Below are positions 1 through 64,000 of a DNA stretch of 64,000 nucleotides, piece after piece. A model generated the notes under the pieces. That model was not told where the DNA came from. It saw nothing but the letters and a program-made list of their open reading frames with translations, and searched no databases. Each line of letters begins with the position of its first letter. The first letter of the stretch is position 1. Source of the stretch: Botryllus schlosseri (Eukaryota); assembly GCA_051294905.1 (NCBI GenBank), contig CM119372.1, positions 36,644,001 through 36,708,000 on the forward strand, given 5' to 3'. Position numbers and translations under genes: made by a program.

Positions 1-107
1 TCAAAATATCTGAATAATACGCTTCATCAAAAGCGATATGTATAAAGCAAGAGATTATTATGCAAGACCAAAAGATCCGTGTTGTAAATATCAACATAGG
101 AAGTTAA

Positions 108-1025
108 GGGGACTAGCAACCCAAAAAATCAAAGTTTTTGATTATTTTTTGTGGTAAGAAATATTGACATTGTATCTCTGATGTCACCTTATGGCCATTT
201 TTCACCCAAACAATAACTAAAAACTGCAAAATTTCTATTTTATTTTCCTTCGATGATTGTGGGGGGGGGGGTGTTTTTTTTCAAGCTCCAACCAAAAGAT
301 CGCATGTTTCGTCCGATGACACTATAAAATATATGGTTTGACAGTTATAAAATATATCTATCTATATTATCTCCGGGTACAAATTTGTTAGATTGTTGTC
401 AGTTGGCATTCTAGCATTCTGGCACTCATTCTTATCATAACATCGGTAACACTTATTCATTGACTTTTTACGTTTCAAGTGTTTGATAGTCGTTTTATCA
501 ATTGTAAAATTTTGTTACGTTGCATCACGGCAAACCAAAACTTTGTGTGAAATATGTGTCGTAAATGCGTCACTCAAGGTTTTTTGAAAAGCTGAGATTC
601 AGACTTGTGCTATGCTAAAAGTTTTTAGTCATAGGTCTACCATGTCAAGAGGTACAGAACGTCACAGCAAACTTACAGCAAATATATGACAAAATTTGCG
701 ATTTTTTTGAATTTTTGAATTTCGAAATGAAATTTCTCCGAGGTGGGTTGCATGTAATCCTTCAAATTTTAGCATAGCACAGTACTGTCCTAGTACTTCC
801 TAAAGAAGACGTTAGATCGGAAAAAGGGCTTCACAATATCGAGATTTTGCATTCCCCGTGTCGGTGCATTTTCTGTCCTTGAAATACTAAAAAATCCACA
901 ATCTGCAAGGTAGAACGAAAATTGTTGGTTTTTTGTTTATAGCATAGCGACATCCAGCAACTGTGAAAATTTCATGGTGATGGGGGTAGCCATCCGAAAT
1001 TTAGGTTTTTTGGTTGCCAGTCCCC
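108..1025. mobile_element. Non-autonomous Kolobok-like DNA transposon (MITE)
   Basis: The TIRs are GGGGACTAGCAACC (108) and GGTTGCCAGTCCCC (ends 1025), with TTAA on both sides (104-107, 1026-1029). No credible coding sequence. A TTAA TSD with purine-purine termini fits Kolobok. Confidence 0.75.
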
Positions 1026-1669
1026 TTAAATGCAATATTGCTCTTTTTTCTGTCTTTATGATATTTGTTTGCATAATATTAACAATTTATATCGAAGTGC
1101 TCATCATGTTTACAATTCCCCATCTATTACCTCCATCTCCTGAAAATTCCCTCCTCGAGTCGCCAATTCCTTCAGTCACTGAAAATAAAGACACGAAAAT
1201 TCGAGTCAATTTCAAGGTGGCTCTGGGTGTGTGGCTGTATTATGATAGTATCAATTGGAATAGTTCCGCGAAACTCAGAGCAGTTTGTGAAATTACCAGC
1301 GTGGCCTCACGTGACGTCAGAGCTTCGTGTTCACGTTCCCATTCACACCAAACCTTTTATTGAAGTTCGTGTTTACACGATCCGGAACTATCTAGGGGTT
1401 CGCACCATCCCTATATATACATGCCACATTTCCTGAGTGGAGACTGGCTGTGATGATAGGTATTCATTTTCAAACGATCATGACTCTTCCGGGTCTCTCA
1501 CATTGATTTGCCGGGCCATATTTGGCCTAGGGGCCACAGTGTATACATTTCTTCAGTGCCCGATTACATATGGGAAGTACTGATTTTATCGATCAATTAT
1601 GGTGAGTTTACTTTACTTAGCACAGTAAAACAAGAATCAATGCATTAGCATTTAGCGTAGGCCACTCAC

Positions 1670-2332
1670 ATATAATATCGCAAATCTTTCCTTTATAGCC
1701 ATAATCGCAAATGCAAGTCTTATTGATACTTGGGATTCCGTAGATGCAAGCATTAGCCACCCCACTGCCAGATTCCTCGCTTCTACGTGAAGGGTACACG
1801 GCAGAGGTCGATGCATCCTGTGGCAGTGATCGAACAATTTCTGTAGAAATAGTCTCTGATCAATCCCACTGATGAAAAAAGTAGTTGAATTTGATGTAGG
1901 GCCTATTTCGCTATTTGTATTCACTTTGATACAAACGCACAATTAATATTTTCTTAACTCTATACAACAGTAATAATAAAAAGAGACCATCCATTTTATT
2001 CGCTTTCTGAATTCAATAAAAATCTCACACATATCTCACTATTCATATGCGTAGGCTACTTGAGATACAATACGCCCATACCAAAATCACATAGCTTTCC
2101 AGTATATCCCGGCCGGCAAATACAATCCCCTGTCTGTCCAATTAATCCATTTTCACAATAATTCTCTGCATAACTGGGGATGGTCAGAGTGACTGCGTAC
2201 CGAAACTGTAACGGAACACGATGATATAACATATACTGGCAGTCGCAGTAGAGCACAGTGACCATGCAGAAAAATCGGTAAGTTCGCACTGGGACCGCAA
2301 TGCATGAGATTAGTCTTCAGCTGGTATAGGTT
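1670..2332 (-). pseudogene. Decayed exons of a cysteine-rich extracellular protein (TSP1-like plus two EGF-like motifs)
   Basis: Exon 2332-2082 (AG..GT bounded) reads QCELTDFSAWSLCS (TSP1-like), then after a frameshift YCENGLIGQTGDCICRPGYTGKLCDF (EGF). It has an in-frame TAA near its start. Exon ~1902-1670 ends ACIYGIPSINKTCICDYGYKGKICDII followed by GTGAGT. Confidence 0.7.
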
Positions 2333-2815
2333 CTAAAGTTGTAAGACCAATAATAATTGATGAAATAGTATCCACGTTCTAGGGAAAAATTTCAATAGAA
2401 TTTCACAGGATGTTATTCGGTTACACTCTTTAGAAGCCATATCCACAGATACACTGCTACGTAACATTGACTTCGGCCGGTCATGGTTCCTGGTTAGGTA
2501 TTAGATTAATTCCCTCGACAAGACATCTAAAGGTAATTTGTGTCACAGCAGTCGCCTTACCGACAAAACAAATACTGAAAAATAGCAAATTTCACCTAAT
2601 CGTGACTAGTCCTTAATAGGCCTGCTGCACTACCTTGGTTATTATAGCGGATTGGGGTTACCATTACCATAGTTCTACTTTAAGAGGATTTATCCTCTTT
2701 TTTTTCAGGAAAATGAAAATGTCCTCCGAGGACGCCTAAATGTCCTCCTTTTTGGGGATTCGTCCTCCTTTACAGCTTTTACAGCTAGCATAAAGGACAG
2801 GTTCAACTGAATATC

Positions 2816-3060
2816 GGCGCGGGACACGAGTGGCGCAGTGCGTAAAACCACCGCGCTACGACACCAGCGGTGGTTGGTCCGAACCCATGTTTGGGCTAGT
2901 TTCTATGAGTTGGAGGTTTATCTGGGCTCCTCATCGCCGATCCCGCTGTACAAATGCATTGAAAGGCCCAGAAACGCTTTAAAAAGTCGGCAGCCGAGAC
3001 ACGAAGATGAACGCACCCAAGAGAAAATGTCTGAAGAGTGAATGCGCGTGACTGAAAGTC
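2816..3060 (+). mobile_element. tRNA-derived SINE, family A
   Basis: A-box-like TGGCGCAGTGCG and B-box-like GGTCCGAACCC, then GGAGGTTTATCTGGGCTCCTC. A second copy lies on - at ~17290-17487. The 3' limit is approximate. Confidence 0.65.
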
Positions 3061-3149
3061 GTCCAATGAAAAAGAATGCGAAAAAGTGAAAGGTACTGCT
3101 CTAAATGAATTCGAAGATACTGAACTGTACGAAATCAATGACACTAAAC

Positions 3150-4486
3150 CAGAGGTGGGCAATTATTTTCCTCCGCGGGCCACATGAGAAGTAGAAAATA
3201 CGTTGGCGGGCCGAATGAAAAATGTTAGCTATATTTTCCAGCTTATTTTAATTTAATTTCTAAATGATATTGTTAATACATGCTGCTCAGTAAATGTGTG
3301 AAAAAGTGACGGTAATTATTATATAAAAATATCTATTTGCCGTCATGATTCGAAACAATGGTAGGCCAAACATTATACATTTTACCTCTCTTTTAACCCC
3401 TATCCCCGTTCTTCTATATTAGGACTCCAAAACACTGGTTCTCGAACTTTTTTAGGCACTCCTCCCTTTATGATAGTGACAAATTTCGCGCCCCCTTATC
3501 ATGATATCACAAATTGTGAAAAAGTGCTAGCAATCTTAACGAATAGTTTGATGGCATGGTTGGTTATGGCTGTTGATGAGATAATTCGGAAATATCAAAG
3601 TCGGTTAATATACAGAGCCATACCTATCATCTAAAAGCGGGGGAGTTAATCGCGCGAAGCGCGAAAAAAATATTCATTCAACTTCGGTTTCGCGCCCACC
3701 TTCTGATGCTTGTTCGAGAATCCCTCCAATTAAATGTAGCCTATATGTAATAGTACAAAGCTCATTTATTTAGTCGCTGTCTTCCGACCAGTGTGCGTTG
3801 ATGCTGAGCGAAGCTTGCAGTTTCTCTGAAATTCACCCTCCCTTGACAGAGTGTTTCGTGTTTTCGTCATAAGACCGAATTCAATTAAAATCCTTAATCT
3901 CGGCGACATGCTCAGCGAAAACTATAAGGACGGGTTTGCCCCTGACACCAGTATGCAAATGTTTAGTGCTTTAAAGTATAAAACTTTCTTCGAATTTCAG
4001 TTTTCGGTTTTCTTTTTTTGGCATGCCCGTTCATCCGTTATGGGTGAAAGATATGATTAGTCATATATAGTAATCGCCAGCACTGATTGACTTATTGTTT
4101 TACGAATTAAGGGTTTGGAAATGTATCACTAACAATTTGAAACACATACCGTATTGTGCGTAATGTAACAATGACAACAAAGAATATTTGAGCTAAACTA
4201 TATGGAAAGAGTAATTTCTTGTTATTTTAATTGCCACTCATACTTTGCCACATTGCCTTTATTTTGAATCTGGATTATGTAAGCGAGGTACATAGGCAGC
4301 GTAATCGTGCATATTAATGGGCAGGCTTCAAAGTACACGAATTTTCTGTTCAGTTGATACAGCCTATGGTTTTAGTCATTCAAAGCGTATATTTCACGTT
4401 TTAAAGTCCAAGCAAGCTTTCGCGGGCCGCACAGAATAGCTTCGCGGGCCGCATTTGGCCCGCGGGCCGCACTTTGCCCAGGTCTG
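3150..4486. mobile_element. hAT (Buster/Charlie-like) MITE
   Basis: Termini CAGAGGTGGGCAA and TTGCCCAGGTCTG, GCGGGCC subterminal repeats, and a perfect 8-bp TSD CACTAAAC (3142-3149, 4487-4494). Confidence 0.85.
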
Positions 4487-4979
4487 CACTAAACTGTACA
4501 AATATCTATGTCGTGATGCACATCAGCCTAAAAGGCTACAAGTGTCACTGTAATACCTTGAATTATAATAATATGAACTGAAAATCAGCATAAATGACTT
4601 AGAATAGCTAATACGGACGTTCGAGCGCGCCATTCTGGAGTCGACTGAAAGTGAAAAGTGACGACCTTTTTTAGTCAACATCACAAAATCATAGTAAAAA
4701 ATGGGTAAATCGGTAGTGGAGTAAAAGTGGTGACCTTTTTTTTATTAGTCAACTCAACAAATTATCCAGTAAATATTGCACAATCGACTGTTTTAAGTTT
4801 CGATTAACTAACTTTCATGATTTGGTGAAAGTGTCCTCCTTTCCCTATTCCAAAATATGGTAACGCTATTATAGCGGCTCGCAGGCTGCTCATAACATAT
4901 ATCTGGACTTAACTTCATTCCAAGTGTTATACAACTCAACATACATCACTCTATCATAGGTTTCACTATCTATACGCAC

Positions 4980-5423
4980 GTTGCAAACGAACATAACAGT
5001 CAGCGTTTGATAGCACCGCACGATACCATAGTACGGGATCTTCGCCGAAGACTTGGGAACCATCAATTTCACCATCAAACCCGACTGCACACAAGAATGA
5101 CTTTTGACTTACTTCAGACAAAGAGTTAATGCTTCCTATTCCAGGGGGAAAGTTATTTACATCGTATGTGCGTATGATCGCGATACAATAAGAAAGAGCG
5201 GAAGAAAGGAAACATCAATCAGGTATATGAATTTGAGTACCAACCGGCCGACATGAAGTAACGAAAACAATTCTTTGAATCAGAGTGGAAGTGATTATCA
5301 AAATTCGCCTTACTCGCGTGGAGTTTGTGTTGTTCCAGATCGGTTATGAAGTATTCTTTGACCAACATTGTCCTTGATCTGTTCAATAAATCATGGCAAC
5401 AAGGAGCGTCATTTGGTTGGAAC
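4980..5423 (-). pseudogene. Two candidate upstream exons, possibly of the same decayed gene as 1670-2332
   Basis: AG/GT-bounded open segments 5423-5245 (179 nt) and 5084-4980 (105 nt, VGFDGEIDGSQVFGEDPVLWYRAVLSNADCYVRLQ). Their phases are compatible with each other and with the phase-1 acceptor at 2332. No domain recognised. Confidence 0.35.
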
Positions 5424-6845
5424 CTGATCGCAAACAAGTTTTAGTTTAGGAAAATAAAATTTCCTATTTACGGAAAATATAGCTACCTTTATCACGGTCA
5501 TAATCGACCTCCACAAACTAATTTAGGAAGGAAAGTGGATATTTTATGCTACGATCACGGGTTTTTATTTTTGATATGGCTATAAGGGGGGCGTGAAAAT
5601 TTTCACTATTATAAAGGGGGCTTGTCTAAAAAAAGTTTGAAGTAGGACAAGCTTTTGTTGCACTTAAATCGTGAAAAATGTTGTGCTTAATTTTAATGAA
5701 AGTTTTTTTCAGATTTTTTAGATATATTAGGATATCTGATACTCGAAAAGTTCAAAATTATCAGGTTGAAACGTTAGGATATTTTCCGACTGCTGCTAAC
5801 GTGTCTTGGCACATATAGTCGACCAAGAGTAAGCTCAGCAGGTATAGAGATGTTGCGAACCAAATGATTGCGCTCGACTTCTGAACGTCGACGATTTTGG
5901 GGTTGCGTTTACAAAATGACTAAGGGTGGATTGCACAGATGCCGATTGAAAAGTAATCACCGATTGCCTTAATCGGCGATAATTTAATCAGCGATCAAGG
6001 TCACCTGGTGACTCTGTGGTACAGATACGGATTCGCCTGTGAGTTATCTTATCGCGGATTACTGACGCAAATCGACGCAAATGACGTACGTTAGCAATCA
6101 GCTGTTTTCGGTCGGTGGCGATATGAACTGTGTCGTCATAAGGGAGAGATGCGCTCTTCATAGATATGAATGTTTAGTCGATGTCATGTGCGTATAGCAG
6201 CTAACTAAACTGTTGCTACTGCACAGTGTAAGGTTATGAACGTCAGAACCCGCCAGAACAAACGTTTTGAGGTTATGAAAAGAGGTATTGTAGGAATAGC
6301 GTACCAAAATCATCGTCTTATACCGGTATTGCTGTGCCAGAAACTCTACTGCAAATTTCGTATATTGCAGGACATTTATCTCATTACTCAGGGATATCTA
6401 GAACTAGATAGATACTTTCAGATATAATTTTATTTTCCGTTTATTGATGCATTAGTCATGATAGCCGCTTCACCAATGTGATTATATACAAATTGAGTTC
6501 ATACACACACATTTGCATACGATTTTGATTTCTCCAAACCTATGACAATTGGCTCTGCAGGAGTGTAGAAGTAAATTTCAGCCATTGCAAGGATCTAACT
6601 GTTGTGCAATGTGACGATGTTATCATATAATAAGTCATATGCATACATGTGCTCAAGTGCTGTAATACATTTATGTTACAATTTGCAATGCAAAGTTATC
6701 TGCTGTTACCCATTCGAGTAATCTTGTTTGTTGACAGCCAAACCCCACTTCAGTTTATCAAGAATTTGGTCAACCATAAAATTCAATACAACCTGTTTTA
6801 TAGAGAGCTACATTAATATAGTGCAATATCGACTGAGAATAACAA

Positions 6846-7052
6846 TGGATCCATACCTCGATGTTCTTGCTACCCTCCAGATGTTAGAGAGCCTAGCAGA
6901 AGAGAGAGTGCCAGTAGATTGGTCAAAGACAGAGCAAATCAATCCATTGGAATATACCCTGGAGGTTAGCGACACCGATAACGTGACGGCACAACCGAGC
7001 ACGACTTCAGCGCAGACAGATTGTTCAAAATCACTTCTCTGGAATGTCTTGA
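6846..7052 (+). pseudogene. Harbinger transposase remnant (N- and C-terminal ends joined, DDE core missing)
   Basis: MDPYLDVL...EQINPLEY resembles the N-terminal NPLE motif of HARBI1-like proteins. About 70 nt later another frame gives RRQIVQNHFS, resembling their C-terminus. Confidence 0.5.
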
Positions 7053-7477
7053 GTATTTCATCTCGTGTTTGAACACAATAACCACACATTCAATTCCTCG
7101 TCAATTATTTTTATTACGAGATCCAGTAGCCTATGCTGTAGTCAGAATTGGACAACTAGAAAATCAGCTTTTCAAAATTAGACTATGATGATAATTATGG
7201 CTGCATATTTTTACAAATTAGAATAGAATTATAGACACGGTGGTTATTTTTCAATTAAATCAGAATAGGGATTACTGAATATGTGAAAATTTGGAAATTG
7301 AATCTGCACAACTCGCTTAGTATTGTAGAGTTCTACTGTAGAATTTTCAGCAAAACCAGAAATTAAGTTAGAAATATATTGCTGGCATGTTGCACTTACT
7401 ATTCTAATTATATACAGCCAATTAACTAGTTGTCCAAGTCTGGTTTTTGTGCTATTTCGATTCGTTGGTGTATCTTC

Positions 7478-9215
7478 TCAATTTTGCAGTTCTTTTTCCA
7501 TTTCCAGTTTCTGGTACTTGATATGCATCTGTAAGTCAAAATATTTCATTCTGATATCATGCTGCTCCTTTGCCATTTCCAGGACGCTTATTTCTGAACA
7601 CCACATTTTGATCACCAACATTATAGTTAAAATAAGAATTTTTTCATCAACACACCTGGCTCTCTTTTTCGAGACAATTGGCGTTGAGCTTTTTGTGTTC
7701 TCTGTTTCATCTTGCATGTCTGAATGTAGTAATGAATAAACTGTGGGTTGCATCACCATCATTGTATGCTAACACTTACCGGTCTGGTGTTCTATCCTGA
7801 AGTCTGTCGAGGGAACTGAAGGAAGCGTCACATCACCATCAACAACGAAAGGGCAGCAATTTCATTGGCTGCAAGAAAACTATGGTTAACAACAGTTGTA
7901 TTGATTCAATAGAGTTCAAATTCAATAGAGCAATGTTAATGTCAATCAAAACAACTCGCAATGTTCTATTTGAAGTATTCGTGTAGCTATGTTAGTACCA
8001 ACACGATTCATATGGATTTCAAATTAGTACCTCAACTTACCATCGCTGTTGTGACATGAAGAACCAGCCTCTGTGTTCACATCCTCGTCGATGATGAAGG
8101 TGCAAACTGAATCTTTGGAATATGCATCTGAATAAACATTTTATTTGAAAATTTTAGTTAGAAATACATTAGAAAAGTTACTTTCAAATTATTTTTTCAC
8201 GGTTTATCTTAACCTCGCGAAACATATAGGAAGGATGGATGACTAAAATCATGACTTGACTCGAGTTGGAATAGGATGAATGGATTTGACTCGAGTCACT
8301 GCTTCAATATGACATACAGTATGAGAAATCCTGACTCGAAGTCAAATCTTCAAGTCAAGTTGCAAGCCTAACAATAATATGGCCAACGATACTGCTCAGG
8401 CACCTGCACTGCACAGTAGCAAAGCCAGACTGTTGCAAGTTAAAATTGGATGCAAGTTCCTCTGCATTGGTTGTAACATATTAAAAAAGTTTATGTCCTA
8501 AATGCACTCACCATTGTTCGTGTGACTATCGAATACGCAATCGTAGTCATACCGATGTTTCAAACATTCAATTTGAGATGGAATAAGGTCTGAAAAGTGA
8601 TAATAAATATACCAGTGCTATAAAAATCAATTGCAGATTGATCAAGGAGTGGTTCAGATTAGGAATTTGCCGAGCAGTGTTCCCCATGTGTCGTTTTCGT
8701 ATAGCTGATGACGTGCAACAGTCTCTGGATATGGTTAGTTTGTTGGGCATTACAAAAATGTTTTTCATGATCATCAAAATTTGTCTATTCAGTTCAAAAC
8801 GAGCGTGAAAACGGGAGTATGAAGCACGCAGAGAGTCACGATAAACACAGATGGAAACAATACATCTCCTACTGCGAATTTTAAAGAACTGCCAGTAAAA
8901 TTACCTATTGAAAACCTTTTCCAAGGAGTTCGTCATCTGGAGGTCTGGGCCGTTCGACGCGTCGTGATGCATATATCTTTTTTGCTTTTCGTTTCAAATT
9001 TTTCAATACATTCTGGATTTGGCCAGTTGTACGGCTGCACGCGCAGGACCAGTATTCATAGCTGCATATTTCTTACTGATTACATCTCAGGCCGCATCTT
9101 TTTGTTTTGCCATCACACATCAGTCTTTTTGTCTTCCTTGGTTTCAAAATATTCTTCTATCAATTCAATTATTCTAAACTTTTCCTGTCTGTTGCAATTT
9201 TCCGTCCTCGTATTT
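7478..9215 (-). pseudogene. Harbinger-associated Myb/SANT-like DNA-binding protein, disrupted
   Basis: At ~9215-9020: RTENCNRQEKFRIIELIEEYFETKEDKKTD / (frameshift) KQKDAA*DVISKKYAAMNTGPARAAVQL, a Myb/SANT-like pattern with the Trp codon mutated to a stop. A coiled-coil tail LEMAKEQHDIRMKYFDLQMHIKYQKLEMEKELQN lies at ~7580-7478. Confidence 0.75.
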
Positions 9216-9836
9216 TATTTCCAAAGTATACTATCGAATTCTGTACAGTGTACAGTCTGTAAAAAATGTCATACCAATAATCATAGCATAAGTTACTATC
9301 GGCTGTGGTAGGCCCACGCCGATCATATGCGCCAACAGTTGTAGTAGTGTCTGAGTACAATATTTTCAGCTAATACCGCAACTGCGCGTCAGAACATCCA
9401 GTTAACACCATCTCAATACCAAATACTAGTGTACCTATAGCCAGCCCGGACCGCAGTCAACGCGAAGCCGATTAACTTTCTAGACACCTCGCTCGGCGGA
9501 TAACATTTGGCCGATTAAAATTCACCGATTAGTGGCAGATCGGTATCTGTGCCACGGAAGCCAGCCGATTACTGACGTTTAATCGGAGATTAGGGATTAA
9601 TCGACATCTGTGCAATCCACCCTAAGTCAGCTTAATTCCGAACTACACTAGCAGAAATGTGATCAACTTAATATCATGTTCAATTATACGCAAATGACGC
9701 GTAGGTCGACCTGGCTGGCGAACAGAATAGACTCAAGCTCATAATCGCGATAAATTGGTCTTAATACGTTTTGGGGTGAATATAGCCTACTTCGCAAGCA
9801 TAGGCCAGTTACAATTAAAAACGAGAAGTGTGACAT

Positions 9837-10123
9837 TGTAGCGTACCGCTCATTGATTACTCTGGTGCCCTGATTGATCATTCTCTAATTACCCTCGCTC
9901 TATCGCTGATTATGCCTCTATAGGCTACTCGTTGCTGTTGCCAACCTTTGTGTCGCAGTCGGCTTTTAGTCACCGTCCGAGGCAGTCGCTTTTAGTAACC
10001 GTCCGAAGAACATCGCCGTCGTTTTTTAGTTGTTTTAATAAAGGACTTATGCTAACGTCTCAACGTTATCTACACCGAGCCGCGGACCAAGAAGAACGCG
10101 CGCCCACGACAGAGCACGCTATA
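9837..10123 (+). repeat. 5' LTR
   Basis: No difference from 12302-12588 found by eye. Contains AATAAA. Confidence 0.95.
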
Positions 10124-10126
10124 TTT

Positions 10127-10144
10127 TGGTGACCCCGACGTGAT
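10127..10144 (+). promoter_or_regulatory. Primer-binding site for tRNA-Trp
   Basis: TGGTGACCCCGACGTGAT, 3 nt after the 5' LTR, is the 18-nt complement of the animal tRNA-Trp 3' end (...ATCACGTCGGGGTCACCA). Confidence 0.9.
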
Positions 10145-12301
10145 TTCGCTAGCCATCCTAGCTGACGTGATTTCGCTATTCAACGTGATAGCTGACGTGA
10201 TCTTTTCGGAAATGCAGCGCGGTAGACGGAACTGCTGTAATGCCGCAAGATTGACCAGGATCAACGATGGAAAGTGATGAACTCACGGAACGCGAACACG
10301 AGTTTTGCACTGCCAAGATAGGAATCGTTAGTTTGTCTTCATGGATGCGGGATTTCAACGACATGGAATTCGGACCTTTCCACACGTAGGCCTACTTGCT
10401 TTGGTACGACGCTTCAACTCGGCGCCACTCAACGCGAATTGAACTGCTGAGCGAGCGGGATTGCTTCGATTGCTTCAGTGTCGGTTAAATTTTGATTGGG
10501 TACGCCATAGGCCCTACCGCTGATAGAAGACTCCAGAACAACTCCAATCTGCATGCAGAAGACTTCACCAAGTACAACTTCTTTTATCGATTGCAGACTT
10601 GCATGTTTGCAGCACGACGATGACATGATCGAGCCTTAGCACAGCGACTACGTACACTGAATTTTCTTCGCAACTTCATATCCGCGATCGCCCGACACCG
10701 ATATACTCGCTTTTCTACGTAGATATAGAAGCAGCTATGCTGTCTCACTACGCATTCCAACTGTAGAACGAAAGATGAGCCGAACGAAACTCTACACAAC
10801 CGACGGAACCATTATTCATGATGGGACCATGAACCGAATCGAATCACCTCGACATTGACAGAAACAGCGGAAATGCGCTCAAACGCAGATCCCCCCTTCA
10901 CTCACTCTTGTCGAGCGACGACTTGCAACTAACCTATCAACTTGATAGGTATATTCCGAATGAAAACGCTCTTCGTCTCAGTATTATGTGGCAGACGCTT
11001 CCGACTTTCTATTTTACATTACCCGCTCACGCATCCGAGAATCTACTAGACTTCCCACGGACCTTAACGACACGACTTGCGAAATATGGAGCACGACAGA
11101 GTTAATTCGTGCAACGTCAACGTGCTGGTCCAATAACGCTCGAAGTGCAATCGCAATGTAGGGATTCTCTTGATCCATTGCCAGTGTACTTGTCGAACAA
11201 TTCCGCTCCGTGATGTTAATAGACGTTCCCCTAGCAATATCTGCATATTCATTCATTTGTTCAATGTGCGTATTGACCGTTTTTCAGTCGACTCTAATGA
11301 ATTCTTATCGTTATTTTACGCCATCAGTCACGACTAGACGTTACATATCCCGAAACTGTTGTAAGGTTGATCATCACGTGATATGATATTACTAACTTCG
11401 ATTTATGTTAGCGAATTATGACGTCATCTCTTACGCCCAAAAGCTTTCGCAGCCCATACCTACTTGCGTACCGTATAGGATTAAACAACGCTTGTAGTCG
11501 CGCAATTCTAAAAAATCGCACTCACCGGTTACTCAAACTATACTTTTTCGCCATCGAAGCTCTGTATTGTGCATGGCACTTGAATGTGTTGCCTCGCCAT
11601 TTAGTGAATCCCTCTTGTAGTATTATTCACGATTCACTGCGATTGTACCGGCTGCACTAGTAAATCCAAACGCTCTTTTTCTGGGTTGTGCAGATTCCAG
11701 ATAACTTTCATTCGACTTGAAAATCACATGTCCCAAACGATTATACAATTACGCACACGTGCATTGAAATGTACATCACTCGATCCAGTTTATTCTGTCC
11801 ACATCAAGTTTTGATCCGCACTGAAATATTTTTTCACAATTCGAACGAATAACTGTCCGCATGACGTCTCAACCGATTGGCTTTGAATATGCCAGTGGCC
11901 GTATTATTCGTACCCCACGTCACTTGAATGATTTGTGTTGTCACCAGTAATTAAGATGGAAAATTACCGTTATACTCTTCGTCTTTTCCGTCATCACTTG
12001 TATTAGTTACGTTGAAGGCTTATTAATCTCTTCGTATGTCATTGTCATAAATGTCCATTATTGAGCCTTTCACACTGCAAAGTGCATATTTGTCGCTAAA
12101 CGCATCATTTTGTCGTTCATAGCTTTGCCACCACACCCACCTCGCTTTCGTTAGTTGTTAGAACATTAGTATTGTATTCGTGTCCGAATCTTAATCTGTA
12201 ACCACTACCGTGTCATATTTGTAGAGTACTTCACTTAGTAGTTAAATCGCTGTGTCTAGTTTCTATAATATCCTAAAGCTTTTACCAACCAGGGGGGCCC
12301 T

Positions 12302-12588
12302 TGTAGCGTACCGCTCATTGATTACTCTGGTGCCCTGATTGATCATTCTCTAATTACCCTCGCTCTATCGCTGATTATGCCTCTATAGGCTACTCGTTGC
12401 TGTTGCCAACCTTTGTGTCGCAGTCGGCTTTTAGTCACCGTCCGAGGCAGTCGCTTTTAGTAACCGTCCGAAGAACATCGCCGTCGTTTTTTAGTTGTTT
12501 TAATAAAGGACTTATGCTAACGTCTCAACGTTATCTACACCGAGCCGCGGACCAAGAAGAACGCGCGCCCACGACAGAGCACGCTATA
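12302..12588 (+). repeat. 3' LTR
   Basis: Direct repeat of 9837-10123, preceded by the purine tract and followed by the ACAT TSD. Confidence 0.95.
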
Positions 12589-12998
12589 ACATGATAGGGT
12601 TGCGCTAGCGTTAGCCAAATGTTATGGTAGAAATTTCGGCGTCTATACTTCCATGCTATAGTGAAGACGATACTGATCACGTGTTTTCGGTATCACCGAT
12701 ATTGAAACTCCACATTAAAACCGACAATCATCAATACTTTTCCAGAGATGAATACACGTATCTTCCTATATCTTTTTTACTATGCGAGTCTGCGTTTGGA
12801 TATTCATGCGATCTCAATTTTCCAGGTTAAGTTTGGAAAAGCGATTGTTATATGGTATATATTAGGGTTACCATATTTTTGTGAAGCAAATTCCGGACAC
12901 TCTTTAGCGCCCACTAGCGGATTTTAAAATGAGGTGTAGCACATTGGCCGTCATTCTGACGTCATACTAGCAAAGCATTGCCCATCGACTGTATACAC

Positions 12999-13514
12999 CA
13001 GGAGCGGCCAACCTTTTCGGCCAAAGGGTGACATGAGATTTACGAACCATTGCGCGGGCCACTTGATGTTAATAACCATTTGTAACGGCAAAAACAATAC
13101 TATATTATTAGTAACGCGCCAACATCGATTACACTTGTGTCATGAAAAGTCAGTGTGCAGTGCACTCAGGTCCCAACCACTGCGAAAATTTCTAAAAGTT
13201 TATGAACGTATTCGGTCAATAATAATGTTACTGACATATATTGCGGGTCGAATCTCATAACGCTAGGCTCATTTGGCAAGGACCTGATTAATCGGTTCTT
13301 GGGCATAATATCGAATATTTCGGTAAGGAGAGTGAGCGTAATCAACGTGAATCAATCAACTAATGTTGGAAAGTACAGATAAGGAATAGTACTTTAGCCT
13401 TGCCGGTTCACAATAAATGATCTGCCTAATTAATTTTTGTGTTATAACTAATTTCGAGAATTACGTCGCGGGCCACTCAAAACCTTCTCGCGGCCCACGG
13501 GTTGGCCGCCCCTG
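12999..13514. mobile_element. Nested hAT-type MITE
   Basis: Termini CAGGAGCGGCCAAC and GTTGGCCGCCCCTG, TSD GTATACAC/GTATACTA (6/8). Related to 54855-55549. Confidence 0.75.
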
Positions 13515-14080
13515 GTATACTATACAGGAATGGAGTGCAACATAGGTCATGAAATGGGCCATCTGTAATGTGAGCTCTGGTGATTGCTACTTGCTACGGT
13601 CTGCAATAGATTCCTCCACGGGCCGGATGAAATCGTCTGGCGGGCCATGTCTGGCCTGTCATGATTGTGTTTGACAGCTCTGTTATACTGTTAGGTCGGT
13701 GGGGCCATCTGTTTCTGTGTTTTAATCAGGTCCGAAACAACATGTTTTCTGGCCCCTTCCGCCCATAAAGCACTGATCTTGGGCCCACCACAGGGTAGTC
13801 GATGTAACTTCTCGGGCACTTACTATATGCATTTGGCTGTTAAATTTTATGAATGAATGATGTCAATAATATTGATTCTTCCATATATTAGGCTAGTATA
13901 GAATGCACCAGCAGGTTGCACATCCGGTGATTTCCAACCTTTTATTGTCGCGATCTCATTTCCCACTTGAAAATATTCCGTGGCAAAGCTCAAAACTTGA
14001 TAAGCTGATTACTAAAAAAATCAGCTTGCCCAAACTTACTCACGGCCTAGGAAGCTGATTACGTCCAACTTCATCGCGAT

Positions 14081-14597
14081 TAGGGCTGGGCAAAATCGAG
14101 TACCCGAGTGATTCGATTCTGAATCACGTAATATGCTTCGAGTCGAGTCGAGTAATCGAGTATCGCTCATTATGACTTCATAACTGAATGTAATGCGTCA
14201 AAGTTCAAATATGTACCGTATATGCCCCCACAAAGAATATAATGCCTTTTATTCATCTCATAGAAGATACTTTGGTATTTTTTCGACAATACCGATTTCA
14301 TTCTACTTGGTGACAATGTTGTGGGACAATCATGACTTCGGAAATGTGCTACGTCCAGTACCCTTCGTAGCTTTGTACTATATGTTTCCTATGTTACGAC
14401 ACTTCCAATCAAGGTGTCAAGGCCTAAAAAGTGAAAATAAGTATCGAAACTATAATTTTCGTTGATAAATTAACTTTAATTGGAGAGAAGCGTGTAATTT
14501 CAGTACTCGAAAAAGTCGTATTTTACTACTCGACTCGAATCATTAAAATTAGTACTCGATTCCGAATCGAGTACTCGAATCATTTTGCCCAGCCCTA
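14081..14597. mobile_element. Nested hAT-type MITE (TCGAGT repeats)
   Basis: TIRs TAGGGCTGGGCAAAAT / ATTTTGCCCAGCCCTA, perfect TSD ATCGCGAT. Decayed relatives start near 31051 and 43044. Confidence 0.9.
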
Positions 14598-15139
14598 ATC
14601 GCGATCCCCAGACAAAGGCGAACGACCCCAAGATTTGGTACCACTGTCTGTGACTGAAGCATCCAATCGGCCTTAATAACCAACTTTAGGAATATACCGA
14701 TAGCGTATAATTGCGATTACAATCGGACTTATTTCAGTAAATGATGGTTATTTATATTTATTTTGATTGTATTTTTCGCCGAGGGTGTAGCCTACTTGGG
14801 GCCATACTAATATCATTATACGTTGCATTAACTCGCGCGCAGCGCTAAGGACAATTTTGAATAGCATAAATCTGCTTGAAAACAATATTGTTTGTGTTGA
14901 TTTACGAAAAACTTTTGATCCTGCTTCAAGCCTTCAAAATTTCGGACATTTAGGCATATTTTAGAAATTCCTCCCGGACGCATATTTTTCAGTGAAATTC
15001 CGGACATGTCCGGGAAATTCCGGACGTATGGCAACCCTAGTATATATATATATGTTAGATATTGTGGGGTATATAATATCACCTATCATTTGAATGAGGT
15101 ATCGTCGAATAATATGGCGAGCGGAAATCTACCACTTAC

Positions 15140-16182
15140 CGTATCCTGCCACAGCGACTGCCAGAAGTGTCAACTGAACGACAATCATGGTACTGACGCA
15201 GACCAGCGGACTTATCGCAAATTCCAACCCAATGCCAAGCGTTAACCAAAACAGCCATACTGCTGAGTATACATCCAGGGTATCAGGGAAGGTTCGTGCT
15301 TGTATCGCTAAAATTGTTGAAAGTGCTTCAGTTGAACATATGACGAGCAATACAACCCTGTTGAATCGTAAGTACGAGGCACTTCCTATACTCGACCCAT
15401 ACAGTTGATCTGCATTAAATATTTATCATAATCGTTTTGTCTAGAATGAAAATCATGTTTCGAAGGTTTTGATCTTTTAGCTCCGTTGTTTATACACAGT
15501 TGATTTTGAGCTCCTGCACTCTATTGTAATGCATAACCAGATGTGGTCAGAAATGGTGCTCTTTTATTTTTCGAAGTACTTTAAGTATATTCTGCCTATA
15601 CTTGCACTGCTTCCTCAATCGGTTATGATTTTTAAACTGCTACTTATACTTGAATGTTTTCAGCTATTTAGGCAACACTAGGTCTTGAATACTTACTTTT
15701 TTACTTGGTAAAAATGGACGGCGTCACATCAACTTCAACTTGAGTACGAATGATGTCTATACTTTGGCCACCACCGTGCGTTACATGAGTAATGACCATT
15801 GGCTGCTATAGCATTAGGTGTCCAAAATAGGTAGTAAGTGTAAATTACAGCGTGGATGGTAGCGGCAAAGAAGACGAACGCGAGACTTGGCAAATGTTTG
15901 CCTAATCTCCCCGTGACTGTGCTGAACATGCAAGCGCTCAATCCGAATATCATGAGCTGAACTGTGACCTGCGTAACGAATAACAGGCGTGGGGTTATTT
16001 TTATTCGTCGGTCGATAATATTTCTAGAATAAGGCATTATAGACAGTGGCTTAATCTCACTGGTTGACCTGGCGATGCGATTGCGTGGGATCTTTCTATC
16101 CCGGTCGCAGTCGCAATACGAAGAAATACTCTCGTGTAATCCATTAACATTTTTTTTTCAGTAAATCGCCTAACTTATTCAT
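15140..16182 (-). pseudogene. Two exons of a putative multi-pass membrane protein, first exon disrupted
   Basis: An open 270-nt exon 15409-15140 (TGCAG acceptor, GTAAGT donor) encodes about three hydrophobic segments. The upstream segment 16182-15697 encodes two more and ends at GTAAGT, but needs frameshifts, one of them in a 9-A run. Confidence 0.45.
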
Positions 16183-16502
16183 GTATTGCACTGTAGCTGT
16201 GTAGTTATAATTTGTACTGTATGCGCAGCCCGTTCCGCAGAGGCGAGACGGATAGGTACCAATGATAGATACCGAACCCATGCATCTTATTTGTAAAACA
16301 AGCCGCTTGCTTGGAAAGAGCTCGAAATATATGTAGATGCACAAGTTTAGCATTCGCACGATATTTAATTTATATGATTTGTGTTACCGATGTGCTTATT
16401 ATTCAGTATCTGCTTAGCAGCTGACCGATGGACGTAATGCCTTTTTAATCTAACAAACAAGTATTAAAATAGAGGTGGCACACAGTATCATATAGTAGCC
16501 AC

Positions 16503-17110
16503 TAGGGATGGTGTGAACGTGAGGTTCACGTTCGCGTTCTGTGTGGGAACCTAAGATATTTTGAGGTTCACGTTCACAAACGAACCTTGGAAGGTTCTGC
16601 ACTGTGAACCCTTTTCATATATTAAAATTTTCACTTCATTATAACGTCTTCGATTGAAATTTATTGCATTTCAACTGCGGGCCACTCTATGCATGGCGCT
16701 GGCAGCATAAAAAATCAACACTAAACGAGCATGCGCCTTGATATTCTCAAAATGTTTACTTGCTTTTTTACAAAAGTTTGCTCGAAATATTCAGCTTTCC
16801 GTTTGTGAATGTTTAGTGAATTTCTGCTGTGAGCTTGACTCGACATGACACAACATCAAGAGCAGAATACACTACATAGTCAGCGAACGATGCTTTTTTA
16901 TCAATCCATGGAATTGATATCGCTGTCTGATGTAGAGAATCTAGTCGGTGTACGGGGTCAATGTTGACTTCATATGATTACTGTATCGTAAACACAAAAT
17001 CCGTGCGATTGGGTCGTTGGCTACTGCTGTATAACTTGTTAATGGGGTAATATCGGCAGCGAGTATAGAAACCCGCCGTTTTACACTCTGCTCAATATCA
17101 ACATCGCAAT
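16503..17110. mobile_element. Partial hAT-type MITE, TAGGGATGGTGTGAAC family
   Basis: Same terminus as 48893-56063. Segment 16860-17110 is the reverse complement of ~55770-56035. Another end fragment finishes at ~1413. Confidence 0.7.
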
Positions 17111-17289
17111 ACAAGACTACTCCTAGTCGTTTCGATATCTTCCTATCATTCATTGTATTGCAGTCTTGCGATTGTTTGTTTGTTTTATTGACACTCATAA
17201 CTGGAGCTTTCAACAACTTGGTTATGTGCGCCCGCACAGTAATTTTCTTACACATACACATATTTCAGTACACTTGTCTTGAGTCATTT

Positions 17290-17487
17290 CCTGCCATCTT
17301 TCAAGAGTTCGGCTCTCTCTTCCTCTGAGCTTTTTTTAATGCGCTATACTTGCAGCGGGTTCGGCGATGAGGAGCCCAGATAAACCTCCGACACATAGAA
17401 ACATGGCAGAGCCGAGACTCGAACCACCAACCATTGGTGTCGTGGCTGCAGTGTTTAACCAACTGCGCCACTCGCTTCCGCGCAGCC
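17290..17487 (-). mobile_element. tRNA-derived SINE, family A
   Basis: On -: A-box TGGCGCAGTTGG, B-box GGTTCGAGTCT, and the shared core GGAGGTTTATCTGGGCTCCTC. Confidence 0.75.
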
Positions 17488-18186
17488 TTGTGCTGTTTCG
17501 AAGTGACGAAATTTTATGAATAAATTTGAACTTGAGTTGCGGCGGATTCGAGTCCGACCGATGTCGACTGCAGAATCCCTGCCCAAGTGTTGGACGTTAA
17601 TCTATATATGCTCGATCCCTCCCCGCCTTCTGATCCACGACAGTGGTGATTCAAAGTAGCCTAGAAGTATATAGGCCGTGACACTATAGTCGGCAGCTAG
17701 GCCTACGAATTAAAAATAATGAATATATAGACCTGATGTCTGCCTTAATGACTAATTAGGCAATGGCAATGTGTGACGGTGCATTTGCAGTTATATTCTT
17801 TTACATGGTGAATCGTGCAAAATGATGTTAAGTTTTAGGTGACTTTTAGGACTTCCAAGGCAGTGTGCAATATGAACATGGTGCCCCGAACTCAGAAAAA
17901 TATCTACAGTGAGGTTTAACATCACCCCAAACCACAACAGCTGCTTAAAACGTGACATATATGACATTTCAGTAGGCTTGGTAAAATCGCAGCACTCAAA
18001 TTTTAGGGGAATCCTCCATTTTCAGCCGATATTTTGCCAGCTCAACATGCACTGCACACAGATGCAAGGGATATGAGTTAGAGAAAAAAGTTGCTAGAAA
18101 TAGAATACCTTGTTACGGCATAAGGCATGGGAAACGGACTGGAAATCACGTCTTTTTGAAAGTCGCCCAATTCTGAACAACCCTAA

Positions 18187-18527
18187 TACCATAGTGTCCT
18201 ATATGGTGTCGACACAGGCAAATCTCACGCCTCAGTGAAATTGTAACACGTCACAATTTCCATTTGGCTACAGGCAATTTGACGGTCATTTTTGACCAGC
18301 TTGCTGAGCATTAAATTTGGTAAAACGTGTATCAATCGAAAGCTGACTCTGCACTGATTACGAAAATATATATTTTATTCCGCTCGTGGCCCTGGAACTC
18401 CCACAATCAGCCTCGAATTGTTCATTGTTATGGAGATTGGCATTGGGACGCAACAATGCTGAACAATGCTGTCTGGCTCTTTTTCTCTTGAGCTACTCTC
18501 TCGTTTCGCCAGACAGCATTGTTGCGA
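18187..18527. mobile_element. Left arm of a long-TIR (foldback) DNA element
   Basis: Begins TACCATAGTGTCCTATATGG and is homologous to the arms of the foldback at 49855-52042. Confidence 0.65.
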
Positions 18528-18529
18528 AA

Positions 18530-19118
18530 AAGGTGCAAATCGATCAAGCAGGGATTTGATGGAAGACAAAAACTCCCCACATTTTTCGTTGAAGCTGTTT
18601 GTCGAGATGGAAGGGAGGGCTGATAGTTGAAATTCATCAAACGCAGCGTTGCGGAGCGCTTCGTCGTCTACTGATTCACGTCGTCTGCTGAGTTGGTGAG
18701 GTTCGGGAGGTATATTCTTTGCTGCTGTGGCGATAGGAAACCAATATGGTTGTGGTCGCTGATTTTAGAAGACATAACAAATGGAGTGATTTCCATGACG
18801 TGCAAATTCGCAAAGAGATGATCGATCAAAGTATTTGATTTTCTAGCTATAGTTGGCTTCGATATCATTTGACAAAAGACCGACTGATTTGAAGGCATTG
18901 GAGTTTCTCTGCCTGTCAGAAGATCTATATTTATATCTCCTGCAATAAAACAGATCTTTTTCTCACTGTTGACTTTGTCCATCGAGTGTTTTAACGCTTC
19001 TGTGAACTGGCGTATTTCGATGGGATTGGGATCACGATATAATACAGCGACGAGAAATGATTTGTGACTTCCAATTGGGTGATCAATTTCCAGCCATATC
19101 GCCTCGCAACCTGTGACA
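18530..19118 (-). pseudogene. LINE (CR1/L2-like) apurinic-type endonuclease fragment
   Basis: EAIWLEI..., VAVLYRDP, CFIAGDINIDLL, QMISKPT...TLIDHLF and ISDH match the APE endonuclease motifs YRxP, GDxN, PT..IDH and SDH. Confidence 0.85.
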
Positions 19119-19992
19119 TTTAGATTGTAGTGCGTACAACTATCCTATGGAATATTTTCTTCAATGTAAATTCCAACACCTCCGTAGGATTTCGGCGCCG
19201 GAATATAGGCAAAGTTAGCCCGATATATGAACGTTCCGAGTAGGTGTTGCAACTGTGGATCATATACAAACTACATACTATCTCGCCACAAAAAGTTCGA
19301 AACTGATTATCGTGCTCTTGTGATGTACAATTGTACAATGTACATTTTGGTAATTCTTTGTGCTTGAACTAACGAGTTCAAACAGAATCTAGGAATAAGT
19401 AGCCAACTGATTATCACAAAATAACGTCGGAACTTATTTGATCTTATTGGACTCCGGACTTGAAAATTATAAGTGAATGACGACGACTTCAGACTTTGGA
19501 ATGTTCAAATTGGAATTATTTTCGTCCTGTAGTTGACGGAAAAAAATCAGGACTGGATCTATGAAATTTCCCTACGGGGAATTGGACTTATTTATCGAAC
19601 GAACGTATCACAAACTCATGTTCGGATACATACCGGACTTCGATCAATAGCTCAATAGTTGAGGCGAAATATTGATGTATCTCAGTGATTACATCGTGAA
19701 CTACAGGGGATGGGAATAAATTATGCTCGCCGGACTACACAAGACATCACACGCTATAATCTCTGCTCCGATCAGTCATGGCCAGGCCTGTTTATTTTTA
19801 AATTTCTCCAAAAATAACGAAAATAGCTTAGTTTTGGATGTTTTCGAATTTTATTTTTGGAGAATCTCCAAAATTAAGAAATGAAGGTTATTTTTAGCCC
19901 TAATACTACTAGAAAACTTCACCGAAAGTATGTTATACTTATTATCATGTATTCATGTCCTTCAACACATCGACATCATCAGTGATCTTGAT

Positions 19993-20600
19993 CTAACTTT
20001 CCAATACTTTCTTCACAATGTCTTTGGCCTGGAGAATGCCTTCCAAATAAAAATCAGTCAGTGACGCCCGGTAGAGACCCTTCTTCCAGTTGATTCTCGA
20101 GAAATCGGCTTCGACCGTCGCAGTTGTGGGAAACATCAAGCCATATGGGTCCAAAGAACTGTCGGATGGTTTCAAACTCTTCAATCTTCCAAACCTTTGC
20201 TCCTGACAAGCGCTCGTCATTAATGCGCCTGAAAGTGACGTCCATTTTGTATCGGAGAGATATGGATTGGAATCGGTCTTTGATATTCTGTATCTACTCA
20301 GGTGTCCACTCGTTCGACAGCCCACCCCGGTGTTTTTCGATCAATTCACTGAGCTGCAAATAAAGTAGCATATATATATGTATCACTCTTGTTGATAATA
20401 TTAAAATTTAAAAGAGCAAGAAATGTTTGTTCTGTCCTGCCTACGAGGTTGCACCACTTGGTGTGGTAGACAGGGCAGGACCCTTTCATTGTCGGTAACT
20501 TCAATTTTCTTTATGCCGTCGATGAGCCCTGCAATAAATTCTCCCTGCTGCCTCGAACGTGGACTGCTTCTCCCAGCAAACAATTTACAGACCAAAGATG
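19993..20600 (-). pseudogene. hAT-like transposase C-terminal fragment, frameshifted
   Basis: ...LPCLPHQVVQ..., IEKHRGGLSNEWTPE*IQNIKD and MFPTTATVEADFSRINWKKGLYRASLTDFYLEGILQAKD. The VExxFS followed by RxSL is the hAT dimerisation-region pattern. Confidence 0.7.
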
Positions 20601-22976
20601 TAGAAAAGCTGAGTTGATTTGGTAGATATGAGAGGTCGGCGAGTAGTAGAAAGGTGGATTTTGTGTCGACTCAATTCAATGTCTTTTCTATATATTTTAT
20701 TAATGTAAATATTACGCAGATACTACAGCGTTTTCTTATCAGCGCGTGGGATGTAGATACGCTGGTTAAAAGACCACCCTGAAACACTCCTCTCTGCTTC
20801 ACCTATTTAGGCATACCTTATCATAATATCATGCCGTCACATATGCAATGGTATCCACTACCCATTACCTTGTATTATATAAAGATCATAAAACAGATAA
20901 TAACATGAAATGAGTTGGAGAAGCGGAAACAAATTAGAATTGACATTATTGAAAAAGCCAAGACAACTAACAATACAATAAAATGAGGATTAAAAAACAT
21001 AACTGAGTGGATAATATTTCTCTGCAATGAGTAAACTATATAACCAATAGACCAAACCAAGAGCACCCAAATATCAACATATTACGGAAGTAAATACTGA
21101 GGTCAGCGGATTGCATGGATTTAGTGACAGAAATGTTTATGTAACAGTTATTGCACAGTGCTCAAGGATTAGGTTGGAATGATACTCTGCCTGGAAAGCT
21201 GAAGACATAACAATATTGTGTACAGAGAACAAAACATTTGAGTGGCTGCACTGGTATAGACATTAACAAATTATTAGGATTGACAGCAAGATAACCAACA
21301 AGACATTAAAATGACAATTAGTGCAGTTTCTTAGGCTGTAGTGATACTCAGCCAGGAAAGTAATTGACCTAACAGAGAGCAAAACGTTGTAAATAAAGCG
21401 ACAGTCTTACTAGAAGCAGAATAACTATCATGCGGGGTTAGAGAACAGAAGCCCGGGAAGTGACTATCAGAAATTACTGCATACTGGCCGAACAAATGCA
21501 TGACCACTAACAAATGGTCTTTTAATAGTCAATATTGATACCAAATGACACCACCCCTATTTCACCGCAACATTTAGAAAATACAGCGCTGGAGTCAACC
21601 AGAGCAACCTTATATAAGCGCTAACCAAATGCCCCATTAGTTTTCCCATCTACTACTTCGCGCTTCGCGGATGGAAATACGCATTGAAGCGAACGAACGC
21701 GACTTGTCACACTCTTGCAATTTCTGCTCCTTATTTCTCTTCGTTCCTCTTCTCTGTCGCGTTCGCTTGAGGAGAGAAACAGTCGGACGCGTTTACGGAT
21801 CGTGAATTCCCGGCTTGAGGGTGATTCTTCCTCCAATGGTCAGCACCTTGAAAATTGAGAACAATGTTGTTGTAAAATGCATGACAATTTGAAAGTTACA
21901 TCATTCTAATTATTCCAGTTACAGCCGTGAATCGTTACAAGTGCGGTAATCATAAGAATTATTACTATACTTCAACTACAAATACCATATATTGTATAAA
22001 ATAATTACCAATTCTTTTACGTTGATCAAGTCCCAAACAGATGAAATATGTCAAAGAATTTGGTACGATTTTTTGTATAATTTGACAGATTCCGAAATCT
22101 TCTCAAAGTGCACCTTTCAAAAATTTGATTTCAAGACTCCCAACATTTTACAATTCGAAATTTGATGGCTTTACCAATACAAGTGAACATTTTGTATCGC
22201 AATTGACAATTATGTAGAGAACGCTGCGAGACATGTGAGTAGGCCTACCCTAAAACGTTTCTCTGACATGGACATTAGGGCTCCTAAAAAATGACTTTTT
22301 TCCCAAATCGTTCTGGCTACTTGATAAAATTGTTAGGTTGTAAACCTAATTTAAGCCTACACACCAAATTTGGTTCAATTCCAACCCGTAGCCGCATTGC
22401 TACAGGAGAAGAAAGTTTCTATTTATTATATGAAAATAAATAGAAAAACTTTCAAAATTTTCTGTTCACCCCATGAAAGTGTTAGGCTATATATAGGAAC
22501 GATGTTCATCATATTTGGTTCGATTGCAACAAGTGTAAGCGGAGTTATTGCCATCGAAAAATTTGGATTTGAATAAAATAGTATTTACGGTAATATATAT
22601 AATTATATATAATACTATAACACTATAATACTATATAACACTATATTAAATAATTAAAGAATTGTGTCACGCTGTCATACTGTTTTACGCAACCGTTGTT
22701 ATACACTGCATACTGCAATGTTGCTGTGTTCTGGCTCCATTGAAGTTATTTCTAAATTCAACATTAATGCGTCATAATTCTTCATCTGGTTTTGAATTCA
22801 ACTGTTTTGCTTCCTTTATCGTGCCGGTAGCTCTTGATAACTGACACGCGAAAAGTTCTTTGGGTTTCAATAACGTTTATCATGAAGGTACTTTTGAAAG
22901 CAGTATTAAAATTTTGTACCACCAACCAGTTATTCAATTACTATTTATCTTCAAAGTAAATGCTCATTGCATGAAG

Positions 22977-23466
22977 CAGGGTTGTAATGACTCGAGTCAC
23001 GATTTTCTGTTGACTCGACTTGACTCAAGTCATCTTCTCAAAGTACGGAAATGACTCGAGTCAATCTGTGTATTGACTCGACTCATTGCGCATGACTTGA
23101 GACTCAGACGGCCAAGACCGACATTTCATGGTTATTTCAAAGAATAGTAGGCCTACAGTAAACCGCGATTGGGATTTCGTCTATTGATACTGGTATTTGA
23201 AAATGCGACCAGAAACTGCTAGAAGTAAGGGAAATTAGTATATTATAAATGCGACCCACTCGATATCACAACAAATATATAAAAAGTTGGTTTAACAAGA
23301 CTTAAATTGGAAACTGAGCAGCTAACACAATGACTTGGACTCGGCCCTCTGCTCGCTGACTTGGACTCGGACTTGACTCGGTGGTGAATTGAAAATGACT
23401 CGAGTCAAAACTATAAAAGTGAGATTGAATTGCGACTCGGAGCCTTGTGACTTGGTTACAACCCTG
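22977..23466. mobile_element. hAT-type MITE (GACTC/GAGTC repeat family)
   Basis: TIRs CAGGGTTGTAA / TTACAACCCTG, perfect TSD GCATGAAG. Other copies at 33008-33428, 44002-44563 and 49909-50444; partial copies at ~32600-32790 and 63941-64000. Confidence 0.9.
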
Positions 23467-23506
23467 GCATGAAGCCTCAATAGTTACATGAGTGGGGTGA
23501 CTAGAC

Positions 23507-24751
23507 CAGGGGTTCTCAGCCATTTCTTGGCCGTGGCCCATTTTGCTGTTTGAAAATGTGCTGTGGCCCACCTGATATCTTAGAGTCATAATCCCGTTTA
23601 ATGCAGGTGCGCGGTCATGGACAGCGCCGATATGCCTATTTCTCTCAAATATGCGCATTTTTCTCTAACTGATGATATTTAAATCTCGATTTCCCGGGAT
23701 ATGAAATTGCGCGAAGCGCGAAAAAAAATTCAAGTTGAATAAATATCCTCCAACAAACGACCAACAACATAATCTTGGGCCCCTTCGAGTTCCGCAATTG
23801 GGGGTGTGGGTGCGGTAGTTACGGCCCTGGTAGATTATAAGCTATAACTCCTAAGTAGATTATTTTCGTCCGCTGCTCCATTCGCGTCGCGAAATACAAT
23901 GATCACAATGATTCCCGCACTGTGTGATTGGGACTTTAGTGATACTATTGTGGGGAATATTATAATAATTCTAGGCCAGCATCGAACAATTCATTGGTGG
24001 ATGGGGTACTACAGAGAAGTGAAGAAAGATTTGTCAATATGCATTATGTACTTTGTATGTCTTGTACAAAAACAACTGAAGTTGCGATGTCAGAATATTC
24101 AATCCAATGATACAATCAATTCCTGTGACTCTTTCATTATGTACAATGATTTCCAGGCCGGACATTTTGAACCGACTTCAAAGATTAATACGCTCCCATA
24201 AATCCTCAATCCATTAGGATTCGTTGAGGTGGTGCAGTATACCTTCGCCAGAAGTTGCTAATAATTTGCAATTATGGCTATTTTAGCTTACAGTAATACG
24301 GCCTGCCGAAGTACAGTTAATCTGTACATCAATTTCACTTCATTGCGAGTTCATTGCATACCCCTTTCAACAGCACACGGCACATCACGCTTCCGTAATA
24401 CTTGGTTACTTCAGCATTATCTTCCAGTTATTATATGCTTGAAATTATTTTAGTTGCTGTTAACTGTAGGTTGTCATAGCCAGTAGAAAAAGCCACCGTT
24501 TCTCCCTAACGTTTTCGATATGTACATGCTGACTTCATACGTGCCACTACGTCTAATCAGGGTGGGATGAAAAGCTTTGTATCTATGTAGCCTACGTATA
24601 ATTAGATAATACGAATGTATTTTTTGCGAATAACATAAAAAATATAACTAAACTTACATTAATTCTGACATTTTCTAAATAGCTCTGCGGCCCACCTCAA
24701 AATGCTCTGTGGCCCACCAGTGGGCCATGGCCCCCCCTTTGAGAACCCCTG
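23507..24751. mobile_element. hAT-type MITE
   Basis: TIRs CAGGGGTTCTCA / TGAGAACCCCTG, TGGCCCA subterminal repeats, perfect TSD GACTAGAC. Confidence 0.9.
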
Positions 24752-25135
24752 GACTAGACAAAGAACACAGTCACATTTGCAGCATATCATGAATGTCTCT
24801 TAGTATATGTGATCTTGTTCAAATGGAGGTAGATGAAAGCGTATTTCCCATTCTTTCCGACTCTGCCATAATTACACCAGACACCAGCACTGGCAACCTT
24901 CTTCATGATGCTTTCTTGCTGACTGACCAATATTGTCGCCGCCAACGGTACTGAGTGCAAATGTCTGATATGTCAATATAGGAACAGAATTAGTTGACTG
25001 TTCATGACCGTCCACATTCAGAGTTGCAGCTCAAAGATGCTAAAATAAGCCTAAATATATTCCAAGCAATACATCTGATCCTCATAGCCATTTCTTAGAA
25101 AGCCTAGGAGTGGGCCGTGCTATTAGTGGGCAGAT

Positions 25136-26000
25136 GGTTGCCGGTGATCTCGGCACTTGGTGAATTCGGCTCTCGGGAAATGTTGTAATGAAATGTATTA
25201 ACAGTTATTAATATGAATTAATAAACTAATAATAGTATTATCAAGTGATTCGTCAATCTTGTAACGAGGTCAGGGCATCCGTAGATCACGCAGTCACGGC
25301 GTGATTAGATCACGGATTGCGTAGCCGCGGGAAATAATGCAGCGCTCGTATACCGACCACGCGCGGTCTGCTTGGAATCGATGGCGTGAGTGACGGGCGT
25401 GTGTTGTGTAAGTTTTGAGAAGATGGATCTTGTCGTTGTATGTGAGATCGGAGCTGTGGAAGCTCAAGCGGCGCTTCTTCGTTTATCGATCACGATGAGC
25501 CAGTGTTCCTCATCAACAAATGTTTTGCATGATCATGTCAAAATAAATTATTTTTTGCCTTTGGAGAGACGATTCCACTCTGGGGTTAGGGTGTCTCGAA
25601 AACAGGGTTGAAGGATTTCAAGATTACGAGATCTACCGCGAGCCACGACACGTTTAAATTTCCTTTTTGATAGCCTACTGTTCATTCATATTAAATGCAT
25701 TTCTAATGCGAAGGTGTTCTAGTGCCAATTCCTCCAAGGGTCGAGTTTACCAAGTGAAGAGCGTCGCGTTATTTCCCGCGATTACACAATCTGTGATCTA
25801 ATCACGCCGTGACTGTGTGATCTACGCATGCCCTGACCCCCGTACAACATTGACAACCACTCAAAGTGCCAAGTTCACCGGCAAACATTCCAGTAACCAA
25901 TCATGGTGACCGGTACCACTACGAGATCTACCATGGCCGAATTCACCAAGTGCCGAGTTTGTGCAGCCGAATTCACCAAGTGCCGAGTTCACTGGTAATT
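25136..26000. mobile_element. MITE with GG-start TIRs and internal inverted repeats (superfamily uncertain)
   Basis: Termini GGTTGCCGGTGATCTCGGCACTTGGTGAATTCGGC and GCCGAATTCACCAAGTGCCGAGTTCACTGGTAATT, TSD GGGCAGAT. An internal ~95-bp inverted pair lies at ~25252-25346 / ~25759-25854. Confidence 0.8.
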
Positions 26001-27200
26001 GGGCAGATACGGAATCATAATAATAAGAACCGGCCTGGTGTAAATGACCAGTGTAGTCGAACCACCACCATGAACACCACAAACAAACAAACAAACAAAC
26101 ATCTAACATGGAAAAGAAATTACATTTACAGCCTTTGACAAACACAGTTAACATTGAAACCAGCAATTTAGGTCTTATTCGAAAGCAGAATAACAACTGT
26201 TTTACCGGACATATCAAATCAAATGTTGGAAAGATTCATGTAAAATAGCTCAAAATATTATCTTACTGTGACCATATTCTATCAATTCTATCAATATATG
26301 GTCTGACTAGCCAAATTCTCTGGGCCAACATATACCAGCTGCGTTTGCTTTCAACGATTAATAATCTTGTCACTGGATTCGAGGTATAATTGCACTCAAA
26401 TATCAAATTTTGCTCCATTATTCAACATCAAGTTGAAAATGTCCATTCTTCCACCAACTTTTATCAAATCAGGATCCCAGTACCAAGGAAGGTAACCTAC
26501 GAATCAGCTACAGGTATGTATCTATATGACTTATATACCTATAGAAAATTCAAGCATAAATATCATGATAAAGGTATAGGTACCGGTAATTCAGATGTTT
26601 GAAGCGACATGGACAACTAGTGAACTAGATAATTCTAGTGGTCTAATTTCACTAAATTAGAGCGAAATGCCAGTAATGTAATTGTAATCTAATTCGGAAA
26701 AAACGGTTTATTAGCTCTAATACTAACCTGGAAAAGCTGAAACTTTTCCGAAGTTGTCTACGCCTGGTTTGAAGAAAGTCAAACGGCTCTAGGCGTCATA
26801 TACTACAGGCAATTCGAAATACCCCAAAAGCTATAAGCTACTGCATATATACCTTTTACCCGCTACCTCAGTCAGTCACAATTCCTATATATTTACGGCA
26901 TTTACCATACAGAAAGAGCGAACTATGCCTGGCTGCTACCTGTTGCACGTCAAATCTTTGTCCCGCGCGATGACGTAAAATTTGAATCGCCGAAATTTCT
27001 AGAAGTCACGCATCGATAATCATATTCCTAAACGTACAACATCTCACTTATTTAGTTATTCTCTGAATATTATCCATACTCGTTGAACATTCGAGATTAC
27101 CGAAAGAGCGAATATATATATATATAATGAAGATGAACAAGTGATTTGTGGTACAGAACTTCAGAATAACGCGAAACAATAACTTCATATTGTTAATTTA

Positions 27201-27240
27201 TTCGCTAAAAGCTTTTCGACTGACCCTCATAAGTAGCGAA
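27201..27240 (-). ncRNA. Hammerhead ribozyme copy with mutated core (CUUAUGA)
   Basis: Reverse complement of 27750-27789 except CTGATGA is changed to CTTATGA. Confidence 0.7.
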
Positions 27241-27414
27241 ACGTCAGTGATAGGGTGAATCAAATTCGAAATGTAAGAACTATTTTGTCTGTATGACGTA
27301 ATAATAACAAAAACAAACAACTAGTAGACGGGCAATATACGGTAGTAACGGTACAAAACAAACGTTAACGAGTACATATTCGGTTATAAATAACCGAAAA
27401 CACAACACATAACA

Positions 27415-27620
27415 TTAATGAAATATTCCAAGAGTGTAGAGGCGTTCCTTCTGGCGACAGAGAATCGGCTTTCGTAGCTTTATGATCGTAGATTCCAGGA
27501 CCTTTAAATGAAAAAGAGAACGGCCACGAGCAAGTATAGAAAATTGACTGTCATTGTAATGATCAGCACATTCTGGATGGGATAAGAGATGCTGTCCAAC
27601 AGCCGAATTACAAGCAGTAA
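27415..27620 (-). pseudogene. GIY-YIG endonuclease C-terminal fragment (Penelope-like ORF)
   Basis: S-A-x-x-x-H...F-S-I-L...L-E-x-x-x-I...P-x-L-x-x-Q pattern in ORF 27415..27735, 5'-truncated. Confidence 0.85.
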
Positions 27621-27749
27621 CTTGATCATAATCACGCATTGTGTCAACGATCGCACTATTTTGTCTGTATGACGTAATAATAACAAAAACAAAAAACAAA
27701 AAAAAAATAGTTTTTACATTTCGAATTTGATTCACCCTATCACTGACGT

Positions 27750-27789
27750 TTCGCTACTGATGAGGGTCAGTCGAAAAGCTTTTAGCGAA
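27750..27789 (+). ncRNA. Minimal type I hammerhead ribozyme
   Basis: TTCGCTA-CTGATGA-GGGTCAGTC-GAAA-AGCT-TT-TAGCGAA. This gives a 7-bp stem I, an intact CUGAUGA/GAAA core, a short stem II, a palindromic AGCU in place of stem III, and a predicted cut after 27782. Confidence 0.85.
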
Positions 27790-27829
27790 TGAATTAACAA
27801 TATGAAGTTATTGTTTCGCGTTAAAGTGT

Positions 27830-28172
27830 CTTTTCATCGCTGTCCAAACCCTATTGCTAGAGAGGATTATGAAGACTGTGAAAGTGATATCCAATCCCTG
27901 TCAAGTGATGATAGCTTCCACCCAACAGAGTTAGATGGCGAGTCAGAGTGAGTACTTGAACAGTGTAATCATATTTGTACCAAGTCTTCACCAAGATATT
28001 GATTTGCAGGCATTCAGATTCAGAGGAATGTCTGGAGAATAGCAAGAAGCTGGTGAGCATTTTTCAACATTGTCCAATGTGTCAATCAGAGTCGGACGTG
28101 CAAGAGTCTGGTTTAGGTAGCACACTGAGAATCAAGCAAGACTGCAGAAACTGCTCATACTCCAGATTTTGA
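27830..28172 (+). pseudogene. Kolobok transposase N-terminal part (acidic linker plus Cys cluster)
   Basis: EDYEDCESDIQSLSSDDSFHP, an intron, then LVSIFQHCPMCQS...GSTLRIKQDCRNC. Confidence 0.65.
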
Positions 28173-30772
28173 TTTACGGGTAGTGTAGATGCCGTTACAT
28201 CCCAGCAAACACCCGATATCCCGTGGAGTTACTGGTATGTCCACAATTGTTCCCACTCGTCCCACCTCCCACCCTCAGTCACGGAGGACTTGCTCAGTAT
28301 GCCCAAAATTGGACGTCAATTTATGTAACTCCAGGTGACTACCAGAGGAAGTGAGTTTTAGAATGCTCCTGTACCAGTCACCAATGACTATTCCAGTGGA
28401 TGTCATAATGGTATGATGCCTGGATGCCACCTACACAGGAGTTCGTCAGAATGTCCCTACTTGGAAATCGTTTCTATGAATTCAAGTGTGCATTGTGCAA
28501 TCAATGCAAAATAGTTTTCTGAATACACTCATGAATGTCATGATACATTTCACCATTTGTAATCTATCGGAGTGAATACGAGAATGTTGATTGATGATAT
28601 GGCGATGACTTTCTATCGCGCGGAACTTCAGAAGCCCGGCTATCGATGATCGCGGTCGCACATATGTACGATGTAGAGACATACGGCTATTTTATTGTGA
28701 CATTACTGGATCGAAATGTCCACATCAAGGCAAAATATATTATTTTAAATATACCGTATACCCAATGCATGTGAAATCTTCCGACATGAAAACTTGACAA
28801 CCGTAATAACGGTATGGTGATGACTATTCCAATCACGGAACTATACTCAGTCTGCCAGGCTATTATCGATAATTAAGGCCGCACTGCGCAGGAGGCCAGC
28901 GATAATGCATATGAGGCATTCCGATACCTGTCGAGTCTCGAGTGTCGAGCCGAGCACGCCTGTTGCTTGAAATTCATTCAACCATAAAACCAAAATACTC
29001 CGTTCTTCTGTCTGGCGAGCATTCGCGCGTGATTCGGTTTGAATTTGAAAGAACAGGTTTTGTAGTAATGGCGGAGTGACGGATTTATCACAGGAATGGT
29101 TTAGTTTAGAATAGCATACTCAACGGCGTGGATGGATTGTGCCTGCTATTGATTATTATTGATATTGTCGCTGTCATGAGTACTGGAAAGGCAGAGATCA
29201 TGGAAGCTTGGTATTTGAGTGCTATATTTATTGAACAGCAACAGCCTCGGTCATCATTAACTGCGATAACCGTAATGAATTTCACTATGATTCTAGTGGC
29301 ACGTCTGCGCCTCGGTTTATCATGTACGAACGAAACTAATCGACCCGCTGCTAATCGTAAACTTATGCAGTACTTGTAATACTATATAGTATAGCGATGA
29401 CGATGAGCATGATCATTGATCATGATAATATTTAATTATATGTAATCATTGAAGTTCGATTTGCAGCACAGTGGATTTCATGTTGTTGTAATATCCAACT
29501 TACTGTTTGATGTGTACGGTATATACTATGAAAAGTTTGACATGAATTTCCAAAGACTGGAAGAGCCATGCAGTAAACCAGATGCAGCATCGATGAATGT
29601 ATTATAGCCAGTCGTTAGGTTTATATAGCTACATAATTTGAAAGTGTATATTATAGGATGTTCCTTTACGGAATGTGAGATTGCTAAATTTGTGGCTGAA
29701 AACTATAGTTGCGCCTATGCTAATGAATATTAGCATCCCATTGACCGGCATGTATATTATCGTATTTGTTGTAATTTTGTGTTGTGTCCACAACAACATT
29801 AAAACCATTGATACTAGTCGAGGCTTTCGGTGAACATGTCAAAATGTATGGCTTTATTATTAGTTTAATGTTAGGGTATTCCAGGAACAATCATTATAGT
29901 TAACCCAACTTTAACCTCAGCCTAATTTAATGATACCCAAACGCTAAACCAATTATAAACTACATGGATTTTAACATGTTCATGGGGAAGACGGGTTGTC
30001 GCAATGTCGGCAATGTCGCCGTGCAACATACTTAAAATGCTTACTTATAACTTGCAATATAACGATAACTTATAATTTATATACATTTAACTTAGCTATA
30101 CGATATCTTGAAATCCCTGGTAAGAAATAGTAGTCGCAAAAATTATAGTCGCATTTAGCTCATTGGATATCTTGCACGTTCCTCGTCATATATATTATGA
30201 AAGTTTAAAATTGGTGAAAGTAGATAATTATTCCATTTGAATTTTCACTTCTTCTTGAACCTTGAGTTGACATTGATCTTTGAATATTTCGCCCATTACC
30301 TTCCAATAAGTATATTGCACGGAGACATTGTGCCAACATTCACAAAATATATTAACATTGCCTACATTACAGCGACATTCACAAAGTAGATGGGCCCTAG
30401 GGAAGACTGATTGCTTTGCTGATAGTCATGTTGTCGTGAATAAGAAAGCACACTATTGACCCTCATTATCAATGGATTCTTTATGCGGATGAGGCAGGGG
30501 CATACCTGGGTCTCCGTATACAACATTGCTTCATTTTTAGCAGGAGTCTAAATATGGAACAGGCAATGTTATATAGTACTTTTCAACTTTGGAGCAACGC
30601 ATCGTAGTCGTGCATTGTCCATGGATTAAGAACTTGAATCATGTAAGTTGGAGCGATGATTTATGATTGTTCATGTTCATTAATCAGCGATTTATTAGCC
30701 TGGAAAAAGTGTCATAAATGATGCGCAAATAGACTCTGTGACGTTGGTTCCCGATCAGGATTTTGCCAGTGC

Positions 30773-31049
30773 CAGTGACGCTGATCTGGTATGCATGATT
30801 TCTATAGATATCTCAGCTTCACTTCTGTTCTGATTTTGCCAGTGGTGCTCAAAATTGCTGCATGATATTTTGATATTATATCTCAGCTTCACTTCTGTTC
30901 TGATTTTGCCAGTGGTGCTCAAAATTGCTGCATGATATTTTGATATTATATCGATGTTTCGTTGAATCCAAGTGTGCCATAATTCACAGTGACGCTGATC
31001 TGGTATGCATGATTTCTGTAGATATCTCAGCTTCACTTCTGTTCTGATT
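30773..31049. repeat. Local tandem/segmental duplications
   Basis: ATATCTCAGCTTCACTTCTGTTCTGATT occurs three times, CAGTGACGCTGATCTGGTATGCATGATTTCT twice, and a ~70-bp unit is duplicated in tandem. Confidence 0.85.
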
Positions 31050-31513
31050 AGTAGGGCTTGGCAAAATCGAGCACCTGAGTGAAGAGTGATTGATTCTGAA
31101 TCTGGTGTTAAGTGTCAAGTATTCGATAATCACTCATCATGTTATACTCCTAACAGTATGAGTATTATGGAAGGTTGAAAACGTATCTTTTATGTTTTCG
31201 CTAAGAACATACAATGATGCCATGCAAGTTTTACATCAGACTAAATTACAGTTAATTTGGTGTATTTTCGACCGATACCTATTTCATTGCACTTTGTGAC
31301 TATGCATTGGGTTAATCATGACTTCACAGATATGTCATTTCCACTAAAGTGACTAGCTTTGTACTACGTATTTTGTATGTTACTTCCACATTGGAAAATG
31401 GTATCAAAAATGATAAGTTTATTGATAACTGTACTCTTGGTGGCAAAGAGCGTATAATTTCAGAAGGCCTACTTGAAAAAGTCATCTACTTCGCTTGAAT
31501 CAATAGAATTAAT

Positions 31514-31916
31514 GGTGACCAATGAACTCGGCCCATTGAACTCGGCCTTCGGTGAACTGGGCCCATGATGACTTTGTCAATACAAATTATTATAAATGTC
31601 GTGAATTGTATTATTAATTGAAGGCAATGACGATTGACGAATTGGTGGTGGTGGATATGTCATATGAATGTTATTCCCTCTGGGGGGGACGGTATCGTAT
31701 GTCGGATGTATAAAATGTTCTATTAGGCGTGCGGAGCTGTATAATGTTGACGAAGAGTGCAGAACGTCAAGGATCAGATCGCACATGGTGAATTCGGTGT
31801 ATCCCAAGATTAGGGTTGGAGGGGCTTAGGTTTAGGCCGAGTTCACCGAAGGCCGAGTTTACCGTAGGCTGAGTTCAATGGGCCGAATTCACCATGGCCC
31901 GAGTTCACTGGTAATC
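31514..31916. mobile_element. MITE related to 25136-26000
   Basis: Termini GGTGACCAATGAACTCGGCC and CCGAGTTCACTGGTAATC, perfect TSD GAATTAAT. Confidence 0.8.
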
Positions 31917-33007
31917 GAATTAATGTGCCAAGCTTGTACACCATTGTTTTTGTTTTTTAACAGGATGTTATGGATACCTGCCTTGAGTTCTTGACAAATG
32001 CCTTCACTAAAGCTACTCTAATCATGTAAAATTTCTAGATCGACAATGTCTTCAATTGAGGGCAACAACGTCAAGCTGGCTGTACAAAGAATGCCTTCTA
32101 GACTGGGGCCGACAACGTTTGGAAGAACTACTGCCACCTAGAACAAGCTTTACTTTTACTCTACAAAATTGGTGCTGCGCCATGCTCGGGAAAAACTAAG
32201 AAAGCAATCGAAGGTAAAAACGTTGAACACACTATATGGCAACCAGAGGTGGTCACAGTAATCATCTTTTGTACTGAAGTTGAAGTAATGTCATGAATTT
32301 ATTATACACACATAGATGTAACAAGTTACAAGGTGTGTCAAATCTATTTGAAATGGAAGTCGAGAATGAAGTTCTGGAATATGCTCTAGTAATTACTTTT
32401 AAAAAGTAGATTTGGTCGATGTGTTGCATACGATTGCCCGACATATGAGCATGCGACACAATGGAAAACGACAGTTAAGCATGGAACACTTTAGCATGCG
32501 TCACTTCAGTATGTGACTTCATAACCCCAAAACTAACCCAAAACATAACACTGAAATTAACCACTATAAGTGAGGAAAATTAGTAGGGTATATTTTGAAT
32601 GAGAACCATGGATTCCATATCACCAAACATAGTTATAAAAAGAGGGTTAACAAGGCTTTAACTGGAAACTGAGCGGTCAACACAGTGACTTGGACTCGGA
32701 CTTGACTCGGTGGTGAATTGAAAATGACTCGAATTGACTCGAGTCAAAACTATAAAATTGAGATTGACTTGTGACTTGGTTACAACCCTGCGTCGTAGGT
32801 GCATGCTTCTGAACAGAGATGGTCAAAAACGTAGTTGTTTTCAGCACTCAAGTAGAAGTAATTGTTGTGTCATCAATGGAGTAGAAGTAGTAGTAACACC
32901 ATGTATTTCCACTCTGGTACAAGCAGTGATTTACAAGTCTTGTCCAAACTAATTTATGTGAAAGTGTAATTTCTGAAAAGTACTCAAGTATGTACTTTAG
33001 ATGTTTC

Positions 33008-33428
33008 CAGGGTTGTAGCCAAATCACAAGTCAATCTCACTTATATAGTTTTGACTCGAGTCAAGTCGAGTCATTTTCAATTCACCACCGAGTCAAGTCC
33101 AAGTCAGCGAGTATAGGGTCGAGTCCGAGTCATGGTGTTATGACTCAAGTTCAACCATTTCGTTGACTGCTCGGTTTCCAGTTAAATTCTTGTTTAATCC
33201 ACTTTTTATAACTCTGTTTGGTGATATCAACGTTTCGCATTTATAATATAGGCTACTGATTTTTCTCACCTTCAACAGTGTCTGGTCGCATTTTCAAGTA
33301 CCGCTACCATTAGATGAAATCGGTCTTGGCCGTCTGAGTCTCGATTCATATGACTTGGTCCGAGTCATTACATAGATTGACTCGAGTTATCAGAAATCGC
33401 AACTCGACTCATTGCAATTACAGCCCTG
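33008..33428. mobile_element. GACTC-family MITE
   Basis: Termini CAGGGTTGTA and TACAGCCCTG, TSD GATGTTTC/GGTGTTTC. Confidence 0.85.
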
Positions 33429-34729
33429 GGTGTTTCCACAAGTTGATTTGATTGGCTGACGCATACTCCGTATCGCTAGTTCAGAAGCTCTCCACGCTCA
33501 AGTAGACGCAGTAGTCATAGTATCGTCATAAATTTTCACTCAAGTACAAATAGAAGTAGCGATTTACAAGACATATTACAATTAATGCAAGTGGAAATAT
33601 ATAGTGAAGTTCTGATACATATTTCATGTGCTATGAAGAGTGTATCTACATACAATATGCTGACATTGTTTTATGTGCTTCAGGCAAAACAAGGACTGAG
33701 AAGAAACCGGTTGTTGCAACCAAAGTTTATTGCCAAAGACGAATACGCCCTCGCGCTCTTAACATGATGCGGTACAGCCGATGCATCGTTTTACGTCTTG
33801 CAATGGTACTTTCTACGTATGATTGCTTTATGTCTGTTTTTAATTGTCTTAGCGGTTGTCCTTTGTCAAATTCCTTTGACACATTTCTTTCAAATTTCTC
33901 GTATGCACCTCAATTGGAATGTTTGTCATGTTAGTTAGTTAGAACTAGCTGATATTTCCAAAATTCATGTGACACATTTATTTCATATATTTATAATTTT
34001 GTGATCGAATTTTCACTTAATCCTCAACTTTGTTAAATTAAATAATAAGAGTTCTTTAATTAATGTTTTACTTGAAATTTGCAATTGTTGTTTTCCAGTA
34101 ACCCAATATATACAGTTTGTGAGCTTATATGATGTTGGATTCCATGTAGTTGGAGCACGTATCGAAGTGGAGGAGGTAATCATAGAGATCATTAAGTATT
34201 CCACAGGGAGTCCTGAGATGGTCATCCTGAGGACTTGAACAGGGGCGAATAACACGTCCGCATTACGTGGACTGGTGTCCATAGGGAGTGGCGTCAAGTC
34301 CATAGGGAGTGGCATGACGTCCACAGGGAGTGGCGTCACGTCCACAGTACGTCAGACGCGTCCATAGGGAACCACGTGACGTCCAGGTTAGGTCAGCCGT
34401 GTCCATGAGGAGTCGCTTCATGTCCACAGCACGTCATTGCGTACGTACTCAGAGATCAGACAGGACGTCCCTAGTTGTCGACAAACTCACTCCAGGGAGG
34501 TGACGGCCGTAAGTTACCGGACGTCCTGCCGGCAATTCCACCGGAAGTCAACTGGACATCGAGTGTTTGCTGGGTATCCTTTAAAGATGAAATAGCCTAC
34601 ATGACTGCATCAAAAAGAAACAAACTGCTCCATTCAGCATATATAAATGATACATATAGGACTAAATTTAAATTACAATGAATATCATCTTTGATTCTGT
34701 TGTTTACCATTATGACAATCCATTTTCAG

Positions 34730-35313
34730 ATTCATTGGCATATGAAAGGATTTGCGATGTTCTCTACTCCACGCGAATGAAAAATGACATACGCCATCTA
34801 TCGCCGAATGGAAACACTGCTGGAAGTGAATCATTCAATGCCCTCCTCAATCATTTCTGCCGAAAGTTATATCACTACAACCATATTTCAGTCAAAAAGC
34901 CAGGTAGGTACCTTGCAGTGTCTCGGCTATTCAAAACAACCTATATCAGATTTTGGCATAATTACTAGCCTCATCAATTATGCATTTTTTGTAGGATGCA
35001 GTTGGCAATCCTGCATTTCAATGAAAATAGCTCGAAAACTCACAAAATGTCGAAAGAAGGAGCACCGCGGTCAAATACCCGAAGTACAAAAATGGGGAAT
35101 GTACGGTCCACAAGATACTTGAAAATTAAACATTTGGTAACTGCCGTCGATCTGACCGCATCATAAGATTTCGTCATATTGTTATGCCTGTTCTAGATTA
35201 CTGCAATGAGCTTGTCGAAGAAGTTCAATAAGCGCTCATCAGAACTGGACCAGAAATTGTTGAGTTGAGCGATTGCGCTGAGACCGTTCCACCTCCTCTG
35301 ACTAGCAGCATAA
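34730..35313 (+). pseudogene. Kolobok transposase C-terminal exons
   Basis: MKNDIRHLSPNGNTAGSESFNALLNHFCRK..., an intron, then MQLAILHFNEN...KYPKYKNGE. Short GT-AG introns and frameshifts are present. Confidence 0.7.
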
Positions 35314-35459
35314 TGAAAATTAGCAGAGAGGAAGCTATTGCCCGACCGACATAAAACCCGATATGCTTTTCTGCCTGACACAGTAGTTATTTTGGTCGAT
35401 GAGTTATATGCGTTTATTATTTGGAATACAACTGTACATTCACAATGTGGCGTTACTGA

Positions 35460-36130
35460 ACTGGAATTTGACTAAAATTTGTTCGGACAGCAGTAACAAC
35501 GCATGCAGGCAGGATTTTCCGCTGGTTTTTGCCACAGAATCACCATACCCAGCGAACACAATTTCTGTAGGCAGTATATGTTTCAACTTCCTGAAAAGTG
35601 AAAACAAGTGTATTAGTGCGAGAAAAGTATTTGGCAACCGAATCAGAGACTCATCCCATTCATGCATTGAAGTCGATGTTATTATTCTGCGGCCATATTC
35701 CTGTTGATATCCATAGTAGGACATCTGCAATACGTCAACGTCCAGACACACTGAATTGCATCCTGGCAATTCTGTGATACACTTTAATTCTGTCAGTAAC
35801 TCTCGGAACCTCCTTACAGCAAAAACTTATCAAGATATCAGATATCAAGATACATGACTGAAACGAGCTATTGCACTACAGACTATATATACCACTGTAT
35901 TTCATGTAGTCTCGACGAGTGGCGTGCGCTGAGCAAGCTAGGCTGATCATGACCCATCATATGAAGCTGCAAGGGGTTCCACTGACGTGGGATCGAGCGC
36001 ATCAACACCTGAACCAATCCGGCATGTAAACGGTAATTTTGTAAGTACGTGCAAAAATGATATTTACATTCGACATCCGAGTACTCGGACTCAGTCTCAA
36101 TATCACTTAGCAAATCCGTTACAATGGAAA
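35460..36130 (-). pseudogene. KolX-like accessory protein (resembles the P2X7 cytoplasmic ballast domain)
   Basis: SRLHEIQW...FCCKE...CITELPGCNSVCLDVDVLQMSYYGYQQEYG, an intron, then YRNCVRWVW*FCGKNQRKILPACVVTAVRTNF. Lies tail-to-tail with the transposase. Confidence 0.75.
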
Positions 36131-36420
36131 CCTCGGCAATAACTGACTAGAATAAAAACTGCGAGAACACAAACAGCCGCTGTGACCGGTGTTGATAATA
36201 TGTGTCACTCACTTGACGTCACAATGCACATTCTGCTTTTTCTGTAAACATGCCAATATTGGAACTTTCAGTCAAAATTACGGCAATTTCCGATTGAGTT
36301 GAAACACGGAAAGTCGGTAATTTCGTTATGAAAAAAATTCTGAACGTGATTCCGCAAAGTTGTCATGAAGATGCAGTTGACCTTTAAGAATGGCGATAAA
36401 ATTATACTGATACCTATTAT

Positions 36421-37720
36421 CAGGGCCGTAACAGCACTTCGTCAGGCCCCCCCCAAAACGTTGGTCTTGGGCCCCCCATAGAGTGATAAACCCCACTTCT
36501 GGGGGGCTTCGCCCCCAGACCCCCCATAATTCTGTACGCAGTTTACCGCTACAAACCATCTATATTGGGTGTCCGTTTAGTGTCTACGATTTTGCGACGG
36601 ACCGCGCGGAGCGCGAAAAAATTGTATAATTCACGATTGCATCGGTCAGTGTGATCGAGAATTTCATATATATTGCTATCAATTTTTATCCTCTCTTTGC
36701 TCACGTAATCAGATTTACTGGTAGAGCGGAGTGAGGTGTGTTTCAAAAGGTAGGGCCACTCAATAATAATAATTAAACATCTCCGGGCGTATACCTGTCG
36801 GCAGGAACGAAACAGCACTTCGTCAGGCCCCCAAAAGTAGGGCCTGCTTGGGTCGTGGGCTCCCATACGGTGATAAACCGACTCCCCCCTCATCACGTTG
36901 TTCGCTCACGAAATCAGTTGCACTCTTTAGTGATAACGCGCGAAGCGCGAAAATTTTCAATGATTCATAATAGAATCAGTCAATAAGATCGGGAATTGCA
37001 TGTAGCCTATATTGCTATCAATTTCTTGTCCTCTCTGCTCGCGTAATCAGATTAACCGGTAGAGCTGACCGAGGTGTCTTGGAAACTGTAGGGCCCGTAA
37101 ATAATAATTAAACATCTTTGAGCGGGCGGACCCGTTGGTATGACTTCGTTACATGATGTTATTTCGTGACCTCAGCAATATCAAAAAATGTAGAATCGCA
37201 TAAACGTACTAAACTAAAAGACGCACACGATTTCATATTGGTATTTCTTCACCAGCATATAATTTTTCCGTGCGGGGTGGTATTTGTCTTGTGAGGTTCA
37301 GATTGCCAAGACAGGAATATTCGTCACCAGTCATTTAGGCGCCTATGGACAATTAAACCTATATGTATCAGTCCTTTTCGGCCAAGGTTTTCTCGCTGCC
37401 GATCGTTCTGGCAAACCTCTTGGAGTCGCATGTTACATGGCCCAAAACTTTATATGTTCGTGCGTCGTGGCGCGGTAATGGCCAACGCCGATATGCCTTT
37501 TTCTATAAATTTTGCGTATATTTTCTTGGGTGAAGAGTGCCCAATAATGAAGATATTTGGCAACTTGAAATCGCGCGGAGCGCAAAATTTTTTTGAAAAT
37601 GCTACATAAATTTTCAAAAACTACTCCGTAATTTATGTTAATTCACGAAATAATTTTGGGCCCCCTTCGAGCTCGGGCCCCCCCAATTGGGGGGTTTGGG
37701 GTGCGGCAGTTACGATGCTG
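36421..37720. mobile_element. hAT-type MITE immediately upstream of RPL24
   Basis: Termini CAGGGCCGTAAC and GTTACGATGCTG, GGCCCC subterminal repeats, perfect TSD CCTATTAT. Has an internal duplication of ~36640-36800 at ~36985-37130. Confidence 0.85.
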
Positions 37721-37852
37721 CCTATTATAATTATATTGTTATAATATTATTTTACGCAACACGAACACAGTCGAACACGAAAAATCACTTCGCGCTTCAA
37801 CGGCTATAACCTTTAACCCATGGCTTCTTATTGTATCAGATTGATAGCTCGG

Positions 37853-37860
37853 TCTTTTTC
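37853..37860 (+). promoter_or_regulatory. TCT/5'-TOP polypyrimidine initiator of RPL24
   Basis: TCTTTTTC ends 14 nt upstream of the ATG, as is typical for animal ribosomal-protein genes. Confidence 0.7.
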
Positions 37861-37874
37861 AGCTAAACGCAGCT

Positions 37875-40800
37875 ATGAGGTACGTCACGATCTCGTCTTG
37901 TAATTTTATCTGCTTAAATCTATGAATAAGTAAAGTTGGTATCCGTCGTTAGCCTGATATAGAGAACTAGCGACTTTTTGTGAGGCATATGGTGTTAATA
38001 ATGATTAGATACTGCATTGCAAGTCTCGGATGTATTGAGTTTCGTCGCGTCGTAGCCGTTTGTGACGAGCCACCATTCGCTGAAGATGTTAACGATTACT
38101 TCCACTGTTCAGGACTGAACTGTGCCAGTTTAGTGGGCTGAAGATCTATCCAGGCCACGGGAAACGGTACGCCCGAATCGACGGCAAGGTTTTTAACCTG
38201 CTCAACGCAAAATGTGCAGCTTTTCTCGTCAAGAAGAAGAATCCTCGAAAGATCGCATGGACGGTCTTGTACAGGAGAAAACACAAGAAGGGCACTATGG
38301 TATGTAAGATGTGGTGTGGCTGAATTTGCATTCCTTGAATCATATTACGGTATACTGATATCTCAAATGCATATCCGTGTAAACTTGAAGGGTATAGTCT
38401 TATGTTATCATAGCTATGGCGACATGCCGACATAAGGGCAAAATTTAATTGAACCGCTTTCAATCGCAAGCTACTTTCGCAATCATTCCGAAAGTATGAA
38501 ATTAAATCTGTTTTGACACTGGGAACTTTCTGGACACAAAAATTATATCACTCTATACCGGGACTCCATCCCGGGTTTGATGTCATGAATACCAATTTGC
38601 CCTACTGGAATCTCGGTACGTTTTTGCTAATATAACAGGTGAGCAGCGGTAATTCTCCATGTTGTAGTAATTAAATACAAAACGGTGAAAAAATGAAAAA
38701 TTGTTTGAGCAGAGGACACCGATTCCCTACAGGCCAATTTGCAATAGTGTTCCACGCAAAACTACTACGTTACTTACTTAGCTATACACGTAGACGTACT
38801 TTACGCCACACTCAACATGTGCGTGACGACGGATTTCTCGCGTGATTGGAAAATTTCATCTGCGTGAGGGAAATATTTTTCGCTCCGATTCGATACTGAA
38901 TTACTTATTAAATGACACAATGTACACGGTATACGCCGGACTAGAATAACGCTGTATTTTTGCTGTTGCGTAAATGCCACGCTTGCTTGCGTTTATTGTA
39001 AAGGACAAGCGCCTTATTCTGGATCGGGACTATGATATCGCTTTGTGACGTCAGCATAATTCATTAATTGGCGTGATCAGATATAAATGCTCGCGTGACG
39101 TTGCGCGTGCCGTTGCCACCGATTCCACTCTGGCATGGGGGTTGTTTTAGACCAGGGGTTCTTAACCTTTTTCATATATCTACCCCCAAGGAGAAAATAT
39201 TGGGATGCAATTACCCCTTTTCAAAAACTAACAAATTACAGCTTGCATCCAATGAATGATACAACAGCACGAAGATGACGTCATAATGTACTCTGAAATG
39301 CCTGTCAAGTCCATGGGAAGGTTGATACTGTTTCCGTGTTGTGTTATCCAGTGGCCAAATCCAGACAAAGGGGAGGCAAATAGACAGCATCTCATGTAAT
39401 GGTCAATCGCAAACTTATTTCGTTTTGATAGATACCTTTGCAGAAAATCCTACTTCACTGCAATATGTTTAAGGAAGTTCAATCAAAGTGTTCAATGCCA
39501 TTGTGACAAAGATTAGTTAACGTTATTCATTTTGAATGGGAACCCAAAAGGTTCCAAAATCTTTGAAGGCATTTTGATGATTTCAGACCTAATTTTACTG
39601 GCTAGACTAGACCACTACACTTTTCAATACAAACAACTATATTTCTATAATATTGTTACTGCATTGTAGGTGTAAAGATAACTTGAACGCCCCTTGTTGT
39701 CTTTCAATTTGCCAGCATGCTCAACAATATATGATCTGCACTACTGCAAAATAGATTGGAATTTGCTAGCACTATACTAAACTGCATTCGACCCTGTTAT
39801 CCATAATCACTAATGGTTACTATGATATCACAGCAGGCACAGTGTGTTAAGTGAAACAAAATATATACAAGCTCAAAAAAATATATGTTAGCCTACATTC
39901 ATATTTACGTTTGAAAAAATATTTTAGTTCAGCGGTATAAGTATATAAAAACGTCAATTTGAATTACCCAAAAAAATGCTAAATTACCCCTTTCAGGGTA
40001 ATTACCCCCTGGTTAAGAACCACTGTTTTAGACAATATTGATTAAAGAATTTTAACTGCGTGATGGAAATATAAAATTGATAAAGTTTTTCACTCTTCAT
40101 AAAATTTAAGATTGAACTAACTTCACATATTTACATCTGTTACTGCGTCAGTATGTCTTGCGCAAGCGTATCACTCATTTTGTATTGCTTTTTTTTTGAG
40201 AATTTTCTCTGGCTCATAGTAGATATATTAGTAATCATTGTTCAAAATCGTGCCGATTTCGGACTTAATGGGCGATGTTCGTGGGGGTTCAAGTCAGGCG
40301 CGTAGCCAGCCGATAAATGAGGGGGTGGTTTCGGTTTTTTCGAATTTAGTAATATAGCATCAATTCATTAGGGTTGAGTGCATGCGTAAATAACGATTAT
40401 ACAACATCCTCAGGTTGATGATTATACTCGTATGATAAGCTTGTCGATCCGGAAGTGCTGTTAATTAGCGACTCCCTGATAACCTTTTTTCCTGAATCTT
40501 GCTGGCTACGTGATTAAATCGTTAGGTTGCCTTAAAAAACGACGCATGCCTAATTTGAATTCATTCCAGTGGATCATCTCAGAATTATCATCGAAAAACT
40601 TGAATAACTCCGCTTCTACAGCTTGGAATTGAGTCAAATTTGTTTTGCATCGTTTTTGAAGACAGCGCAACAATTTCATGGGGTTGGAAGGAAAATTTAA
40701 AGAAAAAATTTTTTGGCAAATTTAAAATTTTCAAACTGTACGAAATCCGCGAATATTGGTTGGAATGAATTCAAATTTGGCATGCGTCGTTTTTTAAGGC

Positions 40801-43800
40801 AACCTAACGATTTAATCACGTAGCCAGCAAGATTCAGGAAAAAAGGTTATTTTTGAACAGCCCCAACGTGCACTTATCAATGTGTCTTACGTCTTACTTA
40901 GCCTCGGCGACAATTTGCGCAAGTCAAAATGTAGGAGTTTTTAGGGAATATGTGCTATAATGACGTCGATTTCAGGTGGTTCAAACCTTACCTCTTTTAT
41001 AACTCAAGCCTTGACACACAGCTTTTGATAGTTATGTTTAAGTATTAGCGGTAATCAATTGCGCATGTACGCACGCGTCGCACATGTTTGCAAACATTCG
41101 ATGTCATTCAGTTTCGAGATGTCGCTCTTTAATCACAATCGCTAATCAGCACATACCGTAATTTTCCAAGTATAGTACGCCCTCATGTATAATACGCACC
41201 CCTAAAATAGCATGCAAATTCTGGGAAAAGTCCTGTACCCATGTATAGTACGCATCCAGCATTTCAGTACATGAATAGTTCCGATTTAGTATACGATGTC
41301 ATTCTGTTTTGCTATGTCACTGTTGAACAATCATGACATAACGATCGCTAATGATTATACAAAGAACGGAATTGTCTTTAAACGATAGTAGATAGCAGCC
41401 AAAGCCTCCGAGGCCGGCGGCACGATAGTTCAGGCTAGCGACACAACATCTTCAGAACGAGATCTATTACAGATGCGATTGCCAATCATTATACAATTAA
41501 CGGCATTGTCTCTAAACGATAGTAGATAGCAGCCAAAGCCTACGAGGTCGGCGGCGAGATAGTTTAGGCCAACGAACCGACATTTTGCATCTTGAACGAC
41601 CGCGCGCAACACTGATAATACGACTTAATGAATTGCAACTGAGTATTAGCGTCAGAACGGTTATTTGAAAAGGACGGGCTTTCGCGTTTAGGGAGGGGGT
41701 TTCGACCCCCGAAACCCCCCCTGGCTACGCGCCTGGTTCCAGTGCTCAGACAAGATTTTAATTTATATTTTTTGAATTGGTGGTAAAGTAGCTTTCAATC
41801 GATTCAATTTTGTGGTCTGGTCGGTGGTTGCCAGCGCTTAGATTTCCATAGTGATTAACGCGGTAAGCCGGTAACATTCTGGTTATTCGCCGCCATAGTT
41901 GTTGTTATAATGTTATGTAACTAGACAAATACATCGATTGTTATGCACTTTGTTGCTCAGCTGCTAACTGAACTAAATTTGATTTTGATGACAGCAGCAA
42001 TATACAGTTCTCGTGGCACGTCACATGTTTGAGTACACGGACTTCTCTGATATTTCAGGTTTCCGTCCTGTTGACGGAGGCAATATCTTGGTGTAGCCGT
42101 AGACTATTTTGACCTGCCCCCGTTGTCAAATGCTAAATTTGCCGTAACTCAGAACAAATAAATGCACCGCATTGACATATTATGTACTTGCTCAAATTCG
42201 GCCACAAAATTGCAGTGATTTTGCGTAGAGGTTGCCAGATCTAAAATTACTGGTATTGTCATCTGGTTGATTAATACCATGAACTTCACACAGACACATG
42301 ACATGCTTGTTGACTGACTTTTTAAATTTGAATATGAGCACGCCTTTCCAGCCTTATTGCTGACGAAAAGTGTACCTGATCGAATTGAACAAAGAACAGT
42401 ATTCAAGTCGAATTCTATATTTCTAATCCCAAACTATAGCAGATGACTCATTCAGAGAGGCACCTTGTGCTCTCTGCATATGTACTGCCTTCATTCTGAC
42501 GTATGCAGTGTAGATTGTCGAGCCGGACTGATATGAGGTTTTTGAGCTGGTGCAGGTAAAAGCGATTACTAGCACCTCATGTGAGATATTTCTGAAACTA
42601 GCGCGCTTTGATGCCACGAAAACTGCTGATATTTTCCAACTCGCGGTCGGTGCCGTTGATACTTCAAAAGGGTGATCTCAACTTGATATTATCAGGAAAC
42701 CGATAACGTGCTCTTACCTATATCTATGACACTGTTTCACACAATTGCTGTACACTGATTTATATTTGCAGGAAGAGGTTGTTAAGAAGAGAAGTCGCCG
42801 TACCCAGAAACACAACCGCGCTATCCAAGGTGCTTCCTGGAGCGAGATCCTGGCGAAAAGAAACCAAAAGCCGGAAGTTCGCAAGGCTCAACGTGAACAG
42901 GCCATAAGGTACGCATTGTGCTTGCCTCTTCAGTCTTCACGGTTGTTGCCGGATAAACAAACTTGGACGCTACATTCGCTGGCAACTTTTGTTGCTATGA
43001 AATGCACAGTAGCCGGAGATTGTGTACATGTGTAAATCACGAGTAGGGCTGAGCAATTCAATTATGAATCGATTGTCAAGCTTTAAGTCTGGTATTTCAC
43101 AGCATGTGTCATGTGGAAAGTTCAGTATGTAGCGATCGCAACTAATATATTCTCAGTCCTACATTACATTGAAGATGATATAGTAGTTTTTTGACCGTAC
43201 CTATTTCAATGCGCTCTGCCACGATGCTGTTGGTTGAGCACAACTTCACAGATATGCCATTTCCACTAACCTGCATCGCTTTGTACTACACGTTTCTTGT
43301 GTCGTGATACCACCAATCGAAGTTTCAAGGCTCCACAGTGGAAAATTATATTGAAACTATAATTCTTGTTGATTTGTTAACTCTAAATAGCAAGGAATCA
43401 TAACTTCAATATTGAAATATGAGTGATAATTCTAATGATTCAAGTTTAGTAGTGAAAGATGCTTCTTTCAAGCGCTGAAATGAGGCGCTCTTTGCTGCTA
43501 AGAGTAACTTTAACAACAAAAAGTATAGTGTTGCCGAGTATTTTGTACTGAAAGCCTTCGATCCTCGATTGGTCGTACTGTAATATAAGGAACGTGTGGT
43601 ACGAAGCTACGCACAGAAGCGCAAATATCATGTTTGTCACGATCACTCCACAGTGTTGTCGAAAAAAGCAGTGAAATATGCATGGTCGAAAAAAATGAAT
43701 TATCTTGATTGTGATGTAGAACTGGTACTGCGTTCTTTGTGATAACATAAAAGGTACTTGCGGGAACTTTCCATATCGTTGATGCTGTCTTGACTTTATA

Positions 43801-46800
43801 AAGAGAGATACCTGACTCGAAACCTTGATACTCTATTCAAAATCGCATGCCTCCGGTGCCTAGTCCTACTCGTAAGCCTGTGACGTGGGGTTACCACTAA
43901 GCAACCCATGTTACAATATGGCCGGAGTAAAATCGGATGCCCTTCCTGCCATGCAACCCAGGCAGCACTGGTTTTGTTCGCCAGTGCGGTTTGGCACAAT
44001 GTAGGGTTGTAATCAAGCCACTAGAATCCGAGTCGCAAGTCAATCTCGCTTTTATAGTTATGTCTCGAGTCCAGTCGAGTCATTTTCAATTCACCACCGA
44101 GTAAATTCCGAGTCCAAGTCGGCGAGCAGAGGGTCGAGTCCGAGTCATGGTATTATAACTCGAGTCCAAGTCTAAGTATAGTGTTGACTGCTCAGTTTCC
44201 AGTTAATGTCTTGTTAACCCACTTTTTATAACTCTGTTTGGTGATATCGAATGGTTCGCATTTATAATAATACTAATTTCCCTCGTTTTTAGCAGTTTCT
44301 GGTCGCATTTTCAAGTACCAGCAACAATAGACAAAATCCCAATAGTGTGGTTACTTTACTATTCTTCAAAATTACAATGCAATGCCGGTGTTGGCCGTCT
44401 CGAATCATATGACTTGGTTCGAGTCATGCCAGATGACTCGAGTCCAAGTCGAGTCAATACACAGATTGACCCAAGTCGAGTCATTTGCGAATTTTGCGAA
44501 AATGACTCGACTCAAGTCGAGTGATCAGAAAAGCGCGACTCGAGTTGAGTCATTACAACCCTGAGTATGTAGCCTTGACCGATTGGTCGTCCGTCTCACA
44601 GCACACCTAATAGGCTGAATTGTAGGCTACTACAGATCAGAGGTGGTCAAGGTAGTCAAGAAAGCTACTCAAGTAGAAGTAGTGACGAAAAAATCTATTC
44701 AAGTACAAGTAGAAGTACTTCCATAAGCCACCCAAAACTACTTGAAGTAGTAGAATTAGGTGACTTTAAATCTACTCATGTAAGTAAGTAGTTTTTCAAA
44801 CATGACTGTCAAAAGCTGCAAATTGAGCTACACGGAAGGTGCAGAGAGCTAGATTCGTGTTGATGCATCCCAGGAGGTATCAATTTTCGACTTAATAAGC
44901 ATTTGTCCGCATCATGGGATTATAGTATTGATATGAAAATGCGATACGAGTCCTTTGTTTACTAGAAAACCCCGTTTTAAAGAATATCATGGCATGGTGC
45001 CCTACCCGATATTATTAGGCCCCAAAGTTTAGGCGAAGAGCAATACGGAGAAGTTGTATCGGATACGGTTTCAACACTTTGCGCGATTAGTATACGGTAA
45101 TAACAAATATTGTGGATAGTAAAATTTATATTTAGTGTAGCTTTTTTTTCGGAAAATGTAGACATTACTACACTTGTTTTTAAGCTTCAACATGTGTGTT
45201 CTGCAGACAAAAAAACTGAAAGTAATTAGAACTCAATGTATGATACTCGGAAATGAAGGTGAAATACAAATACCACTTCTAAAAAGCGGAAAATATATTT
45301 CATGTCTTTTGTCCATAAAGCTTCAAAGGTGATCTGCTAAAACAGGTGTAACGTTAAAAAAAGCCGGATTTTCTAGATTAGCAGGACACGTCATGGGCTG
45401 CTAGATTATGATATGAGAGATAAGTGCTAGATTGCAAAACGGTAGTTTCAAATGTTTTGGTGAGCCATATTTACTGTGATGAAATATTTGATATGGGCGA
45501 CAATGTGGTGTGAGCGGAACCATGCAATCCGGTACCTAAATTATATTCACTGATACTTTCGTGAAATCATATTTGTCACTCCATAACTATTGTGCGCGAA
45601 GCGCAAAAAAATTTCTGGGCTTTACTTGACGTTTATGAATATTAAATGTTGGTACTCCGTGAAAACAGCCCTGAAATTCCTCAGGCTTTTTTCGTATTGG
45701 GGGGGGGGGGGGTTGAACTACTTCTACTTGACAAACTGAAAATAGCGAGAAGTAAGTAAGTAGATCACAAAATATTAAATAATAGAAGTAGTGAAAATCA
45801 GATCTACTTGAGTAAGTACCAGAAGTAGAGGAAAACTACTTGAGTACTTCCAAAAAGTAGAAGTACTTCGTTACTGACCACCTCTGCTGCAAATCTACTG
45901 GCATTTTTGGGAATGACATTTCTGTTAGGTCATAATCAACCCAGAGCATTTACACTTGAGTGCAATGACATGGGTTTTGGGTGTGGTCGAAAAGTACTAA
46001 ATTAACTTTGATGAAACGTAGATCTCATGAATTGTACGTATTTGAACTTTCCTCGTCATTTTCGATGTCATAATAGGGGGAATCTCGAACACTTGACTTG
46101 ACTTGACTTGAAGCTTGATACTTGATTCATAATTGAATCACTGAGGTACTCCGTTATGGCGGCAATGCTCACCAGCAACTAGGTCGATATCGGCCAGCTG
46201 AGTCTATATCGGGTGTCATAGCAGCGTGAATGACTAGTGAAGTTCAAATATATATTGCTTTTTGCTGAAATAATGTTGGTTACACACTAAAAGTAATCTT
46301 TTACTTCATGATCATAAGATGTCCTCATAAACATGTTCGTGAAATGTCACACTGAAATGTTGTTCCTGTGAATAACTGTAGCTCTGTGCAGACTGTTTTG
46401 GTAGCTGAGAAGCAACCAATCAATGAAGGTTTCACGGCTCCCAGTTTTAGAACTATCATCATTCTTGCTTAAACTCCATGTGTTGCCAAGTGCCTGTAAA
46501 ATTTGTTACTCTAAAAAATGATGACTCACTTAGACTGGAATCCCTGAGAATTAAGATTGATGTTTGCTACTGTGCCCAGTGCCAGTCATCCACGAAAACC
46601 ACAATCATATCATCTCGCTTTGCTACCATGCTTCAGTTCGGCCACAGAGATGTCGTTTCTAATGAATATCCATTGTGTTACAAGGTGTCTTATTATGCGC
46701 TGTACGTGTTATCAAGAGCTGTTGATCAAAACTGCTTTGCGCAGAGTATTTACAAATTGCTGACAATGTGCATATATTCTAGTTCAGGGGGGTCAAACTC

Positions 46801-48421
46801 AAATTGCATCGCGGGCCGGATTCAAGCCTTCAAGTCGCTCGCGGGCCGGACCAGTCAACTAATTTCAAATTGTTACCGTGTGCTCTTGCTTTCCCTTGAA
46901 TACCTTGAAGCAGTGGTTCTCAACCTTTTTTTATACACGCCTCCTTTATGATGGTGAAAAATTTCGCGCGCCCAAGGGGGGTGAGTCCCCCAAGTTGAGA
47001 ACCACTGCCTTAAATCATATGTAGATAATACACGGATCATAGGGTTTTCAAAATAGTAAGTCGCAACACCTTTATTTGCTAACAATGGAATTGGCAAAAA
47101 TACGATAATTGTCCGGTTGAATACGGTTAAGAACCGCTAAAACAGTGGCGTTAGGTTAACGACGGTATAAGTTGGAATATTCTATGCTCCCTTTGGTTCA
47201 GTCATAATCTGGCGTTAGCCCTGCATATATGCATTGTGAGGAATACAAGATATTTAATTGGAAACGTGGACGTCAGAATTTGGTTTATAATTATTAAACC
47301 GCGAGTCCGGTGTTTCATGTCTGGGGATCTATTGGGTCCAAAGTGACACAGCAATTCTACTATAGATATTTCAATTATATATTTGTTCAACAAATATATT
47401 ATACATGTAAACTGTATATGACGGTTGCGTATTGACGTTTTCACTTCTGTGAATAACTACTTTTGTTCCAATTTGTATAAAACTCTAATCTTAGTGTGCA
47501 CTTTTTGCCTTCTTGAAATTGGATGTCAATTTCACCGACCTTTCACTAGTTGTAACTAGACTGAAACCACAGCGCCGTTGACAGGCGGTTATAAGGGGGC
47601 CTATGAACATGGAAGTATTTCCTGCAAAAATCTCTACATTTGTAGCAAATGTGCTGGAAAATATAAGATGCTTCAATCTACTCAAAATTGCTTCGCGGGC
47701 CGGGTGAAATTGTCTGGCGGGCCGGATGCGGCCCGCGGGCCGTTTGTTTGACACCCCTGTTCTAGTTTGTTCCCTTCAAAGCAATTTGATTCTGATTTGT
47801 ATGGCACAGTCCTGGTTGTATGGAATGACAGCCGCCGTAGCTCAGCGGTTGCCTTTGGATCGCATCTCTGCCACCCTGAAATCCAATTGACCAATGAGCA
47901 AAGTGCCAGAAAATTACTAGTTGTGTACAGCATGTTTCAATCGGTGATAGAGATCGTTAAGATCTTGTGACTTGAACGAATAGTCATTGCTACAAAATTT
48001 TGATACAAAACTGGTTGATGCCCTTGATAACGTTTTTTGAATTCAGCTCATGGTGTGTATACATCAAGTTTTGTATTCTCTTCATGTTCTCAATTATATT
48101 TACTGTTTTTGTCGCCTGAATTGCAATACCTGAAATGAATCCACGCCGAAGAATAATCAGGCAACCCAAGTTAAAGTTGGAAACTACTGTTATAGGATAA
48201 TGGCTTGATATTTTTCTCGGAATTTTTTTCTGAATTTTTTCCTGCTTTAGCATTCGCGACCTGAGCTAACATCACATTATTTTCGCAGGATCGCCAAGGA
48301 AAAGAAACGTACCGTCGAACAGCAAAAGAAGGCCAGCAAGTCGCAGGCGAAGCAATCTGCCAAGCCTAAAGTGGCGCAGAAGGTCAAAAAGGCAGCACCA
48401 AGCGTTGGTGGCAAGAGATAA
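37875..48421 (+). CDS. RPL24: 60S ribosomal protein L24 (eL24); join(37875..37879,38113..38299,42772..42908,48289..48421), 153 aa
   Basis: The spliced product is [116 protein letters not shown]...APSVGGKR*. All introns are GT-AG, phases are consistent, and the CDS totals 462 nt. Confidence 0.97.
38113..38299 (+). CDS. RPL24: RPL24 coding exon 2
   Basis: Encodes [15 protein letters not shown]...[14 protein letters not shown] at 38111-38112, GT at 38300-38301. Confidence 0.97.
39153..40025. mobile_element. hAT-type MITE in RPL24 intron 2
   Basis: TIRs CAGGGGTTCTTAACC / GGTTAAGAACCACTG, TACCCC repeats, perfect TSD TTTTAGAC. Confidence 0.9.
40295..41735. mobile_element. hAT-type MITE in RPL24 intron 2 containing a 90-bp inverted repeat
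   Basis: TIRs CAGGCGCGTAGCCAG / CTGGCTACGCGCCTG, TSD GTTCAAGT/GTTCCAGT. Confidence 0.85.
42772..42908 (+). CDS. RPL24: RPL24 coding exon 3
   Basis: Encodes [53 protein letters not shown] acceptor, GT at 42909. Confidence 0.97.
44002..44563. mobile_element. GACTC-family MITE in RPL24 intron 3
   Basis: Termini TAGGGTTGTAAT and ATTACAACCCTG. Body homologous to 22977-23466; TSD unclear. Confidence 0.8.
44638..45886. mobile_element. hAT-type MITE (AAGTAG repeats) in RPL24 intron 3
   Basis: TIRs CAGAGGTGGTCA / TGACCACCTCTG, TSD CTACAGAT/CTGCAAAT (6/8). Confidence 0.8.
46785..47759. mobile_element. hAT (Buster/Charlie-like) MITE with a nested 97-bp MITE (46911-47007)
   Basis: TIRs CAGGGGGGTCAAAC / GTTTGACACCCCTG, perfect TSD TTCTAGTT. 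The nested element runs CAGTGGTTCTCAAC...GTTGAGAACCACTG. Confidence 0.9.
48289..48421 (+). CDS. RPL24: RPL24 last coding exon
   Basis: Lys/Ala-rich tail ending [16 protein letters not shown] branch-like motif and TTTTCGCAG acceptor upstream. Confidence 0.95.
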
Positions 48422-48434
48422 GCTGGCTGTTCGC

Positions 48435-48440
48435 AATAAA
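48435..48440 (+). terminator. Polyadenylation signal of RPL24
   Basis: AATAAA 13 nt after the stop codon, followed by a GT-rich tract. Confidence 0.8.
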
Positions 48441-49908
48441 ACGTTTTCTCCCACTTGAAGTTGTGCTTGTGTTGCTGACAGGTCGTGGGTGACAAATGCA
48501 AATTTTGGTCTGGATGTGATCACTAGTGGTCATGATAGTGAATGTTGACACTTGACATGTAGCCTTGAATAAGTTTCTACTAGATGTAGTTTTGTTTTAT
48601 GGCATACCGAAACTGTGCAGACTTGAGTTACGAAAATATCACGGATAGCCTGTCGCTTTAAGATATGCTATGCGACTGACACGGCATGGCAGATGGACCG
48701 AGAAATATGCACCTCTTGAATTCATTTTGTGGAACTCGGGGTAAACGTAATCCGCTTTGGGATGGAAAAGCCCAGGGTTGTAAAGTTATCATATTATTGG
48801 TGTTTTCTATCGGTCCTGACCTGATACTTGGAAAACGGGGCCGGAAACTGTTGAGAAAGAAAATGAATATATTATTAGAATTCGGGCCATTCTAGGGATG
48901 GTGTGAACCTCGTGACGTCATTGCTTATTCCAACCCACCCTACATTTCAGTGAAGTGATAGTCAATATTAACGTACACGATTTGTAGCGACGACTCGGGC
49001 CTCATAATGCCGCAATGCTGAAGTACATATTGAGGTTTTGAACGTCGCCTAATGTATGGGGCAATAAAATGATATAATAATCCCATAAAATCAAAATCTC
49101 TCGTCGCTTTGCCTACAATTTCGACGACTACTTGCAAGCAGGGCTTTGGAGCCCCGGAGCTCTACATAAAGTTCAGCTGGAGCCAGTTATTTGAGGGGTA
49201 GCTCCGGCTCCGACGTATTTCATAAGATGCTATTATACATGCAAAAACCTTATCTGCTGAGTTCAAATAATTCAACAGCAGTCGTTCGCGAAATTAAGAA
49301 TCATTTCCTCTTTGGCGCTACCGTTTCCAACTAACCATGCTCCTTGGGATTTAACAGCAGAGCAGTCATATGTTCAATTTTCATACATGAGTGGCGAACC
49401 TCGGTATGTCAAATATGCGACATATGCCTGTGAATATTGTGGGTATTCGGCATACCCGCAATTTCATCATCAGCACAACCTTGTTGGCCAATTGCACGGT
49501 TCGAAAATAATGATCACTATGTGTTACGTCAGAGGTCTCAAACACGCGGCCTGACCATTTTGTGCGACCCGCGACGGTATTTTGGATTTCCAAGATTCGA
49601 CAATATTTAACTACCATTTTTTTTAATTTGAGAACTTGAAATTATCTCTAAAACTGCTCCAGAAGCCTGAAACTACTCATAAAACTTCACTATTACATCA
49701 CTTTTAAAAGTTATCACGCAGTGTAAGATCGACTATTACGTGATATTACTTGTTTATTATGGTAAAACATGACCCGTGATGATTCGTGACTGAAAATTGT
49801 GATTTGTACTTGAGCGCGACCTTCGTTAGAATTACTCGTACTCGTACTATAGTCTGCAATTTGACGGTAATTTTTGACCAGCTTGCCGAGCATTACATTT
49901 GATAAAAC

Positions 49909-50444
49909 CAGGGTTGTAACCAATTCACAAAGCTCCGAGTCACAAGTCAATCTCACTTTTATAGTTTTGACTCGAGTCATTTTCGATTCACCACCGAGTC
50001 CAAGTCATCGAGCAGAGGGTCGAGTCCGAGTCATGGTATTATGACTCGAGTCCAAGTCATGATGTTGACTGCTCAATTTCCGGTTAAAATCTTGTTGAAA
50101 CCAACTTTATAACTATGTTTGGTGATATCGAATGGTTCGCTTTTATAATATACTAATTTTTCTCACTTTTAGCAGTTTCTGGTCGCATTTTGAAGTACCG
50201 GTACCAATAGATGAAATCCCAACATGGTGGTTGCTTTACAATTCTTCGAAATTACAATGAAATGTCGGACTTGGCCGACTGAGTGTCGAGTCATTTGACT
50301 TGGTTCGAGTCATGCGCAATGACTCGAGTCCAAGTCGAGTCAATACACTGATTGACTCGAGTCGAGTCATTTCTGTATTTTGAAAAAATGACTCGAGTCA
50401 AGTCGAGTCATCAGAAAATCGTGACTCGAGTCATTACAACCTAG
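49909..50444. mobile_element. GACTC-family MITE, fifth layer
   Basis: Termini CAGGGTTGTAA and TTACAACCTAG, TSD GATAAAAC/AATAAAAC. Confidence 0.85.
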
Positions 50445-50967
50445 AATAAAACTGGTATCAGTCGAAAGCTACCGCGGTAGTGATTGCGAAAATAAAGATT
50501 TTGTTAACCTCGTATTCTTGGAACCCCCAAAATCAGCCTCGAATGTTGCATTGTAACGGAGTTTGGTATTGTGATGCAACCATGCCGTCTGAGCAGCTCA
50601 GGATCAAGCGCGCACGAGAGTGAGAGTGTGAATGCTTAATTGGTTGCGCAACAAAGGCCAATGCGCTTGCGGGTTGCTCACCTGCTCTCAGACGGCATGG
50701 CATGGTTGCGTGACAATACCAAACTCCGTTACAATGCAACATTCGAGGCTGATTTTAGGGTATTCCAGGACGACGAGTAGAATAAAATTCGTATTTTCGC
50801 AATCAATACCGCGGTAGCTTTCGATTGATACCCGTTTTATCAAATGTAATGCTCGGCCATCCGGTCAAAAATTACTGTCAAATTGCCTTTGACCAAATGG
50901 AAAGTGTGACGTAGACCAATTTCACCGAGCCGTGAGATTTGCTTGTTTCCACCCACACCATATAGGA

Positions 50968-52024
50968 TAGGGTTACCATATTTCGGTGGTACAAATTCCG
51001 GACACCCTTTAGCGCCCACTAGCGGATTTAAAAAGGAGTTATGACGTCACACTAGCAAAGCTTTGCTGATAGACCAGAGGTGGTCACGATCCGGTTCAGG
51101 AGTATGTGGCTGTGTGTTGTGTAACCGGGACCGAAAGCACATGTTTTCAGTCCTTTCCCGCCCAAATCAACATTGATTTTGAGCCCACCATAGGGTAATC
51201 GATGCAACTTCATCGGGGTGGCTTGCTGTATGAATCTGGTTTCTATATGCATCATGTCGTTAAATTTTTTGAATGAATTCTGTCAATAATATTTGTTGTA
51301 CGCTTGTTCCATATATTACTATAGATAGTAACTATACTCTCCGCCCACATGAGTTAGCGGTAGAGCTGGTGGAGGATGATGATGAAAATACAGGGAGCGT
51401 AATTGTACATCGTTAAGTCCGATAAGATCTTTTATCAGTCTTATTCCGGTGCGCACCACGGAGCTTTATAAACATCCCACATCCAGTGGCTTCCAACCTT
51501 TCATGGTCGCAACTCCATCTCCAATTTGAAAATGTTCCGTGGCCCAGATCAAAATTTGACGAGCTGATTACTAAAAGAAGTCAGCACCTTTGCGCGGACT
51601 TACTCACGGGCTATATTGGAAGCTGATTACGTTCAACATATTCGCGAACCCCAGAATAAAGGCAAACAACCTAGGAATATACCGTTCTCCTATAATTGCG
51701 ACTACAATTAGGCTCATTCCAGTAAATGAAGGTTGTTTTTATTTATATTTTATTGCAGTTTTTGCGAGGGTGTGGTAGTCTTCATACTAAAATCAACAAA
51801 TGAGATGGTAAATCGCGCGCAGCGCGAAGAAAAATATCATGCATCAGCATAAATATTCCCCAAAATAATGTTTTTATGTTGATTTACGAAAAAATTATGA
51901 GCCTACGTCGTCAAATCTTCAAAATTCCGGACATTTAGCATATTTTAGAAATTCCTCCCGGACGCTAGTTTGAACAGTGAAATTCCGGACATGTCCAGGA
52001 AATTCCGGACGTATGGCAACCCTA
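50968..52024. mobile_element. TAGGGTTACCAT-family MITE, fifth layer
   Basis: Same termini as 12863-15039, perfect TSD ATATAGGA. Confidence 0.9.
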
Positions 52025-52976
52025 ATATAGGACACTATGGTAAATCTAACGCTGATTCTATTTGACTTTGGAAATAACATGATCAATGTAGCCTAGTTAT
52101 CAGGAGTAGGCCTATTCCCGAAACCAGGATTAGGCTTTACTGCTCCAAAGCTCTGATATCGGATCAATCTTTGCAAAAATTTTAAATTCCACGTATAATT
52201 GTGGCTCATCAAATGTCCGCTAGATGCAAAACTATAACACGACAGCTTTTACGAAGTCCTGATGCATTTGTACTCTCGCATGGTGTCTACCAGTAAATAT
52301 TTTGACAAATGCCAAGTACAGCAACAATTTTATTCAAATATTTGTATATGTGATTTTTTTTCGTGCCAGGAGTGAATGCACAATGATCAATCACATTTCC
52401 ACGATGCGTGTGAAATGTCAGTCTGCAAGGTCCCGTCAAATAAGGCCTACTAGGAAATACATTGAATTCCGCTATTATTGGTGCTGCGGCCCGCAGCACC
52501 ATCAAAAAGTAGGAAATTGGCTCGCGAGCAGATTTGAGTTTGAGACCTCTGTATTACGCGAAAATGGAGAGAGAATGAAAACGTGATTTCTTTGCACATG
52601 TCGATATGACGACCACGAGCCGAGAAATTCCATCTCATCGTTGCTATGAACCGGATGAGAAAATACTCGTTCTTTCGTGATTGTTCTTTAATCGGGCCGC
52701 GAAATTGGACAGTGTTATTGTGTATGCAATTATGCATGCAAATTGGAATTCATTACTGCGCATGATCTTCATTCTCTCGAGTGAGGATTTTCGAGCGTAA
52801 ATAGGGGATGGCAGAAGAGTAGCCCAAAATGTCGTTACACTCAGCAAACAATTGTCGCGGTGCGAGATACTCAATGCGAGGTCAGGAGCCCATGTTTTTT
52901 TTTTATGTCGGAGACAAATTACTGATTTGATACGCGATTTCCAATTTGTAATCATCTGTTTCTTAAATTCATTCTT

Positions 52977-53250
52977 GAGATAGTGTAGTGGTTACGATAA
53001 GCGCCCAGCACGAAGTCGAACCGCGTTCGATTCCCGTCGGAGGTTTATCTGGGCTCCTCTTCCCCTGCCGTTGCCGTTCTTACGGCGACAAAAAAGCCCA
53101 GAAAAAGACCCGACGAAAGAAAGCACTCACAATGAATGGAAAAGAACTAGTAGAAAGGGCTGCGGCTTCAAAGAGATCAACATCGAAAAAGAACTGTGAC
53201 ATCGGGCACTCTAGGCCGAGGTGGATGTTAGAGTAAAAGGATCGCTACTG
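52977..53250 (+). mobile_element. tRNA-derived SINE, family B
   Basis: A-box TAGTGTAGTGG, B-box GTTCGATTCCC and the shared core. A second copy lies on - at ~63228-63487. Confidence 0.75.
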
Positions 53251-53268
53251 ATGCGTGTCGTTCTACAT

Positions 53269-53669
53269 CAGTGGTTCCCAACCTTTTTCGACCCATCGCC
53301 CCCTTTTCAAGGTCAACACCAATCATCGCCCCCCAAAATTTTGTGCACCGATAATTGGGCATACAGACTGTAATCACCGGCGGGTTGACTAAAAAAAAAA
53401 AAAAAAAAAAGGTCATCTTTCTCCGCTCAGAGCTGCAAATAACGTTTTTTCTCTCCGAATTGCTAGGTGGATGACTAAAAAAAAAAAAAAAAAAAAAGGT
53501 CAGCCGTTTTGACGCGTCATCGCCCCCCTATCGCCCCCTTCGCTATTTTCGCCCCCCGTCGCCCCCTTTGTCCATTTTCGCCCCCCTATCGCCCCCTTCG
53601 TCATTTTCGCCCCCCTAGATCGCCAAATCGCCCCCTGGGGGGCGATATCGCCCACGTTGGGAACCACTG
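53269..53669. mobile_element. hAT-type MITE (TCGCCCCC repeats)
   Basis: TIRs CAGTGGTTCCCAAC / GTTGGGAACCACTG, perfect TSD TTCTACAT. Confidence 0.92.
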
Positions 53670-54385
53670 TTCTACATCCTCCTATCTGTTCATGACATTG
53701 CATTGTGTCTTATCGCATTGTACATTGTGTGTGACTTGTTCAGATCAAAAATATAACCCAACTATGTTATGTTATGTTATGTTATACTCTAGTATTCCCG
53801 GATTATCGCGCAATGTGACTTGTAGATGTGCAATGTGCATACTGCATAGTGTAATTCGTTATGGGCATGGCGCAATGTGCAAGGCATAGTGTTTAATTCG
53901 AATATTCGATTCGTTTAAACGGGATAATATTATATTCCGATGAACTTGATCGACACCGGATGACTGGTAACGAGTGCACCAATACCGAACGTCAAACCAT
54001 TGGCCATTTGGTAGAAATCGAATTTCTATTGATGAGGTCGTGATATCCGACCATATTGCTCTTACAACAGTTACAGTTGAATAATAATCGCACATTTAAA
54101 GATGGAATTGAGCTGTATGGCTTAATATTAACGAGTACAGTGCCAGTGTTAAAACGCCGCATCAGAATTTTAATGCTGTAGGCCTACACAGCAATGGTAT
54201 GGAGTAAAGTGCGTTCTTGACTAGTGCAACTATGATGTTATCGACAATCGATAAGTATTCATTAGGACGTCACAAGCCGGCACGGCGGCAACTATGTCTT
54301 CGTTGCTGCATCCAATGTTAGTGACGGCTGACAGACTCTAGATTACCATGGATAACTAACCTACGGGTAAATTGGCAGTCTATAT

Positions 54386-54842
54386 TAGGCTTACCATACG
54401 TCCTCTTTTAAGAGGATTTGTCCTCTTTTTTGACTTTTTTGAAAGTGTCCTCGGAGGACGCCCTTTTGTCCTCTTTTTTGAGATTTTGTCCTCTTTTTTG
54501 AAAATTTAGGTCAGATTTAGAGGAAATCGCGAGTGATATGCCGTAAATTAGCGCAGAAGTGAAGCTCCGGGTGGTATTTCGGAGGGAAAAGAGGCGATTT
54601 AAGCTCTGAGCGAAAAGAAGACCTGTTTTTTTTTTAGTCATCCACCTGGCAATGTAGAGTGAAAAACGTGATTTTGAGCTCTGAGCGGAAGTGATGACCT
54701 TTTTTTTTTTTTTTTTTTTTTTAGTCAACCGATCGTGAAGTGGGAAAAATTTACAGTTTTTGGGAATTCATTTCCAGTTTTGCATGTCTGAAATTTCTGA
54801 AAAAGTGTCCTCTTTTTTCATTTCCGAAATATGGTAAGCCTA
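54386..54842. mobile_element. hAT-type MITE (GTCCTC repeats)
   Basis: TIRs TAGGCTTACCATA / TATGGTAAGCCTA, perfect TSD GTCTATAT. Confidence 0.92.
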
Positions 54843-54854
54843 GTCTATATAGAC

Positions 54855-55549
54855 CAGGGGGCCAACCTTTTCGGCTAAAGGGCAGCATGAAATTTACGAA
54901 CGAGTGCGCTGCCCACTAGCCGCGCCAGGCGCGTAAATTTTTCAAAGGTAATATTATTATTACCTGGTTATATTGCGGGTCGACTGTAAACCGCTTGCTG
55001 GGCCCAGTTTGCAAGGACAGGACTATTCGGAATCTGGACTTATCGATATCGAAGATTTCCGCTAATATACGACAATCATTTTGTGCCTACATTTCATCGT
55101 CTACGATCTTTCTGCGAGTGCAAACGCGAAAAGACTTTCTCTCGTAATTGAGATTATGGTTAGACTCAATCGGCTAAATCAGGCGTTTTTTCATTTTCAG
55201 GAGGGGGTAGGCTACGAAGAAAGAAATCGTGTGACAATTAAACACGCGAAGCGTGAAGAAATATTTTACTACTCTTTTAGTTTATCGTAATGTACGACGA
55301 TTTACTAAAAATGTGACTGGGCCCTGGATCTGCCAATGCGCCGGAAATGATATTTTAGTCATCCACATCCCAAGTGTTGCGACCAAACAAATCATATTTT
55401 TGGTTGGCCTTGCAAGTGCACAATCTGAGCAATTCAATTTCGATAATATAACAGAATTTCGATAATATAATGGGAAATTAGCTCGCGGGCTATTCAAAAC
55501 CTTCTCGCGGGCCACATATGGACCGGAGGTCGCGGGTTGCCCACCCCTG
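54855..55549. mobile_element. hAT-type MITE
   Basis: Termini CAGGGGGCCAACC and GGTTGCCCACCCCTG, TSD ATATAGAC/ATATAGAT. Confidence 0.8.
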
Positions 55550-56189
55550 ATATAGATAGACACCTTCGATAGTTTTCAGAGCCGGAACTGGAGCCGGAGC
55601 AGTGGTAATAATGCGGCTCCGGAGCTGGAGCCGGAGCTATTGTATGGTAGAAGAAATCTCCGGAGCTGGAGCAATGCAAATTTACGGCTGCTCCAAAGCC
55701 CTGCTTGCAAGGGAATATAAGCTTACGCCGTAACGGTCTAGGCCAGACCGGACAATGTATTCGGCGTCTGAGTATTGCAACGGCGATATTGAGCAGAGTG
55801 TAAAACGGGTTTCTACACTTATTAGCGATATTACCCCATTAACAAGTTATACAGCAGTAGCCAACACTCTCATCGCACGGATTTGATTTTTATGATACAA
55901 TAAACATATGAAATCAAGATTGACCCCTTACTCCGGATAGATTTTTTTTAACATCAGACAACGATATCAATTTCATTGATTGGTTGAATAAGTAGGCCTA
56001 TCATTCGCTGACTAGTGCATTTCCCTCTTGATGTTGTCTGATTGCGCGTTCACACCATCCCTAGGCCATTCGATATCACTTGAGCAGAGTTGTTTAATGT
56101 TGGTTGAAGAGAGAGAGAGATGATATTCTTTTTCGCATGCACCATCGAGATGCTGTGACGACGGAGTTGCGATACGGCCGTGGGGTCAT

Positions 56190-56325
56190 CTAGTCTGCGC
56201 CCCTGTTTTTTCTTCTCCTCCATGCAATCCGTGATTGCTGAGCGCCTAGCAGAATAGCTGCGGATTCCACTTTTCGAGTCTTTGGTATGACCCGGCCGGG
56301 GAACTCGGAAATTGACCCTTTACTA
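56190..56325 (-). mobile_element. SINE fragment with a conserved central domain (MetaSINE-like)
   Basis: On -: CCGGCCGGGTCATACCAAAGACTCGAAAAGTGG...TGCTAGGCGCTCAGCA, resembling a widely shared animal SINE central domain as I recall it. Confidence 0.5.
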
Positions 56326-56654
56326 GCTGACTCGGTCGTGAATTTAAAATGATTTTGAGTCGAAACTATAAAAGTGAGATTGACATGTGACATCGTTAAA
56401 ACTCTGGAAATGACTCTCTTGAATGGTCATATGCGAAGATATCAATGCTCTTGTCTTGAGTTTCAAAAACCTAGGTAAAAAAGCTAACAATCTGAGTAGG
56501 CTACTGAGTAGGCAACAGGGGAGTAAGGAGCAGGCAACCTATTTAGGCAGGTACTCATAAATGTACACAACAGACTTGTGCAAACTACTGGATTTTCAAA
56601 AAGCGCAACTAGAAGTACTCAATTTTTAAAACTCGCAACTAGAACTACGCCAAC

Positions 56655-56844
56655 CAATGTTCCTTCTAATTTTTGACGAGTCTGCGCACACTAACCAACT
56701 CACTGCGCAGACCCTTGGACAACAGGGTAACGACTAAAAAAAGGTCATCACTTCGGATTTTTTGTGCGCAACTTAGATTTTCTGTGCGCAGAGACCGTGT
56801 CAGCACTGCGCACTGCGCATGTGCGCCGCTTAGAGGGAACATTG
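56655..56844. mobile_element. hAT-type MITE (TGCGCA repeats)
   Basis: Termini CAATGTTCCTTCTAA and TTAGAGGGAACATTG, perfect TSD ACGCCAAC. Confidence 0.9.
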
Positions 56845-56943
56845 ACGCCAACTACTCAATATTCAAAATCAGCAACCAGAGCTACTCAAAACAACGTTAG
56901 TTAGTTAACGACCAGCATCAACTATAACTAAATGGGTAGGCCT

Positions 56944-57558
56944 CAGTGATGAGCGGATAGTGCTTTTCGAGACTCCGAATCCCTCCGACAACTTTAGTCT
57001 CTGAGGAAAACTCCCTCCGACTCCGAAGAGCTCAATCCCAGACTCTGAGATACTCCGAAGAATTTCGTCAAGTATCCGAAATTTTGTGAACTACAGACAC
57101 TGCTCAACGAAAATACCTTGCTAGATCACCAAGTTAAGATAGCTCGTGGCAAATCATACCATTTTAACCAGTTATATAGCATTAGAGTGGCACGCATGAT
57201 ACACTTGGTAATGTGTTTTACTAAATAAATGTGATAATATGGTTGGCCTTATAGTATTGTCTACTCTCCAGTCCCCAATTACAGTACAGATGACTAATTT
57301 TTATGCATTGGCAATCATTTTTGCATGTTACCCGTCATATTACAACTTTATAAGGTGACAACTGTCTGTGTTTTGGTTTGTAATTAATAGTATGTCTTCT
57401 GGTCTGAGCCATCCAAAGATATCGCGGGCAAAAGTTACAAAACTCTGAAAATCTCCGAAAAAATATCTGTACTAAACTCCGACTCCGCTCCGAGTGTCAC
57501 AAAATCGGCCAAGCTCCGCTCCGAATACACTCCGACTCCGCTCCGATGCTCATCACTG
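56944..57558. mobile_element. hAT-type MITE (CTCCGA repeats)
   Basis: TIRs CAGTGATGAGC / GCTCATCACTG, perfect TSD GTAGGCCT. Confidence 0.9.
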
Positions 57559-58732
57559 GTAGGCCTATAGATCAGTGGTTCCCAAACGGTGGGGAATTCC
57601 CCACTGCTGGGGAATTTCGGGATTCCTGGTGGGAATCAAGCCCCGAACTACTGCTATCTCCGGCTAAGCAAATTTGCGTGATCCCCATGCGCAGATGCAT
57701 TGTGGGTACTCGGTTAATCGATTTAGTACAGGGGCTTATGGAAAAGCGGTCAGTGTTTCAATATATTTGATTCGTGTTGGTTCTGTAGTATTGTATGCGT
57801 ATAGAGCTTTGAATGACTAATTATTCTAACATTCAGGATTTGTTTCAGCCCAATATCTCGTGTCAGTATATTGATATTCTGTGTAATTCGACATGTCGAA
57901 GATGGTACGTTTATCAGGTGGTAGTGGTAGCCTTTGCTGTGCCTATATGGGTGTAGTAAAAGGCGGAAGAAGATATCCAGTGAGTCGTATGCAAGAAGTA
58001 ATAGTAACGGCAGTAGGGATGAAGAGTCGATAGTAAAGCGTCGATACCCCAGAAATTTTCACCGGTAAGTGAATAACAGAATAAGCATAGCAGCATACAG
58101 TTGTAATGAACAGGTCATGGTAAAGTGATAGCAGAACATTTCGTTGCAGCTATATGAATGAAATGACCAGACCAGACTACAAGTAGAAATCCGTGTCACC
58201 ATATCTTCTATGTAATGTTCATCATCAATATCTGTAATAATCTGTAATAATGTCCATCTCACTGTTCGTATTTTGTCCATGATCGAGTACAAGCAGTTCG
58301 GCCAATAATCAGTTTAGTATTCAATTCTTGCTTACGCTATGTAGGCAAGAGTAGGAATACAAGGAAAAGATTTAATTAATGGCCTATGGGTTTTCATCAG
58401 CATAGTTAAAACAGGATATCTTTTTCAGATGCTAAACAAATACTGTGGAATTTGCAAATTCCATAGTCGAGTTCATCTATATAGTCCTTATAGCTTTGTG
58501 CGAAACTGTCAATTTATTTATTCAAAAATATTTTTCAAGGTTTACCTTTCAACTGCTTTAGCTTTAGAAGGCTGCGTCAATCTTAAATACAATAGCCTAT
58601 GGAGTGAAAAGTGGCAGATGTATACTTTTATCAGACAAGTTATTTTATGTCCCTTCTGCTTTTATCATAGCTCATAACAAAGAATTGACTATTTAGTGTG
58701 ATTTGCTTCATACAATGCTCCGCATAATGCAG

Positions 58733-60033
58733 GTTTCCTACTAATGAATCGCTGAAAGGAAGATGGTTAGAAAAAACTGGATTCCATCAAGATCGTCAGT
58801 TATCTGCTCCGATCATTTTCCGGAAAGTGCCATTTACAGTGTGGGCCAGTTGATACGTTTGAGGGAGAATGCGGTGCCAACGAGATTTCTGAACTTTCCG
58901 AAATATATGAGGTCAAAGGTTCAGTAGACATTTATAAATTTACTTCTAAAGTTAAGTTTATATTAGTATACCCTTACCCTAGCCTCTGTTGATGTGAAAT
59001 TCGTGAATTTCAGGCTTCCAACAAACGGCAAGCGAGACCAGCAACACTTCAATAAAAGAAACGTTATTGTAAAGCACAAACCGGTGAAGCAGTTCTCCGC
59101 GACCACAGTTACTGTGCATGTACCTCTCCTCAAAAGCTCATTCAACAGCAACGCCGTAGAGTGGTACAAATTAAAAAGAGGTTGCATGCTGCCAAAATCA
59201 GGACATGCCGCCTGAGGAAAAAAGTGAAAACTCTGGATGAGGTCATTGCATCTCTGAAAAAAATAATTTGATCAGCGATTTGTGTGGAAAAGTGATGTCA
59301 CACAAATTCAGACGTCTACCAAGTGAGCTGTTACAGCGCATGAAGCTACAAGTTGGTGGAAGAGGAGTCAAATACTCTAAAGAACTGCAATATTTTTGCA
59401 ATGACGCTGCAGTATTATTCTGCTAAGGTATACAATTTTGTGCGTCAAAACTTTCAACTCGCTCTTCCCCATCCGAGTGTGATAAGGCGCGGGTATAGAA
59501 AACTTCCCGCTGAGCCTGGCTTTACTGGTATTGCGTTTTCTGCTATCAGAGGATAAGTAGAGGCATCAACAACTCCTGTAATATGTTTCATAATGGATGA
59601 AATGTCGATCCGCAAACAGATTTTTTGGGATGGAAGAAGATATCGAGGATATGTAGACATGGGTACTGACTGCGAGCACGATGATTTTTTGCCACTGGCA
59701 AAAGATGTATTAGTTTTTATGGCTGTTTGCGTCAATTCATCCTGGAAGATTCCGCTTGGATACTTTTTCATTAATGGTTTGACAGGATCGGAACGAGCAA
59801 ATATGGTTAAAATTTGCATGAACAAGCTTAGCGAAACCGGTGTAACTGTTGCTTCATTGACATGCGACGGGCTTTCCTGCCACTCCGCTATGCTTTCCTC
59901 ATTGCGGGCAAACATATCGTCCAGGAACATTGAGTCTAGTTTTCCCGGTCCATATTTACCCAATCATCAAATCCAAGTAATAGTAGATACTTGTGAAATG
60001 CTCAAACTCATCAGAAACTGCCTAGCAGAATGG
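58733..60033 (+). pseudogene. THAP9/P-element-like transposase, disrupted and 3'-truncated
   Basis: A THAP exon 58733-58918 reads FPTNESLKGRWL...ICSDHF...LRENAVPTRF. It is followed by FAMTLQYYSAKVYNFVRQ..LALPHP, MDEMSIRK, WKIPLGYF, SLTCDG and DTCEMLKLIRN. There are frameshifts and an in-frame TAA at ~59554, and the C-terminal half is absent. Confidence 0.9.
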
Positions 60034-61209
60034 GTACTTTGCTGGATGGGCGTAGTCAGCAAATTTGGTCTATCAAATTGCAATTACGATCAGAATTGGT
60101 TCGTTTATTGTATCTCGTTCGCAGATATTAAGCCCTTACTTATCCCACATTTTACTTTCAGATCACCCTCAATTACGTCGAGGGTGACGTCAAGTCAATA
60201 ACAATTAAATAATTTCTGTTTTTATTTTTTTATGTTACTTATTTTGATAGAAAAATCATTCAAAACCTTGCGTTTCTCGTGACTGAAGCTAGTGTTTCTA
60301 AAAACGAAAGTTTGAGTACGAGACAGTACAGCGTGGAATTTCATGTGATCCCAGAAATAGTTGATCGAAAGCCAGGCTGTAATGCATCGTCTTGTAGGGA
60401 AGGAAGGTAGGCAGCAACTGCGTGATCCCAGAAAAAATGGTTGATCTGCAGACGCACCAGGTAGGAATGCTTCATCTAGCAGGCAAGGAAAGGTGGGTGG
60501 GTGTAGATTACCTCAGGTCGTTGCGTTACCATGCTATCTTTTCATCAATAACGATAATAAACTCCCGAGCACAGATTGCTGTAACCAACATAGCGTCAAT
60601 TTCAGTGAGCACTAGGCAAATCTACCCCGATCTAAATAAGGACTCATGCATTCATCTTGTTTCTCTCATTTAATGATATAAATATATTATTTCTCTCATT
60701 TGATCACCTCTGCAGAAATCGCTAACCCATATTGCTACACATAACTCACATATCCTCACTTTCACTTTCTACGATTTATTTCGACTACTTTGACACAATG
60801 AATAAGTAGAATAACAATTAGATGGTATAAATTTGATTGTAGCTGTGCCTTTGTCATGTCACATGATGCTGAATTTTCCTCCGCCAGTGGTATTCATAGC
60901 CCATACATAGCTGGCAGCAACAGCATTGACATCAGCGCCATTGTAGTGAGAAGATTTCGAATCGAGGCCAGGGTGATTCTGAGGCAGTCTCCGGTAATAA
61001 CTTGAAGCTGGTGGTCATAGCCATAGATGCTTTTACTACCTATAGATACAGTACCTGGGAAATAACAACAAAACTGACATTATCCATTGCAATCATTTGA
61101 TATAGCTTGGTAATTATTTATACTTGAGATGTGCCTGTTTGCTGCTTTTCAAGATTTGTAAGAATAGTAAATTACAGTGTGTGCTTGCAACAACAATAAT
61201 TCAAGGACG

Positions 61210-61490
61210 CAGTACATGAAACTGAAGCTATAATCAGTAAAAAAGACAACATCAGCAAGCTCCCTCCGGATTAATGGCATCATATCCAAATCAAATTGCC
61301 ATACACAGTACCTGAAACTGAAGCTGTAGGTATAGAGAAGACTGCATTACCAAGCTCCCTTAGGATTAATGGCATCATATCCAAATCAAATTGCCATACA
61401 CAGTACCTGAAACTGAAGCTGTAGGGATAGAGAAGACAACATTACCAAGCTCCCTTAGGATTAACGGTATCATATCCAAATCGAATTATC
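61210..61490. repeat. Tandem repeat, ~95-bp unit x3
   Basis: Units start CAGTAC(C/A)TGAAACTGAAGCT at 61210, 61306 and 61401. Confidence 0.9.
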
Positions 61491-62737
61491 AATGCCATGA
61501 CAATTGACTTATCCCAGTAATTGTGAAAACAGCACTCAAGGCCAGCAGGAATTTTTGAGTAGAAGCATATGTTTATTTACCTGGATACAACGAGTTAAGC
61601 AATCTACATCAGGAAGATATTTGCAAATGAATACATACGGTGACACATATATAACTTTATCTTGTCCGAACCATCGAAATCGTTATGTCCAGGCCAAAGA
61701 GTAGTCAAAACAGTCACATCAACCAACCACTTCTGCCTTGACTACCAGCTTAACGCGCAACTATCAACTTAACCCAAAGATGGCGGCCAATCGGTCACGC
61801 AAATATCGCGAGTAACGCACTCCAGTGTTTATATAGCTCAGTGGTGGGAATAGACTCATATTTGAAAAAATCTTTACAGTAATATTCTTCTTTATTAAAT
61901 GTCGTTTTGAAATGCCGGCCGAATATTTCGTAACTCATTTGCAATTCGGCGATTCATATTATCAGACCCTCCAATGGGGCTGTTCCACTTCATTTTGAAC
62001 ACGCGGTGGCGACAAAGGTAACTCGACCCAAATCTGTTTTGTTGCTATATGCTTTACTATGGGAATGGACTAAACATGGACCCAATTTCGTCTATTGGCG
62101 TACAACGAGGATGGTGAAAGTATCCATATCAATATAGATCATCCATATGGATATCAAGTAGCTGTTAGCCGACATAAATGAGGCTATTTCTTGGCCGCTA
62201 GCCCTCGTGATGGACATTGTCACCATGGCAGGTGGAAGCTTACCGGTACATTGCTGTTAATTTTCCGAGAGTCGTATGATATGGCGAGTTTTATATGCCT
62301 CATTGTGTAAGGATGACGGTCATTTGATCTCAGAAGATGCGTCAATTAGAAACAGAAAGTTATCGGGAGGATGGGTTCCGTTTACGAAGAAGAGGTATGG
62401 ATGGATGCCTAGTCCTCTACTGGAAAAGTTGTCTGCAGAATATCATTTCACCAACATGATTTATCCTGCTTCCCCTGCAATAAATCAGTTCCCCCATGAG
62501 TGTTATGTCTTATGGAAAATTATGTTATGTACATTGTACGTTTGCTGCTGTGAGGTCCCACAACATATAAAAATCATGCGTTGGAATTACAATGAAGCTG
62601 ATCACACTTCGGTAAAGGCAGCCTCATCTGTTCTGTTTTCAATGAAAAAGGTTGCAGGAAAGACGTCAGTGTCAAAAGCTGGTGCAAAAGAATGAGCCGT
62701 ACGAGTCATCAGTCACGGCATCTTGTTCTGACCAGAC

Positions 62738-62895
62738 ATGGGGTAATCGCGATTAGTAATCGTAATCGATTACGACGATAACAGCATTTTCAAGTAATCG
62801 TAATCGCAATCGATTACATTCGAAAACAATCCAAAGTAATCGTAATCGACTACTTCATATATCTAATCGATTTCTTTGTGAAAGAACGATTACTT
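62738..62895. mobile_element. MITE end with GTAATC repeats
   Basis: CATGGGGTAATCG followed by many GTAATC/GATTAC units. The other end was not found. Confidence 0.55.
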
Positions 62896-63227
62896 TTTTA
62901 TTTGTACAATGAATATGACACAACCGAGTATTCGTGAACAAGGAAGAGATATTATACCAGGTTATTGATAGCGCAAACGGTTGATTTTCAAACGCCACTG
63001 CTCATTATTACGTCAGAAGTATTAGCTATGCTCTTCCTTGCGTAAGAAGTATCACACGTACTAAATATATATTCGATGTACATTGTTGTGTGATTCTTAG
63101 AACAGTGTAAGCCATGCTGTAGGCTATATCAGGTTATCAATACACTCCAGACGCCACTACCTCGCAGCAAGATAATAATAATAATCGTTGGATTATATTT
63201 TTCATCTGAACAAGTGACACACAATGC

Positions 63228-63487
63228 AGTTGCGATCCTTTTAATCTAACATCCACTTCGGTCTAGAGTGCCCGATTTCGGAGTTCTTATCGATTTTGAT
63301 TTTGTTGAAGCCTCGGCCCTTTCTACCAGTTCTTTCCATTCCTTGTGAGTGCTTTCTTTCGTCGGGTCTTTTTCTGGGCAACGGCAACGGCGGGCGAAGA
63401 GGAGCCCAGATAAACCTCCGACGGCAATCGAGCCGGGACCGCCAGATTGGTGAGCGCTTATTGTTACCTCCACGCTATCTCCCGGCC
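63228..63487 (-). mobile_element. tRNA-derived SINE, family B
   Basis: Reverse-complement homologue of 52977-53250. Confidence 0.75.
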
Positions 63488-63940
63488 TAATAATCACCAC
63501 TCTGCCTAGTTTCAAATAGTAACTTATGTATTGATGTTTGGTTATGCTTAATTAAACGCAGTTTGACCGTTGCTGTTTGGCGAGCAGTAGGCCTATCTAT
63601 GTAGTGTACGTAGCCTATGTATTGTACGTACACCGGACAAAGATTTGAAATTTTGTACTCGTCAAATAAAACATATATCATAACCGAGCCGTTCTTTGCC
63701 GTTTCTCGTAACGGCAGCTTGCAGTATCTGTATTAAGTGGAAGGTAGAATTTTAGGTTCACTTTATCTTATTCTCATATGACTGTACTTGAAACGGGCGC
63801 CAATCGTTATTTCACAATTCTTCACTCGCCATTTATATCTGTCGCCATAGCCATCCGCTTATACACCATGTTAGCGGGGGTTGTAGGTACAATCAGGACC
63901 AAAACAGCAATTCGTCCCCCACTCCAAACGCTGGTATTGG

Positions 63941-64000
63941 TAGGGTTGTAACCAAGTCACAATGTTCCGAGTCACAAGTCAATCTCACATTTATAGTATT
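63941..64000. mobile_element. GACTC-family MITE, cut by the window edge
   Basis: TAGGGTTGTAACCAAGTCACAA...GTCAATCTCAC matches the other copies. Confidence 0.75.

Follow-up and report, generated by a model that had tools for sequence, protein, structure and literature searches.

Introduction

The role of hammerhead ribozymes in Penelope-like elements (PLEs) is debated, these ribozymes having been described as minimal, weak and devoid of tertiary contacts or, in the available text of PMC6155905, of tertiary interactions. A locus within a 64,000-nt stretch of Botryllus schlosseri DNA (hereafter the window, from whose first base all positions are counted) raises the question in a pointed form, as it carries two hammerhead motifs on opposite strands, one intact and one mutated. 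The original prediction held that the sense copy was dead, and that the intact inverted copy could still cut plus-strand read-through RNA. Here, we ask what kind of insertion this is, how its ribozyme is built and whether either copy could act where it lies. The overall reading that we regard as probable is a decayed EN+ PLE insertion whose active relatives carry a ribozyme that uses a pseudoknot-stacked one-base-pair stem II together with a same-sense dimer partner.

Results

Element family and layout of the locus

The locus at 27134–27823 is a 5′-truncated, non-autonomous insertion of the Penelope/Poseidon type that has decayed neutrally, and it holds the last 77 endonuclease codons, a pLTR, a 33-bp tail and an inverted pLTR copy. 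Its minus-strand frame matches P0003, an 850-aa RT-endonuclease protein, at 98% identity (18 matches among 27 candidates), with positions 27648–27415 corresponding to the last 77 residues (75/77 identical). The Penelope-like origin that had been proposed is borne out by this match, together with the pLTR, the tail and the inverted copy. P0003 matches RVT_1 above the cut-off and GIY-YIG at residues 728–756 of 850 below it (E 0.007); a single ORF combining RT with a C-terminal GIY-YIG endonuclease is found in the family, as represented by P0003, and not in the stub at the locus. What had been called a GIY-YIG fragment does stem from the endonuclease domain, but it comprises only the C-terminal 77 residues, contains neither the GIY nor the YIG motif and yields no Pfam match on its own. 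The P0003 endonuclease, inspected by eye, has the CCHH residues and no CX2-5CxxC linker zinc finger before them, and C736 and H793 are invariant in 18 aligned relatives. CCHH residues without a linker finger fit, by visual comparison of the residues, Penelope/Poseidon in Figure S2 of PMC8557442, a source available to us in part. This family placement rests on motifs, the RT tree covering only unnamed relatives. An assignment to Naiad was ruled out, the endonuclease piece ending in the ORF stop and following the RT in P0003.

The copies compared came from sequencing runs and from metagenome loci, of which the best 80 among 427 confirmed related ones were used. In runs X13 and X14, contigs of 2808 nt close on themselves with a 30-nt overlap and define a head-to-tail unit of 2778 bp, in agreement with the sum of 2553 and 225. 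The family contigs of run X1 break into mixed, unrelated flanks exactly at 27134 (at least 27 contigs) and at 27167 (at least 17 contigs), and the 33 bases between these two ends are the PLE tail. The insertion at the locus uses both usual family ends, the sense end with and the inverted end without the tail. Organisms B and C (runs X13 and X14) show the same nine substitutions and one gap relative to window positions 27134–27648, and the element family is near-identical across three organism labels.

To the left, a short (AT)n run and seven bases of a different repeat (27112–27133) lie outside the element, as seen from the X13 and X14 contigs, which track this flank up to 27134 and then diverge into other sequence; the element start, earlier placed at 27122, is corrected to 27134. 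The tail (27134–27166, minus strand) equals ORF nt +23 to +55 and is present at this end only, in line with the X1 contig ends. The first 18 codons of the ORF (27135–27188, minus strand) encode residues identical to the start of P0003 (18/18). The sense arm of the inverted repeat (27167–27286, minus strand) is the 3′ part of the pLTR, and the non-coding spacer from the ORF stop to the next ORF start (27189–27414, minus strand) consists of the 3′ UTR and the hammerhead-bearing leader. The last 77 ORF codons plus the stop, representing the C-terminal half of the GIY-YIG endonuclease, occupy 27415–27648 (minus strand), where 27648 is the 5′ truncation point behind which family contigs continue into the ORF. 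Read on the minus strand, the order of endonuclease end, hammerhead-bearing spacer and ORF start is that of a head-to-tail unit junction. The inversion junction (27649–27703) is made of a 6-nt filler, a 43-nt copy of 27279–27321 (at 27655–27697) and six A, and is followed on the plus strand by the inverted pLTR copy (27704–27823), which has no tail and ends at ORF nt +22, with the ATG at 27802.

A target-site duplication (TSD) was not found, the longest word common to the two 30-nt flanks being 3 nt, and the flanks are not neighbours in other contigs or reads, each running on into other sequence; the site may therefore be deleted or rearranged, or the insertion may join two repeats. The right flank (27824–28400) is a transcribed repeat present in multiple copies; its frames are broken, and one of them has a weak zinc-ribbon match (E 0.01, below the cut-off).

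Several further repeats were observed in the window. At 25134–25998 lies a separate element that resembles a non-autonomous DNA transposon: its inverted repeats are long but imperfect (96 nt at 86%, with additional shorter arms), and it also contains internal repeats. A 288-bp direct repeat of 100% identity (9836–10123 and 12301–12588, 2.5 kb apart) could stem from a local duplication or mark both termini of a young element. One dispersed repeat of 300–560 bp occurs at 22977–23467, 32564–33321, 44003–44560 and 49910–50441 in copies that are 70–82% identical, a 395-bp imperfect palindrome lies at 50446–50840, and a tRNA-like match below threshold (28 bits vs 47) at 22315–22393 is perhaps a tRNA-derived repeat.

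The two hammerhead motifs

The plus strand carries a complete type I hammerhead with an intact core at 27750–27789, confirmed both in the sequence and by a descriptor scan, in which it was the only match in the window (200 shuffled windows gave none at a stem I of at least 6 bp and two at a stem I of at least 4 bp). Stem I is formed by 27750–27756 and 27783–27789, and between its strands follow the core CUGAUGA (27757–27763), G10.1 (27764), a 1-nt linker (27765), six bases that serve as the 3′ strand of the pseudoknot described below (27766–27771), C11.1 (27772), GAAA (27773–27776), the palindromic AGCU (27777–27780) and UU (27781–27782), with the predicted cut at 27782/27783. A type III reading of the motif was ruled out by eye, there being no room for a stem I hairpin. 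Pattern searches of viral contigs gave 16 and 47 matches, none of which was confirmed.

Its twin on the minus strand (27201–27240) differs inside the 40-nt motif at one position only, G5 (27231), as had been noted. The arms, previously put at ~115 bp, measure 120 nt each (27167–27286 and 27704–27823) and differ at three places rather than one, namely at G5 and, on the right arm, at 27713 and 27791. G5 is the family state, found in 93% of X1 contig depth, in the main X13/X14 contigs and in 9/9 RNA read letters, and the G5U change, as judged from these copies, is private decay of the sense copy. As changes of G5 cut hammerhead activity more than 100-fold (PMC4075628, available in part), the copy on the ORF strand is probably dead, in keeping with the original prediction. 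The right arm that had been called intact has itself drifted at its two other sites: at 27791, 7/7 RNA read letters and most X1 depth show the left-arm state, and at the mirror sites of both 27713 and 27791 the X13 contig has the letters of the left arm. The chance that one of three differences over 120 nt falls in the 13 core positions is ~0.29, so the asymmetry between an intact and a mutated copy needs no special cause.

A pairing between the leader and loop II

The segment between CUGAUGA and GAAA of the plus-strand hammerhead is 9 nt long. Its apparent loop II hexamer (27766–27771) pairs with a hexamer of the leader just 5′ of stem I (27742–27747, plus strand), the proposed 5′ strand of a 6-bp pseudoknot helix, which is followed by a G in all families compared. 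This pairing leaves stem II a single G-C pair (G10.1-C11.1). On the sense copy, the strands mirror those of the right copy (27243–27248 with 27219–27224, minus strand). In H-type pseudoknots, a single base is able to span the deep groove of a 6-bp helix, and the one-nucleotide linker found here would fit this.

The 6-bp pairing is shown, by comparison of homologous copies, to be maintained across relatives. Related loci carry the hammerhead ~100–200 nt after the stop, built as core, G, one base, hexamer, C and GAAA, and A9 is followed directly by G10.1 in 6/6 families (9-nt segment). Six pairs for the hexamer were found in 6/6 families tested, five with all Watson-Crick pairs and one with a G-U, ending 7–11 nt before the core, while the background of the same six-pair match elsewhere in each locus was 0.04–1%; the tested families are 49–64% identical over the C-terminal 260 residues. 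When leaders were swapped between families, six Watson-Crick pairs formed in 2/30 combinations, both exchanges being between a pair of families whose motif is the same, and a further 4 of the 30 gave five pairs plus a G-U. Within the family of the locus, positions 27245 and 27222 (mirroring 27745 and 27768) switch together from G-C to A-U in the X13/X14 contigs, and among 44 distinct copies of a large related family six pairs are present in 33, five in 9 and four in 2.

In eight aligned sequences, in which the gap from the pseudoknot strand to stem I is 1–5 nt, 48/48 cells pair and 5/6 pairs change on both sides, in an alignment that was started at the pseudoknot strand and so leans to the structure, and whose rows represent ~5 lineages. 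The covariation score was reached by 0/500 shuffles, and slid partners were 17–46% paired. The most distant locus, L075, in which the segment is one base shorter, was left out of the alignment and has 4–5 pairs by eye. The description of the motif as a minimal hammerhead is incomplete, as it missed the covarying pseudoknot, stem II being no plain short hairpin. The pseudoknotted build also explains why Rfam misses these motifs: the search that had been suggested as a check gave no hammerhead at E ≤ 1 in the window or at E ≤ 10 in 27100–27900, and Rfam hammerhead families gave none at E ≤ 10 in seven related loci.

Proposed fold and limits on activity

Active members would most likely fold as a type I hammerhead in which the one G-C pair of stem II stacks on the 6-bp pseudoknot helix, the helix presumably having an activating role. 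A second same-sense copy would be needed to build stem III via the palindrome, as the literature on such ribozymes suggests, and the ribozyme would then trim tandem transcripts, or cut them, 19 nt upstream of the start codon. Cleavage would probably be slow because the site is UUU, a poor hammerhead cleavage triplet. UUU is the family state; U17 also occurs in several published PLE motifs (available part of File S2 of PMC8557442) and in the large related family, where 42/44 copies have it.

Other features may limit activity further. The palindrome extends to 10 nt here, with a predicted dimer over-pairing into the core (−10.1 vs −4.3 kcal/mol), and can also pair with itself according to fold prediction. 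Nested folding of the 120-nt arm, by a program that cannot model pseudoknots, buries the core in another hairpin, with a stem I probability near 0. The largest related family (L003, L007, L057 and similar) has a U3-G8 core in 32/44 distinct copies, with a few C3-G8 and U3-A8 copies, and so spread without a canonical core. By analogy with another PLE (PMC11167929, available in part), cleavage may be slow or need protein.

The same observations could be read differently: the covarying helix might keep the ribozyme inactive as a folding switch, or serve to bind a protein, with the active form using a 2-bp stem II. This alternative stem, which competes with the pseudoknot for one base, pairs in 15/16 cells, a value reached by 75/500 shuffles, and at its second pair L027 has a C-A mismatch while its pseudoknot is intact. 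Predicted folds do favour core-sequestering hairpins, in 5/7 families base pairing of a leader segment with the core is also possible (−3.6 to −4.8 kcal/mol), and ribozyme activity was not needed for insertion of another PLE in vitro (PMC11167929, in its available part). Against a switch, the pseudoknot helix does not engage G10.1-C11.1, stem I or either core box, and its length of six together with the single closing pair matches tested activating pseudoknots, as far as the available text of PMC3088659 and PMC11300833 covers them. A 1-bp stem II with a 6-bp pseudoknot is reported there to be fast and to be rescued by compensatory mutants (PMC3088659), and a crystal structure exists for the PK hammerhead (PMC11300833). 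We consider the switch improbable and prefer the activating pseudoknot.

Directly after the hammerhead, matches resembling the histone 3′ stem-loop were observed in two related PLE families (L004:1319–1365, L004:1385–1420 and L027:152–198), at 27–28 bits against a gathering score of 34 (E ~3e-4).

Comparison with known hammerheads

The comparisons that follow cover the available parts of the sources cited. The window motif is like the minimal type I hammerheads of metazoan PLEs (Cervera and de la Pena 2014, PMC4209133) in its type I form, its location in the pLTR and its core, and has G10.1-C11.1, a palindromic stem III region and opposite-strand pairs a few hundred bases apart in common with them. 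However, the published PLE hammerheads are described as lacking tertiary contacts and as having a long helix II and an additional base behind A9 (PMC4209133; PMC6155905), whereas in the window motif G10.1 directly follows A9, the local stem II is 1 bp (at most 2) and a pseudoknot reaches to the 5′ leader. With the PK hammerhead (Zhan et al. 2024, PMC11300833) and the hammerheads of Perreault et al. 2011 (PMC3088659), the motif has in common the single G10.1-C11.1 pair, a 6-bp pseudoknot helix that replaces helix II and a partner strand located 5′ of helix I. Unlike the PK hammerhead, it has neither helix IV nor the AUA4 linker/triplex, and a G plus 0–4 bases join the partner strand to stem I; its stem III is the short PLE palindrome and its host an animal retrotransposon, in contrast to the PK hammerheads compared. 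By analogy, the window form would work like a PK hammerhead but is not a member of that class, helix IV and the triplex being absent.

In the literature searched, we found no description of a pseudoknot in PLE hammerheads; one may already be shown by Lunse et al. 2017, where leader-to-loop II contacts are reportedly common in earlier hammerheads and short-stem-III hammerheads are said to be treated as well. The word "pseudoknot" is absent from the available text of PMC6155905 and PMC7229834 and from one supplement file of PMC4209133, the rest of whose supplement may show one, and no PLE pseudoknot is described in the examined text of PMC10085705, PMC6765202, PMC6466107, PMC5737381, PMC2377424 and a 2026 retrozyme preprint. 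According to the legend of Figure S4 in the available part of PMC3088659, Perreault et al. left highly repetitive type I hammerheads out of their pseudoknot stem-length panels. The insertion layout and dimer-type PLE hammerheads are already known; new is the covarying pseudoknot.

Origin of the inverted arm

The sources cited in this section were likewise available in part. A PLE tail, an inverted pLTR and an ORF start inside the pLTR have been described before (PMC3846280; PMC8557442), as have copies without TSD (PMC3846280) and opposite-strand hammerhead pairs 100–700 bp apart (PMC4209133). That insertion can leave such an inverted pair behind is known, and the locus neatly illustrates both RT start sites within one insertion. 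It resembles published EN+ PLE insertions (Arkhipova et al. 2013, PMC3846280; Craig et al. 2021, PMC8557442; Frangieh et al. 2024, PMC11167929) in its 5′ truncation, AT-rich neighbourhood and head-to-tail unit, and in a pLTR reaching into the first ORF codons, a tail at one end (33 bp here, 30–40 bp published) and a shorter inverted pLTR. It differs from them in having no TSD, a 43-nt templated patch at the inversion junction and no direct 5′ pLTR. Among the best 80 of the 427 confirmed related loci, a hammerhead on both strands was found in nine, corresponding by eye to ~7 distinct insertions, as L014 and L019 are the same and L010 and L036 have common flanks.

In a PLE studied in vitro, two RT start sites bound the tail, and extension takes place on both target strands (PMC11167929). 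At the locus, both target strands would likewise have primed cDNA on the element RNA: priming at ORF nt +55 would have given a long cDNA with the tail, priming at ORF nt +22 a short cDNA that became the inverted arm, and the two cDNAs would have been joined head to head via a short templated patch and A/T microhomology. Alternatively, a single cDNA may have folded back and primed itself, or repair at a later time may have produced the inverted arm. PMC3846280 favours self-priming, and the junction holds the 43-nt patch, the start of which is complementary to the start of the inverted arm. However, the end of the arm coincides exactly with the second common family end (27167 equivalent). That position is an RT start site in the PLE studied in vitro (PMC11167929), and a fold-back product has no reason to end there. 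In related loci either arm can carry the tail (by eye), which also counts against fold-back. We therefore regard fold-back or repair as possible yet rather unlikely, and favour priming from both target strands, by which both hammerheads would be passengers of a duplicated pLTR, neither being likely to act at the locus.

Fate of plus-strand read-through RNA

This leaves the proposal with which we began, that the intact inverted copy, as an active antisense ribozyme, cuts plus-strand read-through RNA, whereas the sense copy was lost. On the right copy the core, stem I, palindrome and pseudoknot strands are all intact, and a transcript starting inside the right arm would escape duplex formation. 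An initiator-like YCANT motif lies 2–9 nt before the pseudoknot strand in 7/7 families; the motif at window positions 27740–27744 and its equivalents in L002, L004, L023, L027, L057 and L075 may be an initiator or a core-pairing segment. Against the proposal, the arms are predicted to form a 120-bp duplex in read-through RNA, consistent with the earlier suggestion that they could fold into dsRNA, and this duplex would hide the motif (predicted arm-to-arm pairing 0.98; mean pairing probability of the motif 0.97). Transcription reaches the left arm before the motif, with which this arm then pairs, and cutting of such RNA is therefore unlikely. In addition, the 64-kb window contains no same-sense dimer partner for the plus-strand motif, and the other copy, being antisense on plus-strand RNA, cannot serve as one. 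The drift of the right arm at two other sites and the chance of ~0.29 for a core hit among three differences also weigh against the proposal.

RNA reads point the same way, as weak evidence. In run X24 the element family is present (635 reads, ~6% of the run; mate directions about equal), and at 27225/27765 none of the 36 RNA letters, with mates counted apart, matches the locus variant, in an animal that may lack the insertion. No read pile-up marks the RNA ends that had been expected at 27782/27783, nor do ends accumulate at any other place, in this one bulk library, read to ~6% and poorly suited to detecting them. At 27240, twelve RNA reads carry loose letters; they mix adapter and family variants and were not taken as RNA ends. 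We judge antisense cutting at this locus to be very improbable and retain the view that both motifs are passengers.

Discussion

The inverted pair itself matters little. What extends beyond the locus is the covarying pseudoknot, which shows, as far as aligned copies can, selection on the full ribozyme fold across families that are ~50–60% identical in protein. As a tentative proposal, which we hold at less than even confidence, a whole subclade of animal PLEs has a compact hammerhead not described before, in which a pseudoknot takes over from stem II and stem III is a palindrome that depends on a dimer, with the pseudoknot strand following the likely transcription start. If so, the ribozyme would fold only in certain transcripts, the pseudoknot strand sitting just after that start, and PLE hammerheads judged nearly inactive can be efficient once the 5′ leader is included. 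The pairing singles out the 10–15 upstream bases that any assay has to contain, and the pseudoknot would, on the same proposal, provide a clean on/off mutant pair for testing what PLE ribozymes do.
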